A DNA stretch of 64,000 nucleotides from positions 2,304,001 through 2,368,000 of the forward strand of contig OY970194.1 in the NCBI GenBank assembly GCA_963708075.1, written 5' to 3'. The DNA is from Sedimentisphaerales bacterium. Its GTDB lineage: Bacteria; Planctomycetota; Phycisphaerae; Sedimentisphaerales; Anaerobacaceae. The translations under genes and the position numbers were made by a program. This document shows, piece after piece, positions 1-64,000 of this stretch. The notes under the pieces were generated by a model. That model ran no database searches. It had not been told where the DNA came from and saw only the letters and a list, made by a program, of their open reading frames with translations. The number at the start of each line of letters is the position of its first letter. Position 1 is the first letter of the stretch.

Positions 1-2
1 CC

Positions 3-734
3 GCCAGAGCCGCCTGGCCGGGGCTTGCCCGCGTCTTGGAAGATCAGCAATAATCCGTCTGGAGAGAGACACGGGCTGTCCTCCGTGAAGGAACTATTCA
101 CTGTCGCGCCGAGGTTGACCGGGTCACCCCAGGGATCATTCCTGGTCGCACGCTTGCTGACCCAAAGATCGAAACTGCCATATCCGCCCCGTTTGGCCCC
201 GCACATCAGGTACAGTTCCAAGCCATCTGACGACACCGACGTGGCGTATTCGCCGCCCGAGGTGTTCACCGGGGCACCCAGATTGGTCGCCGGGCCCCAA
301 GGGCTGTTTCGGGTCACCCGTTTGGTCACATAGATATCGCCGCTGCCGGAACCTCCGGGCCGGCTGGAGGAGAAGAAATAGAGCTCCAGACCGTCGGCCG
401 TGATGGACGAGCCGGCATCCACCTGTGCACTGTTGACCGCCGGCCCGAGATTCTCCGGAGGACCCCAGGCTTCCTCTGGCGAGGCACGCTTGCAGACCCA
501 GAGGTCGTAGTTGCCGGAACCTCCCGCCCGCGTGGAATTGATGAACATCTCCAGGCCGTCTGAGGAAAAGCACTCCACACTGGAATCGGCGATGGTGACG
601 AACGGCATGACCGTATCCAGATGCGCCGGTTCGCCGAACGCGAAATCGGCGCGTGCGGCCGGCACCTCGGGACCTGCAAGGAAACACAGGCCCACCAAGG
701 ACGTTACGACCATCGGAACTTCAATCAGCTTCAT
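3..734 (-). CDS. Secreted PD40/TolB-like beta-propeller repeat protein (partial, runs off left edge)
   Basis: Not in the ORF track; translated by hand from ATG at 734 (GAAGG-type RBS upstream). MKLIEVPMVVTSLVGLCFLAG... signal peptide, then repeated units 'S.DGLELYF.S.RPGGSG..DLWV..R......WG.P.NLG..VN' typical of PD40 repeats. Confidence 0.8.
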   Translation of the reverse strand, partial: MKLIEVPMVVTSLVGLCFLAGPEVPAARADFAFGEPAHLDTVMPFVTIADSSVECFSSDGLEMFINSTRAGGSGNYDLWVCKRASPEEAWGPPENLGPAVNSAQVDAGSSITADGLELYFFSSSRPGGSGSGDIYVTKRVTRNSPWGPATNLGAPVNTSGGEYATSVSSDGLELYLMCGAKRGGYGSFDLWVSKRATRNDPWGDPVNLGATVNSSFTEDSPCLSPDGLLLIFQDAGKPRPGGSG

Positions 735-888
735 CTCACACCTTCCCTTCTGCCCGCAGGCAATAAGTAGTACGTGAATTCCATCCGCCTTCACTGTGAA
801 GACAACAAGTTCCCGATTGAATCGCCCCTCGTCGGCACACACCAAGAGCCCGCACCCGTTGGGTTCAATCCGCGACGGGAGCCACAGT

Positions 889-3800
889 TCACTGGATGAC
901 CACGCCCTCGATCTCCTCCCACGACGGCGCGTGCCAGAGGTGGAGGTCGCCTTGGTAGTTGCAGGCGGCCAGCCATTGGCCGTCCGGGGAAAAGGCCAGT
1001 TCGCTTATCATGCGTTGTCCAGACAACGTTATCAGCAGGCGACCCGTGGACAAATCCCAGAGTTTCACTGCATCCCGCCCGTTGTGACCGGTGGCGAGTC
1101 GGTGGCCGTCGGGAGAGAACGCCACCCCGTGGGCGGACTGCATGTGGGCTTGGAAAGAGGCGATCAAGTGGAACGAAGACACATCCCATATCGCCACCGC
1201 GCCGTCCAGTGCGGTGCTGGCGGCCTGTAAACCATCGGCAGAAAAAGCGATTCGCTGCACAGCCTGCCCGTGAGCATTGACCGGTGGCGCCAGGAGTTCT
1301 CCCGTCTCGGCGCTGAGCCAGCGCACCGTTCCCATCGTGTCGCCGAGCGTCAGGAGGCGACCATCCGGCGAAACGCGCTCAAGCCAGGAAGTCTCCACAT
1401 CAAAAAGCGTTCGGACAGCTTGCCACGTGATCGTGTCCCACCATATCACCCTTGCCGTTCCCCGCAACTCGGCCAGTATGAGCAGCCCCGTACGCTCTGG
1501 CCGAAAGCCGAGCAGACCGATCACAGTATTGGGGTCGCCCAACTCCCCCAACAGGCGACGCTCCACGCAGGACCAGACGCGAATCTTTCCCTTACTTCCA
1601 CTGATCAGCAGGGCCCCGTCGGGAGAATAACGGACCCCCTGAACGTCGTCACCCAACTCGGGGAGCCGCTCGATTTCCTCGCCGGTGGCCAAATCGAGGA
1701 CACATACAGTCGTTATCTCGGCGCGATTCACCGTCTCCCTGCGTGGCACCGCCAGTACCTGGCCGGCCGGCGCGAAAGCGGGCCGTGCGCCGACGCCCAA
1801 CGGGATCAGCCTGGGCTGTTCCTCTCGCGGGCGGGGCTGCGCGTTCCAGAAAGCGACGACGCCATCCCTGTCCGCGCTCGCCAGCGTCCGACCGTCCGGC
1901 GCCAGCGTCAGTCCCCAGATCTCATCGCGACTGCCGCGGAGAATGGCCAGACACCGGCGATGCTCGACGTCCCAGATCCGAATGGTCTGATCGCCGCTGG
2001 CGGAATACAGCCACCGGCCATCCGCGGAGAAGATCAATTGGGAAATCCAGGCGGTATGTCCCTCCAGCGTCCCCCGCTCGTTGCCGGTGACAGCATCCCA
2101 AAGCCGGATTGTCTCCCCGACGCTACCGCCGCCACTGGCGACGATGGAACGCTTGGGCGACCAGGCCACAGCGTTGATGGCCCCTAGGTGGGCGTTCGGG
2201 ATGTTGACATCTGTTTTGCCACTGGCAAGGTCGAACACACGCAGTCTGTGATCGGCGTCCCCAACCACAATGGCCTTGCCGTCCGGCGAAAAGTCCAGCG
2301 CACGCACCCATGGGTTATTCGGAGGGCACCTTACGTCGCCGATGTGCAGGCGCGGGACAATGGGCCTTTGGTCGACCTCCCACACGGTAACTTCATTCGG
2401 GCTGCTCAGGCTGGCGAGCCGTCTTCCGTCCGGAGAGAACTTGAGAACTTTAACGGGACCCCCTTTCAGGGCCAGTTGCCCGACTGGGTCCCACGTTCCG
2501 GTCTGCCAGAGCTTGATCTGGTTTCCGGCGTCGGCGGCCAACAGATCGCCACGCGGGGAGAACGCCACCAGATGACCTCCCTCCGCTTGCAGGCGTTTGA
2601 TTCGCCGGCGGCTGACCACGTCCCAGACCCCCACAAATTGTAGAGGGCGCGCGGCCACGGCCAGCAGCTTGCCATCATGAGAATAGGCAACCGCGCCGGC
2701 CGTGTTCGGGTCCTGATCGAGCTCCCCGAGGGCATCGCTGCGGCATTCCTGCCACAGGTAGCGCCACTCCCAGCCCCGCAGATCAACTTGGCCGGGAGCG
2801 GGTCGATGGGTCTCCAGCAGTCGGAGGGCTTGACCCAGGTCGTTGATCGCCAGCGCCTCCTGTGCCAGACGCATGTCGGAAGCGCAGGCGAGTTGACGCA
2901 TGGCCAGTTCCCTGGCTTCGGCCTGCACACGCAGGCTGTTTTCTGCACGCTTCGCCTGCGTGGCACGAACGGCCAGCCAACTGCTCACGAGTGCGCCAAG
3001 CACCAGTACTGATGCCACGACGGTGACAGCGGCAAAGACTCCCTTGTTCCGGCGGACCAGCTTCTGGAAGCGATATGCTGTGCCGGGCGAGTGGGCCAGC
3101 ACCGGCTCGTTGCTCAAGTGACGCTCCAGATCCTGCATCAGACTGTTGGCCGTCTCATAGCGACGCGTCCGGTCCTTCTCCATCGCCTTCATTACGATCC
3201 AGTCCAAGTCCCCTCGAACGGCTTTTCGCAACAAGTCGGGAGTGCAACTTCTGCGTTTGGCGAGGTCGGTCAGGGTGTCACCGAGAGTGCTCAGTCTCGT
3301 GGAGGGCTTGGCGGGTTCCTGCTCTCGAATGATGCGCTGCATCTCGATGTAGCCGGCCTTGCGCAGTTCTTCTTCGCTGAAGGGCGTGGTTCCAGTGAGC
3401 AGTTCATAGAGCAACACACCCAGGGAGTAGATATCTGAGCGGGTGTCGATGTCCAGATCGCTCAATTCCGCCTGCTCCGGGCTCATGTAGGTGGGGGTGC
3501 CGATGATGTGGGCGTAGCGGGTAAAGAGCGTCTTTTCCGTCAGCTTCTGGTTCGTGGCCTTGGCAATCCCGAAGTCGATCACCTTGGGAACGGGTCTGCC
3601 GTCATGGTGCGTGACCATGACATTGGAGGGCTTGATATCCCGGTGGATGATACCTTTCTGGTGGGCGTGCTGTACGGCTTGGCAGACTTGGAGGAACAAA
3701 GCCAATCGGGCCTTGGTGCTCAGGTTATTCTTATCGCAGTACTCGGTGATGGAGACCCCTGTGACCAGTTCCATGACAAAGTAGGGCCGGCCGGTCTCTG

Positions 3801-4254
3801 TGGCTCCGGCATCCAGGACCTTGGCGATACAGGGATGGTCCATCAAGGCCAAGGCCTGTCGCTCGGCCTCAAAGCGGGCGATGACCTGCCTGGTATCCAT
3901 GCCCAGTTTGATGATCTTGAGGGCCACCTTGCGGCGGAGGGGCTCGGCCTGCTCGGCCATGTAGACCACCGCCATGCCGCCTTCACCAATCTTTTCCAGG
4001 AGCTTGTACCGCCCGACCACCGTGCCGGAACCTTCCGTGACCGGGGAAGTGTCCCGCACGACGGCCGGGTCCCACGGGGCGGATTCCAGGAAGCTGTCCT
4101 TGACTTCCCGTGCCTTTAGCAGCGTCCGGACACGAGCCAACAGGGCGGCATCGTCGCCGCAGGCCGCCTGGAGATAGGCCTCCCGCTGCTCGGGGACCTT
4201 GCCGATGGCTTCGTAGTAGATCGCCTCTTCGTTTGTCTTGTGCTCCGTGGACAC
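889..4254 (-). CDS. Ser/Thr protein kinase with TM segment and C-terminal WD40 repeats
   Basis: [29 protein letters not shown] and [10 protein letters not shown] kinase motifs; TM segment ([18 protein letters not shown]); many 'FSPDG..LAS' and 'GH...IRIWD' WD40 repeats. Confidence 0.95.
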
Positions 4255-4335
4255 GACGGCTCCTTTCGTTATTCAATGCGTAAAACCGGGGCCGAGCCCC
4301 TCACGGCAAATACGGGAATATTGAAAAATCTCGGC

Positions 4336-4911
4336 TTAGCGTGTGCCGGTTTCGTCGATCTGTCCGATTTCCACACGCAGCCAGGAGCGGGCGTAGTCCC
4401 AATACCGCTCGGCCGTCGCGTGGGAGATGTCCAGGGCTTTCGCCGCCTGCTCGATCGTCAGGCCGGCGAAATAGCGGAGCTTGACCAGTTCCGCCTTGGC
4501 TGGGTCCTGTCCAGCGAGCTTGGCGAGGGCCTCATCCAGTGCAAGCATGTCCTCCGCTCGCGAGGCGTCATCCACCGCCAGGGATTCATCGAGGTCCACC
4601 GGCCGGCGGTCGCCGCCACGCTTGAGGCTCTTTTTGCGTCGGGCATTGTCGATCAGGATACGGCGCATGGCTTCAGCGGCGGCTTTGAAGAAATGGCCCC
4701 GATTGGCCCAGTTCTGTGGCTCGGCCCCCACCAGCCGCAGGTACGCTTCATGGACCAGGGCGGTCGCCTGGAGGGTCTGGCCGGGAGATTCATGGGAAAG
4801 CCTCTGGGCGGCAAGGACCCGAAGCTCCTCATAAACCAGGGGCAGGAGTTGGTCTGTAGCTTTAGTGTCCCCCCGTTCGATGGCGCTCAGGATGCGTGTA
4901 ACGTCGCTCAT
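4336..4911 (-). CDS. ECF sigma factor (planctomycete STK-associated type, TIGR02999-like)
   Basis: MSDVTRIL...[11 protein letters not shown]...[17 protein letters not shown]...[17 protein letters not shown]...[11 protein letters not shown]...W.YARSWL; GGGGAG RBS before ATG 4911; adjacent to the kinase gene. Confidence 0.93.
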
Positions 4912-4927
4912 GACGACTCCCCAACAT

Positions 4928-5011
4928 TGCGCGGGACAGGAGTCGAACCTGCAAGTCCTTACGGACACTACCACCTCAAAGTAGCGCGTCTGCCAGTTCC
5001 GCCACCCGCGC
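4928..5011 (-). tRNA. tRNA-Leu (anticodon GAG)
   Basis: Reverse complement GCGCGGG TG GCGG AACTGGCAGA CGCG CTACT TTGAGGT GGTAG, long variable arm, GCAGG TTCGACT CCTGT CCCGCGC A; CCA not encoded. Confidence 0.95.
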
Positions 5012-5025
5012 GGATCAGCTTTGGT

Positions 5026-5054
5026 ATTATGATGCGGCCGCCCGGGGCTGTCAA
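5026..5054 (-). promoter_or_regulatory. sigma70 promoter of tRNA-Leu
   Basis: TTGACA-17 nt-CATAAT on the minus strand, 14 nt upstream of the tRNA 5' end. Confidence 0.75.
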
Positions 5055-5159
5055 CGAGGATTTCAGCAAATGCGGTCGGGGCCACTTGCAGATCTCACAG
5101 AAATCCAGTATGCTTTGGCCCTGTAGAGATTTCATCAGCCAGAGACCATATTGGGAGAT

Positions 5160-5549
5160 ATGAACATGGAAAGGCATACAAGTCACCGGTTCGTTCTTGC
5201 CATGATTGTCGCGGGGGGCCTTCTGCCTGTCGCCGGCTGTTTCATCTGGAACAGCGATGTCAACTATGGCGAGAAGGGAGCCCCCCTGTCGGGCTCCACA
5301 CTCAAGCAGGTCGAATGCGGCAAGACCACCAGGGATTGGCTCGTGGTCACCCTCGGAGAGCCCTCCGAACAGTCCACGACCGATGCAGGCGTCGAGCTTC
5401 TCAAGTACAAGTACAGCAAGACAGAGGAAAACAACCTCGTGATGCCGTTTGTTATCGCCAGTGACGAGAACAAACTCGAGCAGACCGTGTACTTTCAGGT
5501 GAAAGACGGCGTCGTGCAGAAATACTGGGTGGAAGAAGAGAAACGCTGA
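5160..5549 (+). CDS. Lipoprotein, SmpA/OmlA (BamE-like) fold
   Basis: Lipobox VAGC after a hydrophobic stretch; 'GKTTRDWLVVTLGEPS' resembles the SmpA/OmlA G.T..EV...LG.P motif. Confidence 0.65.
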   Translation: MNMERHTSHRFVLAMIVAGGLLPVAGCFIWNSDVNYGEKGAPLSGSTLKQVECGKTTRDWLVVTLGEPSEQSTTDAGVELLKYKYSKTEENNLVMPFVIASDENKLEQTVYFQVKDGVVQKYWVEEEKR

Positions 5550-5556
5550 GGCCTTC

Positions 5557-6252
5557 TCAGACGCCCCGTCGTCGGCCCCAGAACTGGATGTGCAGTCGTT
5601 GGCCGAATCGCAGGCCGGTTTGCTTGCACAACTCGGCAACCATCGCTGATCTCGATTGCAGTTCCTCGGTCGTTTCGGCTTGGGGCATCAGCATGACCCG
5701 TTCAGTCTCCAGCGGTCCCAATTTCTTGAGCGTATCCTGAACGCCCTCGATATCCTCCGGCGATTCAATGACGAATTTGAGCTGGTAAGGGTACGCCCGC
5801 GTCAGTTGACGTATTGCTGCCAGATCGGACCCGACCACATGGCCGGACTCGGCAGGGCTGGACCGCATTGTCGCGCCGGGCAACTTGGGACTGATGCTGA
5901 TGAGGTCGCAAGCCAGATCGGGGATGAATAGGACGCCGGCGGTCTCGATGGTGATGTGTTTGCCTGAGACTTTGAGACGATGAGTCAGATCGGCCAGACC
6001 CGGACGAACAGCCAGGTCGGGCCCCATCATGGGTTCGCCGCCGGTCAGCACGATGAATCGGCAGGGCCAGCGGCCGATTTGATCGACGATCTGAGCCGGC
6101 TCAAGGTCCTGCCCCGCCTGGAAATCCCACGCGTACTTCGTATCGCACCAGGGGCAATGGAGAGGACAGCCGGCCAGCCGCACGAATACGCTCGGCGTGC
6201 CGACAAGCATCCCCTCGCCCTGTAACGAATAGAAGATCTCACTTACACGCAT
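5557..6252 (-). CDS. queE: 7-carboxy-7-deazaguanine synthase (radical SAM)
   Basis: EIFYSLQGEG, FVRLAGCPLHCPWCDT (CxxxCxxC), TGGEP, IETAG; directly downstream of queC. Confidence 0.93.
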   Translation of the reverse strand: MRVSEIFYSLQGEGMLVGTPSVFVRLAGCPLHCPWCDTKYAWDFQAGQDLEPAQIVDQIGRWPCRFIVLTGGEPMMGPDLAVRPGLADLTHRLKVSGKHITIETAGVLFIPDLACDLISISPKLPGATMRSSPAESGHVVGSDLAAIRQLTRAYPYQLKFVIESPEDIEGVQDTLKKLGPLETERVMLMPQAETTEELQSRSAMVAELCKQTGLRFGQRLHIQFWGRRRGV

Positions 6253-6265
6253 GGGCAACTCTCAG

Positions 6266-6973
6266 TCATGAAACGCTCTGCTCCACGTACACAAGCGGGT
6301 CGTGCAGGCCGGCTTCGCTGAAACCGCGGAGTCTGAGCCGGCAGGAATCACACCGGCCGCAGCTTCGGCCCGAGGGGTCCGGATCGTAACAACTGTGCGT
6401 TAGCGAGTAATCGACGCCGAGCCTCGTGCCGGTCCGGATGATCTCGGCCTTGGTCTTTTCGATGATCGGCGTATGGATTCGGTACCGGCCCCTGCCCTCC
6501 ACGACAGCCGCCGTCGCGAGGTTCGCCATCTTTTCAAAGGCGGAGATGAACTCCGCCCGGCAATCCGGATACCCGCTGTAATCCGTCGAATTGACCCCGA
6601 TGAAGATATCGAACACGCCCAGGACTTCCGCCCAGGCGAGGGCATAGCTCAGGAAGATCGTGTTGCGGGCAGGCACATAAGTCGCCGGAATGGCCTCAGT
6701 GTCATCCAGGTCCGGGCGATCCTTCGGCACCTGGATCGCCACATCGGTCAGAGCCGAGCCACCGAATGCCGCCAGATCGATCTCCGCGATCCGATGCTCA
6801 ACGACCCCGAGCGACCGGGCCACCCTTGCAGCGGCATCAACCTCCCGGCGGTGGCGCTGCCCATAGAGAAACGTAAGCGCATAGCAGGCGAAACCCTCGT
6901 TGCGGGCGATGGCAAGAGTGGTGGCGGAATCCAATCCGCCGCTCAACAATACAATAGCTGCTTTCGGGGCCAT
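6266..6973 (-). CDS. queC: 7-cyano-7-deazaguanine synthase
   Basis: SGGLDS PP-loop, [24 protein letters not shown]...CGRCDSC zinc site. Confidence 0.96.
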
Positions 6974-7025
6974 TTCGTGTTTCCTCTGCGACCTCACCAT
7001 ATCCTCCGGCCAACAATCACACGCA

Positions 7026-7054
7026 GTATAACAGGCAGGACGTGAGAGTGGAAC
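7026..7054 (-). promoter_or_regulatory. Putative promoter of queC-queE
   Basis: TTCCAC-17 nt-TATACT with extended TGn on the minus strand, about 50 nt upstream of the queC ATG. Confidence 0.45.
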
Positions 7055-7233
7055 TCCCCTATCGTGTCGGTACCGGCCGGTTCTCTCATAGCTCCCCGGC
7101 CCGTTTCTGGGTGGCACTGCCGCGCGCTCCTAAGAACTCAGGCCCAATCGGCACTGCTGCGCGTAGCGGGTAAGGCGAGAGGAACAATCGCCGGGGCGTT
7201 CGCGTAGGTGGGCTTGTGGCGGTGCTTCCTGCC
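7034..7233. ncRNA. Candidate ~200-nt rod-like structured RNA (6S-like?)
   Basis: Nested complementary segments: GGCAGGA 7034-40/TCCTGCC 7227-33; CCTA(T)CGTG 7058-66/CGCGTAGG 7201-08; CCCCGGC 7094-7100/GCCGGGG 7190-96; GTGGCACTGCCG 7111-22/CGGCACTGCTGC 7149-60. No credible ORF. Confidence 0.4.
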
Positions 7234-7272
7234 GGGAAAACCCCAAAGACGGGCCATAGATTCGGTTCCGGC

Positions 7273-7301
7273 TTGTCTCTCGAAGGCGGGAAGGGTATAT
7301 T
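7273..7301 (+). promoter_or_regulatory. Putative sigma70 promoter of queF
   Basis: TTGTCT-17 nt-TATATT, about 28 nt before the queF ATG. Confidence 0.5.
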
Positions 7302-7328
7302 GTGACAATAGGACAACAGGTGTTTTTC

Positions 7329-7682
7329 ATGAGTGAACGCGACAACATTGAAGTATTCGACAATCCGCGTCCCGGGCGGGACTACCGGATCACGGTCCAC
7401 TGCCCGGAGTTCACGAGCGTCTGCCCGCGCACGGGCCAGCCGGACTTTGGCGAGATCACGATCGAATACTGCCCCGACCGGACCTGCATCGAGCTCAAGA
7501 GCCTGAAATTCTACATGCAGAGCTATCGGAACAAAGGCATCTTTTACGAATCGCTGACAAATGATATACTGGATGACCTGAGCAGCGTGTGCCGGCCTCG
7601 CTGGATGAAGGTGACGGCCCGGTTCACACCCCGCGGCGGCATCACGACCGATGTCACCGCGGAGTACAAAGCGGATGGCTGA
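7329..7682 (+). CDS. queF: NADPH-dependent preQ0 reductase (type I)
   Basis: [31 protein letters not shown] motifs. Confidence 0.95.
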
Positions 7683-7705
7683 GCGTTCTTGTCTGAGGTG
7701 TCGAA

Positions 7706-8212
7706 ATGCCGATCAAGCTGCACTGCGACCACTGTGGAAAAGAAATCAAGGCTCCGGACACTGCCGGCGGCAAATGGGGCAAGTGCCCCGCCTGCCGTAA
7801 CAAGCTGTACGTTCCCCTTCCGGCGGCCGACGACGAGGAATTGAAGATCGCTCCCCTCGACGAGAGCGAGGTCCAGAAACAGCAGCAGTTGATGGCCGAG
7901 ACCTTTCGACTGACCCGGGACATTCTCCAGGAGCAGAATACGCCTGAGCCTCCCGCAGCCCCGGGCACGCCGGCCCCGGAAATCTCGGAACAGCAACTGA
8001 CGGAGTACATCGTCCGATATTTGCGACAGATGGTGGACGGTCGTCTCGACGAGGCCCAGCGCACTGCCGAGCGAATCGTGCCCCACCGGCGTAAGGCCAC
8101 GGTGATCCTGGATCAGTTTGCCAAGAGTGACGCGCCCGACCCCGAGTTGGAGGACATCCCCAAGCAGGTGCTCTCCGGTTTTATCCGGAACCTGCGCACG
8201 CGAATCAGCTAG
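7706..8212 (+). CDS. Hypothetical protein with N-terminal zinc ribbon
   Basis: CDHCGK...GKCPACR zinc ribbon typical of planctomycetes; GAGG RBS. Confidence 0.8.
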   Translation: MPIKLHCDHCGKEIKAPDTAGGKWGKCPACRNKLYVPLPAADDEELKIAPLDESEVQKQQQLMAETFRLTRDILQEQNTPEPPAAPGTPAPEISEQQLTEYIVRYLRQMVDGRLDEAQRTAERIVPHRRKATVILDQFAKSDAPDPELEDIPKQVLSGFIRNLRTRIS

Positions 8213-8263
8213 CACGCCCGACCGCCATTACCTGGGACTCCACCTGACATAATGACGCTCGCT

Positions 8264-8338
8264 ATGTCACCCCCGCGCAGGCGGGGGTCCAGGAGAGTTC
8301 GGTACATAGTTGGATTCCCGCCTGCGCGGGAACGACAT
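8264..8338. repeat. REP-like palindrome, family B (GTCA.CCCCGCGCAGGCGGGG.TCCA...TGGATTCCCGCCT.CGCGGGAA.GAC)
   Basis: Two internal hairpins with mutually inverted ends; closely related copy at 60366-60442. Confidence 0.85.
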
Positions 8339-8568
8339 GCGAGCGGCCTTTGCCAGACTCCCACTGTGTTAGAAGGCCTGGTACCGATCCCGCCAGAAGG
8401 TCCGCAGAATCTGCGTCGTTGCATCTGAACTGACCCGTTATTCCCGGCCGTTCCGGAAATCCCCTGCGCACACCGACCTGAGTTGGCTCGCTTGGAAGTT
8501 GTTCGTAAGTTTTACATGGCGATTGGCCGACTTGGGTCAGTCCGGAATTGAAGTTGGGAGGCATTCTG

Positions 8569-10356
8569 ATGGCCGATGAACACATCCTCGTGCACGTCAC
8601 CCATGAAGCCGCAGGCAAAATCGGCGGCATCGGCGCGGTCCTTCAAGGCTTTTTCACCTGCCCCGCTTACCTCGAAAACATTGGGCGTTCCATCCTGGTC
8701 AGCCCATTGTTCACGACGGATGGCTCGATCTCGGACCGGCTCGGCGAGGGCGGCGAGGTCCTCTACTCCTCCATCGACGGCCTGATCAACCCGGGCTACA
8801 GCCCCGCCTTCCGCAAAATCCAGAGCCTCTACAACGTCGGCATCGTCTACGGACGGCGGCCGTTCGTCGACGACCAGACCGGCACACGCAGTTCCCAGGA
8901 AATCGTCCTGATCGACGTGCGCTACATGGACATGGCCATGCTCAACGAGTTCAAACGCCGGCTCTTCGAGGAGTTTGGCGTGCGCAGCGACCTCTACGAG
9001 CACCTGTGGGAGTACGAGCAGTACGTGCGCCTGGCGCCGCCGGCGATGGCGGTGCTCAAGGCGCTCGGCGCCGCCGAGGGACACACGACGATCATCTCCC
9101 ACGAGTTCATGGGCATGCCGACCGTGCTGGCGGCCAAATTGGAGCCCTACTGCAACTTCCGCACCGTGTTCTACGCGCACGAAGTGGCCACGATGCGCCG
9201 GATCGTGGAGGAGCGGACAGGCCATGACACGATGTTTTACAACGTGATCCGCCAGGCCTACAAGGACAGACTGTACGTGGACGACGTCTTCGGCGACCAA
9301 AGCTCCTACTTCAAGCATTCGCTGGTCGAGGCCTCCAAGCACTGCGACCGCATCTACGCGGTGGGCGACCTGGTGGCGGATGAGATGCGTTTCCTCGCCC
9401 CGGACTTCGAGTCGCTGGACATCAACATTATCTACAACGGGGTCCCCGCGTACGAGATCAGCATCGACGAGAAGGGGCGGGCCCGTGAGAAGTTGCAGCG
9501 ATACTGTGAAAATCTGCTGGGGTACAAGCCGGACCACATCTTCACGCACGTCACGCGGCTGGTACGCAGCAAGGGGCTGTGGCGAGACCTGCGCGTCCTG
9601 TCCGAGATGGACAAGATGCTCGCCGCACAGCACCAGACGGCCGTATACCTGCTGCTATCCACCGAGGTCTCCAGGCGGCGAACCTGTGATGTTCATAACA
9701 TGGAAGCGACCTACGGGTGGCCCGTGGCGCACCGTGAAGGCTGGCCCGACCTGTCCGGCGGAGAAGCCGACTTCTACACCGCCATCCAGCATTTCAACGC
9801 CCGCAGCCACAACATCAAGGCTGTCTTCATCAACCAGTTCGGCTTTGACCCGAAGAGCTGCGGCCGGCGGATGCCTGGCGATATGGAGTTCATGGACATC
9901 CGCAAGGGCGCCGACGTGGAGTTCGGGCAGAGCATCTATGAGCCCTTCGGCATTGCCCAGTTTGAGCCGCTGACGTTCGGGGCGATTTGTGTCGCCAGCA
10001 ACGTCTGTGGATGCGCGGGTTTCCTCCGGGACGTTACAGCGGGTCAGCCGGTGAGGAATGTTATCCTCGCCGACTACACCCGGCTCGGGGATCAGCCGTA
10101 CGCCGATATCGAGGACCTCGTGCAGATCGAGAAGTCCGTCCGGGATCGGATCGAAGCGGTGGAGGCGGCACGGGTGGCGACCGAGATCATGGATCGCTTG
10201 CCGAAGAGCCATGCGCAGGCGGAGCAGATGATCCGGGAGGGTTATCGCCTGGCCCGCAGCATGAGCTGGGACGTGGTCGTCCGCAAGTACCTCCTCAACG
10301 ACCTCTCGCGGGTCTATGAAAGGCCGGTCGAATACCGCGACTATCTGCGAGCATAA
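8569..10356 (+). CDS. GT-B glycosyltransferase, GT3-like glycogen/glucan synthase
   Basis: HEAAGKIGGIGAVL (compare GT3 EVANKVGGIYTV), HEFMG, F.AHEVAT, YNG, SIYEPFG.AQFE. Confidence 0.7.
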   Translation: MADEHILVHVTHEAAGKIGGIGAVLQGFFTCPAYLENIGRSILVSPLFTTDGSISDRLGEGGEVLYSSIDGLINPGYSPAFRKIQSLYNVGIVYGRRPFVDDQTGTRSSQEIVLIDVRYMDMAMLNEFKRRLFEEFGVRSDLYEHLWEYEQYVRLAPPAMAVLKALGAAEGHTTIISHEFMGMPTVLAAKLEPYCNFRTVFYAHEVATMRRIVEERTGHDTMFYNVIRQAYKDRLYVDDVFGDQSSYFKHSLVEASKHCDRIYAVGDLVADEMRFLAPDFESLDINIIYNGVPAYEISIDEKGRAREKLQRYCENLLGYKPDHIFTHVTRLVRSKGLWRDLRVLSEMDKMLAAQHQTAVYLLLSTEVSRRRTCDVHNMEATYGWPVAHREGWPDLSGGEADFYTAIQHFNARSHNIKAVFINQFGFDPKSCGRRMPGDMEFMDIRKGADVEFGQSIYEPFGIAQFEPLTFGAICVASNVCGCAGFLRDVTAGQPVRNVILADYTRLGDQPYADIEDLVQIEKSVRDRIEAVEAARVATEIMDRLPKSHAQAEQMIREGYRLARSMSWDVVVRKYLLNDLSRVYERPVEYRDYLRA

Positions 10357-10391
10357 CCGTCGCACACTGAACAAGGTGAGAGCGGTACGCG

Positions 10392-11591
10392 TTAGTGGCT
10401 GACCAGTTCCCCGAAGATGCCATAGCCCGAGCCGTCCTGGTTCTCGCTGTTCCAAGCCACGACGTACTTGTCGCCTGCCGAGGCCACGTCGGCATACCAC
10501 TGGCGATCCTCCACGAAGGTATTGATCTGGAATTCACCACCGATCAGCTCGCCATTTTTGTTGCACCGCTGCCCGTACACGCCCGAGCAACTGCCGTCCT
10601 GGTTCAGGCTGTCCCACGTGATGAGATATTCTCCGTGCCTGTCGCCTGCAATCCGGGGGTGTCCCTGGTTGCAGTCTCTACGGGTATTCACCATGTAGGG
10701 TTCCGTCACCGCAGTGCCCTCTGAATCGAAATGCTGGGCCACAATGTCGTGAGGGAAAGGCCCCATCGCCCAGGTGACAACGAACTCGCCGGAGTCATCG
10801 ACCGCCACGGACGGCCCATACCAGCGGCTGTTCAAGTCCCCTGTGAGCGGGACCGCCTTGCCGGCGGGCGTGCCGTTGGCTTCGTACCGGCGGAACATGA
10901 TATACTCGCCGTATGGCCGATTGTAGGTATCGCCCATCCGGATCCAGGCGACGACAAACCGCCCGTCCTCGTCCATACCGATGTCCGGCCAGTCCGCATT
11001 CGTGTTGTCACTGATGAGGAAGTCCCCGCTCGACGGCGTACCGTCGGCCCCGAAGACCCTGCCCATCACATTGCTCTTGCCGCTGTAGCAGCCCCCGGAC
11101 CAGTCCGTCCACGCAACGGCAAACCTGCCCGTGGAATCCATGGCGATGCACGGCATGGACTGGCCTGCTCGTGTGGTCGATTCATTGATCCGGAATTCAT
11201 CCGTAATCGCCCGGCCCTGGAGATCGAAAATCCTGCCCAGAAGGTCGCAGTTGCCATTGCCCACGGCCGCCCAGATGACCACGAAATCGCCGCCGGGGCT
11301 GATGGCCACGGCCGGGGTCCAGTTGTCCACATCCACCTGGGAAACATTCACGTTGAATTCCTGGCCCATCGGGGCGCCGTCGGCACCGAAGCAACGAGCG
11401 TACACCCCGCCGCCTCTGCCATCGCCGGGATGGCTGCGCCAGGCCACGACGAAATCACCTTCCTCGTTTATCGCCACGGCCGGATGGGTCTGGCAGTGTG
11501 AGGTGTGATTATTCACCTGAAACTCGGCCCGGCCAGGCCCGACCGATATCAAGAGAAGCACGACTAATGCGCAGAACTTCTCCCTGAACAT
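10392..11591 (-). CDS. Secreted repeat protein (EFQVN-type beta-propeller-like repeats)
   Basis: Signal peptide; about 6 repeats 'EF.VN.....Q..PAVA....G.FVVAW......G....ARRF...G'. Confidence 0.8.
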   Translation of the reverse strand: MFREKFCALVVLLLISVGPGRAEFQVNNHTSHCQTHPAVAINEEGDFVVAWRSHPGDGRGGGVYARCFGADGAPMGQEFNVNVSQVDVDNWTPAVAISPGGDFVVIWAAVGNGNCDLLGRIFDLQGRAITDEFRINESTTRAGQSMPCIAMDSTGRFAVAWTDWSGGCYSGKSNVMGRVFGADGTPSSGDFLISDNTNADWPDIGMDEDGRFVVAWIRMGDTYNRPYGEYIMFRRYEANGTPAGKAVPLTGDLNSRWYGPSVAVDDSGEFVVTWAMGPFPHDIVAQHFDSEGTAVTEPYMVNTRRDCNQGHPRIAGDRHGEYLITWDSLNQDGSCSGVYGQRCNKNGELIGGEFQINTFVEDRQWYADVASAGDKYVVAWNSENQDGSGYGIFGELVSH

Positions 11592-11941
11592 GGTTAAACT
11601 CCTACCCAGGTTCCTTCAAAATGGAATCTCGCCTTTCGTTACGCACGAGTTGTTCGCCAACCCGCTTGGCGCGTCTATTATTACGACGCACGGGTACCGC
11701 CTTTGTTACAGGAAAAATGCCAAAAAGGTGGAGAATTCATGGGGAATGGCTATGAAATGGCCCGTCCAGCAAGGGCAGAGCACTCGTGCCGACAAGCTCA
11801 CGAATCCCGCTCATGGCTGGCGGGTTTCTACCGTCGCGGTATAATGGTGCCTTTGAATTGATGACCAGGGCCGGCCCGCGGCATGGGGAGACAGCCAAGC
11901 CGGGATGGTCTCTGGGACGATATGGCACGGGAGCATACATC

Positions 11942-14065
11942 ATGCGAATACTTGTGGCGATAATGGCGATGGTTTCTGTCGGCTGGTCTGTTGGTGCCGC
12001 CAAATCCGAGCCCATCAAACTGCACCCGGAGAACCCGCATTATTTTCTCTGGCGGGACAAACCAACAATCCTGATCACTTCCACGGAGCACTACGGGGCC
12101 GTGCTGAACCGGGCCTTCGACTACAAACGGTATCTGGCGACCCTCCAGGCGGACGGCCTGAACCTGACGCGGACGTTCAGCGGCGCATACTGCGAGCCTG
12201 TCGGGGCGTTCACGATTGAGCGCAATACCCTGGCGCCCGCACAGAATAGTCTGCTCTGCCCCTGGGCACGCAGTGACACGCCAGGCTATGCCAACGGCGG
12301 CAACAAGTTCGACCTGACGAAATGGGACCCGCAGTACTTCCAGCGGCTGACCGACTTCGTGGCCGAGGCGGACAGACACGGAATCGTCGTCGAGATGGTC
12401 CTGTTCTGTCCTTTCTATGAGGACAGCATGTGGCAACTGAGCCCGATGAACGCGGCGAACAACGTCAATGGGATCGGCCAGCTCGTGCGAACGGATGTCT
12501 ACACGCTCAAGGACAAGGCCCTGCTCGCCGTGCAAGATGCGATGGTGCAACGGGTCGTCGAGGCGTTGAAGGACTTCGACAATTTCTACTACGAAATCTG
12601 CAACGAGCCGTACTTTGGAGGCGTCACCGAGGAGTGGCAGGCTCATATCGCCGAGACAATTGTGAAGACCGAGTCGGGATTCGCGCACAAGCACCTGATC
12701 GCCCAGAACATCGCCAACGGCTCGCAGGAAATCAAGAACGCGAACCCGCACGTCTCCATCTTCAATTTCCACTACGCCAAGCCGCCGGTCGCCGTCATGC
12801 AGAACTACCCTCTGAACAGGGTGATCGGCGATGACGAGACGGGCTTTGCCGGCGACGACCGCGTCAAGCCGTATCGCACAGAAGGCTGGGATTTCATCAT
12901 CGGCGGCGGCGCCGTCTATGACAATCTCGATTACTCCTTCACGGTCGGCCACGAGGATGGGACCGCGGACATCAACGCCCCGGGCGGTAGCGGGCCCGAG
13001 TTGCGAAAGCAACTGCAGATCCTCGCGAAGTTCATTCAAGGCTTCGATTTCCTGCGGATGCGCCCCGACAACTCCGTGATCAAGGACGACTTGCCCAAGG
13101 GCGTCACCGTGCGGGCGCTGGTTGAACCGGGACAGGCGTACGCCATCTACGTGAACGGAAGCGGTCTGACAGCTCTCCCCATCGCCGTGCCTGCCGGGCG
13201 GTACAAGGCCGAATGGTTGAACACAAAGACCGGGGACGTCGAGAAAACCGAGTCCTTCACGAGCGATCGCAGCACGCAGACACTGCAGATTCCAAACTAC
13301 ACGGACGATATCGCCCTTCGGATCGTCGCCGAGAAAAGAGAGCGAGCGGGTCTGATATTCAGCAGCGATTTCGAGGACGGCAGGTTGAAAGGCTGGCGAC
13401 CCGCGGGCAACTCGCCCACTGTCACGCGCGATGTTGCCCGCCGGGGCCGATATGCCTTGAAGACCTCTCTGGACAGGCGCAAAGATGCCGTTTCGTATCG
13501 AACCGAGGTCACCGGGCCCGAGGCCGATATCGGCAAGGAGTACTGGTATGGTTTCAGTATCTTCCTGCCGGACGACTATGTGCCCGACAAGATCTGGGAA
13601 ATCGTCGCACAGTGGAATTGCATCCCGGATTACGACGTAGGCGAGAAGTGGCGCAATCCCGTGCTGGCTCTGTTCACCACCGGCGGGCGATGGAGCTGGG
13701 TCACGCGCTGGGACGCCAAACGAAACACCTTCGCCAGCGGCAAGCGCGAGTACGGCGGTGAGCGAGAATACGACCTCGGCCCCTACCAGAGAAACTGCTG
13801 GACTGACTGGGTCGTGCACGTGAAATGGTCGTATCAATCGGACGGCATCCTGCAGGTGTGGAAGAACGGCGAGAAGCTGGTCGATCAGAACGGTCCGAAC
13901 GCCTTCAACGACGCCCACGGCCCAATCTTCAAAATGGGCCTGTACAAAGGCTGGCACAAGCCCCCGACACAACCCGACACCGTCAGTCGCCGAGTCCTCT
14001 ACCACGACGAATTCCGCATGGCCGGCGCCGGCGCCACCTACCAGGACGTCGCCCCAGGATCGTAG
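11942..14065 (+). CDS. Secreted GH5-like glycoside hydrolase fused to a polysaccharide-lyase-like domain
   Basis: Signal peptide; clan GH-A-like 'EICNEP' and 'GDDETG'; C-terminal 'SSDFEDG...YRTEV...EYWYGFSIFLP...IVAQW...W.DWVVHVKWS...G.LQVWKNG...FKMGLYK' (Polysacc_lyase/heparin lyase I-like). Confidence 0.75.
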   Translation: MRILVAIMAMVSVGWSVGAAKSEPIKLHPENPHYFLWRDKPTILITSTEHYGAVLNRAFDYKRYLATLQADGLNLTRTFSGAYCEPVGAFTIERNTLAPAQNSLLCPWARSDTPGYANGGNKFDLTKWDPQYFQRLTDFVAEADRHGIVVEMVLFCPFYEDSMWQLSPMNAANNVNGIGQLVRTDVYTLKDKALLAVQDAMVQRVVEALKDFDNFYYEICNEPYFGGVTEEWQAHIAETIVKTESGFAHKHLIAQNIANGSQEIKNANPHVSIFNFHYAKPPVAVMQNYPLNRVIGDDETGFAGDDRVKPYRTEGWDFIIGGGAVYDNLDYSFTVGHEDGTADINAPGGSGPELRKQLQILAKFIQGFDFLRMRPDNSVIKDDLPKGVTVRALVEPGQAYAIYVNGSGLTALPIAVPAGRYKAEWLNTKTGDVEKTESFTSDRSTQTLQIPNYTDDIALRIVAEKRERAGLIFSSDFEDGRLKGWRPAGNSPTVTRDVARRGRYALKTSLDRRKDAVSYRTEVTGPEADIGKEYWYGFSIFLPDDYVPDKIWEIVAQWNCIPDYDVGEKWRNPVLALFTTGGRWSWVTRWDAKRNTFASGKREYGGEREYDLGPYQRNCWTDWVVHVKWSYQSDGILQVWKNGEKLVDQNGPNAFNDAHGPIFKMGLYKGWHKPPTQPDTVSRRVLYHDEFRMAGAGATYQDVAPGS

Positions 14066-14106
14066 GAGCCTGCGAGCACGATCCCTCGCCTTTGAGCCGG
14101 CTGCAT

Positions 14107-14135
14107 TGACAAAGGTGACGGTTCCTGATACCTTT
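14107..14135 (+). promoter_or_regulatory. sigma70 promoter upstream of the GT9 gene
   Basis: TTGACA-17 nt-TACCTT. Confidence 0.55.
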
Positions 14136-14216
14136 GGGGTTAGAACCGGTTAGCGCTGAGACAACGATGACGCGGGCTGTTCGGGCAAGGCTCGCCATGG
14201 AGTGGAATCATTGACG

Positions 14217-15275
14217 ATGCAGACAGAAGGCGACATTCTGGCGTTGTTGGAGGCGAAGGGAGCGCAGGTGGCGAAGGAAACACAGCGGGCCGTCATCCTC
14301 CAGCCCGGAGCGCTGGGCGATTGCATCCTGACGTTGCCGCTGGTCAAGATTCTGAAGGAGGGGTTGAATCTCGGCGGAGTCGATATTATCGGCCACACGG
14401 AGTACATCGGGATCTTCCCCGGCCGCACTTGTGCAGATGGTGTCCGCTCCATCGACTCGACGGAGCTGCACCGGATGTTCATCGAGCCGGCCAAGTTCGA
14501 CCTGGCCGACTGGGATCCGCTGATCAACACGTTTGCCGCCTACTCCTGGATCGTGACGTTCCTGGGCGAGCCGGGCAGCGATTTCGAGCAGAACCTGATC
14601 TTCACCGCCAATTGCAGCCACAGCGCGGAAATCGTCACGCTGTCCATGAAACCATCTGAGGACGGTAAGGTTCACATCGCGGAATCCTACGTGCAGCAGT
14701 TGGCGGGGCAAAGCGGCCTGCCCCCCGAGCAGGCGAAAGTGCCCATGGACAAAGTCCTGATCCGCGTCACTGAGGCCGATCGCGATACCGGCGTCGAATT
14801 ACTCGACCAGGTGGAGATCGATCTGTCCAAGAAACTGGTCGTCATCCATCCGGGCAGCGGAGGGCAACGCAAATGCTGGCACCTGGAGAACTTCATCGGC
14901 GTGGCGCAGGGTCTTCGCACGGCGGGGTTTGAGGTCCTGTTCCTGCTCGGCCCGGCGGAGATGGAGAGATTGCGCCCGGCCGAAGAGGCAAAGCTCTACG
15001 GCACCGCCCGATGCGTGGGCCACCTGTCGCTGGCCCAGGTTGTCGGGCTCCTCAGTTGCGCAGATGCCTTCATCGGCAACGACAGCGGAGTCAGCCATCT
15101 TGCCGCGGGAGTAGGCTTGAGGACCTATGCCCTGTTTGGCCCCACCGACCCGGCCCTGTACAGGCCCGTGGGCCCGGCGGTAACGGTATTCCAGGATGCG
15201 CAGGAGTCGTTTGCCGAGAAACCCTCGCCCGACCTCCAGAAGCAAGTCCTCGACACCGTAGCGGCCATCGCATGA
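14217..15275 (+). CDS. Glycosyltransferase family 9 (heptosyltransferase-like)
   Basis: GALGDCILTLP, HPGSG...KCW, IGNDSGVSHLAA, LFGPTDP. Confidence 0.88.
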   Translation: MQTEGDILALLEAKGAQVAKETQRAVILQPGALGDCILTLPLVKILKEGLNLGGVDIIGHTEYIGIFPGRTCADGVRSIDSTELHRMFIEPAKFDLADWDPLINTFAAYSWIVTFLGEPGSDFEQNLIFTANCSHSAEIVTLSMKPSEDGKVHIAESYVQQLAGQSGLPPEQAKVPMDKVLIRVTEADRDTGVELLDQVEIDLSKKLVVIHPGSGGQRKCWHLENFIGVAQGLRTAGFEVLFLLGPAEMERLRPAEEAKLYGTARCVGHLSLAQVVGLLSCADAFIGNDSGVSHLAAGVGLRTYALFGPTDPALYRPVGPAVTVFQDAQESFAEKPSPDLQKQVLDTVAAIA

Positions 15276-15330
15276 GGCCGTTTGCATATGATCAGGGCGA
15301 ATGCAAAGTCGTTGGATTGCAGTGCCCTGG

Positions 15331-15410
15331 ATGTCATTGCGAGCGGAGCGAAGCAGTCTCCCATGCCGGGAGTTGAGATTGCTTCGTCGCTGCGCTCCTC
15401 GCAATGACAT
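15331..15410. repeat. REP-like palindrome, family C (GTCATTGCGAG...CGAAGCA.TCTC / GAGATTGCTTCG...CTCGCAATGAC)
   Basis: 13-bp perfect terminal inverted repeat ATGTCATTGCGAG/CTCGCAATGACAT plus an inner IR. Confidence 0.85.
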
Positions 15411-15520
15411 AAATGTGATTTGCCGAGCGACCTTGCGTTTACCCTGTGTGTATGAGCCGGGTGGGTTGACCCCATCACCGCTCCGGATAGAATTACCCCT
15501 TTGGCATTGTTGGACACTTG

Positions 15521-16609
15521 ATGAACCGGGAAAGCACTGTCATGCAGGAACGAACGCTTGGCGAGTTAGCCGAGTATGTGGGCGGTCAGGTCCGCGGCGA
15601 CCCAAAGATCGTGATCCGGGCGGCGGCCACGCTGGGATGCGCCCGCGAAGGGGAAATCAGCTTCCTCACGAACCGCAAATATGAGCGGCAGCTTCTGACC
15701 ACCAAGGCCAGCGCGGTAATCATGGCCCGGGCCGTGGATGCGCCGGTCGCGCTGCTCATTGCCGAAGACCCCTACTACGCCTTCACGCAAGTCATGGTGC
15801 TCCTGCACGGCCACCGCAGGCACAAGGAGACGGGCATCAGTCCGCAGGCATTCATCTCCGACACCGCCGTGCTCGGCGAGGGCTGCCACGTGCACCAGTT
15901 CGCCACAATCTCCGACAACGTCCAGATCGGGCAGCGATGCATTATCTATCCGTGCGCCTGCATCGGCGAAGGCGTGACCATCGGCAACGACTGCATCATC
16001 TACCCGAGCGTGGCCATCTACGAGCGATGCAGGATCGGTCATCGCGTCATCATCAACGCCGGTTCTGCGATTGGCACGGATGGCTTCGGCTACGCCACGC
16101 ATGAAGGCGTGCACTACAAGATCCCTCAGATTGGCGGCGTCGTGATCGAGGATGACGTGGAGATCGGGAGCTGCTGCGGCATCGAACGAGGGACGCTCGA
16201 CGACACAGTCATCGGACAGGGCAGCAAGCTCGGCGATCTGGTGACAATAGGACACGGCACGAAGATCGGCCCCCACTGTCTGCTCGTCGCCCAGGTGGGC
16301 ATTGCCGGCTCGGCCACGCTCGGCCATCACTGCGTCGTCGGCGGCCAGGCCGGCGTCGTCGGCCATATCACCATCGGCAATAATGTGACAATCGGCGGCC
16401 GGGCGGGAGTGATCAACAGCGTTCCTGACGGCCAGACGGTGCTGGGGGCTCCCGCCATCGAGGCCGACGAGGCCCGGCGGGCATATGCGATGCTCCCCTA
16501 CCTGCCTCAGATGCGACAGGACATCCGCGAGCTTCAGAAGCGGCTGCGCAAGATTCCTGGCTTGACTGAGCCCGGCTCTGACGATTCGAAGGACAAGGCG
16601 CGGGGATGA
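15521..16609 (+). CDS. lpxD: UDP-3-O-acylglucosamine N-acyltransferase
   Basis: N-terminal uridine-binding domain (GEISFL.N.KY), hexapeptide repeats, GTDGFGY, IPQIGGV.IEDDVEIG. Confidence 0.95.
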   Translation: MNRESTVMQERTLGELAEYVGGQVRGDPKIVIRAAATLGCAREGEISFLTNRKYERQLLTTKASAVIMARAVDAPVALLIAEDPYYAFTQVMVLLHGHRRHKETGISPQAFISDTAVLGEGCHVHQFATISDNVQIGQRCIIYPCACIGEGVTIGNDCIIYPSVAIYERCRIGHRVIINAGSAIGTDGFGYATHEGVHYKIPQIGGVVIEDDVEIGSCCGIERGTLDDTVIGQGSKLGDLVTIGHGTKIGPHCLLVAQVGIAGSATLGHHCVVGGQAGVVGHITIGNNVTIGGRAGVINSVPDGQTVLGAPAIEADEARRAYAMLPYLPQMRQDIRELQKRLRKIPGLTEPGSDDSKDKARG

Positions 16610-16620
16610 TGGGTCATGCG

Positions 16621-17457
16621 ATGAGTGAATCGAACGCAGTAGGACTGATCGCCGGCGGCGGGCGGCTGCCCTCGATGGTGGCCGCGGGCGCCAGAAAGGC
16701 GGGATGCAGAGTAATCTGCGTCGGGCTGGCGGGTTATGTCGAGCCTGCCCTGGCGGGCGAGGTGGACGTATTCTATGAAGCCGCCGTGGCCCGTCCTGGA
16801 AGCTGGATACGCAAGCTCCGCAAGCACGGTGTGACCCGCGCGATCATGGTCGGACGCGTGACGAAATCGCACCTGTTTACACCGTGGCGAATTCTGCAAT
16901 ACCTGCCCGACTGGCGCGCCTTTCGGATCTACTACTGGCGTCTTCGCGGCAGGGACAAACTCACCGATACCCTTCTATCAGCCCTGGCGGACGAGTTGGC
17001 CAGCGGCGACATTACCCTGGAGAACTCTATTATGTACTGCCGGGAGCACCTTGCTGATGCGGGAGTGATGACCGCACGAAAGCCAACGTCGCGGGTGGAA
17101 GAGGATGTGGCGTTCGGATGGCCCCTGGCGAAGAAGCTGGGCGAGTTCGATATCGGGCAGGCGATCGCGGTGCGGGAGCGCGAGGTGATCGCGGTGGAGG
17201 CGATCGAGGGCACGGCGGAGATGATCAAGCGGGCCGGCCGATACTGCAAGGCGGGCGGCTGGACACTCATTAAGACCGCCAAGCCGCAACAGGACATGCG
17301 ATTCGACGTGCCCTGCGTCGGGCCGGAAACCATCCGCGACCTGGCGGAAAACGGCGGCACATGCCTGGTCATCGAGGCACGCAAAACGATCATCATCGAT
17401 AAGCCCAAGACCCTGGAACTTGCCGATGAGTTGGGAATATGCATCCTCGGACGCTGA
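16621..17457 (+). CDS. lpxI: UDP-2,3-diacylglucosamine diphosphatase LpxI family
   Basis: GLIAGGGRLP, DIGQA, VEAIEGT, KTAKPQQDMRFDVPCVG. Confidence 0.92.
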   Translation: MSESNAVGLIAGGGRLPSMVAAGARKAGCRVICVGLAGYVEPALAGEVDVFYEAAVARPGSWIRKLRKHGVTRAIMVGRVTKSHLFTPWRILQYLPDWRAFRIYYWRLRGRDKLTDTLLSALADELASGDITLENSIMYCREHLADAGVMTARKPTSRVEEDVAFGWPLAKKLGEFDIGQAIAVREREVIAVEAIEGTAEMIKRAGRYCKAGGWTLIKTAKPQQDMRFDVPCVGPETIRDLAENGGTCLVIEARKTIIIDKPKTLELADELGICILGR

Positions 17458-17467
17458 TCGAAAGTGT

Positions 17468-17497
17468 TTGACAGCACCTTTCGGAAACTGCTATAGT
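17468..17497 (+). promoter_or_regulatory. sigma70 promoter of tRNA-Lys
   Basis: TTGACA-18 nt-TATAGT with TGn extension, 20 nt upstream of the tRNA. Confidence 0.75.
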
Positions 17498-17517
17498 AGA
17501 GCGAATTATCGACGTTC

Positions 17518-17590
17518 GGGAGTGTAGCTCAGTAGGCAGAGCAACGCACTTTTAATGCGTAGGTCCTGGGTTCGAATCCCAGCACTCTCA
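17518..17590 (+). tRNA. tRNA-Lys (anticodon TTT)
   Basis: GGGAGTG TA GCTC AGTAGGCA GAGC A ACGCA CTTTTAA TGCGT AGGTC CTGGG TTCGAAT CCCAG CACTCTC A. Confidence 0.96.
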
Positions 17591-17750
17591 GTCTGTAAGC
17601 TGTGCAATGGGCGAGACTTACGCGCAACCATCGCTATCTCATGAGACAGAAAGACTGGCCTTGAGCGGGCTACATGTGTATACTGTCCGGGCTGGTAGGC
17701 ACCGATAGGGTGGTTTCGTCGCACAAGACAGGCATGAAGAAGGGGCCGAT

Positions 17751-19118
17751 ATGAAAGTCGCGAAGTTCGGTGGGACCTCTCTGGCCGACGCCAGGCAGAT
17801 CCTGAAGGTTGTCAACATCGTCAAGTCGGACAGTGCCCGGCGGATCGTAGTCGTTTCCGCCCCGGGCAAGCGCAACCCGACCGATATCAAGGTCACGGAC
17901 CTGCTCATCGCGCTGGCCAGAGCGGTGCTGGCCGGCAACCCCTTCGAGAATGAACTGGCGGCAGTGACGCAGCGATACGCGGAGATTCAGCAGGAGTTGG
18001 GTGTGGATGCGAGCATCGTCAAGGAGATCGAGGACGACCTTCGCTGTCGCATTCGCGGCCGGGGAGACCATGAGGCACAGTTCATCGACACGATAAAGGC
18101 TGCCGGCGAGGACAACTGCGCCAAGCTCGTTGCCCGCGTCTTCGTCCAGCAGGGTATCCCGGCTCGGTACGTGGACCCGCGCGACGCAGGCATGCTTCTC
18201 AGCGAGGATTTCGGGAACGCCCAAGTGCTGCCCGAGTCCTACTCGCGCCTGGCGACGCTGAAGGACGCGAAAGACCTGGTCATCTTCCCCGGGTTTTTCG
18301 GATATACCACGAAGGGCCAGGTGGTAACGTTCCCCCGCGGCGGGTCCGACATCACCGGGTCCATCCTGGCGGCGGCGGTTCGGGCGGAGGTGTATGAGAA
18401 CTTCACGGATGTCGATTCCGTGTTCGCCATCGACCCTCGCATCATACCGGACGGCCGGCCCATCCCCGTGCTGACCTACCGTGAGATGCGCGAGTTGGCC
18501 TACGCCGGATTTGGCGTCTTCCACGACGAGGCCGTCGTGCCCGCGATCCAGGCCAAGGTCCCCATCTGCATCAAGAACACGAATCGGCCGGAGGCGCCCG
18601 GCACAATGATCGTGCCCGAGCGAAAATATCAACACGGCGAGGTGGTCGGCATCGCCAGCGCCAGCGGATTCAGCACGATCTACCTGAGCAAGTACATGAT
18701 GAACCGCGAGGTGGGATTCGGCCGGCATCTGCTCCACATTCTCGAAGAGGAACAGCTCTCCTTCGAGCATGTCCCCTCCGGAATCGACAGTATGTCGGTC
18801 ATTCTCCGCAGCGCGCCGTTGACCAAGCATAAGGAGCAGCACGTCCTGAGACGGATCAAAGAGGAACTGCAGCCGGACGACGTGACCATCGAGCATGGCC
18901 TGGCATTGATCATGGTCGTGGGAGAGGGTATGCGGTATGCGGTCGGCGTAGCCTCCACGGCCTGTGCCGCCCTGGCGGAAAAGGGCGTGAATATTGAGAT
19001 GATCAACCAGGGCTCGTCCGAGATCAGCATCATGTTCGGCGTGAAAGAGACGGACCGCAAAGCCGCCGTCCAAGCCCTGGGCCGGGTCCTCATCCCTCAT
19101 CAGGAACCTGCCAAATAA
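17751..19118 (+). CDS. lysC: Aspartate kinase (YclM-like, C-terminal ACT domains)
   Basis: KFGGTSLAD, VVVSAPGK, RGGSDITG, TDVD, INQGSSEIS. Confidence 0.93.
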   Translation: MKVAKFGGTSLADARQILKVVNIVKSDSARRIVVVSAPGKRNPTDIKVTDLLIALARAVLAGNPFENELAAVTQRYAEIQQELGVDASIVKEIEDDLRCRIRGRGDHEAQFIDTIKAAGEDNCAKLVARVFVQQGIPARYVDPRDAGMLLSEDFGNAQVLPESYSRLATLKDAKDLVIFPGFFGYTTKGQVVTFPRGGSDITGSILAAAVRAEVYENFTDVDSVFAIDPRIIPDGRPIPVLTYREMRELAYAGFGVFHDEAVVPAIQAKVPICIKNTNRPEAPGTMIVPERKYQHGEVVGIASASGFSTIYLSKYMMNREVGFGRHLLHILEEEQLSFEHVPSGIDSMSVILRSAPLTKHKEQHVLRRIKEELQPDDVTIEHGLALIMVVGEGMRYAVGVASTACAALAEKGVNIEMINQGSSEISIMFGVKETDRKAAVQALGRVLIPHQEPAK

Positions 19119-19204
19119 CCTGACTCGGAGCAGACGGTCCAGCCCATTCTGAAACCTGATTGAGACGTATGCAATACTCCCCGCGGGTGGCACCGCCAAA
19201 CGCG

Positions 19205-19363
19205 TTGGGTTCGTCCCAAGTTGTTGAGTCTTGGGTGGCAGCGTCAAGCGCAGCTTGGCGATGGTCTTGCCCATTCGCCATCGCCAAGGCCTTCGGCCTT
19301 GACGCTGCCACCCGACTGCGCAGCCTGTACAGGCTCGATCTCAAGGATTTGGGACGAACCCAA
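19205..19363. repeat. Composite palindromic element: family A REP inside 15-bp terminal inverted repeats (MITE-like)
   Basis: TTGGGTTCGTCCCAA (19205-19) / TTGGGACGAACCCAA (19349-63) enclose GGGTGGCAGCGTCAAG...CTTGACGCTGCCACCC (19233-19313). Confidence 0.8.
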
Positions 19364-19639
19364 CTCGTTTGACGGTGCTCATTCGACTGAGTCTGTCCAA
19401 TCGAGACCCCACGGGCAAACGAGTCTGCTCGTGCCATCCATTCTATGCTCGGGAAGACTGCCACAGGACGGACGCGACTGAGCCATGCTCCGCATGACCG
19501 TTACTCCCTGCCGCGATGTTGCCTTTATCTATGGACAGGATAGAATAGGGTCCGGGCGCCGAGAGGCGAGCGGATGAGCTCGTCTGCAGGTGCGACCCGG
19601 CGATGATGAAGTCGTGAACCCGTGAAAGGAGCAATAGAA

Positions 19640-20281
19640 ATGGCGTACGCAGAACGATTCAGCCGACAGACCCCGGTTAGGCCGGCACTGGCCCTGATGT
19701 CGTTAACGCTCATGGCCGCCATGGCCGGATGCGGGCCGAAGGCGTGGCGAGGCGGTCCCGGAACGGAACACCCGCAACTCGATGAACCTGCGATGAGCGT
19801 CACGCTCGACCGCCGGGACATCGAGTACCTCGTTTCCGAGAACATCAAGGCCTTTCAACAGTCGGCGATCTGGAGCGAGACGATCATTAAGGCGGATGCC
19901 CCGCCGTTCGTGGCGATCTGGCCGATTCAAAATGCGACGACACAGCACATCGAGGACCAGGCGAGCGCCATCCTGTCCTCCATCGAGACGCACCTGGTCA
20001 ACTCCGGCCGGGTACGCATGGTGAGCCGCGAGCGGCAGGCGGAACTGGTCAGCGAGCTGCGGCTGCGCCAGAGCGACATCTACGACCCGGCGACCGCCGG
20101 CAAGCTCGGCCGCCAGTTGGGAGCACAGTACTTCGTCACGGGCAGAATCACCTCCGTGGATGAGCGATTCAAAGGCACGCACCGGCTACAGTACAGCCTC
20201 ATCCTCCAGGTCATCGAGGTGGAGACCGGCCTGATCCGATTCCAGAACGAAGCGATCCGCAGCAAGGCGCTGAGCCGCTGA
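19640..20281 (+). CDS. LpoB/CsgG-like lipoprotein
   Basis: Lipobox MAGC; I.N.T.QHI, GKLGRQLGAQYFVTG.I, LQVIEVETG. Confidence 0.78.
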   Translation: MAYAERFSRQTPVRPALALMSLTLMAAMAGCGPKAWRGGPGTEHPQLDEPAMSVTLDRRDIEYLVSENIKAFQQSAIWSETIIKADAPPFVAIWPIQNATTQHIEDQASAILSSIETHLVNSGRVRMVSRERQAELVSELRLRQSDIYDPATAGKLGRQLGAQYFVTGRITSVDERFKGTHRLQYSLILQVIEVETGLIRFQNEAIRSKALSR

Positions 20282-20307
20282 TCCGGCAAACGCGGGGGTG
20301 CTGCGGC

Positions 20308-21676
20308 ATGAATAGTCCGGCAGCGGCAAGATGTGGTAAATGCGCGTTCGTCCTCCTGGTCGTGCTGTGCGGCGGCTGCGCCACGTACAGCGATACCGTC
20401 AGCAAGACCCACCGGATGATCGAGAGAGGCGACTACGAGAACCGGCATCGGCGAGCTGAACGACATGCTCGGGGTCGACAGCTACGAGCAGGTGCCGGAT
20501 AAGTGGACCGCGCACAGGCCGCTGGCCGCACTCGAACGCGCGGTCCTGCTGCAAGCCATCGAACAATACAAGTGCAGTGCGCGAGATCTCAGCGTCGCGG
20601 AGACGGAATTGGATTACCTGGACCTCAGCGCGGACACGCTGGGCAAGATCGGCGAGTACGTCTACAGCGGTAGCGCAGAGAAATACAAAGCCCCGCCCAC
20701 CGAGCGACTGGCGATCAACGCATTCAACATGCTCAACTACCTGTCCCTGGGCAGCCTGGAAGGCGCCGCCGTCGAGGCCAGGCGATTCACGGTGACTCGC
20801 GATTATTTGCAGTCGGTGGATCAGACGACTCACGGGGCGTTCGGCTCCTACCTGGCGGGATTCGTGTTCGAGAAGCTCGGCGAGCCGGATCGGGCCCTGC
20901 GCTACTATGAAGAGGCGCTTGAAGCCGGAGATATCGAAGCGTGCCGCGAGCCCATCCTGCGGCTCTCCCAATTGTCCGATTACCGGGGGCAGAGGCTGAG
21001 GGAATATCTTGAGCGGATACAGCCGTCCAGCTCGGAGGAGGCCGAGGAGCAGACCGTGGACGAGGAGGCGACCGGCGATATCCTGATCGTGTTTGGTCTG
21101 GGCCGTGTCTCCTATAAGATTCCCAAGCGAGTCCCCATCGGCGCTGCTATCGGTTATGCGGGTGTGTCCGTGACCGGCAGCCCTGAGATTCTCGGCTATA
21201 CCGCACTGAAGGTACTGGTCTATCCGGAATTGGTCCCGCGCGGCAATTCGATCACGAATGCCGCCGTGAATATCGGTGGCCAGGCCGTTCCCGTGGAGCT
21301 GCTGACGAACCTGGATGCGGAGGTCGTCAGGGAGTACGAAACGATCAAACCCAAGATCATCGCGGCGGCCGTGACGCGGATGCTCGCTCGCGCTGCGGCT
21401 GCGGAGGGCGCCCGCCAACTGCCTGAGAAATCAAACAAGCTCGCGCGATGGCTGGCCGCCCTCGGCACGGAGGCCGCCCTTCTGGCCCTGGACAAGCCGG
21501 ACACACGGTCCTGGACGTTCCTGCCGGCCAGGGTATACCTCTGCCGCACCCGAGTCCCGCCGGGGCGACACGAGATTCACGTCACCCTCTCAGGCAAGGC
21601 CCAGGAAACGCGGGTGATCCCGGTGGATGTCTCCCCGGGCGAATTCAGTGTCATCGCCCTGACCGAGCCGCGATAA
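20308..21676 (+). CDS. COG3014-like TPR lipoprotein, frameshifted at about 20440 (probable sequencing error)
   Basis: Lipobox GGC in the 20308 frame; continuation in the +1 frame (A.VEARR...PDTRSWTFLP); removing one A at GAGAACC 20437-43 joins them as DYETGIGELNDMLG. Confidence 0.72.
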
Positions 21677-21685
21677 GGCGGGGAC

Positions 21686-22259
21686 TCATTCGCATTGCGG
21701 GCCGTAGGACCTGGCGACAACCTGGCGGAGGGCTTCGAGCTTTGCTTCGGACTTGGCCAGCGCTAATGCAATAGAGAAGTGCAGGGGATCGTCCTCTTCG
21801 CGGGAGGCGACCAGGCACGGAAAGCCGAGACGCTTCATGTACAGCTCGCGTACGGCCGCACCGATCATGCGCGGTGCCACCATGATAGCACCCGTCCCAG
21901 CGGGCGGATCGATTGTCCTGTAGAACACATTGTAACCGCTGGCGAAACACAGCACGTCGCCGGCCTCAAGATGAGAACCTGATCTGGCTCTCATAGACCT
22001 GCGGCTGCACCTCATCGGGTATGAGCATCAGAATGACGTCCGCCTTCTCCGCGACATGGCTGATCGCATGGACTACAAAACCGTCCTTGATTGCGGTGTC
22101 TTTGTACCTATCGTCGCGGTTGCCGATCAACGGCTCGAAACCGCTATCCCGAATATTCAGAGCCTGCGCACGACCCTGATTTCCGTACCCGATGACGCCG
22201 ATGGTTCGCCCGCTCAGCATAGACAGGTCAACATCATCGTCGTGATAAATCCTGGTCAT
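21686..22259 (-). pseudogene. ilvC: Ketol-acid reductoisomerase N-terminal (IlvN) domain only; truncated, and also +1 frameshifted at about 21975
   Basis: IGYGNQGRAQALNIRDSG, LIPDEVQ, FASGYN, MVAPRMIG; stops after about 190 aa without the C-terminal knotted domain. Confidence 0.7.
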
Positions 22260-22280
22260 AGGATTCTCAGAAACTCGATT

Positions 22281-23030
22281 TTATTCGAACACGAGCGTGC
22301 CGAACTTGTTGGACTCGTGAAAACTCGGTCCGACCCGGGCCCAGTCCCAACTCGAGCTCTTGCCCTTGCCGTCGTCGTAATCCACGCGGTAGAAATTGGC
22401 CCGCCAGCGAGTTCCCGGTTTCGGCGGGACATTCTGCAGGGGCTTGAGCAATTCGTACGGGACGAACACTTCCGCTTTCCAGCCTGTCACGCGGGCCCCC
22501 GACTGCTTCGGACCGCCGGCGACCGTCGTGGCCTTCTGCGTCTTTCGTTTACCCTCGTAGTGCCACGGCCGCCAACCGAGGAACTCGCCGCCGAAGTTCG
22601 GGATGAGAATGGGCAGCTCATAGCCCAGCGGCGAGATCTCGTACTCGAAGTAGACGGAGTATCGCTCGTCCGGCCAGAGGAAGAACTCGAACACGTCCTC
22701 GTTCCACAGGTCGAGGAAGTCCTCGCTCATCGTGGCGGTGATCGTGCGATCCTCGCCATCCATGAGCACATACAGCCCGGTCTGCGAGTAGAGCATCTTG
22801 ACACGAGTCGAATAGGGCCGGCCGTCGGCGGTTCGAGGACGCAGCGGCTCCCACTCGGTCTTCGTCCAGGCAGGCGCATCCCCATTGCCATTTACAGTGA
22901 AATCCTCCGTCTGGCGGACGCGGAGCATCTTGGCAGCCGGGTCGCCCCGATCCGCCTGTTGCGTGTACACCCACGAACACCATCCGACCACAACGGCTAA
23001 AGCCGGCCACGCAAGCATGCGCATCTTCAT
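22281..23030 (-). CDS. Secreted CBM9-like (carbohydrate-binding family 9-like) protein
   Basis: Signal peptide; LWNEDVFEFF, YFEYEISPLG, W.AEV.VP, WRANFYRVD. Confidence 0.8.
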   Translation of the reverse strand: MKMRMLAWPALAVVVGWCSWVYTQQADRGDPAAKMLRVRQTEDFTVNGNGDAPAWTKTEWEPLRPRTADGRPYSTRVKMLYSQTGLYVLMDGEDRTITATMSEDFLDLWNEDVFEFFLWPDERYSVYFEYEISPLGYELPILIPNFGGEFLGWRPWHYEGKRKTQKATTVAGGPKQSGARVTGWKAEVFVPYELLKPLQNVPPKPGTRWRANFYRVDYDDGKGKSSSWDWARVGPSFHESNKFGTLVFE

Positions 23031-23075
23031 GATGATCTCCCCTTATCGGAGCCCCTTAATGCCGCTCAGATTCTG

Positions 23076-24437
23076 TCATGCCTTCTGCGCTTTGACGAGC
23101 GCGTCCCTGTTCTCGTAGACCTTCGCGACGGCGTCGGCGATGTCGTCGATATCGCCCTTTTCGCCGAGGAGCATATTCTGCGTGAACCAGACCGCCTCTT
23201 CGCAAAGCTGCTCGTTGCCCGGGTACTTCAGCTCCTCGCGATACCGGTCGAGCCTCGCCTTCGGGAACGCTCGCTTGAAGCTCTTGGAACTGAGGGCCGC
23301 CTCGATCAGGCCGTCACGGTATTGAGGACCGTATCCGCCGGAGCATGGAATGCCTTCCCTGCTGAGGGCAGCGAGGAATTGGCTCCTGGGCAGATTGTTG
23401 AACTGCTCCTTCTTGTACCGGAACGGATAGAGGTGGTACACGGCCCGGGTCGCGCCCTTATACAATTTATGAGGCACGATGCCCGGAATGTCCTTGATCT
23501 TCGAGGTGAGGTAGTTGGCGTTCTCCACGCGCTTGACTGTATCCGCCTCCAGCCGCTGCACCTGGTTCAGCAGGATGGCGGCCTGGTACTCGGTCATTCG
23601 CCGATTCGTCCCCACGATGGGATAGCCGCTCCCCTTCACACTGCCGAACGGCCGGCCACAATTGTGATAAGACCAGACGCGGTCCATCATCTCTTCATCG
23701 TTGCCGACCACCGCGCCGCCCTCGCCGCAGGGCAGATGCTTCGACTCCTGGAAGCTGAAGCAGCCGAGATCGCCGAGCGTCCCGCACTTCTTGCCCCCCC
23801 ACTCCGCCAGCCACGCCTGGCAGGCGTCCTCGATGACTTTCAGATTGCGTTTCTTGGCGATCGCGTTGATCCTGCCCATATCGGCGGGCAAGCCGAGGAT
23901 GTGGACCGGCAGGATCGCCCGCGTGTTTTCGGTGATTTTCTCCTCGATCTTGTCCGGATTGATCAGGAAGGTCTCGGGGTCCGTGTCGGCAAAGACCGGC
24001 AAGGCGACGGAATTGAGGACCACGTTGTACGTGGCGATGAACGTATAGGGCGAGACGATCACTTCGTCACCGACCCCAACATCAAGAATGTGCAGCGCTG
24101 TGAGCAGAGCGTTCGTGCCATTCATCGTGCAGACGCATCGCTTGGCGCCCAGCAGTTCCGCGTACTTCGCCTCGAACTGCGAAACCGTGTTTCCGCTGCC
24201 GCGGAACCAGTGCCCGCTGCGCAGAACGCCAAGGACGGATTCTTCGGCCGATTTGTCCCAGACCGGCCAACTCGGAAATGCTTTAGCCCGGATGGGCTGG
24301 CCGCCGAGGATGGCGCACTTGCTCGCTTTCCGGCTTGCATTCGCGTAGGCGGGAATGGTCCCCCCGACCGCGGCAGCGATGGTGCCGGCCGATGCCGTGG
24401 CCAGGAATTGTCGTCGTGTGAAAGTGCTCCGGCTCAT
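23076..24437 (-). CDS. Tat-exported DegT/DnrJ/EryC1/StrS PLP aminotransferase
   Basis: TRRQFL Tat motif; NGT.AL, GDEVI, VIEDACQA, SFQESKHL.CGEGG (catalytic Lys). Confidence 0.9.
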   Translation of the reverse strand: MSRSTFTRRQFLATASAGTIAAAVGGTIPAYANASRKASKCAILGGQPIRAKAFPSWPVWDKSAEESVLGVLRSGHWFRGSGNTVSQFEAKYAELLGAKRCVCTMNGTNALLTALHILDVGVGDEVIVSPYTFIATYNVVLNSVALPVFADTDPETFLINPDKIEEKITENTRAILPVHILGLPADMGRINAIAKKRNLKVIEDACQAWLAEWGGKKCGTLGDLGCFSFQESKHLPCGEGGAVVGNDEEMMDRVWSYHNCGRPFGSVKGSGYPIVGTNRRMTEYQAAILLNQVQRLEADTVKRVENANYLTSKIKDIPGIVPHKLYKGATRAVYHLYPFRYKKEQFNNLPRSQFLAALSREGIPCSGGYGPQYRDGLIEAALSSKSFKRAFPKARLDRYREELKYPGNEQLCEEAVWFTQNMLLGEKGDIDDIADAVAKVYENRDALVKAQKA

Positions 24438-24640
24438 ACTTGACCTCCTTTATTCACAGGTAATGTGATTTCGCCCTGAATCCGATTGTCAGCAAGGCAT
24501 TATATCCCCCCGCCCGGCAACTCTCCAATCTTAGAAATGGCAAAAACCTGATTTCCACCCGCATGGGTGGAATGTCCCCCCTGATTCAACTACACTAAGA
24601 TCATGATCGAGATGACGAGAAGAGCAAAGGAGTGCATTCC

Positions 24641-25666
24641 ATGAAGGCGATGGTGCTTACGCGAGTCGGGCCGATCGAGAGCAGGCCACTGGAGTTGAAA
24701 GAGGTGCCCGCTCCCACGCCGCAGGCCGGCGAGATTCGCATCAGGATCGCTGTGTGCGGGGTTTGCCACACCGATTTGGACGAGGCGGAGGGCCGGCTGG
24801 AAGCGAGACTGCCGGTCATCCCCGGTCATCAGGTGGTCGGCCATGTCGAGAGCCTTGGGCCAGGCACATCGGCGTTCAAGCGGAACGACCGTGTTGGAGT
24901 CGCCTGGATCTACTCCGCCGACGGCGTTGGCGAATTCTGCCGCGATGGGACCGAGAACCTGTGTCCGCAGTTTCGCGGGACCGGCTGCGATGCGGACGGC
25001 GGCTATGCCGAATTCATGGTCGTGCCGGAAGCATCGGCCTACCCGATTCCTGAGCAATTCACAGATGTGGAGGCGGCGCCGCTGCTGTGCGCGGGAGTGA
25101 TCGGCTACCGAGCTCTGCGGCTGACCAACCTGAGGGATGGCCAGGTGCTTGGGCTCTTCGGCTTCGGCGCTTCGGCCCATATCGTGATCCAACTCGTCAA
25201 GCACAAGTACCCGGATTCAAGGGTATTTGTCTTCACGCGTTCAGGCCAGAAGGAGCACCAGGAGATGGCGGCAAGACTGGGGGCTGATTGGGTCGGTGCA
25301 ACGGGCGACGACCCGCCGGCAGGTTTGCACGCGGCGATTGACTTCACACCCGCGTGGACGCCGATCCTCGAAGCCCTGCGTGTCCTGCGGCCGGGCGGCC
25401 GGCTGGTGATCAATGCCATCCGTAAGGAAACCAGGGACAAAGACGCCCTGCTACAACTGGACTATGCCACACACCTGTGGCGAGAAAAGGAGATCAAGAC
25501 CACGGCGAATGTCACACGGCAGGACGCCCGCGAGTTCCTGCCTTTAGCCGCGGAGATTCCCATTCGCCCGCAGGTCCAGGAGTTCCCGCTGGAACAGGCC
25601 AACGACGCCCTGCTCCTGGTCAAGCAAGGCAAAACCCAGGGCGCCGCCGTGCTGAGAATCTCGTAG
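24641..25666 (+). CDS. Zinc-binding alcohol dehydrogenase family protein
   Basis: CGVCHTD, PGHQVVG, APLLCAGVIGY, GFGASAH. Confidence 0.9.
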   Translation: MKAMVLTRVGPIESRPLELKEVPAPTPQAGEIRIRIAVCGVCHTDLDEAEGRLEARLPVIPGHQVVGHVESLGPGTSAFKRNDRVGVAWIYSADGVGEFCRDGTENLCPQFRGTGCDADGGYAEFMVVPEASAYPIPEQFTDVEAAPLLCAGVIGYRALRLTNLRDGQVLGLFGFGASAHIVIQLVKHKYPDSRVFVFTRSGQKEHQEMAARLGADWVGATGDDPPAGLHAAIDFTPAWTPILEALRVLRPGGRLVINAIRKETRDKDALLQLDYATHLWREKEIKTTANVTRQDAREFLPLAAEIPIRPQVQEFPLEQANDALLLVKQGKTQGAAVLRIS

Positions 25667-25796
25667 AGTTCACGAAGACTCCAGGACTTGTTGCTCGTTG
25701 AATAGATAAAGAAAATGGCTCACAGCGGCGAGTCCCCAAGAAAAAGAGCTGCTTGCTCACGGCCATTTTCTTTAACTATTCAAAGCCCGATAGAGT

Positions 25797-25880
25797 GGGT
25801 GGCAGCGGCAAGCGCCAGCTTGCCGATGGCTCACTGTATTGCGAGGCACCATCGGCAAGCTCCGCTTGCCGATGCCACCC
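25797..25880. repeat. REP-like palindrome, family A
   Basis: GGGTGGCAGCGGCAAGCGCCAGCTTGCCGATGG...CCATCGGCAAGCTCCGCTTGCCGATGCCACCC between convergent genes. Confidence 0.85.
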
Positions 25881-25886
25881 GTCACT

Positions 25887-26453
25887 TCATAGACTTGCGA
25901 GAATCCAGTCGGCCGCTTCGCCGATGCCGGAGACGACGATCTCGCCGGGCGACACGTCCGCAAGATGCTTTTCGCCGTGCCCAGTCCGGACATACACGCC
26001 TCGGGCACCGACGGACTGGGCGAATTCCACGTCGTGCGGATGATCTCCGACGGTGAAGGACCGCTGCAGGTCCACCCCGTGCTCGGCGGCGGCCTTTCGG
26101 AGGAAGTGCGGGTTGGGCTTGATGCAGAGGCAACCGTCTGCCCGCTCGTGGGGACACACATACACGGCCGTGATGGTTATACCGTGCTCGGCGAGGTATG
26201 AGAGGACCCTTGCATTCACCCGGTCCACGTGTTCCAAGGTGATTGTGCCGCGCGCTACCCCCGGCTGATTCGTGACGAGAAACAGCAGAAAATGCTTCTG
26301 AAGACATCTCAGAGCATCCACGGTATCCGGAAAGAATACCACATCCGTAGGCTCGGCCAGCACCCCGCGGTCCTCGATGATAGTGCCATCGCGGTCCAGA
26401 AACACGGCGGGACGAAGCCGGGCGGTCTGCGGCGTTGTGGTTCCTTTTCGCAT
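25887..26453 (-). CDS. gmhB: HAD-IIIA phosphatase (GmhB/HisB-N-like)
   Basis: FLDRDGTI, VTNQ.G, CPH....C.C.KP, VGD...D. Confidence 0.8.
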   Translation of the reverse strand: MRKGTTTPQTARLRPAVFLDRDGTIIEDRGVLAEPTDVVFFPDTVDALRCLQKHFLLFLVTNQPGVARGTITLEHVDRVNARVLSYLAEHGITITAVYVCPHERADGCLCIKPNPHFLRKAAAEHGVDLQRSFTVGDHPHDVEFAQSVGARGVYVRTGHGEKHLADVSPGEIVVSGIGEAADWILASL

Positions 26454-26457
26454 GCGA

Positions 26458-27729
26458 TTATTCTGCCGCCGAGATCGCTGAGTTTGCCGAAGCGGGTGCT
26501 GGAGCCCTGCCGGACATGAAACGCCAGATACCCCACGCCAGCACCATTGCCAGGACGAGATAGATCAGCGACGTCGCACTGATGCAGGTGCTCATGCCAA
26601 ACCGCTGGGACGCGGCGGCGATTGTCACGGTGGCGGTCCCCGCCCCCAGCCAGCCGACGGAGTTGACGACGCCCACAGCCGTCGCGCGGCGCTCCGGCGG
26701 CACAACGTCATGCAGCGATGCCCAGATATTCGAATCGTAGAGTCCCTTGAACAGTCCAAAGCACGCCATGCCGAGGATGAGCATTGGCACGTGCAAGGTC
26801 TGGCCGACGATGAAGATGAACGGGACGCCGCAGAACAGGCCCAGCATCTGCGTCATCATGCGTCCGCCACGATAGCGCCGGGCCATGCGATCCGCCAGCA
26901 CGCCGCCGCCCAGGACGCCCAGCACGGAGGCTACCTGGAGGTAGGCCGTGGCGCTGAAGCCGGCCATCGAAAGGCTCATGTCGAATTTATCCACGAGGAA
27001 CTTCGGCAACCAGACCAGGAAGACCATCGCCACAAAGTTGGCCCCGACGAATACGCCCGTGAGCACCCACGCCATGGGGACGCGATACACGTCGCCGATT
27101 GTCTTGACGATCTCGCCAAGGCTCTCCCTTCGCCGGGACTCCGGCCGGCTCTGCTCCGGGGGCTCCTTCAGGCATAGGAACAGCAGCACGCCCAGGACCA
27201 TCCCCGCGAGCCCCAGCAGCGTGAACGACGAGCGCCAGCCGTAAAGCTCGCCCATGGCGCCGCCGAGCGTGCCGCCTGCCACGGTGCCGATATAGACACT
27301 GGACTGGTGAATGCCCATCGCGCGGGAGCGAGTGTCCTTTCCGTGATAGGCGCTGATCAGCGCCATCGCCGCCGGGAAGTAGAACGCCTCGCCGAAGCCT
27401 TCGATAGCCCGCAAGGCGACGATGTGCCAGTATTTCGTAGCGAAGCTGAAGGCCAGCGTGGTCAGCGACCAGAAGAGAAACCCGGCGAGCACGACAGTTT
27501 TACGCCGGAACCGGTCGCCTACGAGTCCCGCAAACCAGCCCGCGCCGGCATAGACCCACATGAAGGAGGATGCCACGTAGCCCAACTGGACAGTCGTGAG
27601 TTGCAGGCCCGTGTCCTTCTGGAGCATTGGAAAGACCGAGTAGATGCTCTGCCGATCCGCGTAGTTGAAGAAGCAGACCAGCCACAACATGGCGACCACG
27701 GCCCATTTGTAAGCGCGATCGGACATCAT
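26458..27729 (-). CDS. MFS transporter
   Basis: About 12 TM segments; NYADRQ, G.VGDRFRRK motif A, EGFGEA.YFPA. Confidence 0.92.
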   Translation of the reverse strand: MMSDRAYKWAVVAMLWLVCFFNYADRQSIYSVFPMLQKDTGLQLTTVQLGYVASSFMWVYAGAGWFAGLVGDRFRRKTVVLAGFLFWSLTTLAFSFATKYWHIVALRAIEGFGEAFYFPAAMALISAYHGKDTRSRAMGIHQSSVYIGTVAGGTLGGAMGELYGWRSSFTLLGLAGMVLGVLLFLCLKEPPEQSRPESRRRESLGEIVKTIGDVYRVPMAWVLTGVFVGANFVAMVFLVWLPKFLVDKFDMSLSMAGFSATAYLQVASVLGVLGGGVLADRMARRYRGGRMMTQMLGLFCGVPFIFIVGQTLHVPMLILGMACFGLFKGLYDSNIWASLHDVVPPERRATAVGVVNSVGWLGAGTATVTIAAASQRFGMSTCISATSLIYLVLAMVLAWGIWRFMSGRAPAPASANSAISAAE

Positions 27730-28676
27730 CAGACCAGTCCCTGTCGGGTAATGCCGAGTTCTTCCAGATAACCACGCACGACTTCACGCTCGGGCTCGCG
27801 GAAGCGATGGAACGGCTCGGCGAGAAAGTCGCTGCAGATGCCGAGGCAGGAGAGGGCGCATTTGAGGCCCTTGAGGAAGCTCGATCCGTATCGGCCGACG
27901 CTGTAGATCGTCGCATCGATTCGCATGACGGTCCTGTGGAGCGACTCGACCCGCGCGAGGTCTTTCGCGCGGGCGGCCTCGTAGAGATCCACGTACAATC
28001 GCGGCAAAAGGTTGGCCCCACCGCAGACGCCGCCGTGGCCGCCGAGCAGCACCGTCTCGGCCAGAAGCTGCTCCGGTCCCATCAGCAGCGTGAAATCGGG
28101 ACGGTCCTCCAGGATATGCTGGACCTGGCGAAAGTAGATCATGCTGGCGGAGCTGTCCTTGAGGCCGACAATGCCCGGCAGATCGGCGGCGGCCCTCACC
28201 GTCTTGGGCTCGAACGCCGGCTGCGGGCGGCCCGGATTGTTGTAGAGGAATAGCGGCAGCGGCAACTCGGGCACGAGGTGCTTGAGATATTCGAACAGCT
28301 CCGGCTGGCCGGTCGGGAAGTAGTACGGCGGAGCCAGCACCAACGCCGACGCGCCAACTTGTTCCGCCTTACGGGCGATTTCCACGGACTCGACGAAGGA
28401 GGTATCCGTGATGCCCACAAGGACCGGCACCCGGCCGCGGACCTGGGCACAGACGCGCTCGATCAGCTCGTGCCGGATGCGGTGACTGAGGCTGGGTGTC
28501 TCGCCGGTGGTGCCAAGAATGAAAAGCCCGTGAACGCCCCCCGCGATGATGTGCTCGATCAGCCGCTCCAGGCCGGGCACGTCGAGCACGTCACGATCCA
28601 GCAACGGCGTCACCATGGGCGGGATGATTCCGCATAACGGCTTGGCGAGTGTCTCTGCACCGCGATCCACTTGCAT
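27729..28676 (-). CDS. Dihydrodipicolinate synthase family aldolase/dehydratase
   Basis: PPMVTP, LGTTGE, APPYY, LYN.P, GLKDSS; GGAGG RBS before ATG 28676. Confidence 0.88.
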   Translation of the reverse strand: MQVDRGAETLAKPLCGIIPPMVTPLLDRDVLDVPGLERLIEHIIAGGVHGLFILGTTGETPSLSHRIRHELIERVCAQVRGRVPVLVGITDTSFVESVEIARKAEQVGASALVLAPPYYFPTGQPELFEYLKHLVPELPLPLFLYNNPGRPQPAFEPKTVRAAADLPGIVGLKDSSASMIYFRQVQHILEDRPDFTLLMGPEQLLAETVLLGGHGGVCGGANLLPRLYVDLYEAARAKDLARVESLHRTVMRIDATIYSVGRYGSSFLKGLKCALSCLGICSDFLAEPFHRFREPEREVVRGYLEELGITRQGLV

Positions 28677-28801
28677 GCCTCCAACAGACGTTTCCATACT
28701 TGCATCTGAATCGATGTTGACATCATAGCAGAACCTGCCCGAAAATACAGTCGAGCAAGGAAAAAAGCTTTGTCGCTGATGGATACTGGAGAGATCGAGC
28801 C

Positions 28802-30176
28802 ATGAAGTCACGTATGACACGCCGTTCGTTCGTGAAGAAAGCCTCCGCCGGGCTGGCTGGGATCAGCTTTCTCGCCGCGAGCACCAAGTCCCTCTATGCC
28901 GGCGCGGCCAACAAGGCCAATATGTTGGCCATCCACGGCGGCACACCCGTCCGCGTCAAACCCTTTTCCGAGAACCTGGCCCATCATCGATGGGCGGGAG
29001 GAGAAGGCGCTAGTCAAGGCGCTCAAGAGTCGCAACTGGTGCTGCCTGCGAGGCAACGCGGTCTATGACTTCGAGAAAATGTTCGCCGAAGCGATGAATG
29101 TACCCCACTGCGTCCTGACCAACGGCGGCACGACCGCCCTCAGCGCCTCGCTGCACGTGCTCGGCGTCGGCCCCGGCGATGAGGTCATCACGACCCCGCA
29201 CACGTTCATCGCCACGATCAACACGATCACCAACGTCTATGCCCTGCCCGTGTTCGTGGATATCGATCCGGACACCGGCTCGATCAACGCCGACCTGATC
29301 GAGGCGGCCATCACGGAGCACACGAGAGCCATTCTTCCCGTCCATTTAGCGGGCTGGCCTGTGGACATCGGGAAGATCATGGCCATCTCGAAGAAGCACG
29401 ACATCCCCGTGATCGAGGACGCCTGCCAGTCCGTGTATGCCGAGGTCAACGGCAGGAAGGTCGGGACATTCGGTAAGACCGGCTGCATCAGCTTCCAGGA
29501 ATGGAAGTCGCTGGTCTGCGGCGAGGGCGGCGCGATCCTGGGCAGCGACGAGGAGGTCATGCGCCGCTGCGGCGCGTTCATCAACAACGGCCGGGACCCG
29601 AAGAAGCTGGAGAAAGGTTACCCCTTCCCCGGCTCGAACCACCGCATGACCGAGTTCCAGGCCGCAGTTCTCACGGAGCAGTTCAAGCGGTTCCGGGAGC
29701 AGGCGCCGCTTCGCCACGAGAACGGGCGCTACGTGGAAGACAGCCTGGCGCAAATCCCCGGCTTGACCCCTCGCAAACGCTACTCGGACAGCACGCGAGT
29801 CACCTACGTCCAGTTCGAGATGAACTACGACCGGCAGCAATTCAAGAACGTCTCGGCCGCCCGCTTCGCCGAGGCCTTGCGAGCCGAGAACATCCCCATG
29901 CGCGGCGGCCCGCGACGGTATAGCGAAGGCTGTCAGAAAGAGAAGATGCTGCTGGAGCATTTGAACTCATCAGGATTCCAGGTGGCGTTCGGCAAGGCCC
30001 GGCTCGACAAATATCGCGAGTCTGTGCATCTTCCCGTGATGGACGGCGAGAAGCCGCCCCAGCAGGAAATGCTCTCCATGGACAGCAAGATCCCGTTCCT
30101 CGGCTCGCGCAAAGAGATGAACGAGATCGTCGAAGCCGTGCAAAAAGTCGCCCGCAATATCGACAAGCTGGCCTGA
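28802..30176 (+). CDS. Tat-exported DegT-family aminotransferase, frameshifted at about 28973 (probable sequencing error)
   Basis: TRRSFVK Tat peptide and LAIHGG.PVR in the 28802 frame; catalytic domain (IEDACQ, SFQEWKSL.CGEGG) in the +1 frame; junction GAGAACC at 28970-76. Confidence 0.82.
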
Positions 30177-30246
30177 GGACCATCCCACGAGTCGGGCGCC
30201 ATGCTTACGCTCGCGTAAGTATGCTCTCCTATCAGCGTGAACTCGA

Positions 30247-31536
30247 TCACAAGTCGTGCAGCATGCGGACGGACTCGCGGATGACGATGTCGGCGGCCTT
30301 GGGGGCGAAGTGACTGCTCGTGACTTCGTAGCCGTCCTGCACGTGGAGTTCCTTCGGGGCCAGATAACCGGCGGCGCCATTGCAGTGCGTGATGATGAAC
30401 GTGTGCTCGCAGGGTGATCCCGCCTTGATGGCCATGCCGATCTCCGTCAGCACCTCGCCTCCGAGCCCGACGAAGGCCACGTCGCCAAGCCGGGCCACGG
30501 TGACGACGAAAGGCACTGTCCCGGGGTTCTTGTCGGCGGAGGCATCGTCGCCCGGCTTGGCGGGTAGTTGCAGGGCCGCAAAGTTCGTCGCGATCTTATC
30601 GGCGGGTCCGGTTTGTTTGATGCCGCGATACACGTGCACCACCTCTTCCCCGAGGAAAGTCCCCAGCAGCACCGGCTCCGGTATCCAGCCAGCCTCCGTG
30701 TTGAACCCGGGCAGGACCCGGTACCAGGGATCGATGTTGCCGGAGGCGCCAATGAACACCGGTGCAATCACGTCAGAGCCGACAATCTTCTCCACGAACT
30801 GCTCGGCCAATCCGGGCACATCGCCGCTGATCGTGTAGTTGTCGTATCCGAGTGCCGTCCCGTGCGTGGCATAGTCGAATGCGACGGCCAATGGTGCGCC
30901 GTCCGGCTTGGCGACCTTCATCACAAGGACCTCCTTGTCCGTCACGCCGTAGGGATTGCGGCCGAGAACGATCGAGCTTTCCCCCTTGTCGTTGACCCGC
31001 AGCTCCCGCCGGTTTGACCCGACCGGGCAATAGCCCACACCGAGGCCGATATTGGCCGGCTGCATCTTATCAATCGCCTGGCGAACCACGTCGATCAGTT
31101 TGCCCCGGAGCGTCTCCATGTACTCCACGTTGCTCGCGTTGCCATGCTCCCGATCCATCGTGGGGGTCGGGGCGGCATGCGTGTGAATGCCGCAGAGAAA
31201 CAGCTCCGAAGGCTGCAGATTGAACTCTTTCAGAAGGGCACTGCGCAGGTACTCGTCCGTGCCGCCATAGAAGCCAATGATGTCCACCGAGACCAGCACA
31301 AGCCGTTTGCCCCCGGCCTCGAAGGCAAGAACGCGAGCCGACAACGGGTCGTGGACACCGGTGGACAGACCCTTGCGGCCGGCATAGCCGGACAATGTCA
31401 CGGGCTTGTCGGGCGTGATGTCAACCTTCGCGACGCCCGCCTTCAGCCCCGCCTGGTCCTCAGCGAATGACGGGCCTGCGACGACCAGACACAGAATGAC
31501 AAACAGGACGCAGGTAGCAGTAAGATGTGCCTTCAT
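30247..31536 (-). CDS. Secreted neutral/alkaline ceramidase N-terminal-domain protein
   Basis: GVAKVDITP, GVHDPL.AR, HTHAAP, YATHGT, GASGNIDP, GYE. Confidence 0.8.
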   Translation of the reverse strand: MKAHLTATCVLFVILCLVVAGPSFAEDQAGLKAGVAKVDITPDKPVTLSGYAGRKGLSTGVHDPLSARVLAFEAGGKRLVLVSVDIIGFYGGTDEYLRSALLKEFNLQPSELFLCGIHTHAAPTPTMDREHGNASNVEYMETLRGKLIDVVRQAIDKMQPANIGLGVGYCPVGSNRRELRVNDKGESSIVLGRNPYGVTDKEVLVMKVAKPDGAPLAVAFDYATHGTALGYDNYTISGDVPGLAEQFVEKIVGSDVIAPVFIGASGNIDPWYRVLPGFNTEAGWIPEPVLLGTFLGEEVVHVYRGIKQTGPADKIATNFAALQLPAKPGDDASADKNPGTVPFVVTVARLGDVAFVGLGGEVLTEIGMAIKAGSPCEHTFIITHCNGAAGYLAPKELHVQDGYEVTSSHFAPKAADIVIRESVRMLHDL

Positions 31537-31659
31537 AGTGTGTTCTCCTAATTCATGAGCAAGCCACGCTGGAGATGTTACCCCACCGTCGCGCCGGTTT
31601 CAACACCTCTCCAATAAACGCAACAGGGCATGCCTGTGCAGCTTCTTCGGCACCGTGCC

Positions 31660-31742
31660 GGGTGGCAGCGGCAAGCGCCAGCTTGCCGATGGCTCCTCAG
31701 GTACGTGACACCATCGGCAAGCTGCGCTTGCCGCTGCCACCC
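31660..31742. repeat. REP-like palindrome, family A
   Basis: GGGTGGCAGCGGCAAGCGCCAGCTTGCCGATGG...CCATCGGCAAGCTGCGCTTGCCGCTGCCACCC. Confidence 0.85.
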
Positions 31743-31870
31743 GACAACCAGATTATCTTCACAGACCTGACTGGGGCAAAGTGCTGGGCATTGCCTTTGG
31801 GCCCGCAATGAGGTAGTGTGACGGAATATCATAAATGCATGAGCATTCATCACGTCACAGGGAACGAGTG

Positions 31871-34195
31871 ATGTCGAAAGATGGGCATACACAAGTCATT
31901 CCGGCAGTTGTCCTGATGCTGTTGTGCGGTATCAGCCTTGCTCGCGCCGGCGGTGCAGACAAAGACGGCGCACTTGACACGATGGTCCGGACGGACTGGG
32001 CCGCTCAGGAGTTCAGGCACGACAGATCGCCACAGGACCCCGCCGCGATTGCAGATGCATATCGGCGGGCTCACGCGCTCCTTGGAGGCCTGCGGGGACA
32101 GGTTCCTTTGGAGAAGGAGGCTGCAGAGCTTGAGGCACTCGGGGCGAGGGCGTCGCAAGTGGATGACATGGACAAGGCCGCTCGCGAAGCTTTGTACCAG
32201 CAGATCCGGTCCGTGACTCGCAGCATCGCCCTGAGGAACCCGCTGATCGCGGGCAAGCCAATCACGTTCATGAAGCGGCGTCGATTCATCTGCCAGATGC
32301 TCCACGAGTACCTCGGCTACTTCTACGATTACGGCGACATCGCCGGCGGAGGGGTCTATGTCCTCAGGGAGCCGGGGCGATCTCTCGACGTGCAGGACCT
32401 GATCGCCGGCCGCTTGCCCAAAGGCAATTACACGACTCTTGCGTTGTCCTACGACGCCAAGACCGTGTATTTCGCCTTTGCCGAGCGGGCCGAGACCAAG
32501 CCGGACTACTACTCGCCGCAGCGGAGGTGTTTCCACCTTTATGCCGTCAACATCGATGGGACAAACCTGCGCCAGCTCACCACCGGCTGCAACGACGATT
32601 TCGACCCATGTCCCCTGCCGGATGGCGGCATCGCATTCATGTCCACCCGTCGCGGCGGTTTCGGCCGCTGCCACAATCCCTGGGAGCCGCTGCCCGCCTA
32701 TACCCTGCACCGCATGGATGCCTCGGGCGAGAATGTGCGGATGCTCTCCTTCCACGAGACGAATGAATGGCATCCCGCTGTGCTCAACGACGGCCGGATC
32801 GTTTATACCCGATGGGATTACGTGGACCGCTCGGCGGCAAACTATCACGGCCTGTGGACCAGCAACACGGATGGCACGAACCCAAGCATCCTGTTCGGCA
32901 ACTACACACAGCGAATCAACGCATGCTTTCAAGCCAAGGCTGTTCCCGGCTCGAACAAGGTCGCGTTCATCGCGGGCGCGCACCACGCCGATGTCGGCGG
33001 CTCGCTCGTGCTCGTGGACCCGGACAAGTACCGGCTCGATCCTGTCACCGGCGAGGACCGCTTTGAGTCGGTCGAAGAACTGACGCCGGAGGTGTGCTTC
33101 CCGGAGGGTGTCGGCTGGCCGAAGAGCTATTTCCACAGTCCGTGGCCGCTCTCGGAGGACTACTTCCTCATCGCGTTCAGTCACAAGCCGCTGCCCGGCA
33201 TGGGCTCCAACGTCAAGGACGACAATTACACGGGTTTGTACTACTTTGACCGGTTCGGCAACCTGGAGTTGCTGTACCAGGACCCGGATTTCTCCTGCAT
33301 GTACCCGGTTCCGCTGCAGCCCCGCCCGCGGCCCCCAGTGCTTGCGGGCACGCTCGATCCGGAACTTGGCGACGAAGGCGAGTTCATCCTGACGGACGTC
33401 CGCCAGAGCTTCTTCCCCCTGCCGGTTTCGCGCCCCATCCGGCAATTGCGGATCTTTCAGGTGCTTCCGAAGACGGCCACGCACGTTGCGAATCAGCCCC
33501 GGCTGGGCCACGCCAACGCCGAGAGCGCCCGCATGTTGCTCGGGACAGTCCCGGTCGAGACGGATGGCTCCGCGTACTTCCGCGCCCCGGCCGGCAGGCC
33601 GGTCTACTTCCAGGCCGTGGACGAGGCCGGACACGCCGTGCAGACGATGCGCAGCGTCACCTACCTGCAGCCGGGAGAGCGACGCAGTTGCCTCGGCTGC
33701 CACGAGCCTTTCGGGACCGCCTCGGCCCGCAACAACAGAATCCAGGCCCTGAGGCGACGACCTTCCCGAATCGAGCCCGGCCCGGAAGGCACGCGTCCCA
33801 TGAGCTATCCACTGCTCGTGCAGCCCGTGCTCGACAGGCATTGCGTCAAGTGTCACGATGCCGGCAAGAGCCCGCCAACTCTCACCGGCGAACCGGCCAA
33901 GACCTTCACCCGATCGTACGAGAGCCTGCGGGAATATGTCCGCTGGTATGAATGGGGTGGCGAATCGATCCAGGAGATCGGGACCCGCCCCGGACACAGC
34001 GGCGCCGATGAGAGCCGGCTGCTGAACGTGCTCGAGGATGCTGCCCACACGGATCAAGTCAATCTGCCGCCGGAGGATTACCTGCGGCTGTGCATCTGGC
34101 TCGATGCGAATGTCCCCTTCTACGGCACCTATGACAACGAGGCCCAATTGGCCCAGAAGGCCGGACAGGCCGTGCCGCCTCCGTCGATCCAATAA
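31871..34195 (+). CDS. HzsA-related secreted beta-propeller protein with two c-type heme motifs
   Basis: DFDPCPLPDG.I.F.STR, DGRIVYTRWDYVDR, LGTVPVE.DGSAYF.AP...YFQAVD..G.AVQ.MRS...QPGE..SCLGCHE; second CxxCH (CVKCH). Confidence 0.85.
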   Translation: MSKDGHTQVIPAVVLMLLCGISLARAGGADKDGALDTMVRTDWAAQEFRHDRSPQDPAAIADAYRRAHALLGGLRGQVPLEKEAAELEALGARASQVDDMDKAAREALYQQIRSVTRSIALRNPLIAGKPITFMKRRRFICQMLHEYLGYFYDYGDIAGGGVYVLREPGRSLDVQDLIAGRLPKGNYTTLALSYDAKTVYFAFAERAETKPDYYSPQRRCFHLYAVNIDGTNLRQLTTGCNDDFDPCPLPDGGIAFMSTRRGGFGRCHNPWEPLPAYTLHRMDASGENVRMLSFHETNEWHPAVLNDGRIVYTRWDYVDRSAANYHGLWTSNTDGTNPSILFGNYTQRINACFQAKAVPGSNKVAFIAGAHHADVGGSLVLVDPDKYRLDPVTGEDRFESVEELTPEVCFPEGVGWPKSYFHSPWPLSEDYFLIAFSHKPLPGMGSNVKDDNYTGLYYFDRFGNLELLYQDPDFSCMYPVPLQPRPRPPVLAGTLDPELGDEGEFILTDVRQSFFPLPVSRPIRQLRIFQVLPKTATHVANQPRLGHANAESARMLLGTVPVETDGSAYFRAPAGRPVYFQAVDEAGHAVQTMRSVTYLQPGERRSCLGCHEPFGTASARNNRIQALRRRPSRIEPGPEGTRPMSYPLLVQPVLDRHCVKCHDAGKSPPTLTGEPAKTFTRSYESLREYVRWYEWGGESIQEIGTRPGHSGADESRLLNVLEDAAHTDQVNLPPEDYLRLCIWLDANVPFYGTYDNEAQLAQKAGQAVPPPSIQ

Positions 34196-34205
34196 GTGCC
34201 GCATA

Positions 34206-34233
34206 TTGCATTCGCTCGCCAATTCGATATGAT
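34206..34233 (+). promoter_or_regulatory. Putative sigma70 promoter
   Basis: TTGCAT-16 nt-TATGAT upstream of the Fe-ADH gene. Confidence 0.45.
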
Positions 34234-34277
34234 GCCCCGCAAGTGAATCAAGAACGTGTTTTGGAAAAGGAGCCGCG

Positions 34278-35465
34278 ATGAACCTCAACTTTGCGCTTTA
34301 TATGCCTGCACGGGTCCTCTTTGGATGCGGGAAGCTCAAAGAACTGGGCACGACCCCGTTCCTGCCCGGCAGGAAAGCCCTGATCGTGATCGGCGCCTCG
34401 GGCGCCATGAGAAAGCAAGGGTATCTCGACACGGTCATCAATCTTCTCAAGACCAACGGCACCGAGTCGGTGGTTTACGATAGGATCCAGCCGAACCCGG
34501 TAAGCGAGCATGTTGAGGAAGGCGCTCGGGTCGCACGGGACAACAAGTGCGACTTCGTGGTCGGCTTGGGCGGTGGCAGCACCATCGATTCCTCCAAGAG
34601 CATCGCCGTCATGGCGGTTAACCCCGGCAAGTACTGGGATTACCTCTTTGGCGGCAGCGGCGGCGGCAAGGCGCTGCCAAAGGGCGCACTGCCCATCGTC
34701 GCCATTCCCACCACCGCCGGCACGGGCACCGAGGCCGACCCCTGGACCGTGATCACCAAGACCGATACCAACGAGAAGATCGGCTGGGGCAACCGGTGGA
34801 CGTTTCCGACGCTGTCCATCGTCGATCCCGAGCTGATGGTCAGCGTGCCGCCCGAGCAGACGGCCTACACCGGCATGGATGCGTTCTTTCACTCCGTCGA
34901 GTCCTATCTGGCCACAGTCAATCAGCCGACGAGCGACCACCTTGCCCTTGAGGCCATTCGCCTGATCACCAAGTATCTGCCCATTGCCGTCAAGGACGGC
35001 CGCAACCTGGAGGCTCGGACCAAGCTCGCCTGGGCCAGCACCGAAGCCGGCGTCTGCGAGTCCCTCTCCTGCTGCATCTCGCACCACTCGATGGAGCACG
35101 CGGTCAGCGCGTACTTTCCGAATGTCCCGCATGGGGCAGGTCTGACCATGCTCTCAGTCGCCTATTTCAGCTACCTGGCCGAGCGGAACCCCGCCCGCTT
35201 TCCCGACCTGGCACGAGCCATGGGCGAAAAGATCGACGGCCTGCCCAAAAAGGAACAGGCCATGGCCTTCATCAAGGCCCTCAAAAAGCTCATCAAGAAG
35301 ATCGGCCTGCACCAGCAGAGACTCAGCGACTTCGGCATCCAGCGGGACGACCTGCGGAAACTCGCCGAGAACTCATTCTACGCCATGGGCAAGCTGTTCG
35401 ACCTGACGCCGGTAAAGCTGACCGTTGACGACGCCACCGCCATCTACGAGCGGGCCTACACGTAG
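34278..35465 (+). CDS. Iron-containing alcohol dehydrogenase
   Basis: GLGGGS.IDS.K, PTTAGTGTE, D.FFH..E, H.MEH, PHG. Confidence 0.93.
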   Translation: MNLNFALYMPARVLFGCGKLKELGTTPFLPGRKALIVIGASGAMRKQGYLDTVINLLKTNGTESVVYDRIQPNPVSEHVEEGARVARDNKCDFVVGLGGGSTIDSSKSIAVMAVNPGKYWDYLFGGSGGGKALPKGALPIVAIPTTAGTGTEADPWTVITKTDTNEKIGWGNRWTFPTLSIVDPELMVSVPPEQTAYTGMDAFFHSVESYLATVNQPTSDHLALEAIRLITKYLPIAVKDGRNLEARTKLAWASTEAGVCESLSCCISHHSMEHAVSAYFPNVPHGAGLTMLSVAYFSYLAERNPARFPDLARAMGEKIDGLPKKEQAMAFIKALKKLIKKIGLHQQRLSDFGIQRDDLRKLAENSFYAMGKLFDLTPVKLTVDDATAIYERAYT

Positions 35466-35556
35466 GGAGTCGCCCGGAGTCGCGCCCCGCCTGTGATGAG
35501 GGTGCGATCGGCAGTCGGTGGCGGATTCGAGCCGCGTTGCCGGTCCCTCCCGTCGA

Positions 35557-37011
35557 TCAGTACGAGCGGGCGATGTCATGGCAGTGGTACGCGACCCGCG
35601 GCCGAGCCCGCAGCACCACCCCGGCGGCAGGCCTGCGCCGTTGGCTTTGTTTCGTGTTGCCGTCCCCGTTCGTAGTGACGCCGCAAGGCGTTTGGCGGCA
35701 AGTGTCAAGTGCAGGCTCACCGCTTGACACTTGACACTTCAAACTTGAGACTCCCCCCTGAATTGGCTTTGTTTCGCACGGTGTATCCTCGCGGGCTGAG
35801 CCGGTCCCACCTGGCACTTCTTGCGATGGGCTTTGTTTCGCAGAATCCGTTTCGCAGGGTGGGCTGTGTCCACCTTCCACCGCCACAGATTGGCTTTGTT
35901 TCGCACAGTCGCTTACGACAGTATGGGTGGCAGCGTCAAGCGCAGCTTGGCGATGGTCTTCCTGAGGCTCCTCGAATTGGCTTTGTTTCCCAGAATCGCT
36001 CGTGCCCTCCCGGGTGGCAGCGTCAAGCGAAGCTTGGCGATGGTCTTCCTGAGGCTCCTCGAATTGGCTTTGTTTCCCAGAATCGCTCGTGCCCTCCCGG
36101 GTGGCAGCGTCAAGCGAAGCTTGGCGATGGTCTTCCTGAGGCTCCTCGAATTGGCTTCGTTTCACAGAATCGTTCGTCCCCTGCTGGGTGGCAGCGTCAA
36201 GCGAAGCTTGGCGATGGTCTTCCCGAGGCTCCTCGAATTGGCTTTGTTTCACAGAATCGCTCGTCCCCTCCCGGGTGGCAGCGTCAAGCACAGCTTGGCG
36301 ATGGTCTTCCCGAGGCTCCTCGAATTGGCTTTGTTTCGCAGAATCGCTCGTCCCCTGCTGGGTGGCAGCGGCAAGCGCATGCTTGCCGATGGCGTCAGGA
36401 TGCAGCCCAACACCATCGGCAAGCTCCGCAGGCTGCGCTTGCCGCTGCCACCCGTCGTGATTCCTCAAATTGTGCGAACTCGATGCCCCGTGCCCGTCCT
36501 GCCCTTCTTGCTCCCGCCGGACCTGCCGCAGTTCCTTCATCGTCCTGTACAGGCTGCTCTCGATCCGACGTTCGTGCATCGCCAGCCGGTCGAGGGTCCT
36601 TGTCTCGGCGAAGTCCCGTGCGACCGCCCGCCCGAAGGCCAACTCGGCCCTGGCCGATGGATCGCGGTTCTCACGGCGGCACTTGACCCAGTCGTCGCCG
36701 CGATCCGCTTCGATGAGATAATCGAGGGCCTCATCCTGCATGCGTTCGGCCCGTTTGAGCCGCCACCACAAGGCCACGATGCGTTCCGCCATCGCCTCTT
36801 CCTCCGGCCCATCCGGGTCCAGCTTCCGGAGCATCCGGGTGCGGTGCAGCTCGAATTCCTGCGGATCTTCGTTTCTGAGCACGGCCTGGCGGGCCCACAG
36901 GCCATGCTTGACGGCGTTCTGGGCCGCGACGGCCTTGCCCTCCGACGTGCGGGGTCCGGTGGATTTGGCGGCGTTACGACGGTTGGCGGCGACTCGTGCC
37001 TGGCTACCCAT
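35557..37011 (-). CDS. Hypothetical protein ('AANRRNA..STGPRT..GK.....NA.KHGL' N-terminus) with repetitive C-terminal tail
   Basis: Globular/helical N-terminal region of about 190 aa, then low-complexity repeats including five 29-aa units DS.KQSQFEEP.EDHRQA.LDAAT..GT. Confidence 0.7.
   Translation of the reverse strand: MGSQARVAANRRNAAKSTGPRTSEGKAVAAQNAVKHGLWARQAVLRNEDPQEFELHRTRMLRKLDPDGPEEEAMAERIVALWWRLKRAERMQDEALDYLIEADRGDDWVKCRRENRDPSARAELAFGRAVARDFAETRTLDRLAMHERRIESSLYRTMKELRQVRREQEGQDGHGASSSHNLRNHDGWQRQAQPAELADGVGLHPDAIGKHALAAATQQGTSDSAKQSQFEEPREDHRQAVLDAATREGTSDSVKQSQFEEPREDHRQASLDAATQQGTNDSVKRSQFEEPQEDHRQASLDAATREGTSDSGKQSQFEEPQEDHRQASLDAATREGTSDSGKQSQFEEPQEDHRQAALDAATHTVVSDCAKQSQSVAVEGGHSPPCETDSAKQSPSQEVPGGTGSAREDTPCETKPIQGGVSSLKCQVSSGEPALDTCRQTPCGVTTNGDGNTKQSQRRRPAAGVVLRARPRVAYHCHDIARSY
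35641..36453. repeat. Motif-spacer array including 87-bp tandem repeats
   Basis: TTGGCTTTGTTTC(GCA)-like motif at 35641, 35763, 35827, 35890, 35977, 36064, 36151, 36238, 36325; 87-bp period from 35890; family A REP half-copies at 35925, 36012, 36099, 36186, 36273 and a full copy at 36360-36453. Confidence 0.92.
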
Positions 37012-37030
37012 GGGAAACCTCCGGAATCTA

Positions 37031-37058
37031 TGATTTTTGATGTTTGATTTTTGATTTG
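37031..37058. repeat. Heptamer tandem repeat (TGATTTT)x4, degenerate
   Basis: TGATTTT TGATGTT TGATTTT TGATTTG, 20 nt upstream of the ATG at 37011. Confidence 0.75.
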
Positions 37059-37325
37059 AACATGGCCGCAGGCCTGTCGGGCGCGCCGGCGCCCGGTGAG
37101 ACGTGGTCATCAGACCATATAATAGAGACGCCCCAGAGGGCGAAATGTTTCAGGAATTTCTGTTCTATGACAAACTATCTGCAAGTGCCTGTGGCCGCAG
37201 AACTTATGCCCTATTTTTTGCATGGTAAGCCGCAGCCCGTGGGATGGGCTTCAGCCCATGCAGATAGTCTGGGAGTTGCCGGAGAAGAACTGCGAGTCAG
37301 CGTCGCCAGATTTGGAGAACGAAGG

Positions 37326-38002
37326 CTACTTCTCGCATGGCAGGTCTTCCCATCGCAAGCGGGGGTAGTCCCTGCCCTCGCAGATGGCCCAAGTCTTATC
37401 AAAGTCCCAGTCCACAAAGCTCGCCTGTTGTTTCATCTGCACAGCCGTGAGGGCCAGGCCGAGACAGCTTCCCCTGCACTCCAACACTCGATGATCTCGC
37501 CGCTGTTGATTCCCACCAAAACGCCTACTCCTTCCCCACCAGAGATATGAGCCTTGGCATAACACCGAATAATGCGCCCCTGAGTCATCGCGACAAGGGC
37601 ACTACGGCAATACCCTGATTGCTCCCCCACCTGAGCATCATCAACCCCCAGGTCCATCACTGCACCTTCTTCTCCGACTCCTCCAAATAGCGACAGATTC
37701 CACGACATGCCGCCCCGGATCGTCAGATTTCGAATTCTGTGGCCACGACCGTCGAAACAGCCCATGAACCATCCTTTGTCAACGTAGGGATCGTGGTAGG
37801 CGTCAGGTGCGATCACGGCTTTTGTGAAGATGCGGCCGCCGGGGAGGTTGGGGTCCAGGTCGATGTCGTTGAGCAAGATGAAGTGCTTATCAAGCAAATT
37901 GGGGTCCGCACCGATGGAGATAAGCTGCTCGATGGTGGCGATCTGGTAGGGATCAATCGGCGTGCCGGCGCCGCCTGCGAAATGATGCGGCCGGCCCTCC
38001 AA
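37326..38002 (-). pseudogene. GLUG-motif surface protein remnant
   Basis: FAGGAGTPIDPYQIAT...L.KHFILLNDIDL...FDGRGHRIRNL; C-terminal 'LTAVQM....F..WDF..TW.ICEG.DYPRL.WE' lies in another frame; no signal peptide. Confidence 0.65.
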
Positions 38003-38086
38003 AGCGTCTCCGAATGCCGCGTACGGCCTGTGAGGGACCGCAAGGTCCGATATCCCTTGCGGCTGTGCTCATTTCCCAAGTCAGAG

Positions 38087-38116
38087 TTGACTATCATGCG
38101 GGGAATCTGTTAAAAT
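38087..38116 (+). promoter_or_regulatory. sigma70 promoter upstream of the CotH/LTD gene
   Basis: TTGACT-18 nt-TAAAAT with TGn extension. Confidence 0.55.
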
Positions 38117-38211
38117 AGGCGGAGTGAGGTCCGGCCTGTTTGGCCGGGATGGCCGAAAATACGCTTACGACTCAGCGACCTGCAGTCACAAGGCGGAAAG
38201 GCGGATACGTG

Positions 38212-41200
38212 ATGATTATCCGGTTCCCTTCTTTTGTCGCGGTTATGGTTATCTCTTGCTTTGTCGCGACATTCCCTGCCTCCGGAGGCCAGGGGGCGGA
38301 CAGTCCACTGCTCATCAACGAGCTGATGGCCGCGAATGCCACGACGATTCGGGACCCACAGAACCAGTACGATGATTGGATTGAGCTCCGTAATGCGGGC
38401 GCGCAGCCTGTCAATGTCGGCGGTATGTACCTGACGGATGATCCCGAGACGCCGACGATGTGGCAGGTCCCGACGGACCGTTCTACGGCGACAACCATCC
38501 CGGCCGGCGGTTACCTGCTGATCTGGGCGGACGGGGATAGCACAGGCCGCACGGGTCTGCACGCCAGTTTTCGGCTCAACGCGGGAGGAGATACGGTCGC
38601 CCTGATTGACGTCGATGGAAAGACCATCCTCGACATGGTGCAGTTTGACAAGCAGACGGCGGATATTTCCTATGGCCGGGACCCTGCCGCAACCGACCAG
38701 TGGCGGCTCCTGGGTTTCCCTACGCCGGGGACGCCGAACATCAACACGTACGTCGGCTTTATCGCCGATACGAAGTTCAGTCACGACCGGGGATTTTACG
38801 ACCAGCCGTTTTCCGTGACCATCACCACGGCCACCGAAGGAGCCGATATCTACTACACTGTGGATGGGAGTTCACCCTACGACACTCTTCGCGCCCAGGC
38901 CACGGGCAAGCTGTACACGGGTCCGATCCCCATTACGACGACCACGTGCCTTCGCGCCATCGCAACCAAGGCCGCATGGAAGTCCTCCAATGTGGACACG
39001 CAGACGTACATCTTCCTGAAAGACGTGCAGAATCAGGCCACCAATCCCGCTACCGGCGCCCAGGTCACCCCGTCAGGGTATCCCACGTCCTGGGGCTCCG
39101 TGCCCGGCGACTACCAGGTGGACCCTGATGTAGTTGGCGAGAACGGCAAAGACAAGTTCGGGGGTCTATACGCCAATACATTCAAGGACGACCTCAAGGC
39201 TGCGCCAACCATCTCCGTCGTTATGGACAAAGAGAGCTGGTTCGGTCCCACAGGCATATACATCAATCAGTCCCAGGACGGTACCGAGCGCGCCTGCTCG
39301 CTGGAATGGATCGATCCCAACGGAGAGGAAGGATTCCAGGCCAACTGCGCAATCGCCATGCAGGGCGGCGTCAGCGGCGGCGGCACCAGCCTGGACCGAT
39401 GGAAGGTGTTCAAGCTGTCCATGCGCCCGAGATTCAAGATCGCCACCGACGACGGCAAGCCTACCGGCGGTCCTTCACAACTCAACTATCGTATCTTTCC
39501 CGATTCGCCCATCGAGATTTTCGACACCGTCGTATTCGACGAAGTGCTCAGCAACGCCTGGAACCACGCCGGCCAGCACATGTACGGCACGTACCTGCAG
39601 GACCAGTTCGTCTCCGACCTGCACAACATGATGGGCGGCCAGTCCCCGCACGGCCTGTACGCCCACCTCTACATCAACGGCATGTATTGGGGAATGTACT
39701 ACGTGCACGAGCGTCCCGACCACGCGTGGGCGGCACAGATGTTCGGCGGTGAAAAAGAAGAATACGACGTGCTGAAGCACTACACGAATATGACCGTCAA
39801 CGACGGCATCGGCGGCAAGGCGATCGACAACTTCAGCGCCATGGTCCGTGCGGCGGACACTGTCGCGGCCGATCCCACCAACATGGCCAAGTATGATGCT
39901 TTGTGCCGGATGCTGGACATCGACAATTTCATCACAGACCTCCTGGCGCACTGGTTCGCGCTGAACTGGGACTGGCCCGAGAAGAACTGGTACGCGACGC
40001 ACCGTTCGCCTGACGGTCAATGGCGATTCCATACGTGGGACGCCGAGCATTCCCTGGAGTGGTTCAACAACCAGAACGTCCTCGGCTTGAGCGTCTCCGG
40101 CATTCATGACAAGCTCAAGGGCAACGCGGACTATCGCATGCGCTTCGCGGACCACGTACACAGGAACTTCTTCAATGGCGGGCCGCTCTCGGTGCCCTTC
40201 GTCATGGATATGTACCGCGCGAGAATGGCCCAGATCGACCGGGCCATCGTCGGCGAGTCGGCTCGATGGGGCGACACGCGACAATCGACACCACATACAC
40301 GCCAGGATTGGCTGACCAACCAGGACCGTCTCCTGTCGCAGTTCCTCCAGCCCCGTCCGGCCTACGTTCTGAACTGGCTCAAGGGCGCGGGGCTCTATCC
40401 CAACGTCGATGCGCCGGTGTTCAACATCGATGGCACGTACCAGCACGGTGGCCACGTCGCTGCGAATGGTGCCCTTTCCATGCAGGCGTCGGCAACGGTT
40501 TGGTACACGCTCGACGGCAGCGATCCTCGCGTGCCGGGGACGACGCCGCAGGGCGGCGGCAGCGGCTTGACGCTTGTGCCCGAGAATGCCGCCAAGCGGG
40601 TCTTCATTCCAGTCGGGCCCGTGGATGATGCATGGAAGACGAGCGTCAGTTTCTCCGACGCCTCGTGGATCAGCGGGACGGGCGGCATCGGCTACGAGCG
40701 AAGCATAGGCTATCAGTCCTATTTCAGCATCGATCTTCGCAGCACCATGTATGGAGTCAACGCAGGCTGCTACATTCGTGTCCCCTTCACGATCAGCGCA
40801 CAGGATCTCGCCAGCCTTACCAGCCTGACGCTGAGGGTTCGATACGATGACGGCTTCATCGCCTACCTCAACGGCACCGAGGTCCAGCGGGACATGTTCA
40901 ACGGCACACCCGCATGGAACTCAAGGGCCACCGGCAACCACGATGAAGAGGAAGCAGTGAGCCTGATGCCCTTCGGTCTCCACCGCCCATATCGATAAGC
41001 TGCACGCGGGCACGAACCTGCTCGCCATCCAAGGCCTGAACCAATCATCCACAAGTTCCGATTTTCTGATCTCTTTCGATCTGGTCGGCGAGAAGGCATC
41101 CACGAGCGGTCCTGCCACCCCGGTCGGCGTGTCCCCCACCGCGGTCAAGTACGTCAGCCCGATCACGCTCGCCGAAAGCGCTCACGTCAAATCCCGAGCC

Positions 41201-42745
41201 TTGACCGGCAGCACGTGGAGCGCGTTGAATGAGGCGGTCTTTGCGGTCGGGCCGGTGGCCCAGAACCTGCGGATCAGCGAGATCATGTTCCACCCGATGG
41301 ATAGCGGCAATCCCACCGATCCCAATACCGAGTTCATCGAGCTGACCAATATCGGCAGTTCAACGATCAATCTGAGTCTCGTGTCGTTCTCCAACGGCGT
41401 CGATTTCACCTTCCCCAGCTATGACCTGGCCGCCGGAGGCTACTGTGTCGTGGTCAGAGATAAGACAGCCTTCCAGGCCAAGTACGGCTCCAGTCTGCCC
41501 GTGGCCGGCCAGTATGCGGGCAATCTGAACAATGCGGGCGAGCGGATCGAGCTGCTCGATGCCGCGGGAACGGTCATTCACAGCTTCCGCTTCGAAGACA
41601 ACTGGTTCGATATCGCCGACGGGCTGGGCTTCTCGCTTACAGTGAAAGACCCCGGGACGGCGGACCCGAACGGCTATGACGATAAGAGCCTCTGGCGGCC
41701 CAGCGCCAAGGCGGGCGGCTCGCCCGGTACTGACGACAGCGGCCAGGTGCCTGCCCTTGGCTCGGTGGTCATCAACGAGCTTCTGGCCAACTCCGGGCAG
41801 GAGTCCGACTGGATCGAGCTGCACAATACAACCACTCAATCCATCAACATCGGCGGCTGGTATCTCAGTGATGACGCCAATGATCTGACCAAGTACACAA
41901 TCGGCGCTGGCACGAGCCTTCCGGCCAATGGGTACCTCGTGTTCTATGAGAACCTCCACTTTGGCAACAAATCCGATCCCGGCTGCAGGAAGGAATTCGG
42001 CCTGCGTGCGAGCGGTGAGACGGTGTACCTGCACTCGGGCTCGGCAGGCGTGCTGACCGGCTACAGCGAGCAGGAGAAATTCGACGCCTCGGAAGCGGGC
42101 GTATCGCTGGGCCGCTATGAAAAGAGCACGGGCACATACAACTTTGTGGCCCTGAGCAACGCCACGCCGGGTGCGGCTAACGCTGCTCCGAAGATTGGGC
42201 CGATTGTGATCAATGAGATCATGTACCATCCGACGACCCCTGCCGATGCGGAGTACGTGGAACTGCTCAATATCAGCAATGAGCCCGTGACGCTGTACGA
42301 TGCGGTGGAGAAAGCTCCCTGGCGGTTCAGCGACGACGCGGGGATTGAGTTTCTGTTTCCCACGGACCCGCCCATGACGCTCGTGGCGGGCGAATACCTG
42401 CTGTTAGTGAAGGATGTAAGCTTGTTCAGCGCCAAGTACACGCCGCCGGCAGGCGTAAAGATCTTCGCCTGGGGTGCCGGCAATCTGGCCAACGGCAGCG
42501 AGAAGATTCAGCTCAGTAAGCCCGGCGAGGCCGATGCCGACGGCGTGCATGACTGGATTCGCGTGGACCGGGTGGTCTACAGCGACGGCTCGCATCCGCA
42601 GGATTTCCCGGGCGGGACTGACCCGTGGCCGACGAAAGCGGACGGCCAGGGCTCGTCCCTGAGCCGGACCACGCCCGCATCCTACGGCAACGATGCCACA
42701 AACTGGCACGCCGCCACACCATCGCCTGGGAAAGCAAACAATTGA
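38212..42745 (+). CDS. Large secreted lamin-tail-domain / FN3-like / CotH-kinase protein, frameshifted at about 40980 (probable sequencing error)
   Basis: INELMA.N...DWIEL.N (LTD); FSHDRGFY...IYYT.DGS; CotH-like 'LYING.YWG.Y..HE', 'DWP.KN', 'WDAE'; the +1 frame continues TAHIDKLHAGTNLLAIQGLN into ORF 41129-42745 with three more LTDs. Confidence 0.8.
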
Positions 42746-42840
42746 GATCAGAGGAATGACGAACCGGTCTTTGAGAACCGGCGTAGTGAATCGCAGGGGT
42801 GAGTTTCAAACCCGCCCGCCATAGCAAGTGAAGAGCCCGT

Positions 42841-44061
42841 ATGATAAGAGTCGGACTGATATTCGCCGTAGTGAGCATGGGCCTCTGTGCCGGTGCGCAC
42901 GCGGACTGTCCCGAGAGCGATCTGAACAGCGATTGCAGAGTCGATGCCAATGACCTGTGGGTCCTCGCCGAGGCATGGTTGGGCGACCCGAACACGCCGG
43001 CGGACCTGAACCGTGACAAGAAGGTCAACCAGGCCGACCTCGCCATCCTGGCCACCCAGTGGCGTCAGACGGGCTGCCCGATCGTGATCAACGAGGTGCT
43101 TGCCCACGCGCACGCGGATGCCCCCGATTGGATCGAGCTGCACAACACCAGCAGGATCCCTGTGGACATCAGCGGCTGGATGCTCAGCGATCGCGAGGAC
43201 AATCTCAGCAGGTTTCAGATCGCCGCGGGCACCATCCTGGGGCCATTTGGCTACATCGTCTTCTACGAGAACACGCACTTCGGCAACCCGCTGAATCCGG
43301 ATACGTGGAGCCCGTTTGCCTTGAGTGAGAACGGGGAAACGCTGTACCTGTACTCCGGCTACGATGAGGTGTACCCGGACTATCTCGCCGAGGCGCCGCT
43401 TGGACCGTCGGAGACCTTCTACTCCTTCGGCCGGTACCGCAAGAGTACGGGCGAGTACAGCTACGTGATCATGAATGAGCTGACCCCGGGCGACAGGAAT
43501 GCCTACCCTCGCGTCGGTCCCGTGATCATCAATGAGATCATGTACCACCCCACCGGCGACGCCGATGCGGAATACGTCGAGCTGCTCAACATCGATGGCG
43601 GCCCCGTCACCCTCTTCGACTTCGTCTCGATGGAGCCCTGGCGGCTCACGGACGCGTCCGGCATCGAATTCCGGTTCCCCACCGACGCCCCTGTGACACT
43701 GGAAAAGGGCGAGTACCTCCTGCTGGTCAGGGATGCGGCGGCGGTCAGCAAGGGAGGGGCGAAGGCGGGCGTGAAAATGATGTCGTGGGGTTCCGGCAAG
43801 CTCGCCAACCAGGGCGAGGACCTCTACCTGCTCAAGCCGGGCGACGTCGATACGGCGGGCACGCGGTACTGGATCGAGGTCGATCGCGTCGACTACAGCG
43901 ACGGAGGACACCCCTTGAACTTCGCAAAGAACAAGGACCCCTGGCCCGCCGCCGCCGACGGCCTCGGCCTGTCATTGAATCGCCTCTTCACCCGCAAGTA
44001 CGGCAACGACCCCAACAACTGGCAAGCCACCATCCCCACCCCCGGCTCCGCCAACGACTGA
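42841..44061 (+). CDS. Secreted dockerin-like plus two lamin-tail-domain protein
   Basis: DLNSDCRVDANDL...ADLNRDKKVNQADL dockerin/EF-hand-like pair; two INE(V/I)..H...(DW/EY)(I/V)EL LTDs. Confidence 0.82.
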   Translation: MIRVGLIFAVVSMGLCAGAHADCPESDLNSDCRVDANDLWVLAEAWLGDPNTPADLNRDKKVNQADLAILATQWRQTGCPIVINEVLAHAHADAPDWIELHNTSRIPVDISGWMLSDREDNLSRFQIAAGTILGPFGYIVFYENTHFGNPLNPDTWSPFALSENGETLYLYSGYDEVYPDYLAEAPLGPSETFYSFGRYRKSTGEYSYVIMNELTPGDRNAYPRVGPVIINEIMYHPTGDADAEYVELLNIDGGPVTLFDFVSMEPWRLTDASGIEFRFPTDAPVTLEKGEYLLLVRDAAAVSKGGAKAGVKMMSWGSGKLANQGEDLYLLKPGDVDTAGTRYWIEVDRVDYSDGGHPLNFAKNKDPWPAAADGLGLSLNRLFTRKYGNDPNNWQATIPTPGSAND

Positions 44062-44219
44062 GCCGGCTATACCCATCACATGGGCAGGTGTGACGCAGTG
44101 AGTAAGAGCACGCCGGCCGGACCGCCACCCGGCCGTGGAATTGCGTGACGCTGGACCTGCTTCATCGGTACTGCTATGATGGCGGGGAAAGCTTCGGTGT
44201 TTTCGATGGAGACTTCACC

Positions 44220-46172
44220 ATGCGCTGGATCAATGGACCACGCGTCCGCCGGAAACGACACTGGCTCGTCCTCCTGATCGTTTCTCTCGTCGGTGTCTCA
44301 ACCCCGTGTCCTTGTGGCGCCGGAGATGGGGAGCCGCGGAGCACGCTGGTGAACGTCGTCCAGGGGGCGGTCAACGGGGTGCGCATCGAGCGGAACGGCC
44401 ACAGGCTCGTCATCTATGGGGACCCGCAACAGCGATGGAAGACGGCCGACGTGGTACTCTTCACGCATAGTCGTCGCGACGTTGTATGGGCGGGTCAGGC
44501 CCTCGTGAAGGATGGGGCTCAGTGCATAGTCCCGGCGGCCGAGGCGGAGCATTTTACGGGAGCGGAGAAGTTCTGGACCCAGTTCTGGGACAGGCGATTC
44601 CATGACTATGCGCAGCAAAGCACGAAGGTGCCGACGGTCTCGATGAAAGTCGATCGGACGGTGCGGGAAGGCGACGTGATCGAGTTTGAGGGCCTGGCGA
44701 TCCGGGTGCTGGACACGCCGGGATATACACGGGGGGCTGTGTCCTACCTCGTGGAGGCGGACGGGATCAAGTACGCCTTTGTCGGCGACCTGATCTACGG
44801 CGACGGGCAGTTGCTGGACCTGTACAGCCTGCAGGACAGCGTCTCCGAGGCGAAGATCATGGGCTACCACGGATACGCGGGCAGAATGGGACAACTGATC
44901 GAGAGCCTGCGGAAGGTGGCCGCACAGAAGCCGAATATCCTGGTCCCGGCCAGAGGGCCTGTCATCGAGCAGCCGGAACCCGCGATAAAGCGGATGATCG
45001 AGAGGCTTCAGGCGGCGTACAGAAATTACCTTTCCATCAACGCGGGGCACTGGTATTTCAAAGAACGGTATGATGTTCTCGCCTCGCGGGTACTGGGAGA
45101 CACCGCCAAAGTGGAGTGGATGCCTTATGCTGGAACCATCGAGAAGGCGCCGCCGGACTGGATAGTTTCCATCGATAATGCCCGGCTGCTGCTGTCACAG
45201 GACCGCAGCGGTTTCATGATCGACTGCGGCTCACAGGCCATCTTCGACCGGGTGCAGAAGCTCCAGGAGGCCGGGCGACTGACCTCTGTCGAGGGCCTTT
45301 TCATCACGCATTATCACGACGACCACACGGATTGGGTGAACGAATTCCTGGACAAGCATGGTTGCCCCGCCTACATCACGCCGATCATGGAGGACGTGCT
45401 GCGCCGGCCCGGAGCCCACCGGCTGCCCGCGATGACAGCCAAGCCGATTACGCGGCTGAAGGTCGTGCCCGACGGCTATCGCATGCGGTGGAAGGAATTC
45501 GCCCTGACGTTTTACGACTTCCCCGGGCAGACCCTCTACCACGATGCCCTGCTCGTGGAAAAAGACGGTGGCGAGAAGGTACTCTTCCTCGGCGATTCCT
45601 TCACGCCCTCCGGCATCGACGACTACTGCCTCCAGAACCGCAATTTCCTCCACGACGGGATGGGGTACTCCTACTGCCTGGGCCACCTGAAGAACAAGAT
45701 CCCCCCGGAGGCCCTGCTGATCAATGAGCACGTCATGGAGCCCTTTCGCTTCGAGAGCGATCAGATCAGCCATATGGCAAAGACCCTGGGGCAACGACGG
45801 GCGGTCCTGGCCGACCTGTTCCCGTGGGATGACGCCAATTACGGCATCGATGAGCAGTGGGCCCGCATCTATCCCTATGGCCAGGAGGCGACGGCGGACA
45901 AGCAGGTGGAGGCCGCCGTCAGGCTGTTCAACCACTCCCCCAAGCGCACAACATTCACGGTGCACCTGAACGTCCCCGCGGGATTCGACAGCGAGCCCGA
46001 GACACAGACCGTGGCGGTGAATCCAAGACAGGAGGCGGAGGCCCGGTTCCAGATCAAAATCCCGAGTTCCCCTTCCGGCTCCATCCACGTCATCACAGCC
46101 GACGTTCAGTTCGGCCCATGGGACCTGCGGCAATGGAGTGAAGGCCTGATCAAGGTCACACATCCGGAGTAG
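44220..46172 (+). CDS. Secreted tandem MBL-fold metallohydrolase
   Basis: First domain degenerate (THSRRD, TPGYT, GDL); second THYHDDH, PGQT..H, GDS. Confidence 0.8.
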   Translation: MRWINGPRVRRKRHWLVLLIVSLVGVSTPCPCGAGDGEPRSTLVNVVQGAVNGVRIERNGHRLVIYGDPQQRWKTADVVLFTHSRRDVVWAGQALVKDGAQCIVPAAEAEHFTGAEKFWTQFWDRRFHDYAQQSTKVPTVSMKVDRTVREGDVIEFEGLAIRVLDTPGYTRGAVSYLVEADGIKYAFVGDLIYGDGQLLDLYSLQDSVSEAKIMGYHGYAGRMGQLIESLRKVAAQKPNILVPARGPVIEQPEPAIKRMIERLQAAYRNYLSINAGHWYFKERYDVLASRVLGDTAKVEWMPYAGTIEKAPPDWIVSIDNARLLLSQDRSGFMIDCGSQAIFDRVQKLQEAGRLTSVEGLFITHYHDDHTDWVNEFLDKHGCPAYITPIMEDVLRRPGAHRLPAMTAKPITRLKVVPDGYRMRWKEFALTFYDFPGQTLYHDALLVEKDGGEKVLFLGDSFTPSGIDDYCLQNRNFLHDGMGYSYCLGHLKNKIPPEALLINEHVMEPFRFESDQISHMAKTLGQRRAVLADLFPWDDANYGIDEQWARIYPYGQEATADKQVEAAVRLFNHSPKRTTFTVHLNVPAGFDSEPETQTVAVNPRQEAEARFQIKIPSSPSGSIHVITADVQFGPWDLRQWSEGLIKVTHPE

Positions 46173-46505
46173 ATCGGTGCATCAGTGCGCACACACTCGG
46201 CACCGATGGAGGCGGATTTGCTGCCTCTGCTTCTATAGAACGCCGAGCGACGCAGGGACACAATAAGGGTTTCTCCCATGCACAACTCGGCTTTTGCCTA
46301 GGAGCAGGGCGCCAACCAACGGCTTAGTATTGACCATGTGTCACTCAAGTAAGTGACGTGGCCCTCGTCGACCTGAATGGGGCGACGGGGAACGGACCGG
46401 TCGTTTTGACGAGAGATAGATGTCCGCCGGGGAACTCAATGCTGAAGCCCTCCGCAAAGAGATGCGGCTGTTGGCAATGATTAGGCCTGTATTTGTGAAA
46501 GGGAG

Positions 46506-47033
46506 ATGACCATGTTGAAAAGAATTGTCATCACAACGAGTATTCTCTGTCTGGTCCTGCCGGCCGCGGGATTCGCTCAGGGTTTTTCCCAAGGCGACAA
46601 AGTGGTCTCCCTCAACGGCAGCGGCACGAGCGACAATGAGCTCGATAACACTGCATTCTCCATCGAAGGCGCTTACAGCTACTTCTTCTCCGACAGGATC
46701 GAGGGAGCCATTCGGCAGGGTTTCACATTTGCTGACGTGCCCGGCTCCGATAACGACTGGGCCGCATCCACCCGCGTGGCTCTCGATTACAATTGGGACA
46801 TGGGCAGCGTCTGGCCGCTTCTCGGCGCGAACTTCGGCTATGTCTACGGCGATGCGGTTGACGACACATTTGTGGCCGGTCCCGAGGCAGGCGTGAGGTA
46901 CTTCGTCAATTCGACCACCTTCATCCTGGGCCTGGTCGAGTACCAGTTCTTCTTCGAAGAGTCCGACCACGCCGAGGATGCGTTCGATGACGGCCGTTTC
47001 GTCTTCACCGTCGGTATGGGTTTCCGCTGGTAG
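46506..47033 (+). CDS. Small outer-membrane beta-barrel protein
   Basis: Signal peptide; alternating amphipathic strands; C-terminal VGMGFRW beta-signal. Confidence 0.8.
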   Translation: MTMLKRIVITTSILCLVLPAAGFAQGFSQGDKVVSLNGSGTSDNELDNTAFSIEGAYSYFFSDRIEGAIRQGFTFADVPGSDNDWAASTRVALDYNWDMGSVWPLLGANFGYVYGDAVDDTFVAGPEAGVRYFVNSTTFILGLVEYQFFFEESDHAEDAFDDGRFVFTVGMGFRW

Positions 47034-47480
47034 TCACGTAAGGAAGCTGCTGGAGCGGTTTGCGGTCTGAGACTGAAGACCGCTCGGCGCCAACAAGTTG
47101 AGTGATTCCGCGGTCTCGACCAGAGAAACAGCATCAGGAATGATGCATAGTGTCTGCACCGGGTAGATCCTGCACTGTTTGTGCTGGGATAGTGCTCGGT
47201 GCAGACGTTCTTTCTGCCCGGATCTCCTATTCATCGCCACACCTCGCCACACCCCGCCACACATGACCTCGTGCCAATTCCGAGCGGTCACGCCATATCC
47301 GTATTTCGGGGAGAGGCCGAGAAAGGCTCGCGATGCGCGGCGGACTCCACGCGGTCATACACAGGCAGTCTGTCGCCCCATAACCGGGCATTTTTGTTGC
47401 AGCCCCCTGCCCAGCAGCTATAATGCCGCTCCATGTGTGCCGTAGATGGTTAGAGGAGACATACAAGGAAAGGACGTGTT

Positions 47481-49397
47481 ATGTCGTTAGGGGCCCTCGA
47501 CATCCTCGTATTCGTCGCGTTCGTCGTCTCCGTGGTGAGCATCGGGTTGCTCAAGAGCCGCAAGGAGAAGACCGGCGAAGACTACTTCCTTGCCGGCCGC
47601 GGCCTGTCCTGGTGGCTGATCGGCTTCTCGCTCATCGCCGCCAACATCTCCACCGAGCAATTCGTCGGCATGAGCGGCCAAGCGGCAGACTGGCTCGGCA
47701 TGGCCATTGCCAGCTACGAGTGGATGGCCGCCATCACACTGGTGATCGTCGCCTTCGTGTTCCTGCCTTCGTTCCTCAAGAGCGGCATTTACACCATCCC
47801 GGAGTTCCTCGAATACCGCTATAACAGCTTTGCCCGAACGATCATGGCGATCAGCACCATGATCATTCTCGTCGGCGTGCCCACCGCCTCCGTCATCTAT
47901 TCCGGCGCCAAGGTCATCTGCGTGTACTTCCAGGGCCAGACCTTCCTCGGTTACGATCTTGGCAACATCGCCGTCGGATGCTGGATTATCGGCATCGCTT
48001 CAGCGATCTACGTGTTTGCGGGCGGCCTGAAGGCCTGCGCATGGGCCGACCTGATCCAGGGCTCGGCATTGATCGTCGGGGGAGGCATCGTCATGTATTA
48101 CGCGATGCACGCCCTTGGGCAGGCAGACCCAGCCAGTCTGGCGGCCACCGCGGCGAACCCGCAACTCGCTGCCGATCAACTTACGAACACCGGGGCCTGG
48201 GGTCGCTTTGTCGCACTCAACAGCGCCCCCCTGCCTGCCGGCAAGCTGCACATGGTTCGCCCCCTCTCCGACCCCGCCATTCCTTGGTCGGCGCTCGTCA
48301 TCGGTCTGTGGATCCCCAACTTCTTCTACTGGGGCCTGAATCAGTACATCACGCAGCGTACGCTCGGCTCCAAATCCCTCGCCCAGGGACAGCGAGGCGT
48401 CGTGTTCGCGGCGTTTCTCAAGCTCCTCATCCCGTTCGTCGTGGTCATCCCGGGCATCCTCGCGTTCAACCTGTTCAGCAAGGACCTGCAGGCCCAGGCT
48501 GAGCTGAAGAATAAGGAAACTCTGGTGGACTTCCAGCAGCAGAAGGACGGGGTCGTTTTTGAGTTCACACCGGCCTATGCAAAGCTCTACCCAGACGTCG
48601 CCACCGGCATGCTCACACACAACGCCACCATGGTAAAGGCGGTGTACACTCCTGGCGCAGCTCTCTCGCCGGATGCGATTGCCGCCAAAAACGCGGAATT
48701 CGTCACGGCAGCCAAGTCCAATGGCGTCGAAATCTCCCAGAAGCTCATCGGCCATGATTTCGATGCTGCATTCCCGACGTTGATCCGCAACCTGGTTTCC
48801 CAGCATCGCGGTATTCTCGGCTTCGTCCTGGCTGCCCTGTTCGGCGCGGTCGTCAGCTCCATTGCGGCCATGCTCAACGCAGCCTCCACCATCTTTGCGA
48901 TGGACATCTTCCGCAAGGTGAAGAAGGATGCCTCGCAGACTGCCCTGGTCATGTGCGGGCGAGTCTGCATCGTGGTCTTCGTGCTCATCGCCATATTGAT
49001 CGCACCGAGCCTTGGCAGCCCCCAGTTCGGCGGCATTTTCACGTTCATCCAGGAGTTCCAGGGCTTCATCTCGCCCGGCATTCTGGCCATCTTCCTGTTC
49101 GGCCTGCTCGTGCATCGCGCTCCGCGTGCAGCGGGGACAGTGGGTCTGCTGCTGAATCCAGTCCTTTACGGCACGCTCAAGTATGCAGCGCCGGGAATCG
49201 CGTTCCTCGACCGCATGGCAATCTGCTTCGGCATCGTGCTGGCCGTGCTGACAATCATGACACTCGTCAAGCCGTTGCCGGAGCCGGTGAATATGCCCAC
49301 GAACCCGAAAATGGACCTCACACCCTCTCGCGGCGCCAAGCTGGCGGGAGTGGGAGTGGTGGTGCTGACCCTGGTGCTTTACGCGATCTTCTGGTAG
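47481..49397 (+). CDS. Sodium:solute symporter (SglT-like sugar transporter)
   Basis: DYFLAGR, AANISTEQFVGMSG, YEW, NFFYWG.NQYITQR. Confidence 0.92.
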   Translation: MSLGALDILVFVAFVVSVVSIGLLKSRKEKTGEDYFLAGRGLSWWLIGFSLIAANISTEQFVGMSGQAADWLGMAIASYEWMAAITLVIVAFVFLPSFLKSGIYTIPEFLEYRYNSFARTIMAISTMIILVGVPTASVIYSGAKVICVYFQGQTFLGYDLGNIAVGCWIIGIASAIYVFAGGLKACAWADLIQGSALIVGGGIVMYYAMHALGQADPASLAATAANPQLAADQLTNTGAWGRFVALNSAPLPAGKLHMVRPLSDPAIPWSALVIGLWIPNFFYWGLNQYITQRTLGSKSLAQGQRGVVFAAFLKLLIPFVVVIPGILAFNLFSKDLQAQAELKNKETLVDFQQQKDGVVFEFTPAYAKLYPDVATGMLTHNATMVKAVYTPGAALSPDAIAAKNAEFVTAAKSNGVEISQKLIGHDFDAAFPTLIRNLVSQHRGILGFVLAALFGAVVSSIAAMLNAASTIFAMDIFRKVKKDASQTALVMCGRVCIVVFVLIAILIAPSLGSPQFGGIFTFIQEFQGFISPGILAIFLFGLLVHRAPRAAGTVGLLLNPVLYGTLKYAAPGIAFLDRMAICFGIVLAVLTIMTLVKPLPEPVNMPTNPKMDLTPSRGAKLAGVGVVVLTLVLYAIFW

Positions 49398-49429
49398 TAG
49401 ATTCAAGTTTTGCATGGGTTGAGATCAAA

Positions 49430-50674
49430 ATGGCACTGACACGGGAAGATCAGGCGGCAGTAGAGAAGCTGCAGCAGCTTGCGAAGGAGAACAGGATTGA
49501 CATCGCCGGCGGGAAGATGCGGCGGACTTCGTCGCGGTTCTGCCTGGGAGTCGAGCATGGCGACTATAACGGGACCGAGCTGTTCGGCGTCGGGACCGAC
49601 CGGTTCATCTGGCTGGCGTACAAGCCCAACGGCAGGAACAAGGTCCGGCTCTTCAGCGGCAACTTCCCCAATGACGGCGTCATCGAGTACGCCATCGGCA
49701 ACGTCCCGAAGCCTAAGTCGCGGGAGATAGCCGAGACGTGGGGGCGGTTCCCGTACGGGATCGATTACATCCTCAAGCGGGAGGGATTCAAGCTCAAGCA
49801 AGGTATCGATGGTGTACTGTTCGGGAACATCCCCGGCGGCGGCATGAGCCGGTCAGCGTCCCTGTGCGTCAACCTCATCCTGTCCCTGTTCGACGCGAAC
49901 GGCATCGAAGTGAAGCAGAAGGTGCAGATCGTCGATCTGGCGCAGGCGGTCGAGAACGACTACATCGGCTCGCCCTGCGGCAAGCTCGATCAGACGATGG
50001 TCCTGTTCGCCAAAGAGGGGATGGGCACCTACTACAACCCGAAGGATCGCTCCATCGAGTACGTGCCCATGGGCAAAGGGGCGACGGACTTTCGCATCGT
50101 GGTGCTCGATACGGGGACGGACCGGCCGGGCCTGGAAAAATCGACGTACGCAGTCCGCAGGAGGGAATGCGAGGAGTTGGTGGCGATCCTGCAGAAAGCG
50201 GGCTTCGACATCAAGTGCCTGGCCGACATCAAGGACGAGATCACGTACAATAAGATCATGGATCGTTTCGGCCGGGAGCAGCCGCATCTGTGCGACCGGC
50301 TGAATTACATTTTCCACGCCCAGCAGCGATTCTATAAGATGATGGACGCCTGGCGGGCCGGCGACATCGAAACCGTCGGCACGATCTTCCGCCAGGACGG
50401 CTTGGGTTTGCGGGACGATTACCGAATCTCCGGGCCGGAGTTGGAGACCATGTGCGACATCGTCCGGACGGTCCCCGGCGTGCTCGGCGAACGCATGCTC
50501 GGGGGCGGTGACAAGGGCGCCTCCGGCGCACTGGTCCGGGCGGAGGCCGTCGAGACGGTCAGGAAAGCCGTGGACGCCGCCTACCCGCGAAGCCGCCCCG
50601 CGTTCGCGGACAAACACGCGACCCACGTCTGCAAGGTCGTGGACGGCGTGCGCGTCTATGAAGGACTGCTTTGA
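49430..50674 (+). CDS. galK: Galactokinase-like GHMP kinase (divergent)
   Basis: EH.DYNG, IPGGGMSRSAS ATP loop, VEN..IG.PCG.LDQ, SLRDDY-like GLRDDY.IS.PEL, G.RM.GGG; downstream of the SSS transporter. Confidence 0.7.
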   Translation: MALTREDQAAVEKLQQLAKENRIDIAGGKMRRTSSRFCLGVEHGDYNGTELFGVGTDRFIWLAYKPNGRNKVRLFSGNFPNDGVIEYAIGNVPKPKSREIAETWGRFPYGIDYILKREGFKLKQGIDGVLFGNIPGGGMSRSASLCVNLILSLFDANGIEVKQKVQIVDLAQAVENDYIGSPCGKLDQTMVLFAKEGMGTYYNPKDRSIEYVPMGKGATDFRIVVLDTGTDRPGLEKSTYAVRRRECEELVAILQKAGFDIKCLADIKDEITYNKIMDRFGREQPHLCDRLNYIFHAQQRFYKMMDAWRAGDIETVGTIFRQDGLGLRDDYRISGPELETMCDIVRTVPGVLGERMLGGGDKGASGALVRAEAVETVRKAVDAAYPRSRPAFADKHATHVCKVVDGVRVYEGLL

Positions 50675-50765
50675 TCATTGATTATTGATTATGGATGATT
50701 GATTATTGAAGAAAGCGTATGGGCATTCCCATGAAATCATCAATTATCAATCATCAATCATCAAT
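50671..50765. repeat. Inverted heptamer tandem repeats (TTGATTA)n / (AATCATC)n
   Basis: About 5 units at 50671-50710 and about 4 complementary units at 50735-50765, flanking the pyrK start. Confidence 0.8.
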
Positions 50766-51705
50766 AGGTAAGGGGGTTTTCACAGCGACCGTCCTTTCGA
50801 ACCGGCGGATCGGCGAGTGCTTCTACACAATGGACCTTGAGTTCGCCGGCGCAGGGGCAAGAGCATTCGCGGGATTCCGTGCCGGGCAGTTTCTGCAGGT
50901 CGATGTCTCGACGCTTGCCCTGCCGCCGGAGGACAAGATCCCCCCGGAGTTGCGCGATATCTGCCGACGAAGCGTCCTGCTTCGCCGGCCCTTCAGCTTC
51001 GCCGATGTCACAGTCACGGGGGGCAAGACGACCACCGAGCTTCTCTACTGTGCACTCGGACCTGCGTCGCTGCGAATGACCACATTGACCCCCGGCGACC
51101 CGCTCAACATCGTGGGGCCGTTGGGCAACGGATTCCGAGTGCCGAAAGAGAAACGCACCGCCCTGCTCGTCGTCGGCGGCATGGGCGCCCCGCCGATACG
51201 ATGTCTCGCGAAGTCCCTCAAAGTCGAGCGTCCCGACGTGGACATAGTCACGTTCGTCGGCGCCAAGAGCGCCGCAGCGATACCCTTCGAGGGTGACTTC
51301 GCCCAGGTCTCGCAGAAGGTGGACCTGCTCATCCCGGCATTCGCGAAGCTCGGCATCCCATCCGCTATAACAACCGACGACGGCTCGGCAGGCTATCAGG
51401 GCTTCGTCACGGATCGTCTCGCTCTGTGGCTGAACGAGCACGCCGCCCTGTCGCTTGAACAAATGATCATCTGCGCCTGCGGCCCGGAGCCAATGCTAGC
51501 CGCCGTCGCCCGGCTTGCGAGTGAACGGAATATCGACTGCCAGGTGAGTATGGAGCGGCGGATGGCCTGCGGCATCGGCGTCTGCCAAAGCTGCGCCGTG
51601 GAATGCCGCGTCGAAGGCTCGAACGAAACCGTTTACAAGCTCTGCTGCCAGGACGGCCCCGTCTTCGACGCCCGGACCGTCATTTTCGGCGAGAGCGGTC
51701 GTTAG
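50719..51705 (+). CDS. pyrK: Dihydroorotate dehydrogenase electron transfer subunit
   Basis: LRRPFS, GPLGNGF, GGMG.PP, TDDGS.G, CGPEPML, MACGIGVCQSC...C.DGPVF; upstream of pyrD. Confidence 0.92.
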   Translation: MGIPMKSSIINHQSSIGKGVFTATVLSNRRIGECFYTMDLEFAGAGARAFAGFRAGQFLQVDVSTLALPPEDKIPPELRDICRRSVLLRRPFSFADVTVTGGKTTTELLYCALGPASLRMTTLTPGDPLNIVGPLGNGFRVPKEKRTALLVVGGMGAPPIRCLAKSLKVERPDVDIVTFVGAKSAAAIPFEGDFAQVSQKVDLLIPAFAKLGIPSAITTDDGSAGYQGFVTDRLALWLNEHAALSLEQMIICACGPEPMLAAVARLASERNIDCQVSMERRMACGIGVCQSCAVECRVEGSNETVYKLCCQDGPVFDARTVIFGESGR

Positions 51706-51771
51706 GTCCCTTTGGTCCCTGAGGTCCTTTCGAAACCAAAGGACGAAAACGGCACAAAGGACCTGAGGGCC
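51705..51771. repeat. Inverted nonamer tandem repeats (GGTCCCTTT)n / (AAAGGAC..)n
   Basis: GGTCCCTTT GGTCCCTGA GGTCCTTTC ... AAAGGACGA AAACGGCAC AAAGGACCT between pyrK and pyrD. Confidence 0.65.
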
Positions 51772-51822
51772 GGAGGCAGTTTACTATTTCAGGTTTTCTC
51801 TCAATGTGGTAGTTAATGAGGC

Positions 51823-52768
51823 GTGACGCCTGAGAAGATTGACATTTCGGTGGATTTTGCGGGGCTTCGGCTGGCGAATCCGGTGTTCACGGCATCGGGG
51901 ACGTGCGGCTATGCCGATGAGCTGGGTGATTTCATGGATGTCAATGCTCTCGGCGGATTCATCACCAAGAGCATCACGCTCAAGCCCCGAAAAGGCAACC
52001 CAACGCCCCGGATCGTCGAGAACCGACGCAGGCATGCTCAACGCCATCGGCCTGGCCAACGTGGGACTGGATCGGTTCATCGAGGAGAAGCTGCCGATCA
52101 TCGCAAAGATGTCGGTGCCGGTGTTCGTCAACGTTGCCGGCGAGTTGATTGACGACTACGTCGCGGTCACTGAGCGGCTGGCTCGGGAGGATGCAATCGC
52201 CGGCTTTGAGCTGAACATCAGTTGTCCCAACGTGGCCAAGGGCGGCATCAGCTTCGGCCGGGACCCCTACCAGGTGAGCGACATCACGTCGGCTGTCCGC
52301 AAGGCCGCAGGCGACAAAGTGCTCATTGTCAAGCTCTCGCCCAATGTGACGGATATCAGTACGATCGCCTGCGCGGCGGCCGAGGCCGGCGCGGACGCCC
52401 TGAGCCTCGTCAACACCTTCACGGCGATGGTCATCGACATCGAGACGCGCAGGCCCGCACTAGCCAACCGCACGGGCGGCCTGTCCGGTCCGGCCATCAA
52501 GCCCATCGCGGTCTATCTCGTGAACAGAGTCTATGGCGACGTGGCCAAGGCGGCGGGAATCCCGATCCTCGGGCTCGGCGGAATCCGCACCGCGGCCGAC
52601 GCCATCGAGTTCATCATCGCCGGCGCATCGGCCGTGGCCGTCGGCACCGCGAGCTTCATCCAGCCCGACTGCGCCACGCGAATCGTGGACGGCATCAGAG
52701 ACTATTGCGCCAGGCACAACGTCACAAGGTTATCCGACCTAGTCGGCTCGCTCTCCACCAAATCGTAA
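51823..52768 (+). CDS. pyrD: Dihydroorotate dehydrogenase B catalytic subunit, frameshifted at about 52021 (probable sequencing error)
   Basis: NPV.TASGT.G, TKS.T..PR.GNP.PRIVE in the first frame; MLNAIGL.N.G, ELNISCPN, VKLSPN, GGLSG.AIKP in the +1 frame; junction GAGAACC at 52018-24. Confidence 0.9.
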
Positions 52769-52787
52769 ATCGTAAATGGTAAATCGT
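52760..52787. repeat. Heptamer tandem repeat (AAATCGT)x4
   Basis: AAATCGT AAATCGT AAATGGT AAATCGT; contains the pyrD stop codon. Confidence 0.8.
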
Positions 52788-52806
52788 AGATGTGAAGGGG
52801 CAAGGC

Positions 52807-54294
52807 ATGGAACGCCGTGATTTTCTAAAAGCCACCGGCTGTGGAGCGGCCGCCCTGCTGTCCGGCTGCGTGGCAGTCCCTGAGAAGAAAAAGAAGAAGC
52901 CCGTCGCCCGCACGGAGCGGCCGAACATCCTGTGGCTGATCTCCGAGGATACCTGCCCGGACATGGCCTGCTACGGCAACACGCTGGTCAAGACGCCGAA
53001 CATCGACCGGCTCGCCGCCGAGGGCACCCGATTCACCAATGCCTTCGTCACCGCCCCGGTGTGCTCGGCCTCCAGATCCGCCATCATGACAGGCATGTAC
53101 CAAACGACCATCGACGCACACAACCATCGCAGCCATCAAGACGACGGATACAGGCTTCCCCCGCCGGTAACAATCATCACCAGTATTCTCCGGCGTGCGG
53201 GGTACTTCACGTCGAACTGCGCCGGCCTGAGCTACAAGAAGCCGGGCAAGACCGACTGGAACTTCACGCCGAATGTCAAGGCCTTCGACGGCACGGACTG
53301 GTCGCAGCGCAGACGCGGACAGCCGTTCTTTGCCCAGATCAACTTCAGTATGACCCACCGGGATTTCCGGCGGGACAAGAGTAATCCTGTCGATCCCGCG
53401 AAAGTCGAGCTGCCGCCCTACTACCCGGATCATCCTGTCGCCCGGCGGGACTGGGCCGATTACCTTGAATCGATCCAGATCCTCGACAGCGAGATCGGTG
53501 TGGCGTTGCAGTGGCTGGAGAAGGAAGGGGCGGCGAACAATACGATCGTGATGTACTTCGGGGACAACGGCCGGCCCCACGTCCGGGACAAGCAATGGCT
53601 CTATGAAGGCGGCATCCGCATCCCTATGATCATTCGCTGGCCCGGACATCTTGAGCCTGGGACGGTCTTCGAGGACCTCATCAGCAGCGTCGATTTCGCC
53701 CCGACGTTCCTCTCCATGGTGGGGATCGAGCCGCCGAAGCATCTGCAGGGGCACGTCGTCCTCGGCCCTGAAAAGCAGACTCGCAAGTACATCATAGCCG
53801 CCCGGGACCGCTGTGACGGGACGGTCGATCGCATCCGCTGTGTGCGATCGCAGCAATACAAGTATATCCGCAACTATTATCCAGACCAGCCTTATACACA
53901 ATTCAACGCCTACAAGAAGCTTCAGTACCCCGTGCTCACGGTGATGCAGGTCCTGCACACACAAGGCAAGCTCACGCCGGACCAGGCGAAGTTCATGGCA
54001 GCGAGCCGGCCCAAAGAAGAGTTGTATGACCTGCATACGGACCCCCACGAGCTGCACAACCTCGCCGGCGAGCCGAAACTCCGGAGGATCCTGCGAGAGC
54101 ACAGCGCGAAACTCGATGAGTGGATCAAGGCGACCGCCGACAAGGGCGAGACTCCCGAAGACCCACAAGTGGTTGCGTACTGGCAGGATGACATGATGAA
54201 ATCGTACAAGCAGCAGATGGAAGAGCGAGGTCTTTCGCCGGAGGTGTCGGACGAGGATTATCTCAAGTGGTGGGAGCAGAGGCTGCTGGGCTGA
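52807..54294 (+). CDS. Tat-exported S1 sulfatase (probable lipoprotein)
   Basis: RRDFLK Tat motif; LSGC; RPNILW; CSASRS formylglycine motif; GDNG. Confidence 0.92.
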   Translation: MERRDFLKATGCGAAALLSGCVAVPEKKKKKPVARTERPNILWLISEDTCPDMACYGNTLVKTPNIDRLAAEGTRFTNAFVTAPVCSASRSAIMTGMYQTTIDAHNHRSHQDDGYRLPPPVTIITSILRRAGYFTSNCAGLSYKKPGKTDWNFTPNVKAFDGTDWSQRRRGQPFFAQINFSMTHRDFRRDKSNPVDPAKVELPPYYPDHPVARRDWADYLESIQILDSEIGVALQWLEKEGAANNTIVMYFGDNGRPHVRDKQWLYEGGIRIPMIIRWPGHLEPGTVFEDLISSVDFAPTFLSMVGIEPPKHLQGHVVLGPEKQTRKYIIAARDRCDGTVDRIRCVRSQQYKYIRNYYPDQPYTQFNAYKKLQYPVLTVMQVLHTQGKLTPDQAKFMAASRPKEELYDLHTDPHELHNLAGEPKLRRILREHSAKLDEWIKATADKGETPEDPQVVAYWQDDMMKSYKQQMEERGLSPEVSDEDYLKWWEQRLLG

Positions 54295-54327
54295 GCCATC
54301 GACAAACGAATACCGCCGGAGGTGACG

Positions 54328-55482
54328 ATGAACCTGGGCACATTCACCAAGATAAGTGTTATCGTTCTATCTCTGCTCCTGCCGAGCCTGCCGGCCTGTG
54401 ACGCAGAAGCAGCGACACCTGAACGCATGACATACGTGCAGGCGAAAGAGAGGATTCCTGACAGGTCGTTACCGGACTTCTGGATTGGCGATGTGAAGGA
54501 CCTGCCGCAACGTTTCGAGCGCCTCGCGCGGGGAAAAATGACGGTTCCCGCCGTCACGCCGGGCGGCAGGCCAATCCATTTGGTCGCTTACGGCGACAGG
54601 GAGAATGTCGTCCATCACGCGAACTTCAACTCCGCCATCGGCGGCCAGGAGCCCGCCGCTTACATGAACAAAGCGGCACGGAAAAAGCCTGCGGTCTTTT
54701 TCATCGGCCCCGTGCACGGGCACGAGGTGGAAGGTCTCACGGGATTGGTCAACCTGATTCATATCATGGAGACGGGCAAGGACCTTCTCGGCAGAAGCCA
54801 GGAGAGGCTCCGGCAACTCGGCGATCAATGCCGGCTCCTGATCGTCCCGGCGGGCAACCCGGACGGGACCGCGCGCTTCGAGCCGCGGATGCTGCACGGG
54901 ATGGAGTCCATCGACTTGCGCTTCTGGGGCCAGGGGACGTGGAAAGACGACACGATGTGCGACTGGCCCGCCTGCAAGCGCCGGCATCCGATGACCGGCG
55001 ACAACGTCGGCTTCCTCGGCTGCTATTTCAACAACATCGGCATCAACCCGATGCACGATGAGTTCTTCTCGCCGATGGGCCCTGAGGCCCCCGCCGTGCT
55101 GAAAATCGCCCGGGAGGAAGGGCCCGATCTGATCGTATCGTTGCATAGCCACGAATCCAAGCCCGCCCTCCTGCGCCCCGCGTATCTTCCTGCCGAGGTT
55201 CAGCAGGACATTCAGTCGCTGGCTCGCGAGTGTTACACGCTCATGAGCAGACGCAACCTGCCTCATGACGAGCCCTTCAAGGTCAGTCTCGAGAGCGGCA
55301 AGAACCCGAGTTCATTCAATCTGACGAGCGCCCTGTACCACGTGAGCGGGGCCGGCTCATTCACCTTCGAATGTCCGCACGGCATCCGCGGCGCTTGCCA
55401 GGTTACACCCGAGCAGATTCTCGATATACAACTGACGCTCTATGAGGCAATGCTGCAACATGAGATCAACAAGAAGAGCTGA
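54328..55482 (+). CDS. M14-family zinc carboxypeptidase-like protein
   Basis: HGHE zinc motif, NPDG, SLHSH, TFECP. Confidence 0.8.
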   Translation: MNLGTFTKISVIVLSLLLPSLPACDAEAATPERMTYVQAKERIPDRSLPDFWIGDVKDLPQRFERLARGKMTVPAVTPGGRPIHLVAYGDRENVVHHANFNSAIGGQEPAAYMNKAARKKPAVFFIGPVHGHEVEGLTGLVNLIHIMETGKDLLGRSQERLRQLGDQCRLLIVPAGNPDGTARFEPRMLHGMESIDLRFWGQGTWKDDTMCDWPACKRRHPMTGDNVGFLGCYFNNIGINPMHDEFFSPMGPEAPAVLKIAREEGPDLIVSLHSHESKPALLRPAYLPAEVQQDIQSLARECYTLMSRRNLPHDEPFKVSLESGKNPSSFNLTSALYHVSGAGSFTFECPHGIRGACQVTPEQILDIQLTLYEAMLQHEINKKS

Positions 55483-57892
55483 CGACTCTCCGTCAACGAT
55501 CGCACCGGGCTTTTTCATGACCGCTATCCTGCTTTCCGTATCGCTCGCATGCTCAGCCGGTGACGATGCGCCGAAGCTCGATGAGCGGCCCGCCCAGCCG
55601 GGGGAATGGGGCTACCGGCCTGATGACGGAGCGATATCACAGACGGACCCGCCGAGCTTCAGTTGGCGACCGCAGCAAGGCCTGACCTGGGAGATCGAGT
55701 GTGCCCGCGAACCGGACTTCGCCACGATTATCTACAGGGCTGCGGATATCAAGTTCAATGTGCATTGTCCGTCGAGAGCCTTTGAGCCGGGCAGTTATGT
55801 GTGGCGCTATCGGGGCAGGAACAAGGACGGCCAATATACTCCCTGGAGCCAGGTGCGGAGCTTTCGCATTGCCGATGACGCCGTGCAGATGCCTCTGCCC
55901 GCTCGTGACGAGCTGATCGCCCGGATCCCCAAGAGCCATCCACGTCTGTTCCTGCGGCCCGAGAATCTGGACCGGCTGCGGGAGCTGGCACGCGGCGAAC
56001 TGAAGAGCCAGTACCAGGACCTTGTGAGAGAGTGTGACAGGATCCTGGCGAATCCACCGTCGACGAAGGAGCCGCCGAAGTATCCGCCGGGCATGGAGAC
56101 CAAGAGCGAGCAGTGGCGTGAGATCTGGTGGGGCAATCGCGAATACACGATCAAGACCTTGAACAGTGCCGCCACGCTCGCCTTCACTCGTCTGCTCGGC
56201 GGCCAGGACAAGTACGGCCAGGAGGCCAAGCGCATTCTGCTCGAATGCGCCACGTGGGACCCGAAAGGCAGCACCGGCTATCGCTACAACGACGAAGCCG
56301 GAATGCCCTACAACTACCTCTTTTCACGAACCTACACGTTCGTCAACGACCTGCTGACGGAGGAGGAGAAGGACATCTGCCGCAAGGTGATGAAGATTCG
56401 CGGCGACGAGATGTACAACCACCTGTGCCCGCGGCATCTGTGGCAACCCTATGCGAGTCATTCCAATCGGGCCTGGCACAAGCTGGGCGAGATCGGCATC
56501 GCTTTTCTCGGCGAGGTCGAGGGGGCGGAGGACTGGGTCTGGTTCGCGACGAACGTCTTTTTCAACGTGTACCCGGTCTGGAGCGACGAGGATGGCGGCT
56601 GGCACGAGGGCTCCTCGTACTGGATGGGCTATCTATCGAAATTCACCTGGTGGGCCGATGTCATGCGTGAAGCGATGGGCATCGACGCGTATAAGAAGCC
56701 CTTCTTCTCGAAGGTCGGCTACTACGCGATGTACCTGATGCCGCCCGGCAAAGAGGACGGCGGGTTCGGCGACCTGGCCGCGGGAAAGACCGCGAAGTCT
56801 ACCGTCCCACTGATGAGTGTCTTCGCTGCCCAAGCCCAGAATCCGCACTGGCAATGGTATGTGGAACAGCTCGGCGGCCCGGTCTCCACCGGCGGTTACA
56901 TCGGTTTCATTCGCGGCCAGTTGTCGAAGGTCACAGCCAAAGCCCCTGACGATCTGCCCGCCTCACGCCTTTTCGAAGGCACCGGACAGGCGTACCTCAA
57001 CAGCCAGATCAAAGACGCGACGCAAAGCGTGCAGGTGGTTCTCAAAGCGAGTCCCTTCGGGACGCAATCACACGGCTACGAGTCGAACAACTCCTTCCTG
57101 CTCTGGGCTTATGGCAAGCGTCTGCTGATCTACTCCGGCTATCGCGACATCTACGGCAGCGAGCATCACACGAACTGGATGTGGACCACGCGATCAACCA
57201 ATTGCATCACCGTCAATGGCAAAGGCCAGAAGAAGCACACTGTCCAGGCTCAGGGCAAAATCACGGCCTTCCTCACAACGCCGCAGATCGACGCCGTTGT
57301 CGGCGATGCCGGCGAATCCTACGAGCCGCCCGTCGAGCAATTCAAGCGAGCCATCCTCTTCATCAAACCCGACCTGGTAATCATCTACGACCGCCTGAGA
57401 ACAAGCGAACCGTCCACCTTCGAATACTGGCTCCACGCTGTCAACAAGTTCGACATCCGTGACCAGCAGAATATCGTCACGCAAAACGGCGATGTCGCCT
57501 GTGACATTGCCTTCCTCACGCCGCAAAACCTCACCTTCACCCAAACCAACGAATACGACCCCAACCCCCGCCCCCGCATCAAGCTCCGCGAGTGGCATTT
57601 GACAGCCAAGACCGGACAGCCGCAGCAACAAATGGAATTCGTCACAGTCTACTGGCCGCATAAGGCGCACAATGAGATTGAACGACAAGCGACTCTGCGG
57701 CCTGTCCCCGGCGGTTACGTGCTGAGCGTTACACCGATGGACAGAGGACGGCTTACGGCCCTGCTCCCGACCGATGAACGTGCCGTACTTGCATCACACG
57801 ACATGGAGACCACAGGTGCTATCAAGGTCCGGCTTGAGCAACCGGAGCAGGCCTCGCAGATCGTCGAACTGCGGGAACCCAACCAGCGTTGA
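55460..57892 (+). CDS. DUF4962 / heparinase II/III-like polysaccharide lyase
   Basis: PPSFSW..Y.WRYR N-terminal domain; HPRLFL; DGGWHEG..YW; FGD; SH...NNSF.L...G; start uncertain (55460 or 55517). Confidence 0.82.
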   Translation: MRSTRRADDSPSTIAPGFFMTAILLSVSLACSAGDDAPKLDERPAQPGEWGYRPDDGAISQTDPPSFSWRPQQGLTWEIECAREPDFATIIYRAADIKFNVHCPSRAFEPGSYVWRYRGRNKDGQYTPWSQVRSFRIADDAVQMPLPARDELIARIPKSHPRLFLRPENLDRLRELARGELKSQYQDLVRECDRILANPPSTKEPPKYPPGMETKSEQWREIWWGNREYTIKTLNSAATLAFTRLLGGQDKYGQEAKRILLECATWDPKGSTGYRYNDEAGMPYNYLFSRTYTFVNDLLTEEEKDICRKVMKIRGDEMYNHLCPRHLWQPYASHSNRAWHKLGEIGIAFLGEVEGAEDWVWFATNVFFNVYPVWSDEDGGWHEGSSYWMGYLSKFTWWADVMREAMGIDAYKKPFFSKVGYYAMYLMPPGKEDGGFGDLAAGKTAKSTVPLMSVFAAQAQNPHWQWYVEQLGGPVSTGGYIGFIRGQLSKVTAKAPDDLPASRLFEGTGQAYLNSQIKDATQSVQVVLKASPFGTQSHGYESNNSFLLWAYGKRLLIYSGYRDIYGSEHHTNWMWTTRSTNCITVNGKGQKKHTVQAQGKITAFLTTPQIDAVVGDAGESYEPPVEQFKRAILFIKPDLVIIYDRLRTSEPSTFEYWLHAVNKFDIRDQQNIVTQNGDVACDIAFLTPQNLTFTQTNEYDPNPRPRIKLREWHLTAKTGQPQQQMEFVTVYWPHKAHNEIERQATLRPVPGGYVLSVTPMDRGRLTALLPTDERAVLASHDMETTGAIKVRLEQPEQASQIVELREPNQR

Positions 57893-57906
57893 CCCGGGCC
57901 AGCTCT

Positions 57907-58467
57907 CTACGCCTTCAGCAGTTCTCTCGTCTGATGATATTCCGCTTCGATCAGGTCCCTGGCGGGTTGTATCAGTGCCGTCCAGTTGCTCTCCACTCGC
58001 CGGCGCAACCATTCTCTGCCTTCTGTGAAACCAAACTGACGGACGCGGAACACGTAATAGAGCCAATAGACAGGCTTCGTGATCTGCGACATCGCGTCCG
58101 CGTTCGAAAGACACACTTCCTCCGGCAGCCCACTGCCCATCTGTACCGGGGAGGCATGGGACATGATACACCTGGCCACCCGGTCAATCCGCTCGGATGG
58201 GTAGCCATGCTCCTGCAGTATCCCCCGTGCAATCTCGGCGCCCGCCATCGGATGCCTGGGCACGGTGCTGAAATCTCGAACTGCCGCGAGGTCGTGCAGG
58301 TAGGCCGCCAGTTCTACAATCTCGGCGTCGGCCCCGAGGGTCTTCGCCAGCAAACCGCCGTATTCCCGCACGACCAGCAAGTGCCGATCGAAGAACGCCG
58401 CCCCAAACGCATTCCTGCTGCTCTTACACTCACTGAACACATACTCTCTTACCACTTCTGTGATCAT
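57907..58467 (-). CDS. HD-domain protein
   Basis: H...V, AAYLHDL, H...GAE.A, I.SH, ADA. Confidence 0.85.
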   Translation of the reverse strand: MITEVVREYVFSECKSSRNAFGAAFFDRHLLVVREYGGLLAKTLGADAEIVELAAYLHDLAAVRDFSTVPRHPMAGAEIARGILQEHGYPSERIDRVARCIMSHASPVQMGSGLPEEVCLSNADAMSQITKPVYWLYYVFRVRQFGFTEGREWLRRRVESNWTALIQPARDLIEAEYHQTRELLKA

Positions 58468-58866
58468 CGTACTCCAACTCTCAACGACACCTGGCACCTC
58501 GCATGTGTCTCACGGCTCTGTACAGGAGAACACCAAGCAGCAGACCGATCAAGGCATTCCCAATGAAGGTGCACACGACAAGATCTATCTTCGCAGCGTC
58601 TGGATCTCCTTCGCCTACGGTGGAGATCATAGCACGAGGTGATGAATCAGGCAATAGGACCTCCGCCGGGAAATCCCGTCCCGCGGCCCCACGGGACTGA
58701 TTATTGCAGTTGATGTTCTGGGACAGTTGGGGTATTTTGGCGGAGTTGACGGGCAGGACGCCCGCGGGCGAGGAACAGGTGTTTGAGGTGATAGAGGCAA
58801 TGGTGGCCCGGATCACGGCAGATTCATCTTTGCATGCACACGGATCAGCGAACAGGAGATGACGCA

Positions 58867-60315
58867 ATGGCGAACGACATGGAGCAGGTCTACCAGGAGC
58901 GGTTGAAGCGGTACATCACGGCGATGCGGAACGAGAAGCCGGACATGATCCCGATCCGGCCGTTTGTCGCCGAGTTCACGGCCAGGTACGCCGGCTATAC
59001 GTGCCAGGATGTGGCCCACGATTATAACCGGGCCTTCGAAGCGGCCATCAAGACCGCTAAGGACTTCCAGTGGGACGCTGTCGTGCCGAACATGGTCTAT
59101 GTCTGGACGGGTCTGGCCCAAGCAGCGGGGCTTCGCTACTACGGCATCCCGGGCATCGGCATCCCGCACACAGTCGGGTTCAACTACATCGAGCCGCCTG
59201 AGGACAAGGCGTTCATGCAGCCGGACGAATACGACGCCCTGATCGACGACCCCACGGGCTTCCTCTACAACACCTGGCTGCCCCGCGTCTCGACGGAAGT
59301 CAGCAAGATCGGCGAGGGCTCGACCTATCGCAATAATCTGGCGTTGGTCAAGAGCGCGATGGCCATGCTGCAATACTTCTATGCCTTTGGGCCTCAGGTC
59401 GGCCGGCTGCGATCTGAGTGCGGCACGGCGTCCGCCATCGCGGGCATCTTCAAGGCCCCCTTCGACATCCTTGCCGATAAGCTGCGAGGGTACGTGGGCC
59501 TGACGATGGACATGCATACGCAGCCGAAGAAGGTGCTCAAGGCCTGCGAGGCGCTCATGCCGCACCTCGTCAACGTGGGCCTGACCACGGCGGACCCCTG
59601 CAAGCAGGTACCCATCGGCTATTGGATGCATCGCGGCTGCGTGCCGTTCGTCAATCCCAAGCAGTTCGAGTCCCACTACTGGCCCACACTCAAGCCCTGC
59701 ATCGAGGAGTTTTGGAAGAACGGCCACCAGACGCTCTTCTACGCCGAGGGTCGGTGGAAGTACCACTTCGACACGTTCCGCGAGCTGCCCGACCGCAGCA
59801 TCGTCTTCCACTGTGACCAAGACGACATCTTCGAGGTCCATTGCAAGCTGCACGACAAGTTCGCCATCAGCGGCGGCATCCCGAACGTCATGCTGAGCTG
59901 GGGCAAGCCCGAGGAGGTGCGCGAGTTCGTTCTGCGAGTCATCAAGGAAGTGGCGAAAGACGGCGGCTACATCATGGACGCCGGGGCGATCATGCAGGAC
60001 GACACCAACGTCGAGAACATGAAGGTGATGACGCAGGTCTGCCGCGAGCACGGGGTGTATGCGTCCGGCAGCTACAAGACACCCACGGATACGGCGCCTG
60101 CCGATCTGCCGTCGTCCGTCGAGTCCCGCAAGAAAGTCAAAGGCATGGCCGGCCGGAAGGCGCCAAAGGTGAAACCGGGCACGTGCTTCCCCTGGGAGCA
60201 GCGAGCGAAAGACCTGCCGCAAATCACCGGCGACAAGGACATGGTTCGCAACGTCTGGGAGAGCATCGACGCATTGGGCAACATGTACATCTGGCAGATG
60301 CTCTTGTCGTTCTAA
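58867..60315 (+). CDS. Uroporphyrinogen decarboxylase / MtaA-CmuA family protein
   Basis: PFD.LAD.LRG, F...YWP.LK, GGIP..ML..G.PEEV, DGGYIMD; GGAG RBS. Confidence 0.8.
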   Translation: MANDMEQVYQERLKRYITAMRNEKPDMIPIRPFVAEFTARYAGYTCQDVAHDYNRAFEAAIKTAKDFQWDAVVPNMVYVWTGLAQAAGLRYYGIPGIGIPHTVGFNYIEPPEDKAFMQPDEYDALIDDPTGFLYNTWLPRVSTEVSKIGEGSTYRNNLALVKSAMAMLQYFYAFGPQVGRLRSECGTASAIAGIFKAPFDILADKLRGYVGLTMDMHTQPKKVLKACEALMPHLVNVGLTTADPCKQVPIGYWMHRGCVPFVNPKQFESHYWPTLKPCIEEFWKNGHQTLFYAEGRWKYHFDTFRELPDRSIVFHCDQDDIFEVHCKLHDKFAISGGIPNVMLSWGKPEEVREFVLRVIKEVAKDGGYIMDAGAIMQDDTNVENMKVMTQVCREHGVYASGSYKTPTDTAPADLPSSVESRKKVKGMAGRKAPKVKPGTCFPWEQRAKDLPQITGDKDMVRNVWESIDALGNMYIWQMLLSF

Positions 60316-60365
60316 TACGTGGCAATATGGATTTGCCTATGAGCCTCCGACAGAGAGAGCCAAAC

Positions 60366-60442
60366 TATGTCACCTCCGCGCAGGCGGGGGTCCAGGAACG
60401 CTCGGTGCGCGGGTGGATTCCCGCCTTCGCGGGAATGACATA
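60366..60442. repeat. REP-like palindrome, family B
   Basis: TATGTCACCTCCGCGCAGGCGGGGGTCCA...TGGATTCCCGCCTTCGCGGGAATGACATA; homologous to 8264-8338. Confidence 0.85.
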
Positions 60443-60494
60443 CGGGTAGCCTTGTCATGTTTCCTTCTACTGGAGGTTCGATGGAGATTGGCGA

Positions 60495-61433
60495 ATGACG
60501 AGAAACGCAGGGATTGATCGGCGTCGCTTCCTCGGCTCGACAGCGACAGGACTGCTCGCGGCCGTCACGGGGGCCTTCCTCGGCACAAGCTGTCGAAGCA
60601 CACAGAGCCGCAGTTCAGCGGCCGGGAGAAAAGTGATCGTGGGCGGCCATCCGTGGGTTTATGCGGCCACCCAGCCAAAGTACGACATCTATCCGATTCT
60701 CGACCAGATCTTCGCTGACATGAGCTATGCCGGTTTGGACGGGATCGAGCTGATGCACACGGCTCTGCGCCCGGACGACTCGGTCGAGCATATCCGCGAA
60801 CTATCGCGCAAGTACGCGCTGCCGGTCATCGGCACCTCCTTCGGCGGCGACATGTGGGACCGCCGGCAGCACGAGGCGATCTTCGATGACGCCGATCTCG
60901 TGGTGAATCGCCTGGCTCGGCTGGGCGGGTGGACCTTCGGGGTTTCCGTGGGCAGGACGCCGCAGCCCAAGACCGAGGAACAGTTGGACGCGCAGGCAGA
61001 GCTGTTGCGTGGAATCATCGCGCTGTGCCGGAGTCGTGGTGTCGTGCTGAACCTGCACAACCACACATACGAAGTCGAAAACGGCATGCACGATCTGAAG
61101 GGGACGCTCTCGCGGATTCCGGAGGTCAAGCTGGGGCCCGATCTGAACTGGCTCGTGCGGGGCGGCGTGGCCCCCGTGACATTCATCCAGACCTTCGGTG
61201 ACAAGATCGTGTTCCTGCACATCCGCGACCAGAACGCCGATGGAACATGGTCGGAGGCGGTGGGCGAGGGAGCCATGGACCACGTGGCCATCGGCAAGGC
61301 TCTGCGAGCAGCCAACTTCTCCGGAGACGCCGTCATTGAGTTGGCGCACGAGCGAGATTTCAGGCTCACTCGGCCGCTGCGCGAAAGCCTCAAGATGAGT
61401 CGGGCCTACGTCAGACAGACGCTCGGGTGTTAA
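60495..61433 (+). CDS. Tat-exported sugar phosphate isomerase/epimerase (AP-endonuclease-2 TIM barrel)
   Basis: RRRFL Tat motif; GIEL, LHNH..E, D..W, H.RD, G.G..D, IE. Confidence 0.85.
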   Translation: MTRNAGIDRRRFLGSTATGLLAAVTGAFLGTSCRSTQSRSSAAGRKVIVGGHPWVYAATQPKYDIYPILDQIFADMSYAGLDGIELMHTALRPDDSVEHIRELSRKYALPVIGTSFGGDMWDRRQHEAIFDDADLVVNRLARLGGWTFGVSVGRTPQPKTEEQLDAQAELLRGIIALCRSRGVVLNLHNHTYEVENGMHDLKGTLSRIPEVKLGPDLNWLVRGGVAPVTFIQTFGDKIVFLHIRDQNADGTWSEAVGEGAMDHVAIGKALRAANFSGDAVIELAHERDFRLTRPLRESLKMSRAYVRQTLGC

Positions 61434-61463
61434 TCTCGTTACGGAGACAAAGGGGAGCCACAC

Positions 61464-62762
61464 ATGCATAGAACGAATTTGACGCGACGGGGTTTCCTCA
61501 AGCGCACGGCCGCTGCCGGCGCCGGCATCGCCCTGCCCTACCTGGTCCGCCCCTCGGCGCTGGGCAAGGCCGGGACCGTCGCCGCAAGCGAGCGCATCAC
61601 AGTAGGCTTCATCGGCACCGGCGGCCACGGGATCGACATGAATCTCAGGAGCTTCCTCGCACAGCCGGACGCTCAGGCCGTCGCCGTGTGTGACGTTGAT
61701 CCTGTGAATCTCAAGAAGGCCTGCGATATCGTCTGTCAAAAGTACGGGAACAAAGACTGCGCCACGTATAAGGATTTCCGCGAGGTTCTCGCCCGCGGTG
61801 ATATCGACGCCGTGATGATTTCCACGCCCGACCACTGGCACGTGCCGATCTCCATCGCCGCCGCCAGGGCGGGCAAAGACGTTGAATGCGAGAAGCCCAC
61901 GCTGACTATCAAGCAGGGCCGGCAGCTCGTCGAGACGATGAAACGCTACAACCGCGTCTTTCAGTGGTCCACAGAGGACCGCGCTGTCGATGTCTATCAT
62001 CGCATGTGCGAGCTGGTCCGTAATGGTCGCATTGGCAAGGTCCACACGATCAAGGTGGAGCTACCCGGCGGCCCCGCCGAGCCGGGCAATCCTCAGCCGA
62101 TGCCCGTGCCGGAGGGGTTCGACTATGACATGTGGCTCGGACCGGCTCCCTGGGCCCCGTATACGAAGGACCGATGTCACTGGAACTTCCGCTGGATTCT
62201 TGACTATTCCGGCGGCATGTTGACCGACTGGGGCGCGCATCTGCTGGACGGCGTCCAGTGGGGCAACAACACCGAGCACACCGGTCCCGTGGAGGTTGAA
62301 GGCAAGGGCGTATTCTGGAATGAAGGGCTGTACAATACGGCCAAGGAGTTCCACATCGAATACACGTACGCCAACGGCGTGAAGCTCTTCGTCGATTCCG
62401 GTACGCCGAGCCTGCGGTTCGAGGGCTCCGACGGCTGGATTGGCAATCGCGGCTGGCGGGCCCCCCTGCAGGCCCAACCCGCCTCCATTCTCGATTCCGT
62501 GATCGGGCCGAACGAGATTCACCTGTACACCTGCCCGCAGGGCGAGCAACGCAATTTCCTCGACTGCGTCAAATCGCGGCAGGAGTGCTACTTCCCGCCG
62601 GAGATCGGGCAACGATGCTTCACGATTGCGCACATCGGCAATATCGCCATGCTCCTCGGCAGGAAGCTCAAGTGGGACCCTGATAAAGAGCGATTCGTGA
62701 ACGACGACGAAGCCAACCGTATGCTGGGCCGGGCCATGCGAAGCCCCTGGCATCTGCTGTGA
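61464..62762 (+). CDS. Tat-exported Gfo/Idh/MocA oxidoreductase
   Basis: TRRGFLK; IG.GG.G, TPDHWH, CEKP, WLGPAP, DWG.H..D. Confidence 0.93.
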   Translation: MHRTNLTRRGFLKRTAAAGAGIALPYLVRPSALGKAGTVAASERITVGFIGTGGHGIDMNLRSFLAQPDAQAVAVCDVDPVNLKKACDIVCQKYGNKDCATYKDFREVLARGDIDAVMISTPDHWHVPISIAAARAGKDVECEKPTLTIKQGRQLVETMKRYNRVFQWSTEDRAVDVYHRMCELVRNGRIGKVHTIKVELPGGPAEPGNPQPMPVPEGFDYDMWLGPAPWAPYTKDRCHWNFRWILDYSGGMLTDWGAHLLDGVQWGNNTEHTGPVEVEGKGVFWNEGLYNTAKEFHIEYTYANGVKLFVDSGTPSLRFEGSDGWIGNRGWRAPLQAQPASILDSVIGPNEIHLYTCPQGEQRNFLDCVKSRQECYFPPEIGQRCFTIAHIGNIAMLLGRKLKWDPDKERFVNDDEANRMLGRAMRSPWHLL

Positions 62763-62790
62763 CCGAGAAGGACGTGTGAGGGTAAATGCA

Positions 62791-64000
62791 ATGACAAGAC
62801 ATAGCCGGACAATCGCCGTGGTCGCCGTGCTGTCCATCTGCAGCGGCGCCATGAGCAAGGATTGCAGCGAGTGCCATAAGCTCCAGCTTACGGGCAAGGA
62901 CTTCTCCACGTGGCGAGCGGATACCGCCCAGTGGCAAATCGTCGGCGGCGCTCACCTGAACTCAGCCGATGAGAAAGCCCTGTTGGCCGAGCCAGGCACG
63001 GACGCGATTCTCAATGGTCCAGCGGGTCGCACCGCGAATCTGTTCAGCAAGCAAGAGTTCGGCGATGTCCGCGCCCATGTCGAGTTCATGGTTTCGAAGG
63101 ACTCGAATTCCGGCGTGTACTTGATGGGCCGCTACGAAGTGCAGATCTTTGACAGTTTCCAGAAGCAGCCGGAATACCCGGGCATCGAGTGTGGCGGGAT
63201 CTACCAGCGATGGGATGAGAGCAGGAATCCCAAAGGCTTCGAGGGCCACTCGGTCCGTGTGAATGCCTCGAAGCCATCGGGCCAGTGGCAAACGTTTGAC
63301 ATCGTCTTCCGAGCGCCTCGCTTCGACAAGAACGGCCGCAAGATCGCCAACGCCCGCTTCGAGAAGGTTGTGCACAACGGCGTCCTCGTCCACAGCGACA
63401 TTGAGCTGACCGGGCCGACGCGGGCCGGCGCATACGACGACGAGAAGCCTGCGGGACCACTGATGCTCCAGGGCGACCACGGCCCTGTCGCTTATCGCAA
63501 CCTCTGGATGGCGCCGGCCGGGCCGAACCCGTTCTTCGCCATGGACACCGCCACCAAGGATGACAAGCACAGGACGGCGGCCGAACAGGCGCAGATGCTC
63601 AAAGAACTCGCCTATCCGGGCATCGGCATCGGGTACGCGGGGACCGATTCGCTCGCAGAAACGCTCAAAGAGCTCGACCAGCGGAACTTGCAGCTTTTCG
63701 CCGTCTATACCGGCATCAACGTCGATCCGGGAGCGCAGCCCTACGATCCTTCTCTGAAGGAGGCACTGAAGCTCCTCGACGGGCGAAATGTGATCCTGTG
63801 GCTGTTTGCACAGAGTCAGACGCAGAAACCTTCTGCGGTAGAGGGCGACGCGCGAGCTGTGGAGATCATCCGCGAGTTGGCGGATGCGGCCGCCGCACAC
63901 AAGGTCCGCATCTCGCTGTATCATCACAACGCCTTCTGGCTCGAGACGATTCAGGATGCCATGCGGATCGCGGACAAGGTCGATCGCCCGAACGTGGGCG
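62791..64000 (+). CDS. DUF1080 (3-keto-disaccharide hydrolase-like) fused to a TIM-barrel sugar isomerase domain (partial, runs off right edge)
   Basis: Translated by hand from ATG 62791: signal peptide, FGD...HVEF.....NSGVYLMGRYEVQI.DS, GQWQTFDIVF.APRF, GPLMLQGDHGPV.YRNLW; then PFFAMDT...LYHH..FW...DA......VDRPNVG. Confidence 0.85.
   Translation, partial: MTRHSRTIAVVAVLSICSGAMSKDCSECHKLQLTGKDFSTWRADTAQWQIVGGAHLNSADEKALLAEPGTDAILNGPAGRTANLFSKQEFGDVRAHVEFMVSKDSNSGVYLMGRYEVQIFDSFQKQPEYPGIECGGIYQRWDESRNPKGFEGHSVRVNASKPSGQWQTFDIVFRAPRFDKNGRKIANARFEKVVHNGVLVHSDIELTGPTRAGAYDDEKPAGPLMLQGDHGPVAYRNLWMAPAGPNPFFAMDTATKDDKHRTAAEQAQMLKELAYPGIGIGYAGTDSLAETLKELDQRNLQLFAVYTGINVDPGAQPYDPSLKEALKLLDGRNVILWLFAQSQTQKPSAVEGDARAVEIIRELADAAAAHKVRISLYHHNAFWLETIQDAMRIADKVDRPNVG

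Follow-up and report, generated by a model that had tools for sequence, protein, structure and literature searches.

The window, a 64,000-nt stretch of a Sedimentisphaerales bacterium genome (contig OY970194.1), carries on its minus strand an open reading frame in which a conserved helical domain is followed by an array of short motifs separated by variable spacers (Table 1). An alternative in-frame ATG at position 37110 would extend this frame to 517 aa. The nine motif copies start exactly where originally predicted, and the GTAG hairpin, the heptamer arms, the GGTGGG/TCCACC hairpin, and the family-A copies called in the same prediction were all confirmed. The 87-bp units represent one unit duplicated in tandem (94–96% alike in 193-nt windows), and five of the eight spacers are thus recent duplicates, leaving about four different spacers in the window rather than eight. 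The complete family-A doublet belongs to another subfamily than the five halves and sits in frame between domain and array, while the family-A REP of the array units also borders two RAYT-like genes, among 13 Y1_Tnp matches in the genome. The leader includes a heptamer run resembling the 3′ arm of a four-helix-bundle cassette in the same genome, a TGAAAC-N16-GCGTC box that we take to be of the ECF-sigma type, and an A-tract with a palindrome marking the left end of the element.

Table 1 Features of the locus, in window coordinates.
Feature	Position	Strand	Remarks
Whole ORF, 484 aa	35557..37011	-	Reads through the entire array; starts at an ATG behind GGAGG
Conserved ~170-aa all-helical domain	36502..37011	-	Unnamed family
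Array of nine motif copies	35641..36336	-	Gene-sense consensus TGCGAAACAAAGCCAATT
Motif 12-nt cores	35641, 35763, 35827, 35890, 35977, 36064, 36151, 36238, 36325	-	
Five tandem 87-bp units	35925..36305	-	One GTGG-tagged family-A REP each
Family-A REP halves	35925-35957, 36012-36044, 36099-36131, 36186-36218, 36273-36305	-	
Complete family-A REP doublet (full palindrome)	36360..36453	.	Fold z = -7.9
Degenerate GTAG-type REP (GGTGGGC..GCCCACC class)	35854..35874	+	In a 63-bp unit
Inverted heptamer arms (TGTCAAG / CTTGACA class)	35700..35751 (35700-35711 + 35723-35751)	.	
GTAG-tagged REP (GTAGTGACGCC class), GTAG-led hairpin	35672..35692	+	Tag faces away from gene sense
Conserved right end	35500..35640	-	Common to seven related elements; similarity ends at ~35500
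Heptamer run (AAATCAA class)	37027..37058	-	In leader
Promoter-like TGAAAC-N16-GCGTC	37124..37154	-	
A-tract + TAAG...CTTG palindrome (IHF-like)	37181..37221	-	~55 bp before the -35-like box
GTGG-tagged REP	37239..37261	+	Just outside the left end; same polarity as array REPs

The gene is not the orphan it had been taken for: the family occupies nine loci in the source genome, and 24,963 representatives were found (clusters at 50% identity, E ≤ 1e-3). This family is very large, unnamed, and bacterial, with neither profile nor structure in the libraries searched. For the query and 130 homologues, no Pfam, NCBIfam (including the HGGxSTG cut-off), or PHROGs family exceeded threshold, although one member did match a terminase-small-subunit PHROG below it (E 0.027). 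NF041373 (HGGxSTG domain, Cys/HGG zinc finger) did not match the gene copies of the source genome, a PDB sequence search with the query gave a best E of 1.3, and the ESM Atlas returned only unnamed clusters, with SEC-C at 0.79 as the nearest named entry. The predicted homodimer score was 0.02. Fold searches with 171-aa and 103-aa models yielded no clear match and generic helical similarity only (best Z 8.1 and 6.4), an outcome that indicates neither a new nor a different fold. Nuclease, recombinase, or nucleic-acid-binding folds had been put forward as candidates: these searches found no fold of the first two types. The N-terminal module resembles phage small terminases. Specifically, hhalign against a small-terminase family reached 98.5% for residues 16–90, and 96–98.5% over residues 3–44, 17–41, 16–58, or 16–90, i.e., across the N-terminal part only, and the protein beyond residue 41 alone was not significant (score 15.7; shuffled controls ≤17.4). 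This suggests that a phage small-terminase module has been recruited into a chromosomal element.

Within the domain, His36, Trp83, Arg84, and Arg87 are invariant or near-invariant (in an alignment in which the search pattern biases the first 22 residues). Position 146 is a His in the window protein and a Tyr in most homologues (42/47 near and 33/36 far aligned rows), including those without the N-terminal module. The predicted model places this Tyr in a long coiled helix, and the most recently duplicated gene copies of the genome carry the His. Purifying selection acts on the domain (pN/pS about 0.3 among close paralogues), and read-through of the array is selected as well, since seven of eight intact genes are open across it (four of them recent paralogues, with the gene of array A19 stopping in the last unit) versus 4/81 frames in gene-less arrays. 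No fused Pfam domain appeared in the 120 rows listed for longer homologues. Likewise, the 141 neighbouring ORFs from 80 loci (the longest per side, trimmed to 320 aa; many of them have no Pfam match) included no conserved neighbour and no Cas, phage-integrase, or terminase family, in line with the earlier remark that cas and intI are lacking. Phage and plasmid collections contain almost no members (two weak records each; none of 50,697 phage records matches with 80% coverage). When 120 further genomes from the phylum were screened in a limited first search, 7 had the gene, and gene number ranges from 0 to 23 per genome within one genus.

We next consider the 16-base motif, which reads TGCGAAACAAAGCCAAT in gene sense. 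Exact AAACRAASCCAA occurs 268 times in the genome against 1.5 expected under an order-4 Markov model, and its reversed control once. The genome holds 41 motif arrays, all one-directional, and 32 of these have no gene, which shows that the array is more than a slippage-expanded linker. The recurrence of the motif beside homologues, an expectation of the original prediction, was seen at 65 of 80 loci in several phyla. At these loci, the motif is read in frames 0, 1, and 2 on 19, 29, and 19 occasions, respectively, and 64 of the 131 copies are located beyond the first stop codon, so that a hypervariable protein tail, as had been proposed, fails as the main function. Inverted motif pairs enclose cargo in 10 loci, and five further loci have reverse copies only. 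Taken together, the use of all frames and the past-stop and inverted copies imply that the motif is a nucleic-acid site, probably on DNA. In four viral-collection contigs the motif lies 31–32 nt before the ATG, once with a reverse copy after the stop as well; elsewhere, inverted pairs are found inside or after the gene, and around it in one case. Gene and motif counts per genome are correlated (Spearman 0.86 over 31 genomes and 0.75 over 19 of the genus, kin not being independent), with one genome holding over 1,100 motif copies and gene counts reaching 23.

The motif itself is neither a palindrome nor a hairpin, and no stem was detected around it (2.94 vs 2.97 in shuffles); Rfam likewise gave no family over threshold and sub-threshold hairpin matches only. 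Units measure 23–375 nt, with gene-free spacers mostly of 20–150 nt, and motif cores are better conserved than linkers in unit classes with at least three members. In genome G156, an IHF consensus with at most one mismatch lies after 24 of 47 motifs, nearly always at +19/20 (shuffles: mean 0.9, maximum 4), and in G157 it lies after 5 of 8. Of 54 units measuring 88–93 bp, 29 have a TAA..TTA palindrome at +35/36, and Phycisphaerae have an IHF-like palindrome only, not the IHF consensus. Inverted copies and the phased IHF site both point to DNA. The ECF-type promoter-like box precedes 16/41 arrays, with and without gene, and sigma70-like boxes precede others; this leader is not universal: a strict pattern recovers it at 5/76 loci with homologues (background 4%). 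A GTGG-tagged REP with the array polarity accompanies 7/16 leaders, and one with the opposite polarity 0/16 (background 7%). Downstream, the next gene is co-oriented in 30/41 arrays, and a sigma70-like box lies within 150 nt of 9/32 gene-less arrays (background 1.8%). No replichore bias was observed (16/41), and neither a terminal inverted repeat nor a target duplication could be seen by eye in six left and seven right paralogous flanks.

The proposal that spacers carry pieces of the genome's own repeats also held up, as spacers match the repeats of their own host better than those of another. Genome-wide, REP tags face opposite to gene sense in 41 vs 8 spacers and 26 vs 7 arrays, with polarities of 25:0 for GCGGART, 11:0 for the GACGCC-REP, and 19:2 for family A. 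The 252 units form 116 classes, of which the largest has 38 members; units are duplicated in tandem and common to several arrays, and 10 of 12 classes with at least three members hold recognisable host repeats or a palindrome when inspected by eye. After dereplication, 17/101 classes were repeat-rich, which is the rate of random intergenic DNA (29–36/230), the control used once copies had been merged, as random genome pieces (11/230 with ≥5 matches) are too lenient. Family-A REPs are present in 19 of 24 congeneric genomes and joined to the motif in only three; in G006 and G031, none of 315 and 405 copies, respectively, is so joined. Arrays vary, as expected from the original prediction, both among paralogues, whose arrays differ, and among congeners, in which the element is polymorphic: the element after Fe-ADH was absent in 11/11 congeners examined and array A13 in 13/13. 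Joints at motif positions in contigs of four DNA runs were set aside, as these contigs come from relatives and paralogues and have short sides. Since repeat-rich classes occur at the intergenic rate and the common REP is mostly uncaptured in REP-rich congeners, the CRISPR- or integron-like acquisition memory first envisaged is not supported: repeats are captured sporadically, the units are copied and swapped afterwards, and the result is not an adaptive memory.

Overall, the locus resembles a mobile element of a type not yet described more than it does a CRISPR-like memory. The reading we favour, tentatively and at somewhat less than an even chance, is a gene-plus-cognate-site element that spreads within genomes and hitchhikes on the REP/RAYT machinery. 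The protein would bind the motif on DNA through its terminase-like module, IHF would bend the DNA, and the two would build a nucleoprotein site. Because the protein has no known catalytic fold, cutting and joining would be supplied in trans, most plausibly by the host RAYT (HUH) enzymes. Acting near REP hairpins on single strands and leaving no target duplication, these would bring single REP ends into linkers and would carry elements or units into further intergenic sites rich in REPs. Capture would happen occasionally. Units bearing a REP or heptamer arm would afterwards be favoured when recombination or slippage at the motif makes copies, which would give mosaic, BIME-like arrays, and the translated tail would be a by-product kept open in gene-bearing copies rather than a function. 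Several observations run against this element reading. G144 (91% complete) has 32 motifs as short inverted hairpins with no gene found, G158 has the gene without the exact motif, REP polarity is weak in G013 (8 vs 5 of 55), and G000, G013, G155, and G159 show no enrichment of the IHF consensus and have only the looser palindrome. Moreover, RAYT action cannot explain heptamer arms or palindrome units, the selection for read-through counts against this reading, one-directional arrays behind promoter-like leaders would suit an RNA role, and the near-invariant Tyr leaves open that the protein itself may be catalytic.

A bolder possibility, which we judge unlikely, is that the family forms a self-encoded capture system relying on a new chemistry or guide principle. 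Here, the Tyr/His/Arg set or a recruited partner would take each mobile-repeat family of the host (RAYT REPs, four-helix-bundle and GxxExxY heptamer arms, GIY-YIG repeats) and attach one of its ends beside the motif at an IHF-bent site. The catalogue built up in this way, once transcribed from a stress promoter, would direct or dampen the repeat-moving enzymes. Such a programmable array aimed at self repeats would have no relation to Cas, IntI, or HUH proteins and would go back to a phage packaging protein. Rather unlikely, in our view, is that the arrays are RNA guides or decoys with their own promoters, in which the protein would bind single-stranded motif RNA and each unit would show one repeat arm, pairing with REP transcripts or single-stranded DNA, or titrating RAYT, four-helix-bundle, or IHF-like proteins. 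The uniform direction of all 41 arrays, the leaders before them, the polar and host-specific cargo, the conservation of cores over linkers, and the maintained read-through would all fit such a role; however, 15 loci have inverted-only or inverted-pair motif copies, the IHF-consensus site is phased, the motif lacks a stem or Rfam family, unit diversity equals the intergenic background, and the commonest REP is uncaptured in most REP-rich congeners.

The terminase likeness raises the question of a packaging-signal mimic, to which we give a slim likelihood. The protein would be a free-living small-terminase relative, and motif-IHF-motif units would act as cosB/pac-like sites recruiting a phage or GTA large terminase, resulting in host DNA packaging from many chromosomal sites. 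Its N-terminal module is common to genes preceding large terminases, locus L157 matches Pfam Terminase_4 with phrog_2 as the next ORF, and L160 matches phrog_9231/1889/509; lambda cosB, as described in PMC4856287, has TerS sites flanking an IHF site like the 90-bp unit. Yet the region after residue 41 alone has no significant match to that terminase family, no terminase occurs among the 141 neighbours, members are scarce in phage and plasmid collections, and transduction alone would create neither new loci nor REP cargo. About as slim is the chance that the protein is a new tyrosine strand-transfer enzyme which moves the element and joins hairpin DNA next to the motif, in which case the His-bearing clade of the window may be inactive. 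The conserved Tyr146, retained where the N-terminal module is missing, the accompanying His36, Trp83, Arg84, and Arg87, and the lack of target duplications are what such an enzyme would lead one to expect, but sequence and fold searches revealed no HUH, tyrosine-recombinase, or topoisomerase likeness, the latest duplicates carry His, and a Tyr in a long coiled helix, as modelled, may be structural.

We consider it improbable that this is a domesticated chromosome-organising or regulatory system, for which MatP/matS and Noc are models, and in which the protein would bind dispersed sites and the arrays would cluster it with IHF- and REP-binding proteins near host promoters. The many sites per genome, the downstream sigma70-like boxes, and the co-oriented next genes agree with it, whereas the variable gene number within one genus, the sites not conserved between congeners, the sparse distribution in the phylum (in the limited first search), and the even replichore distribution do not. 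Finally, a slippage-expanded, disordered C-terminal tail into which REPs drifted is very improbable and already largely refuted by the gene-less arrays: the five near-identical 87-bp units, the selected read-through, and the 37/44 in-ORF or nearby motifs of eight unbroken genes in frames 0 or 1 (never frame 2) would suit it, but all frames are used across homologues, half of the copies are non-coding or inverted, and IHF phasing is fixed.

The precise 16-bp site with its phased IHF site makes the family directly testable. As nearly every REP and heptamer repeat family of a host contributes pieces that the arrays contain and swap, the arrays also provide a handle on how such repeats spread and are homogenised, and if capture is protein-driven, they would represent a new class of array-building machinery. 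Literature full-text searches, with subscription journals and bioRxiv supplements outside their scope, gave no description of family or motif; papers containing the motif 12-mer were unrelated by title among the matches listed, and the passages of PMC3174227 consulted mention neither.

Among known systems, small terminases share the N-terminal module (residues 16–90), and lambda cosB (R3-I1-R2-R1; PMC4856287) likewise combines several ~16-bp sites in direct and inverted orientation with an IHF site at a constant distance, in or beside the gene's own sequence. Unlike small terminases, the motif family has no large terminase, portal, or prophage context and no significant C-terminal homology, and its arrays, unlike cosB, are chromosomal and multicopy, with variable cargo between sites. 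CRISPR type I-E (IHF site by the first repeat; PMC5224486) resembles the arrays in its fixed motif, variable spacers, and leader with an IHF-type site, but the motif arrays lack nearby cas (141 neighbours), vary widely in unit length, have spacers that are duplicated and common to several arrays, carry self repeats as cargo, and show no sign of ordered acquisition. Integrons differ in that no intI or phage-integrase family was found among the 141 neighbours, the spacers hold no gene cassettes, and the motif is not an attC-like palindrome, and classical IS or MITEs in that neither TIR nor TSD was seen at aligned paralogous flanks. The domain and fold searches matched no known transposase; the protein carries a conserved Tyr/His/Arg set.

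REPtrons and BIMEs (RAYT/TnpA-REP with REP doublets; PMC3333891 and PMC3733652) also pair a lone gene with a short cognate repeat, have gene-less copies far outnumbering genes, and form intergenic mosaic arrays of variable copy number without target duplication. An IHF site in linkers is a further likeness, the consensus being met in G156 and G157 and an IHF-like palindrome in Phycisphaerae, and the cargo of the motif arrays is REP ends themselves. PMC3333891 also describes how cleavage and strand transfer take place near REPs, how BIMEs are amplified, and that BIME-1 linkers contain IHF sites. The motif family departs from these systems in that its protein has no HUH/Y1 domain (no Y1_Tnp match for query and 130 homologues; all-helical model), its gene reads through the array, and its arrays have their own promoter-like leader. 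Its cognate motif is a non-palindromic 16-mer instead of a tagged hairpin, with only the cargo hairpin-forming (although two inverted motifs do form a hairpin in G144), and many unrelated repeat families are mixed around this one motif. The heptamer-bracketed four-helix-bundle (PF05635) and GxxExxY (PF13366) cassettes are similar in having a small gene, a cognate repeat, and gene-less copies, and for the four-helix-bundle cassette also in having no evident nuclease. These cassettes are framed by inverted heptamer runs, whereas the motif arrays are built on one complex motif accompanied by a phased IHF site, and it is the arms of these very cassettes that the motif arrays collect.

All features listed in the original prediction are present in the sequence at the coordinates given there. 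Of the eight spacers, five are a single 87-bp unit in tandem. Exact copies of AAACRAASCCAA number 268 in the 7.5-Mb genome holding the window (G000), against 1 for the reversed control and 1.5 expected. The subject gene, previously taken for an orphan, belongs to a large family: G000 holds nine loci (one frameshifted), a near-length search returned 609 relatives, and 24,963 representatives were found at E ≤ 1e-3 among 1.84 billion sequences. Matches that have a name come from Sedimentisphaerales and Phycisphaerales, pointing to the likely group of the host. Elsewhere in the window, another half of family A, a REP family of G000, lies between two convergent genes, and a large gene, which we take to resemble hydrazine-synthase-alpha-like proteins, precedes the neighbouring Fe-ADH gene, as it does in G018 and G035.

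Coordinates of features in the window, in G000 and at homologue loci (L)
Feature	Position	Strand	Remarks
Subject ORF	window 37011 to 35557	minus	484 aa
Family A half	window 19233-19265		
Large gene	window 31835-34195	plus	
Fe-ADH gene	window 34278-35465	plus	
Frameshifted gene copy, arrays A29/A30	G000:C1 4778158-4780600		
Gene-less arrays A31, A32, A37, A41	G000:C1 5315222, 5653264, 6334509, 7459742		
RAYT-like genes flanked by family A	G000 4659639, 3708180		
Four-helix-bundle gene	G000 6174215		
Eight Y1_Tnp genes	G000:C1 4612392, 4636918, 6907075, 5283953, 5284480, 478768, 6909572, 481697		tandem pair, 5283953-5284809
P27-type small terminase, then large terminase	L157:1167-2665		viral contig; full ANRxNAKKSTGPRT...NAxKHG N-terminus
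MITE-like element of G144 (example)	L179:2120-2260		

As had been proposed, the motif recurs next to homologues. Among the best 80 of 584 confirmed loci, which by record title cover Phycisphaerae, other Planctomycetota, Acidobacteriota, Alphaproteobacteria, Ignavibacteria and others, 65 carry it 300–1700 nt after the gene start, and 36 carry at least two copies. Of 131 copies, 67 lie within the ORF (19, 29 and 19 by frame) and 64 beyond the first stop. Reverse copies number 17, with an inverted pair enclosing repeat cargo at 10 loci and the reverse form alone at 5. Since the motif occupies all three frames and continues past the stop, conservation lies in the nucleic acid, and since its strand is not fixed, DNA is favoured as the conserved entity. 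We consider it unlikely that the arrays act as an RNA guide or decoy, the inverted copies counting against this. In four viral-collection contigs, the motif lies 31–32 nt upstream of the ATG; it precedes the ATG by 32 nt in L150–L153, and in L150 an inverted motif after the stop (+714) leaves the gene framed by inverted motifs. These upstream copies possibly serve autoregulation or represent true element ends. QIEAN codons at the protein start can spell a one-mismatch copy (L035, L042, L052, L056, L059, L080 and L154; +16/17), which may be chance or the origin of the motif.

Gene and motif numbers are linked across genomes (Spearman coefficient 0.86 over a set of 31 and 0.75 over one of 19, kin not being independent), with 22 gene matches and 1162 motifs in G007, 23 and 810 in G013, and 1–9 motifs in same-order genomes without the gene. 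In other phyla, genes and motifs number 17 and 131 (G156), 7 and 117 (G157), 1 and 18 (G155), 1 and 37 (G159), and 1 and 0 (G158); a limited first look yielded matches in 7 of 120 other genomes of the phylum. The exceptions are two fragmented genomes in which no gene was found, G011 with 19 motifs and the 91% complete G144 with 32. The 32 exact motifs of G144 occur as inverted hairpins, in a dispersed MITE-like element (L178–L181) in which an inverted motif pair forms a hairpin (loop 5–10 nt) ~53 bp past a TAAG palindrome. In six genomes of one family, the homologue lacks the N-module (residues 16–90, resembling phage small terminases) and motif counts are at background, which fits the N-module as the part reading the motif. 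Single-copy homologues without this module in family f36 (L172–L176, from G103, G150, G084, G061 and G135) retain the helical core together with the conserved Tyr, show no motif enrichment, and are possibly a domesticated branch.

The element is polymorphic among relatives. None of the 11 congeneric loci examined has it after Fe-ADH, and four of them (G006, G010, G012 and G013) have motif copies upstream of Fe-ADH instead. Array A13 is lacking from all 13 congeners examined. Close paralogues differ by whole units (motif plus spacer) gained or lost, and a gene-less array has a unit at least 85% alike to units of gene-bearing arrays. Homologues neighbour unrelated housekeeping genes, with two DDE matches, one Y1, one reverse transcriptase, and no Cas, integrase or terminase found among these neighbours. 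Phage and plasmid collections gave two weak records each, and IMG/VR 12 loci.

AlphaFold2 models the protein as all helical (pLDDT 88.9). Family-library and fold searches gave no match, and no nuclease or recombinase fold, for which a test had been suggested, was found. The weakest phage match is a gene preceding a large terminase and matches small-terminase PHROGs. At viral locus L157, a Pfam Terminase_4 protein encoded ahead of a large terminase shares this N-terminus. Profile comparison with a Bacillus-phage small-terminase family gave 98.5% over residues 16–58, extending to 16–90 with a broader alignment; residues 42–171 alone gave no significant match to that family. A packaging-signal mimic modelled on cosB (PMC4856287) would suit this resemblance; with no terminase found among the neighbours examined, it seems improbable. 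The helical domain is under purifying selection, and Tyr146 is near-invariant in the family and His in the subject clade; that the protein is a new tyrosine enzyme, as the near-invariance might suggest, is quite improbable.

The 293 motif copies of G000 (≤2 mismatches) were clustered into 41 arrays with at least two copies, each on a single strand. Nine arrays adjoin a gene copy, 3' of it, and 32 have none; the array of the frameshifted gene copy is apparently split by a ~1.3-kb insertion, and A30, one of the gene-less arrays, is probably the distal portion of A29. A leader common to 16 arrays, gene-bearing and gene-less alike, comprises in order an A-tract, a TAAG...CTTA-type palindrome, ~55 bp, TG(C/A)AAC-N16-GCGTC and TATATGG, the last two of which we take to be a putative ECF-type promoter that would drive transcription. 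The ECF-type leader is not general (5 of 76 homologue loci). Because gene-less arrays share it with gene-bearing ones, they look like deletion derivatives; A31, A32, A37 and A41 each have one fully open sense frame over 580–740 nt. By eye, six left and seven right flanks showed no terminal repeat or target duplication. Seven of 16 leaders have a tagged REP in array polarity at most 140 nt ahead of them, and none has one in the opposite sense, the rate in intergenic DNA being 7% per strand. Congener loci free of an array (L115, L116, L118 and L123, upstream of a helicase-like gene) also have the TAAG...TTA-type palindrome in ordinary promoter regions, and it is thus a general host site.

In 400 kb sampled from G156, the IHF consensus WATCAANNNNTTR (PMC5224486) accompanies 24 of the 47 motifs with ≤1 mismatch, against a mean of 0.9 and a maximum of 4 in shuffles, and is phased, 32 of 38 matches at two mismatches falling at +19 or +20. 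It occurs at 5 of 8 motifs in G157, and the strict consensus is not enriched in G155, G159, G013 or G000. In Phycisphaerae, a loose pattern (TAAST..AAGGRGTTA) lies at +35/36 in 29 of 54 units of 88–93 bp, and a similar palindrome precedes the leader. In G144 it stands ~53 bp ahead of the motif. IHF presumably binds it. A chromosome organiser is very unlikely, sites not being conserved between congeners. Seven of eight gene-bearing copies are open through the array, compared with 4 of 81 frames in gene-less arrays, which is above chance, and read-through might serve to hold the protein in cis while it is being translated; a plain disordered tail, with motif copies past the stop, is scarcely credible.

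Of 230 spacers ≥20 nt in G000, 142 match DNA outside arrays, 99 with at least five matches, versus 70–79 and 29–36 for random intergenic pieces, a raw repeat enrichment of about threefold. The expectation that spacers are stocked with the genome's repeats thus holds for raw counts, but clustering leaves no more than 17 repeat-rich classes out of 101; together with the large classes (38, 19, 16 and 15 members), this indicates that a few units were captured and then widely copied. The anticipated host specificity was found to be reciprocal between G013 and G000: G013 spacer 18-mers have 163 matches in their own 360-kb sample, which consists of array neighbourhoods rather than random DNA, and on average 15 in G000 samples of equal size; spacers of G000 average 696 in their own samples versus 298 in G013. 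G156 agrees (8 of 18 spacers match its own sample, 0 the whole of G000). Family A speaks against an acquisition memory, being present in 19 of 24 congeners and joined to the motif (within 25–55 nt) in three only, where junctions differ and polarity is the same. The donors are real elements, since family A flanks RAYT-like genes (REP-associated Y1_Tnp, HUH), a four-helix-bundle gene lies between GCGGA(A/G)T runs, and next to a GIY-YIG gene is a CGTC-type repeat like those found in array leads. REPs in arrays are mostly single and ordered hairpin-then-tag (41 vs 8 spacers; 26 vs 7 arrays), with one heptamer arm at 25:0. Within a single unit class, differing REP subfamilies occupy the same register, each exact to other genomic copies over 16–25 nt, and motif cores are better conserved than linkers, which suggests repeated exchange or selection. 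Eight Y1_Tnp genes of G000, two of them in tandem, are preceded by short elements other than REPs (e.g., GGGACGGACCC, GGGACAGTCACC, GGGGTCAC and GGGGTCAGGC) and are TIRYT-like by resemblance.

Our leading, still tentative, reading is that the protein would bind the motif on IHF-bent DNA, that element and units would spread with the help of a catalyst acting in trans, the most plausible being RAYT strand transfer beside REPs, and that cargo would be captured now and then, with recombination at the motif multiplying it. The data show the anatomy, linkage, phasing, polarity, host specificity and polymorphism; the binding, the transcription, the catalyst and the direction in which sequence is exchanged are inferred from them. 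REP cleavage 5' or 3', strand transfer, tandem amplification and IHF sites in BIME-1 linkers are described in PMC3333891.

The most similar way of working is that of REPtron/BIME, and the small terminase is the source of the borrowed N-terminal module. Nonetheless, the gene-plus-motif system failed the defining tests of REPtrons, phage terminases, classical IS/MITEs, CRISPR and integrons, the last two having been the architectures originally predicted, and the protein failed those of NF041373. Passages of PMC3733652 report that a few species have REPs linked with other repeats, there without the present motif or protein, and a full-text literature search gave no description of the protein family or motif.
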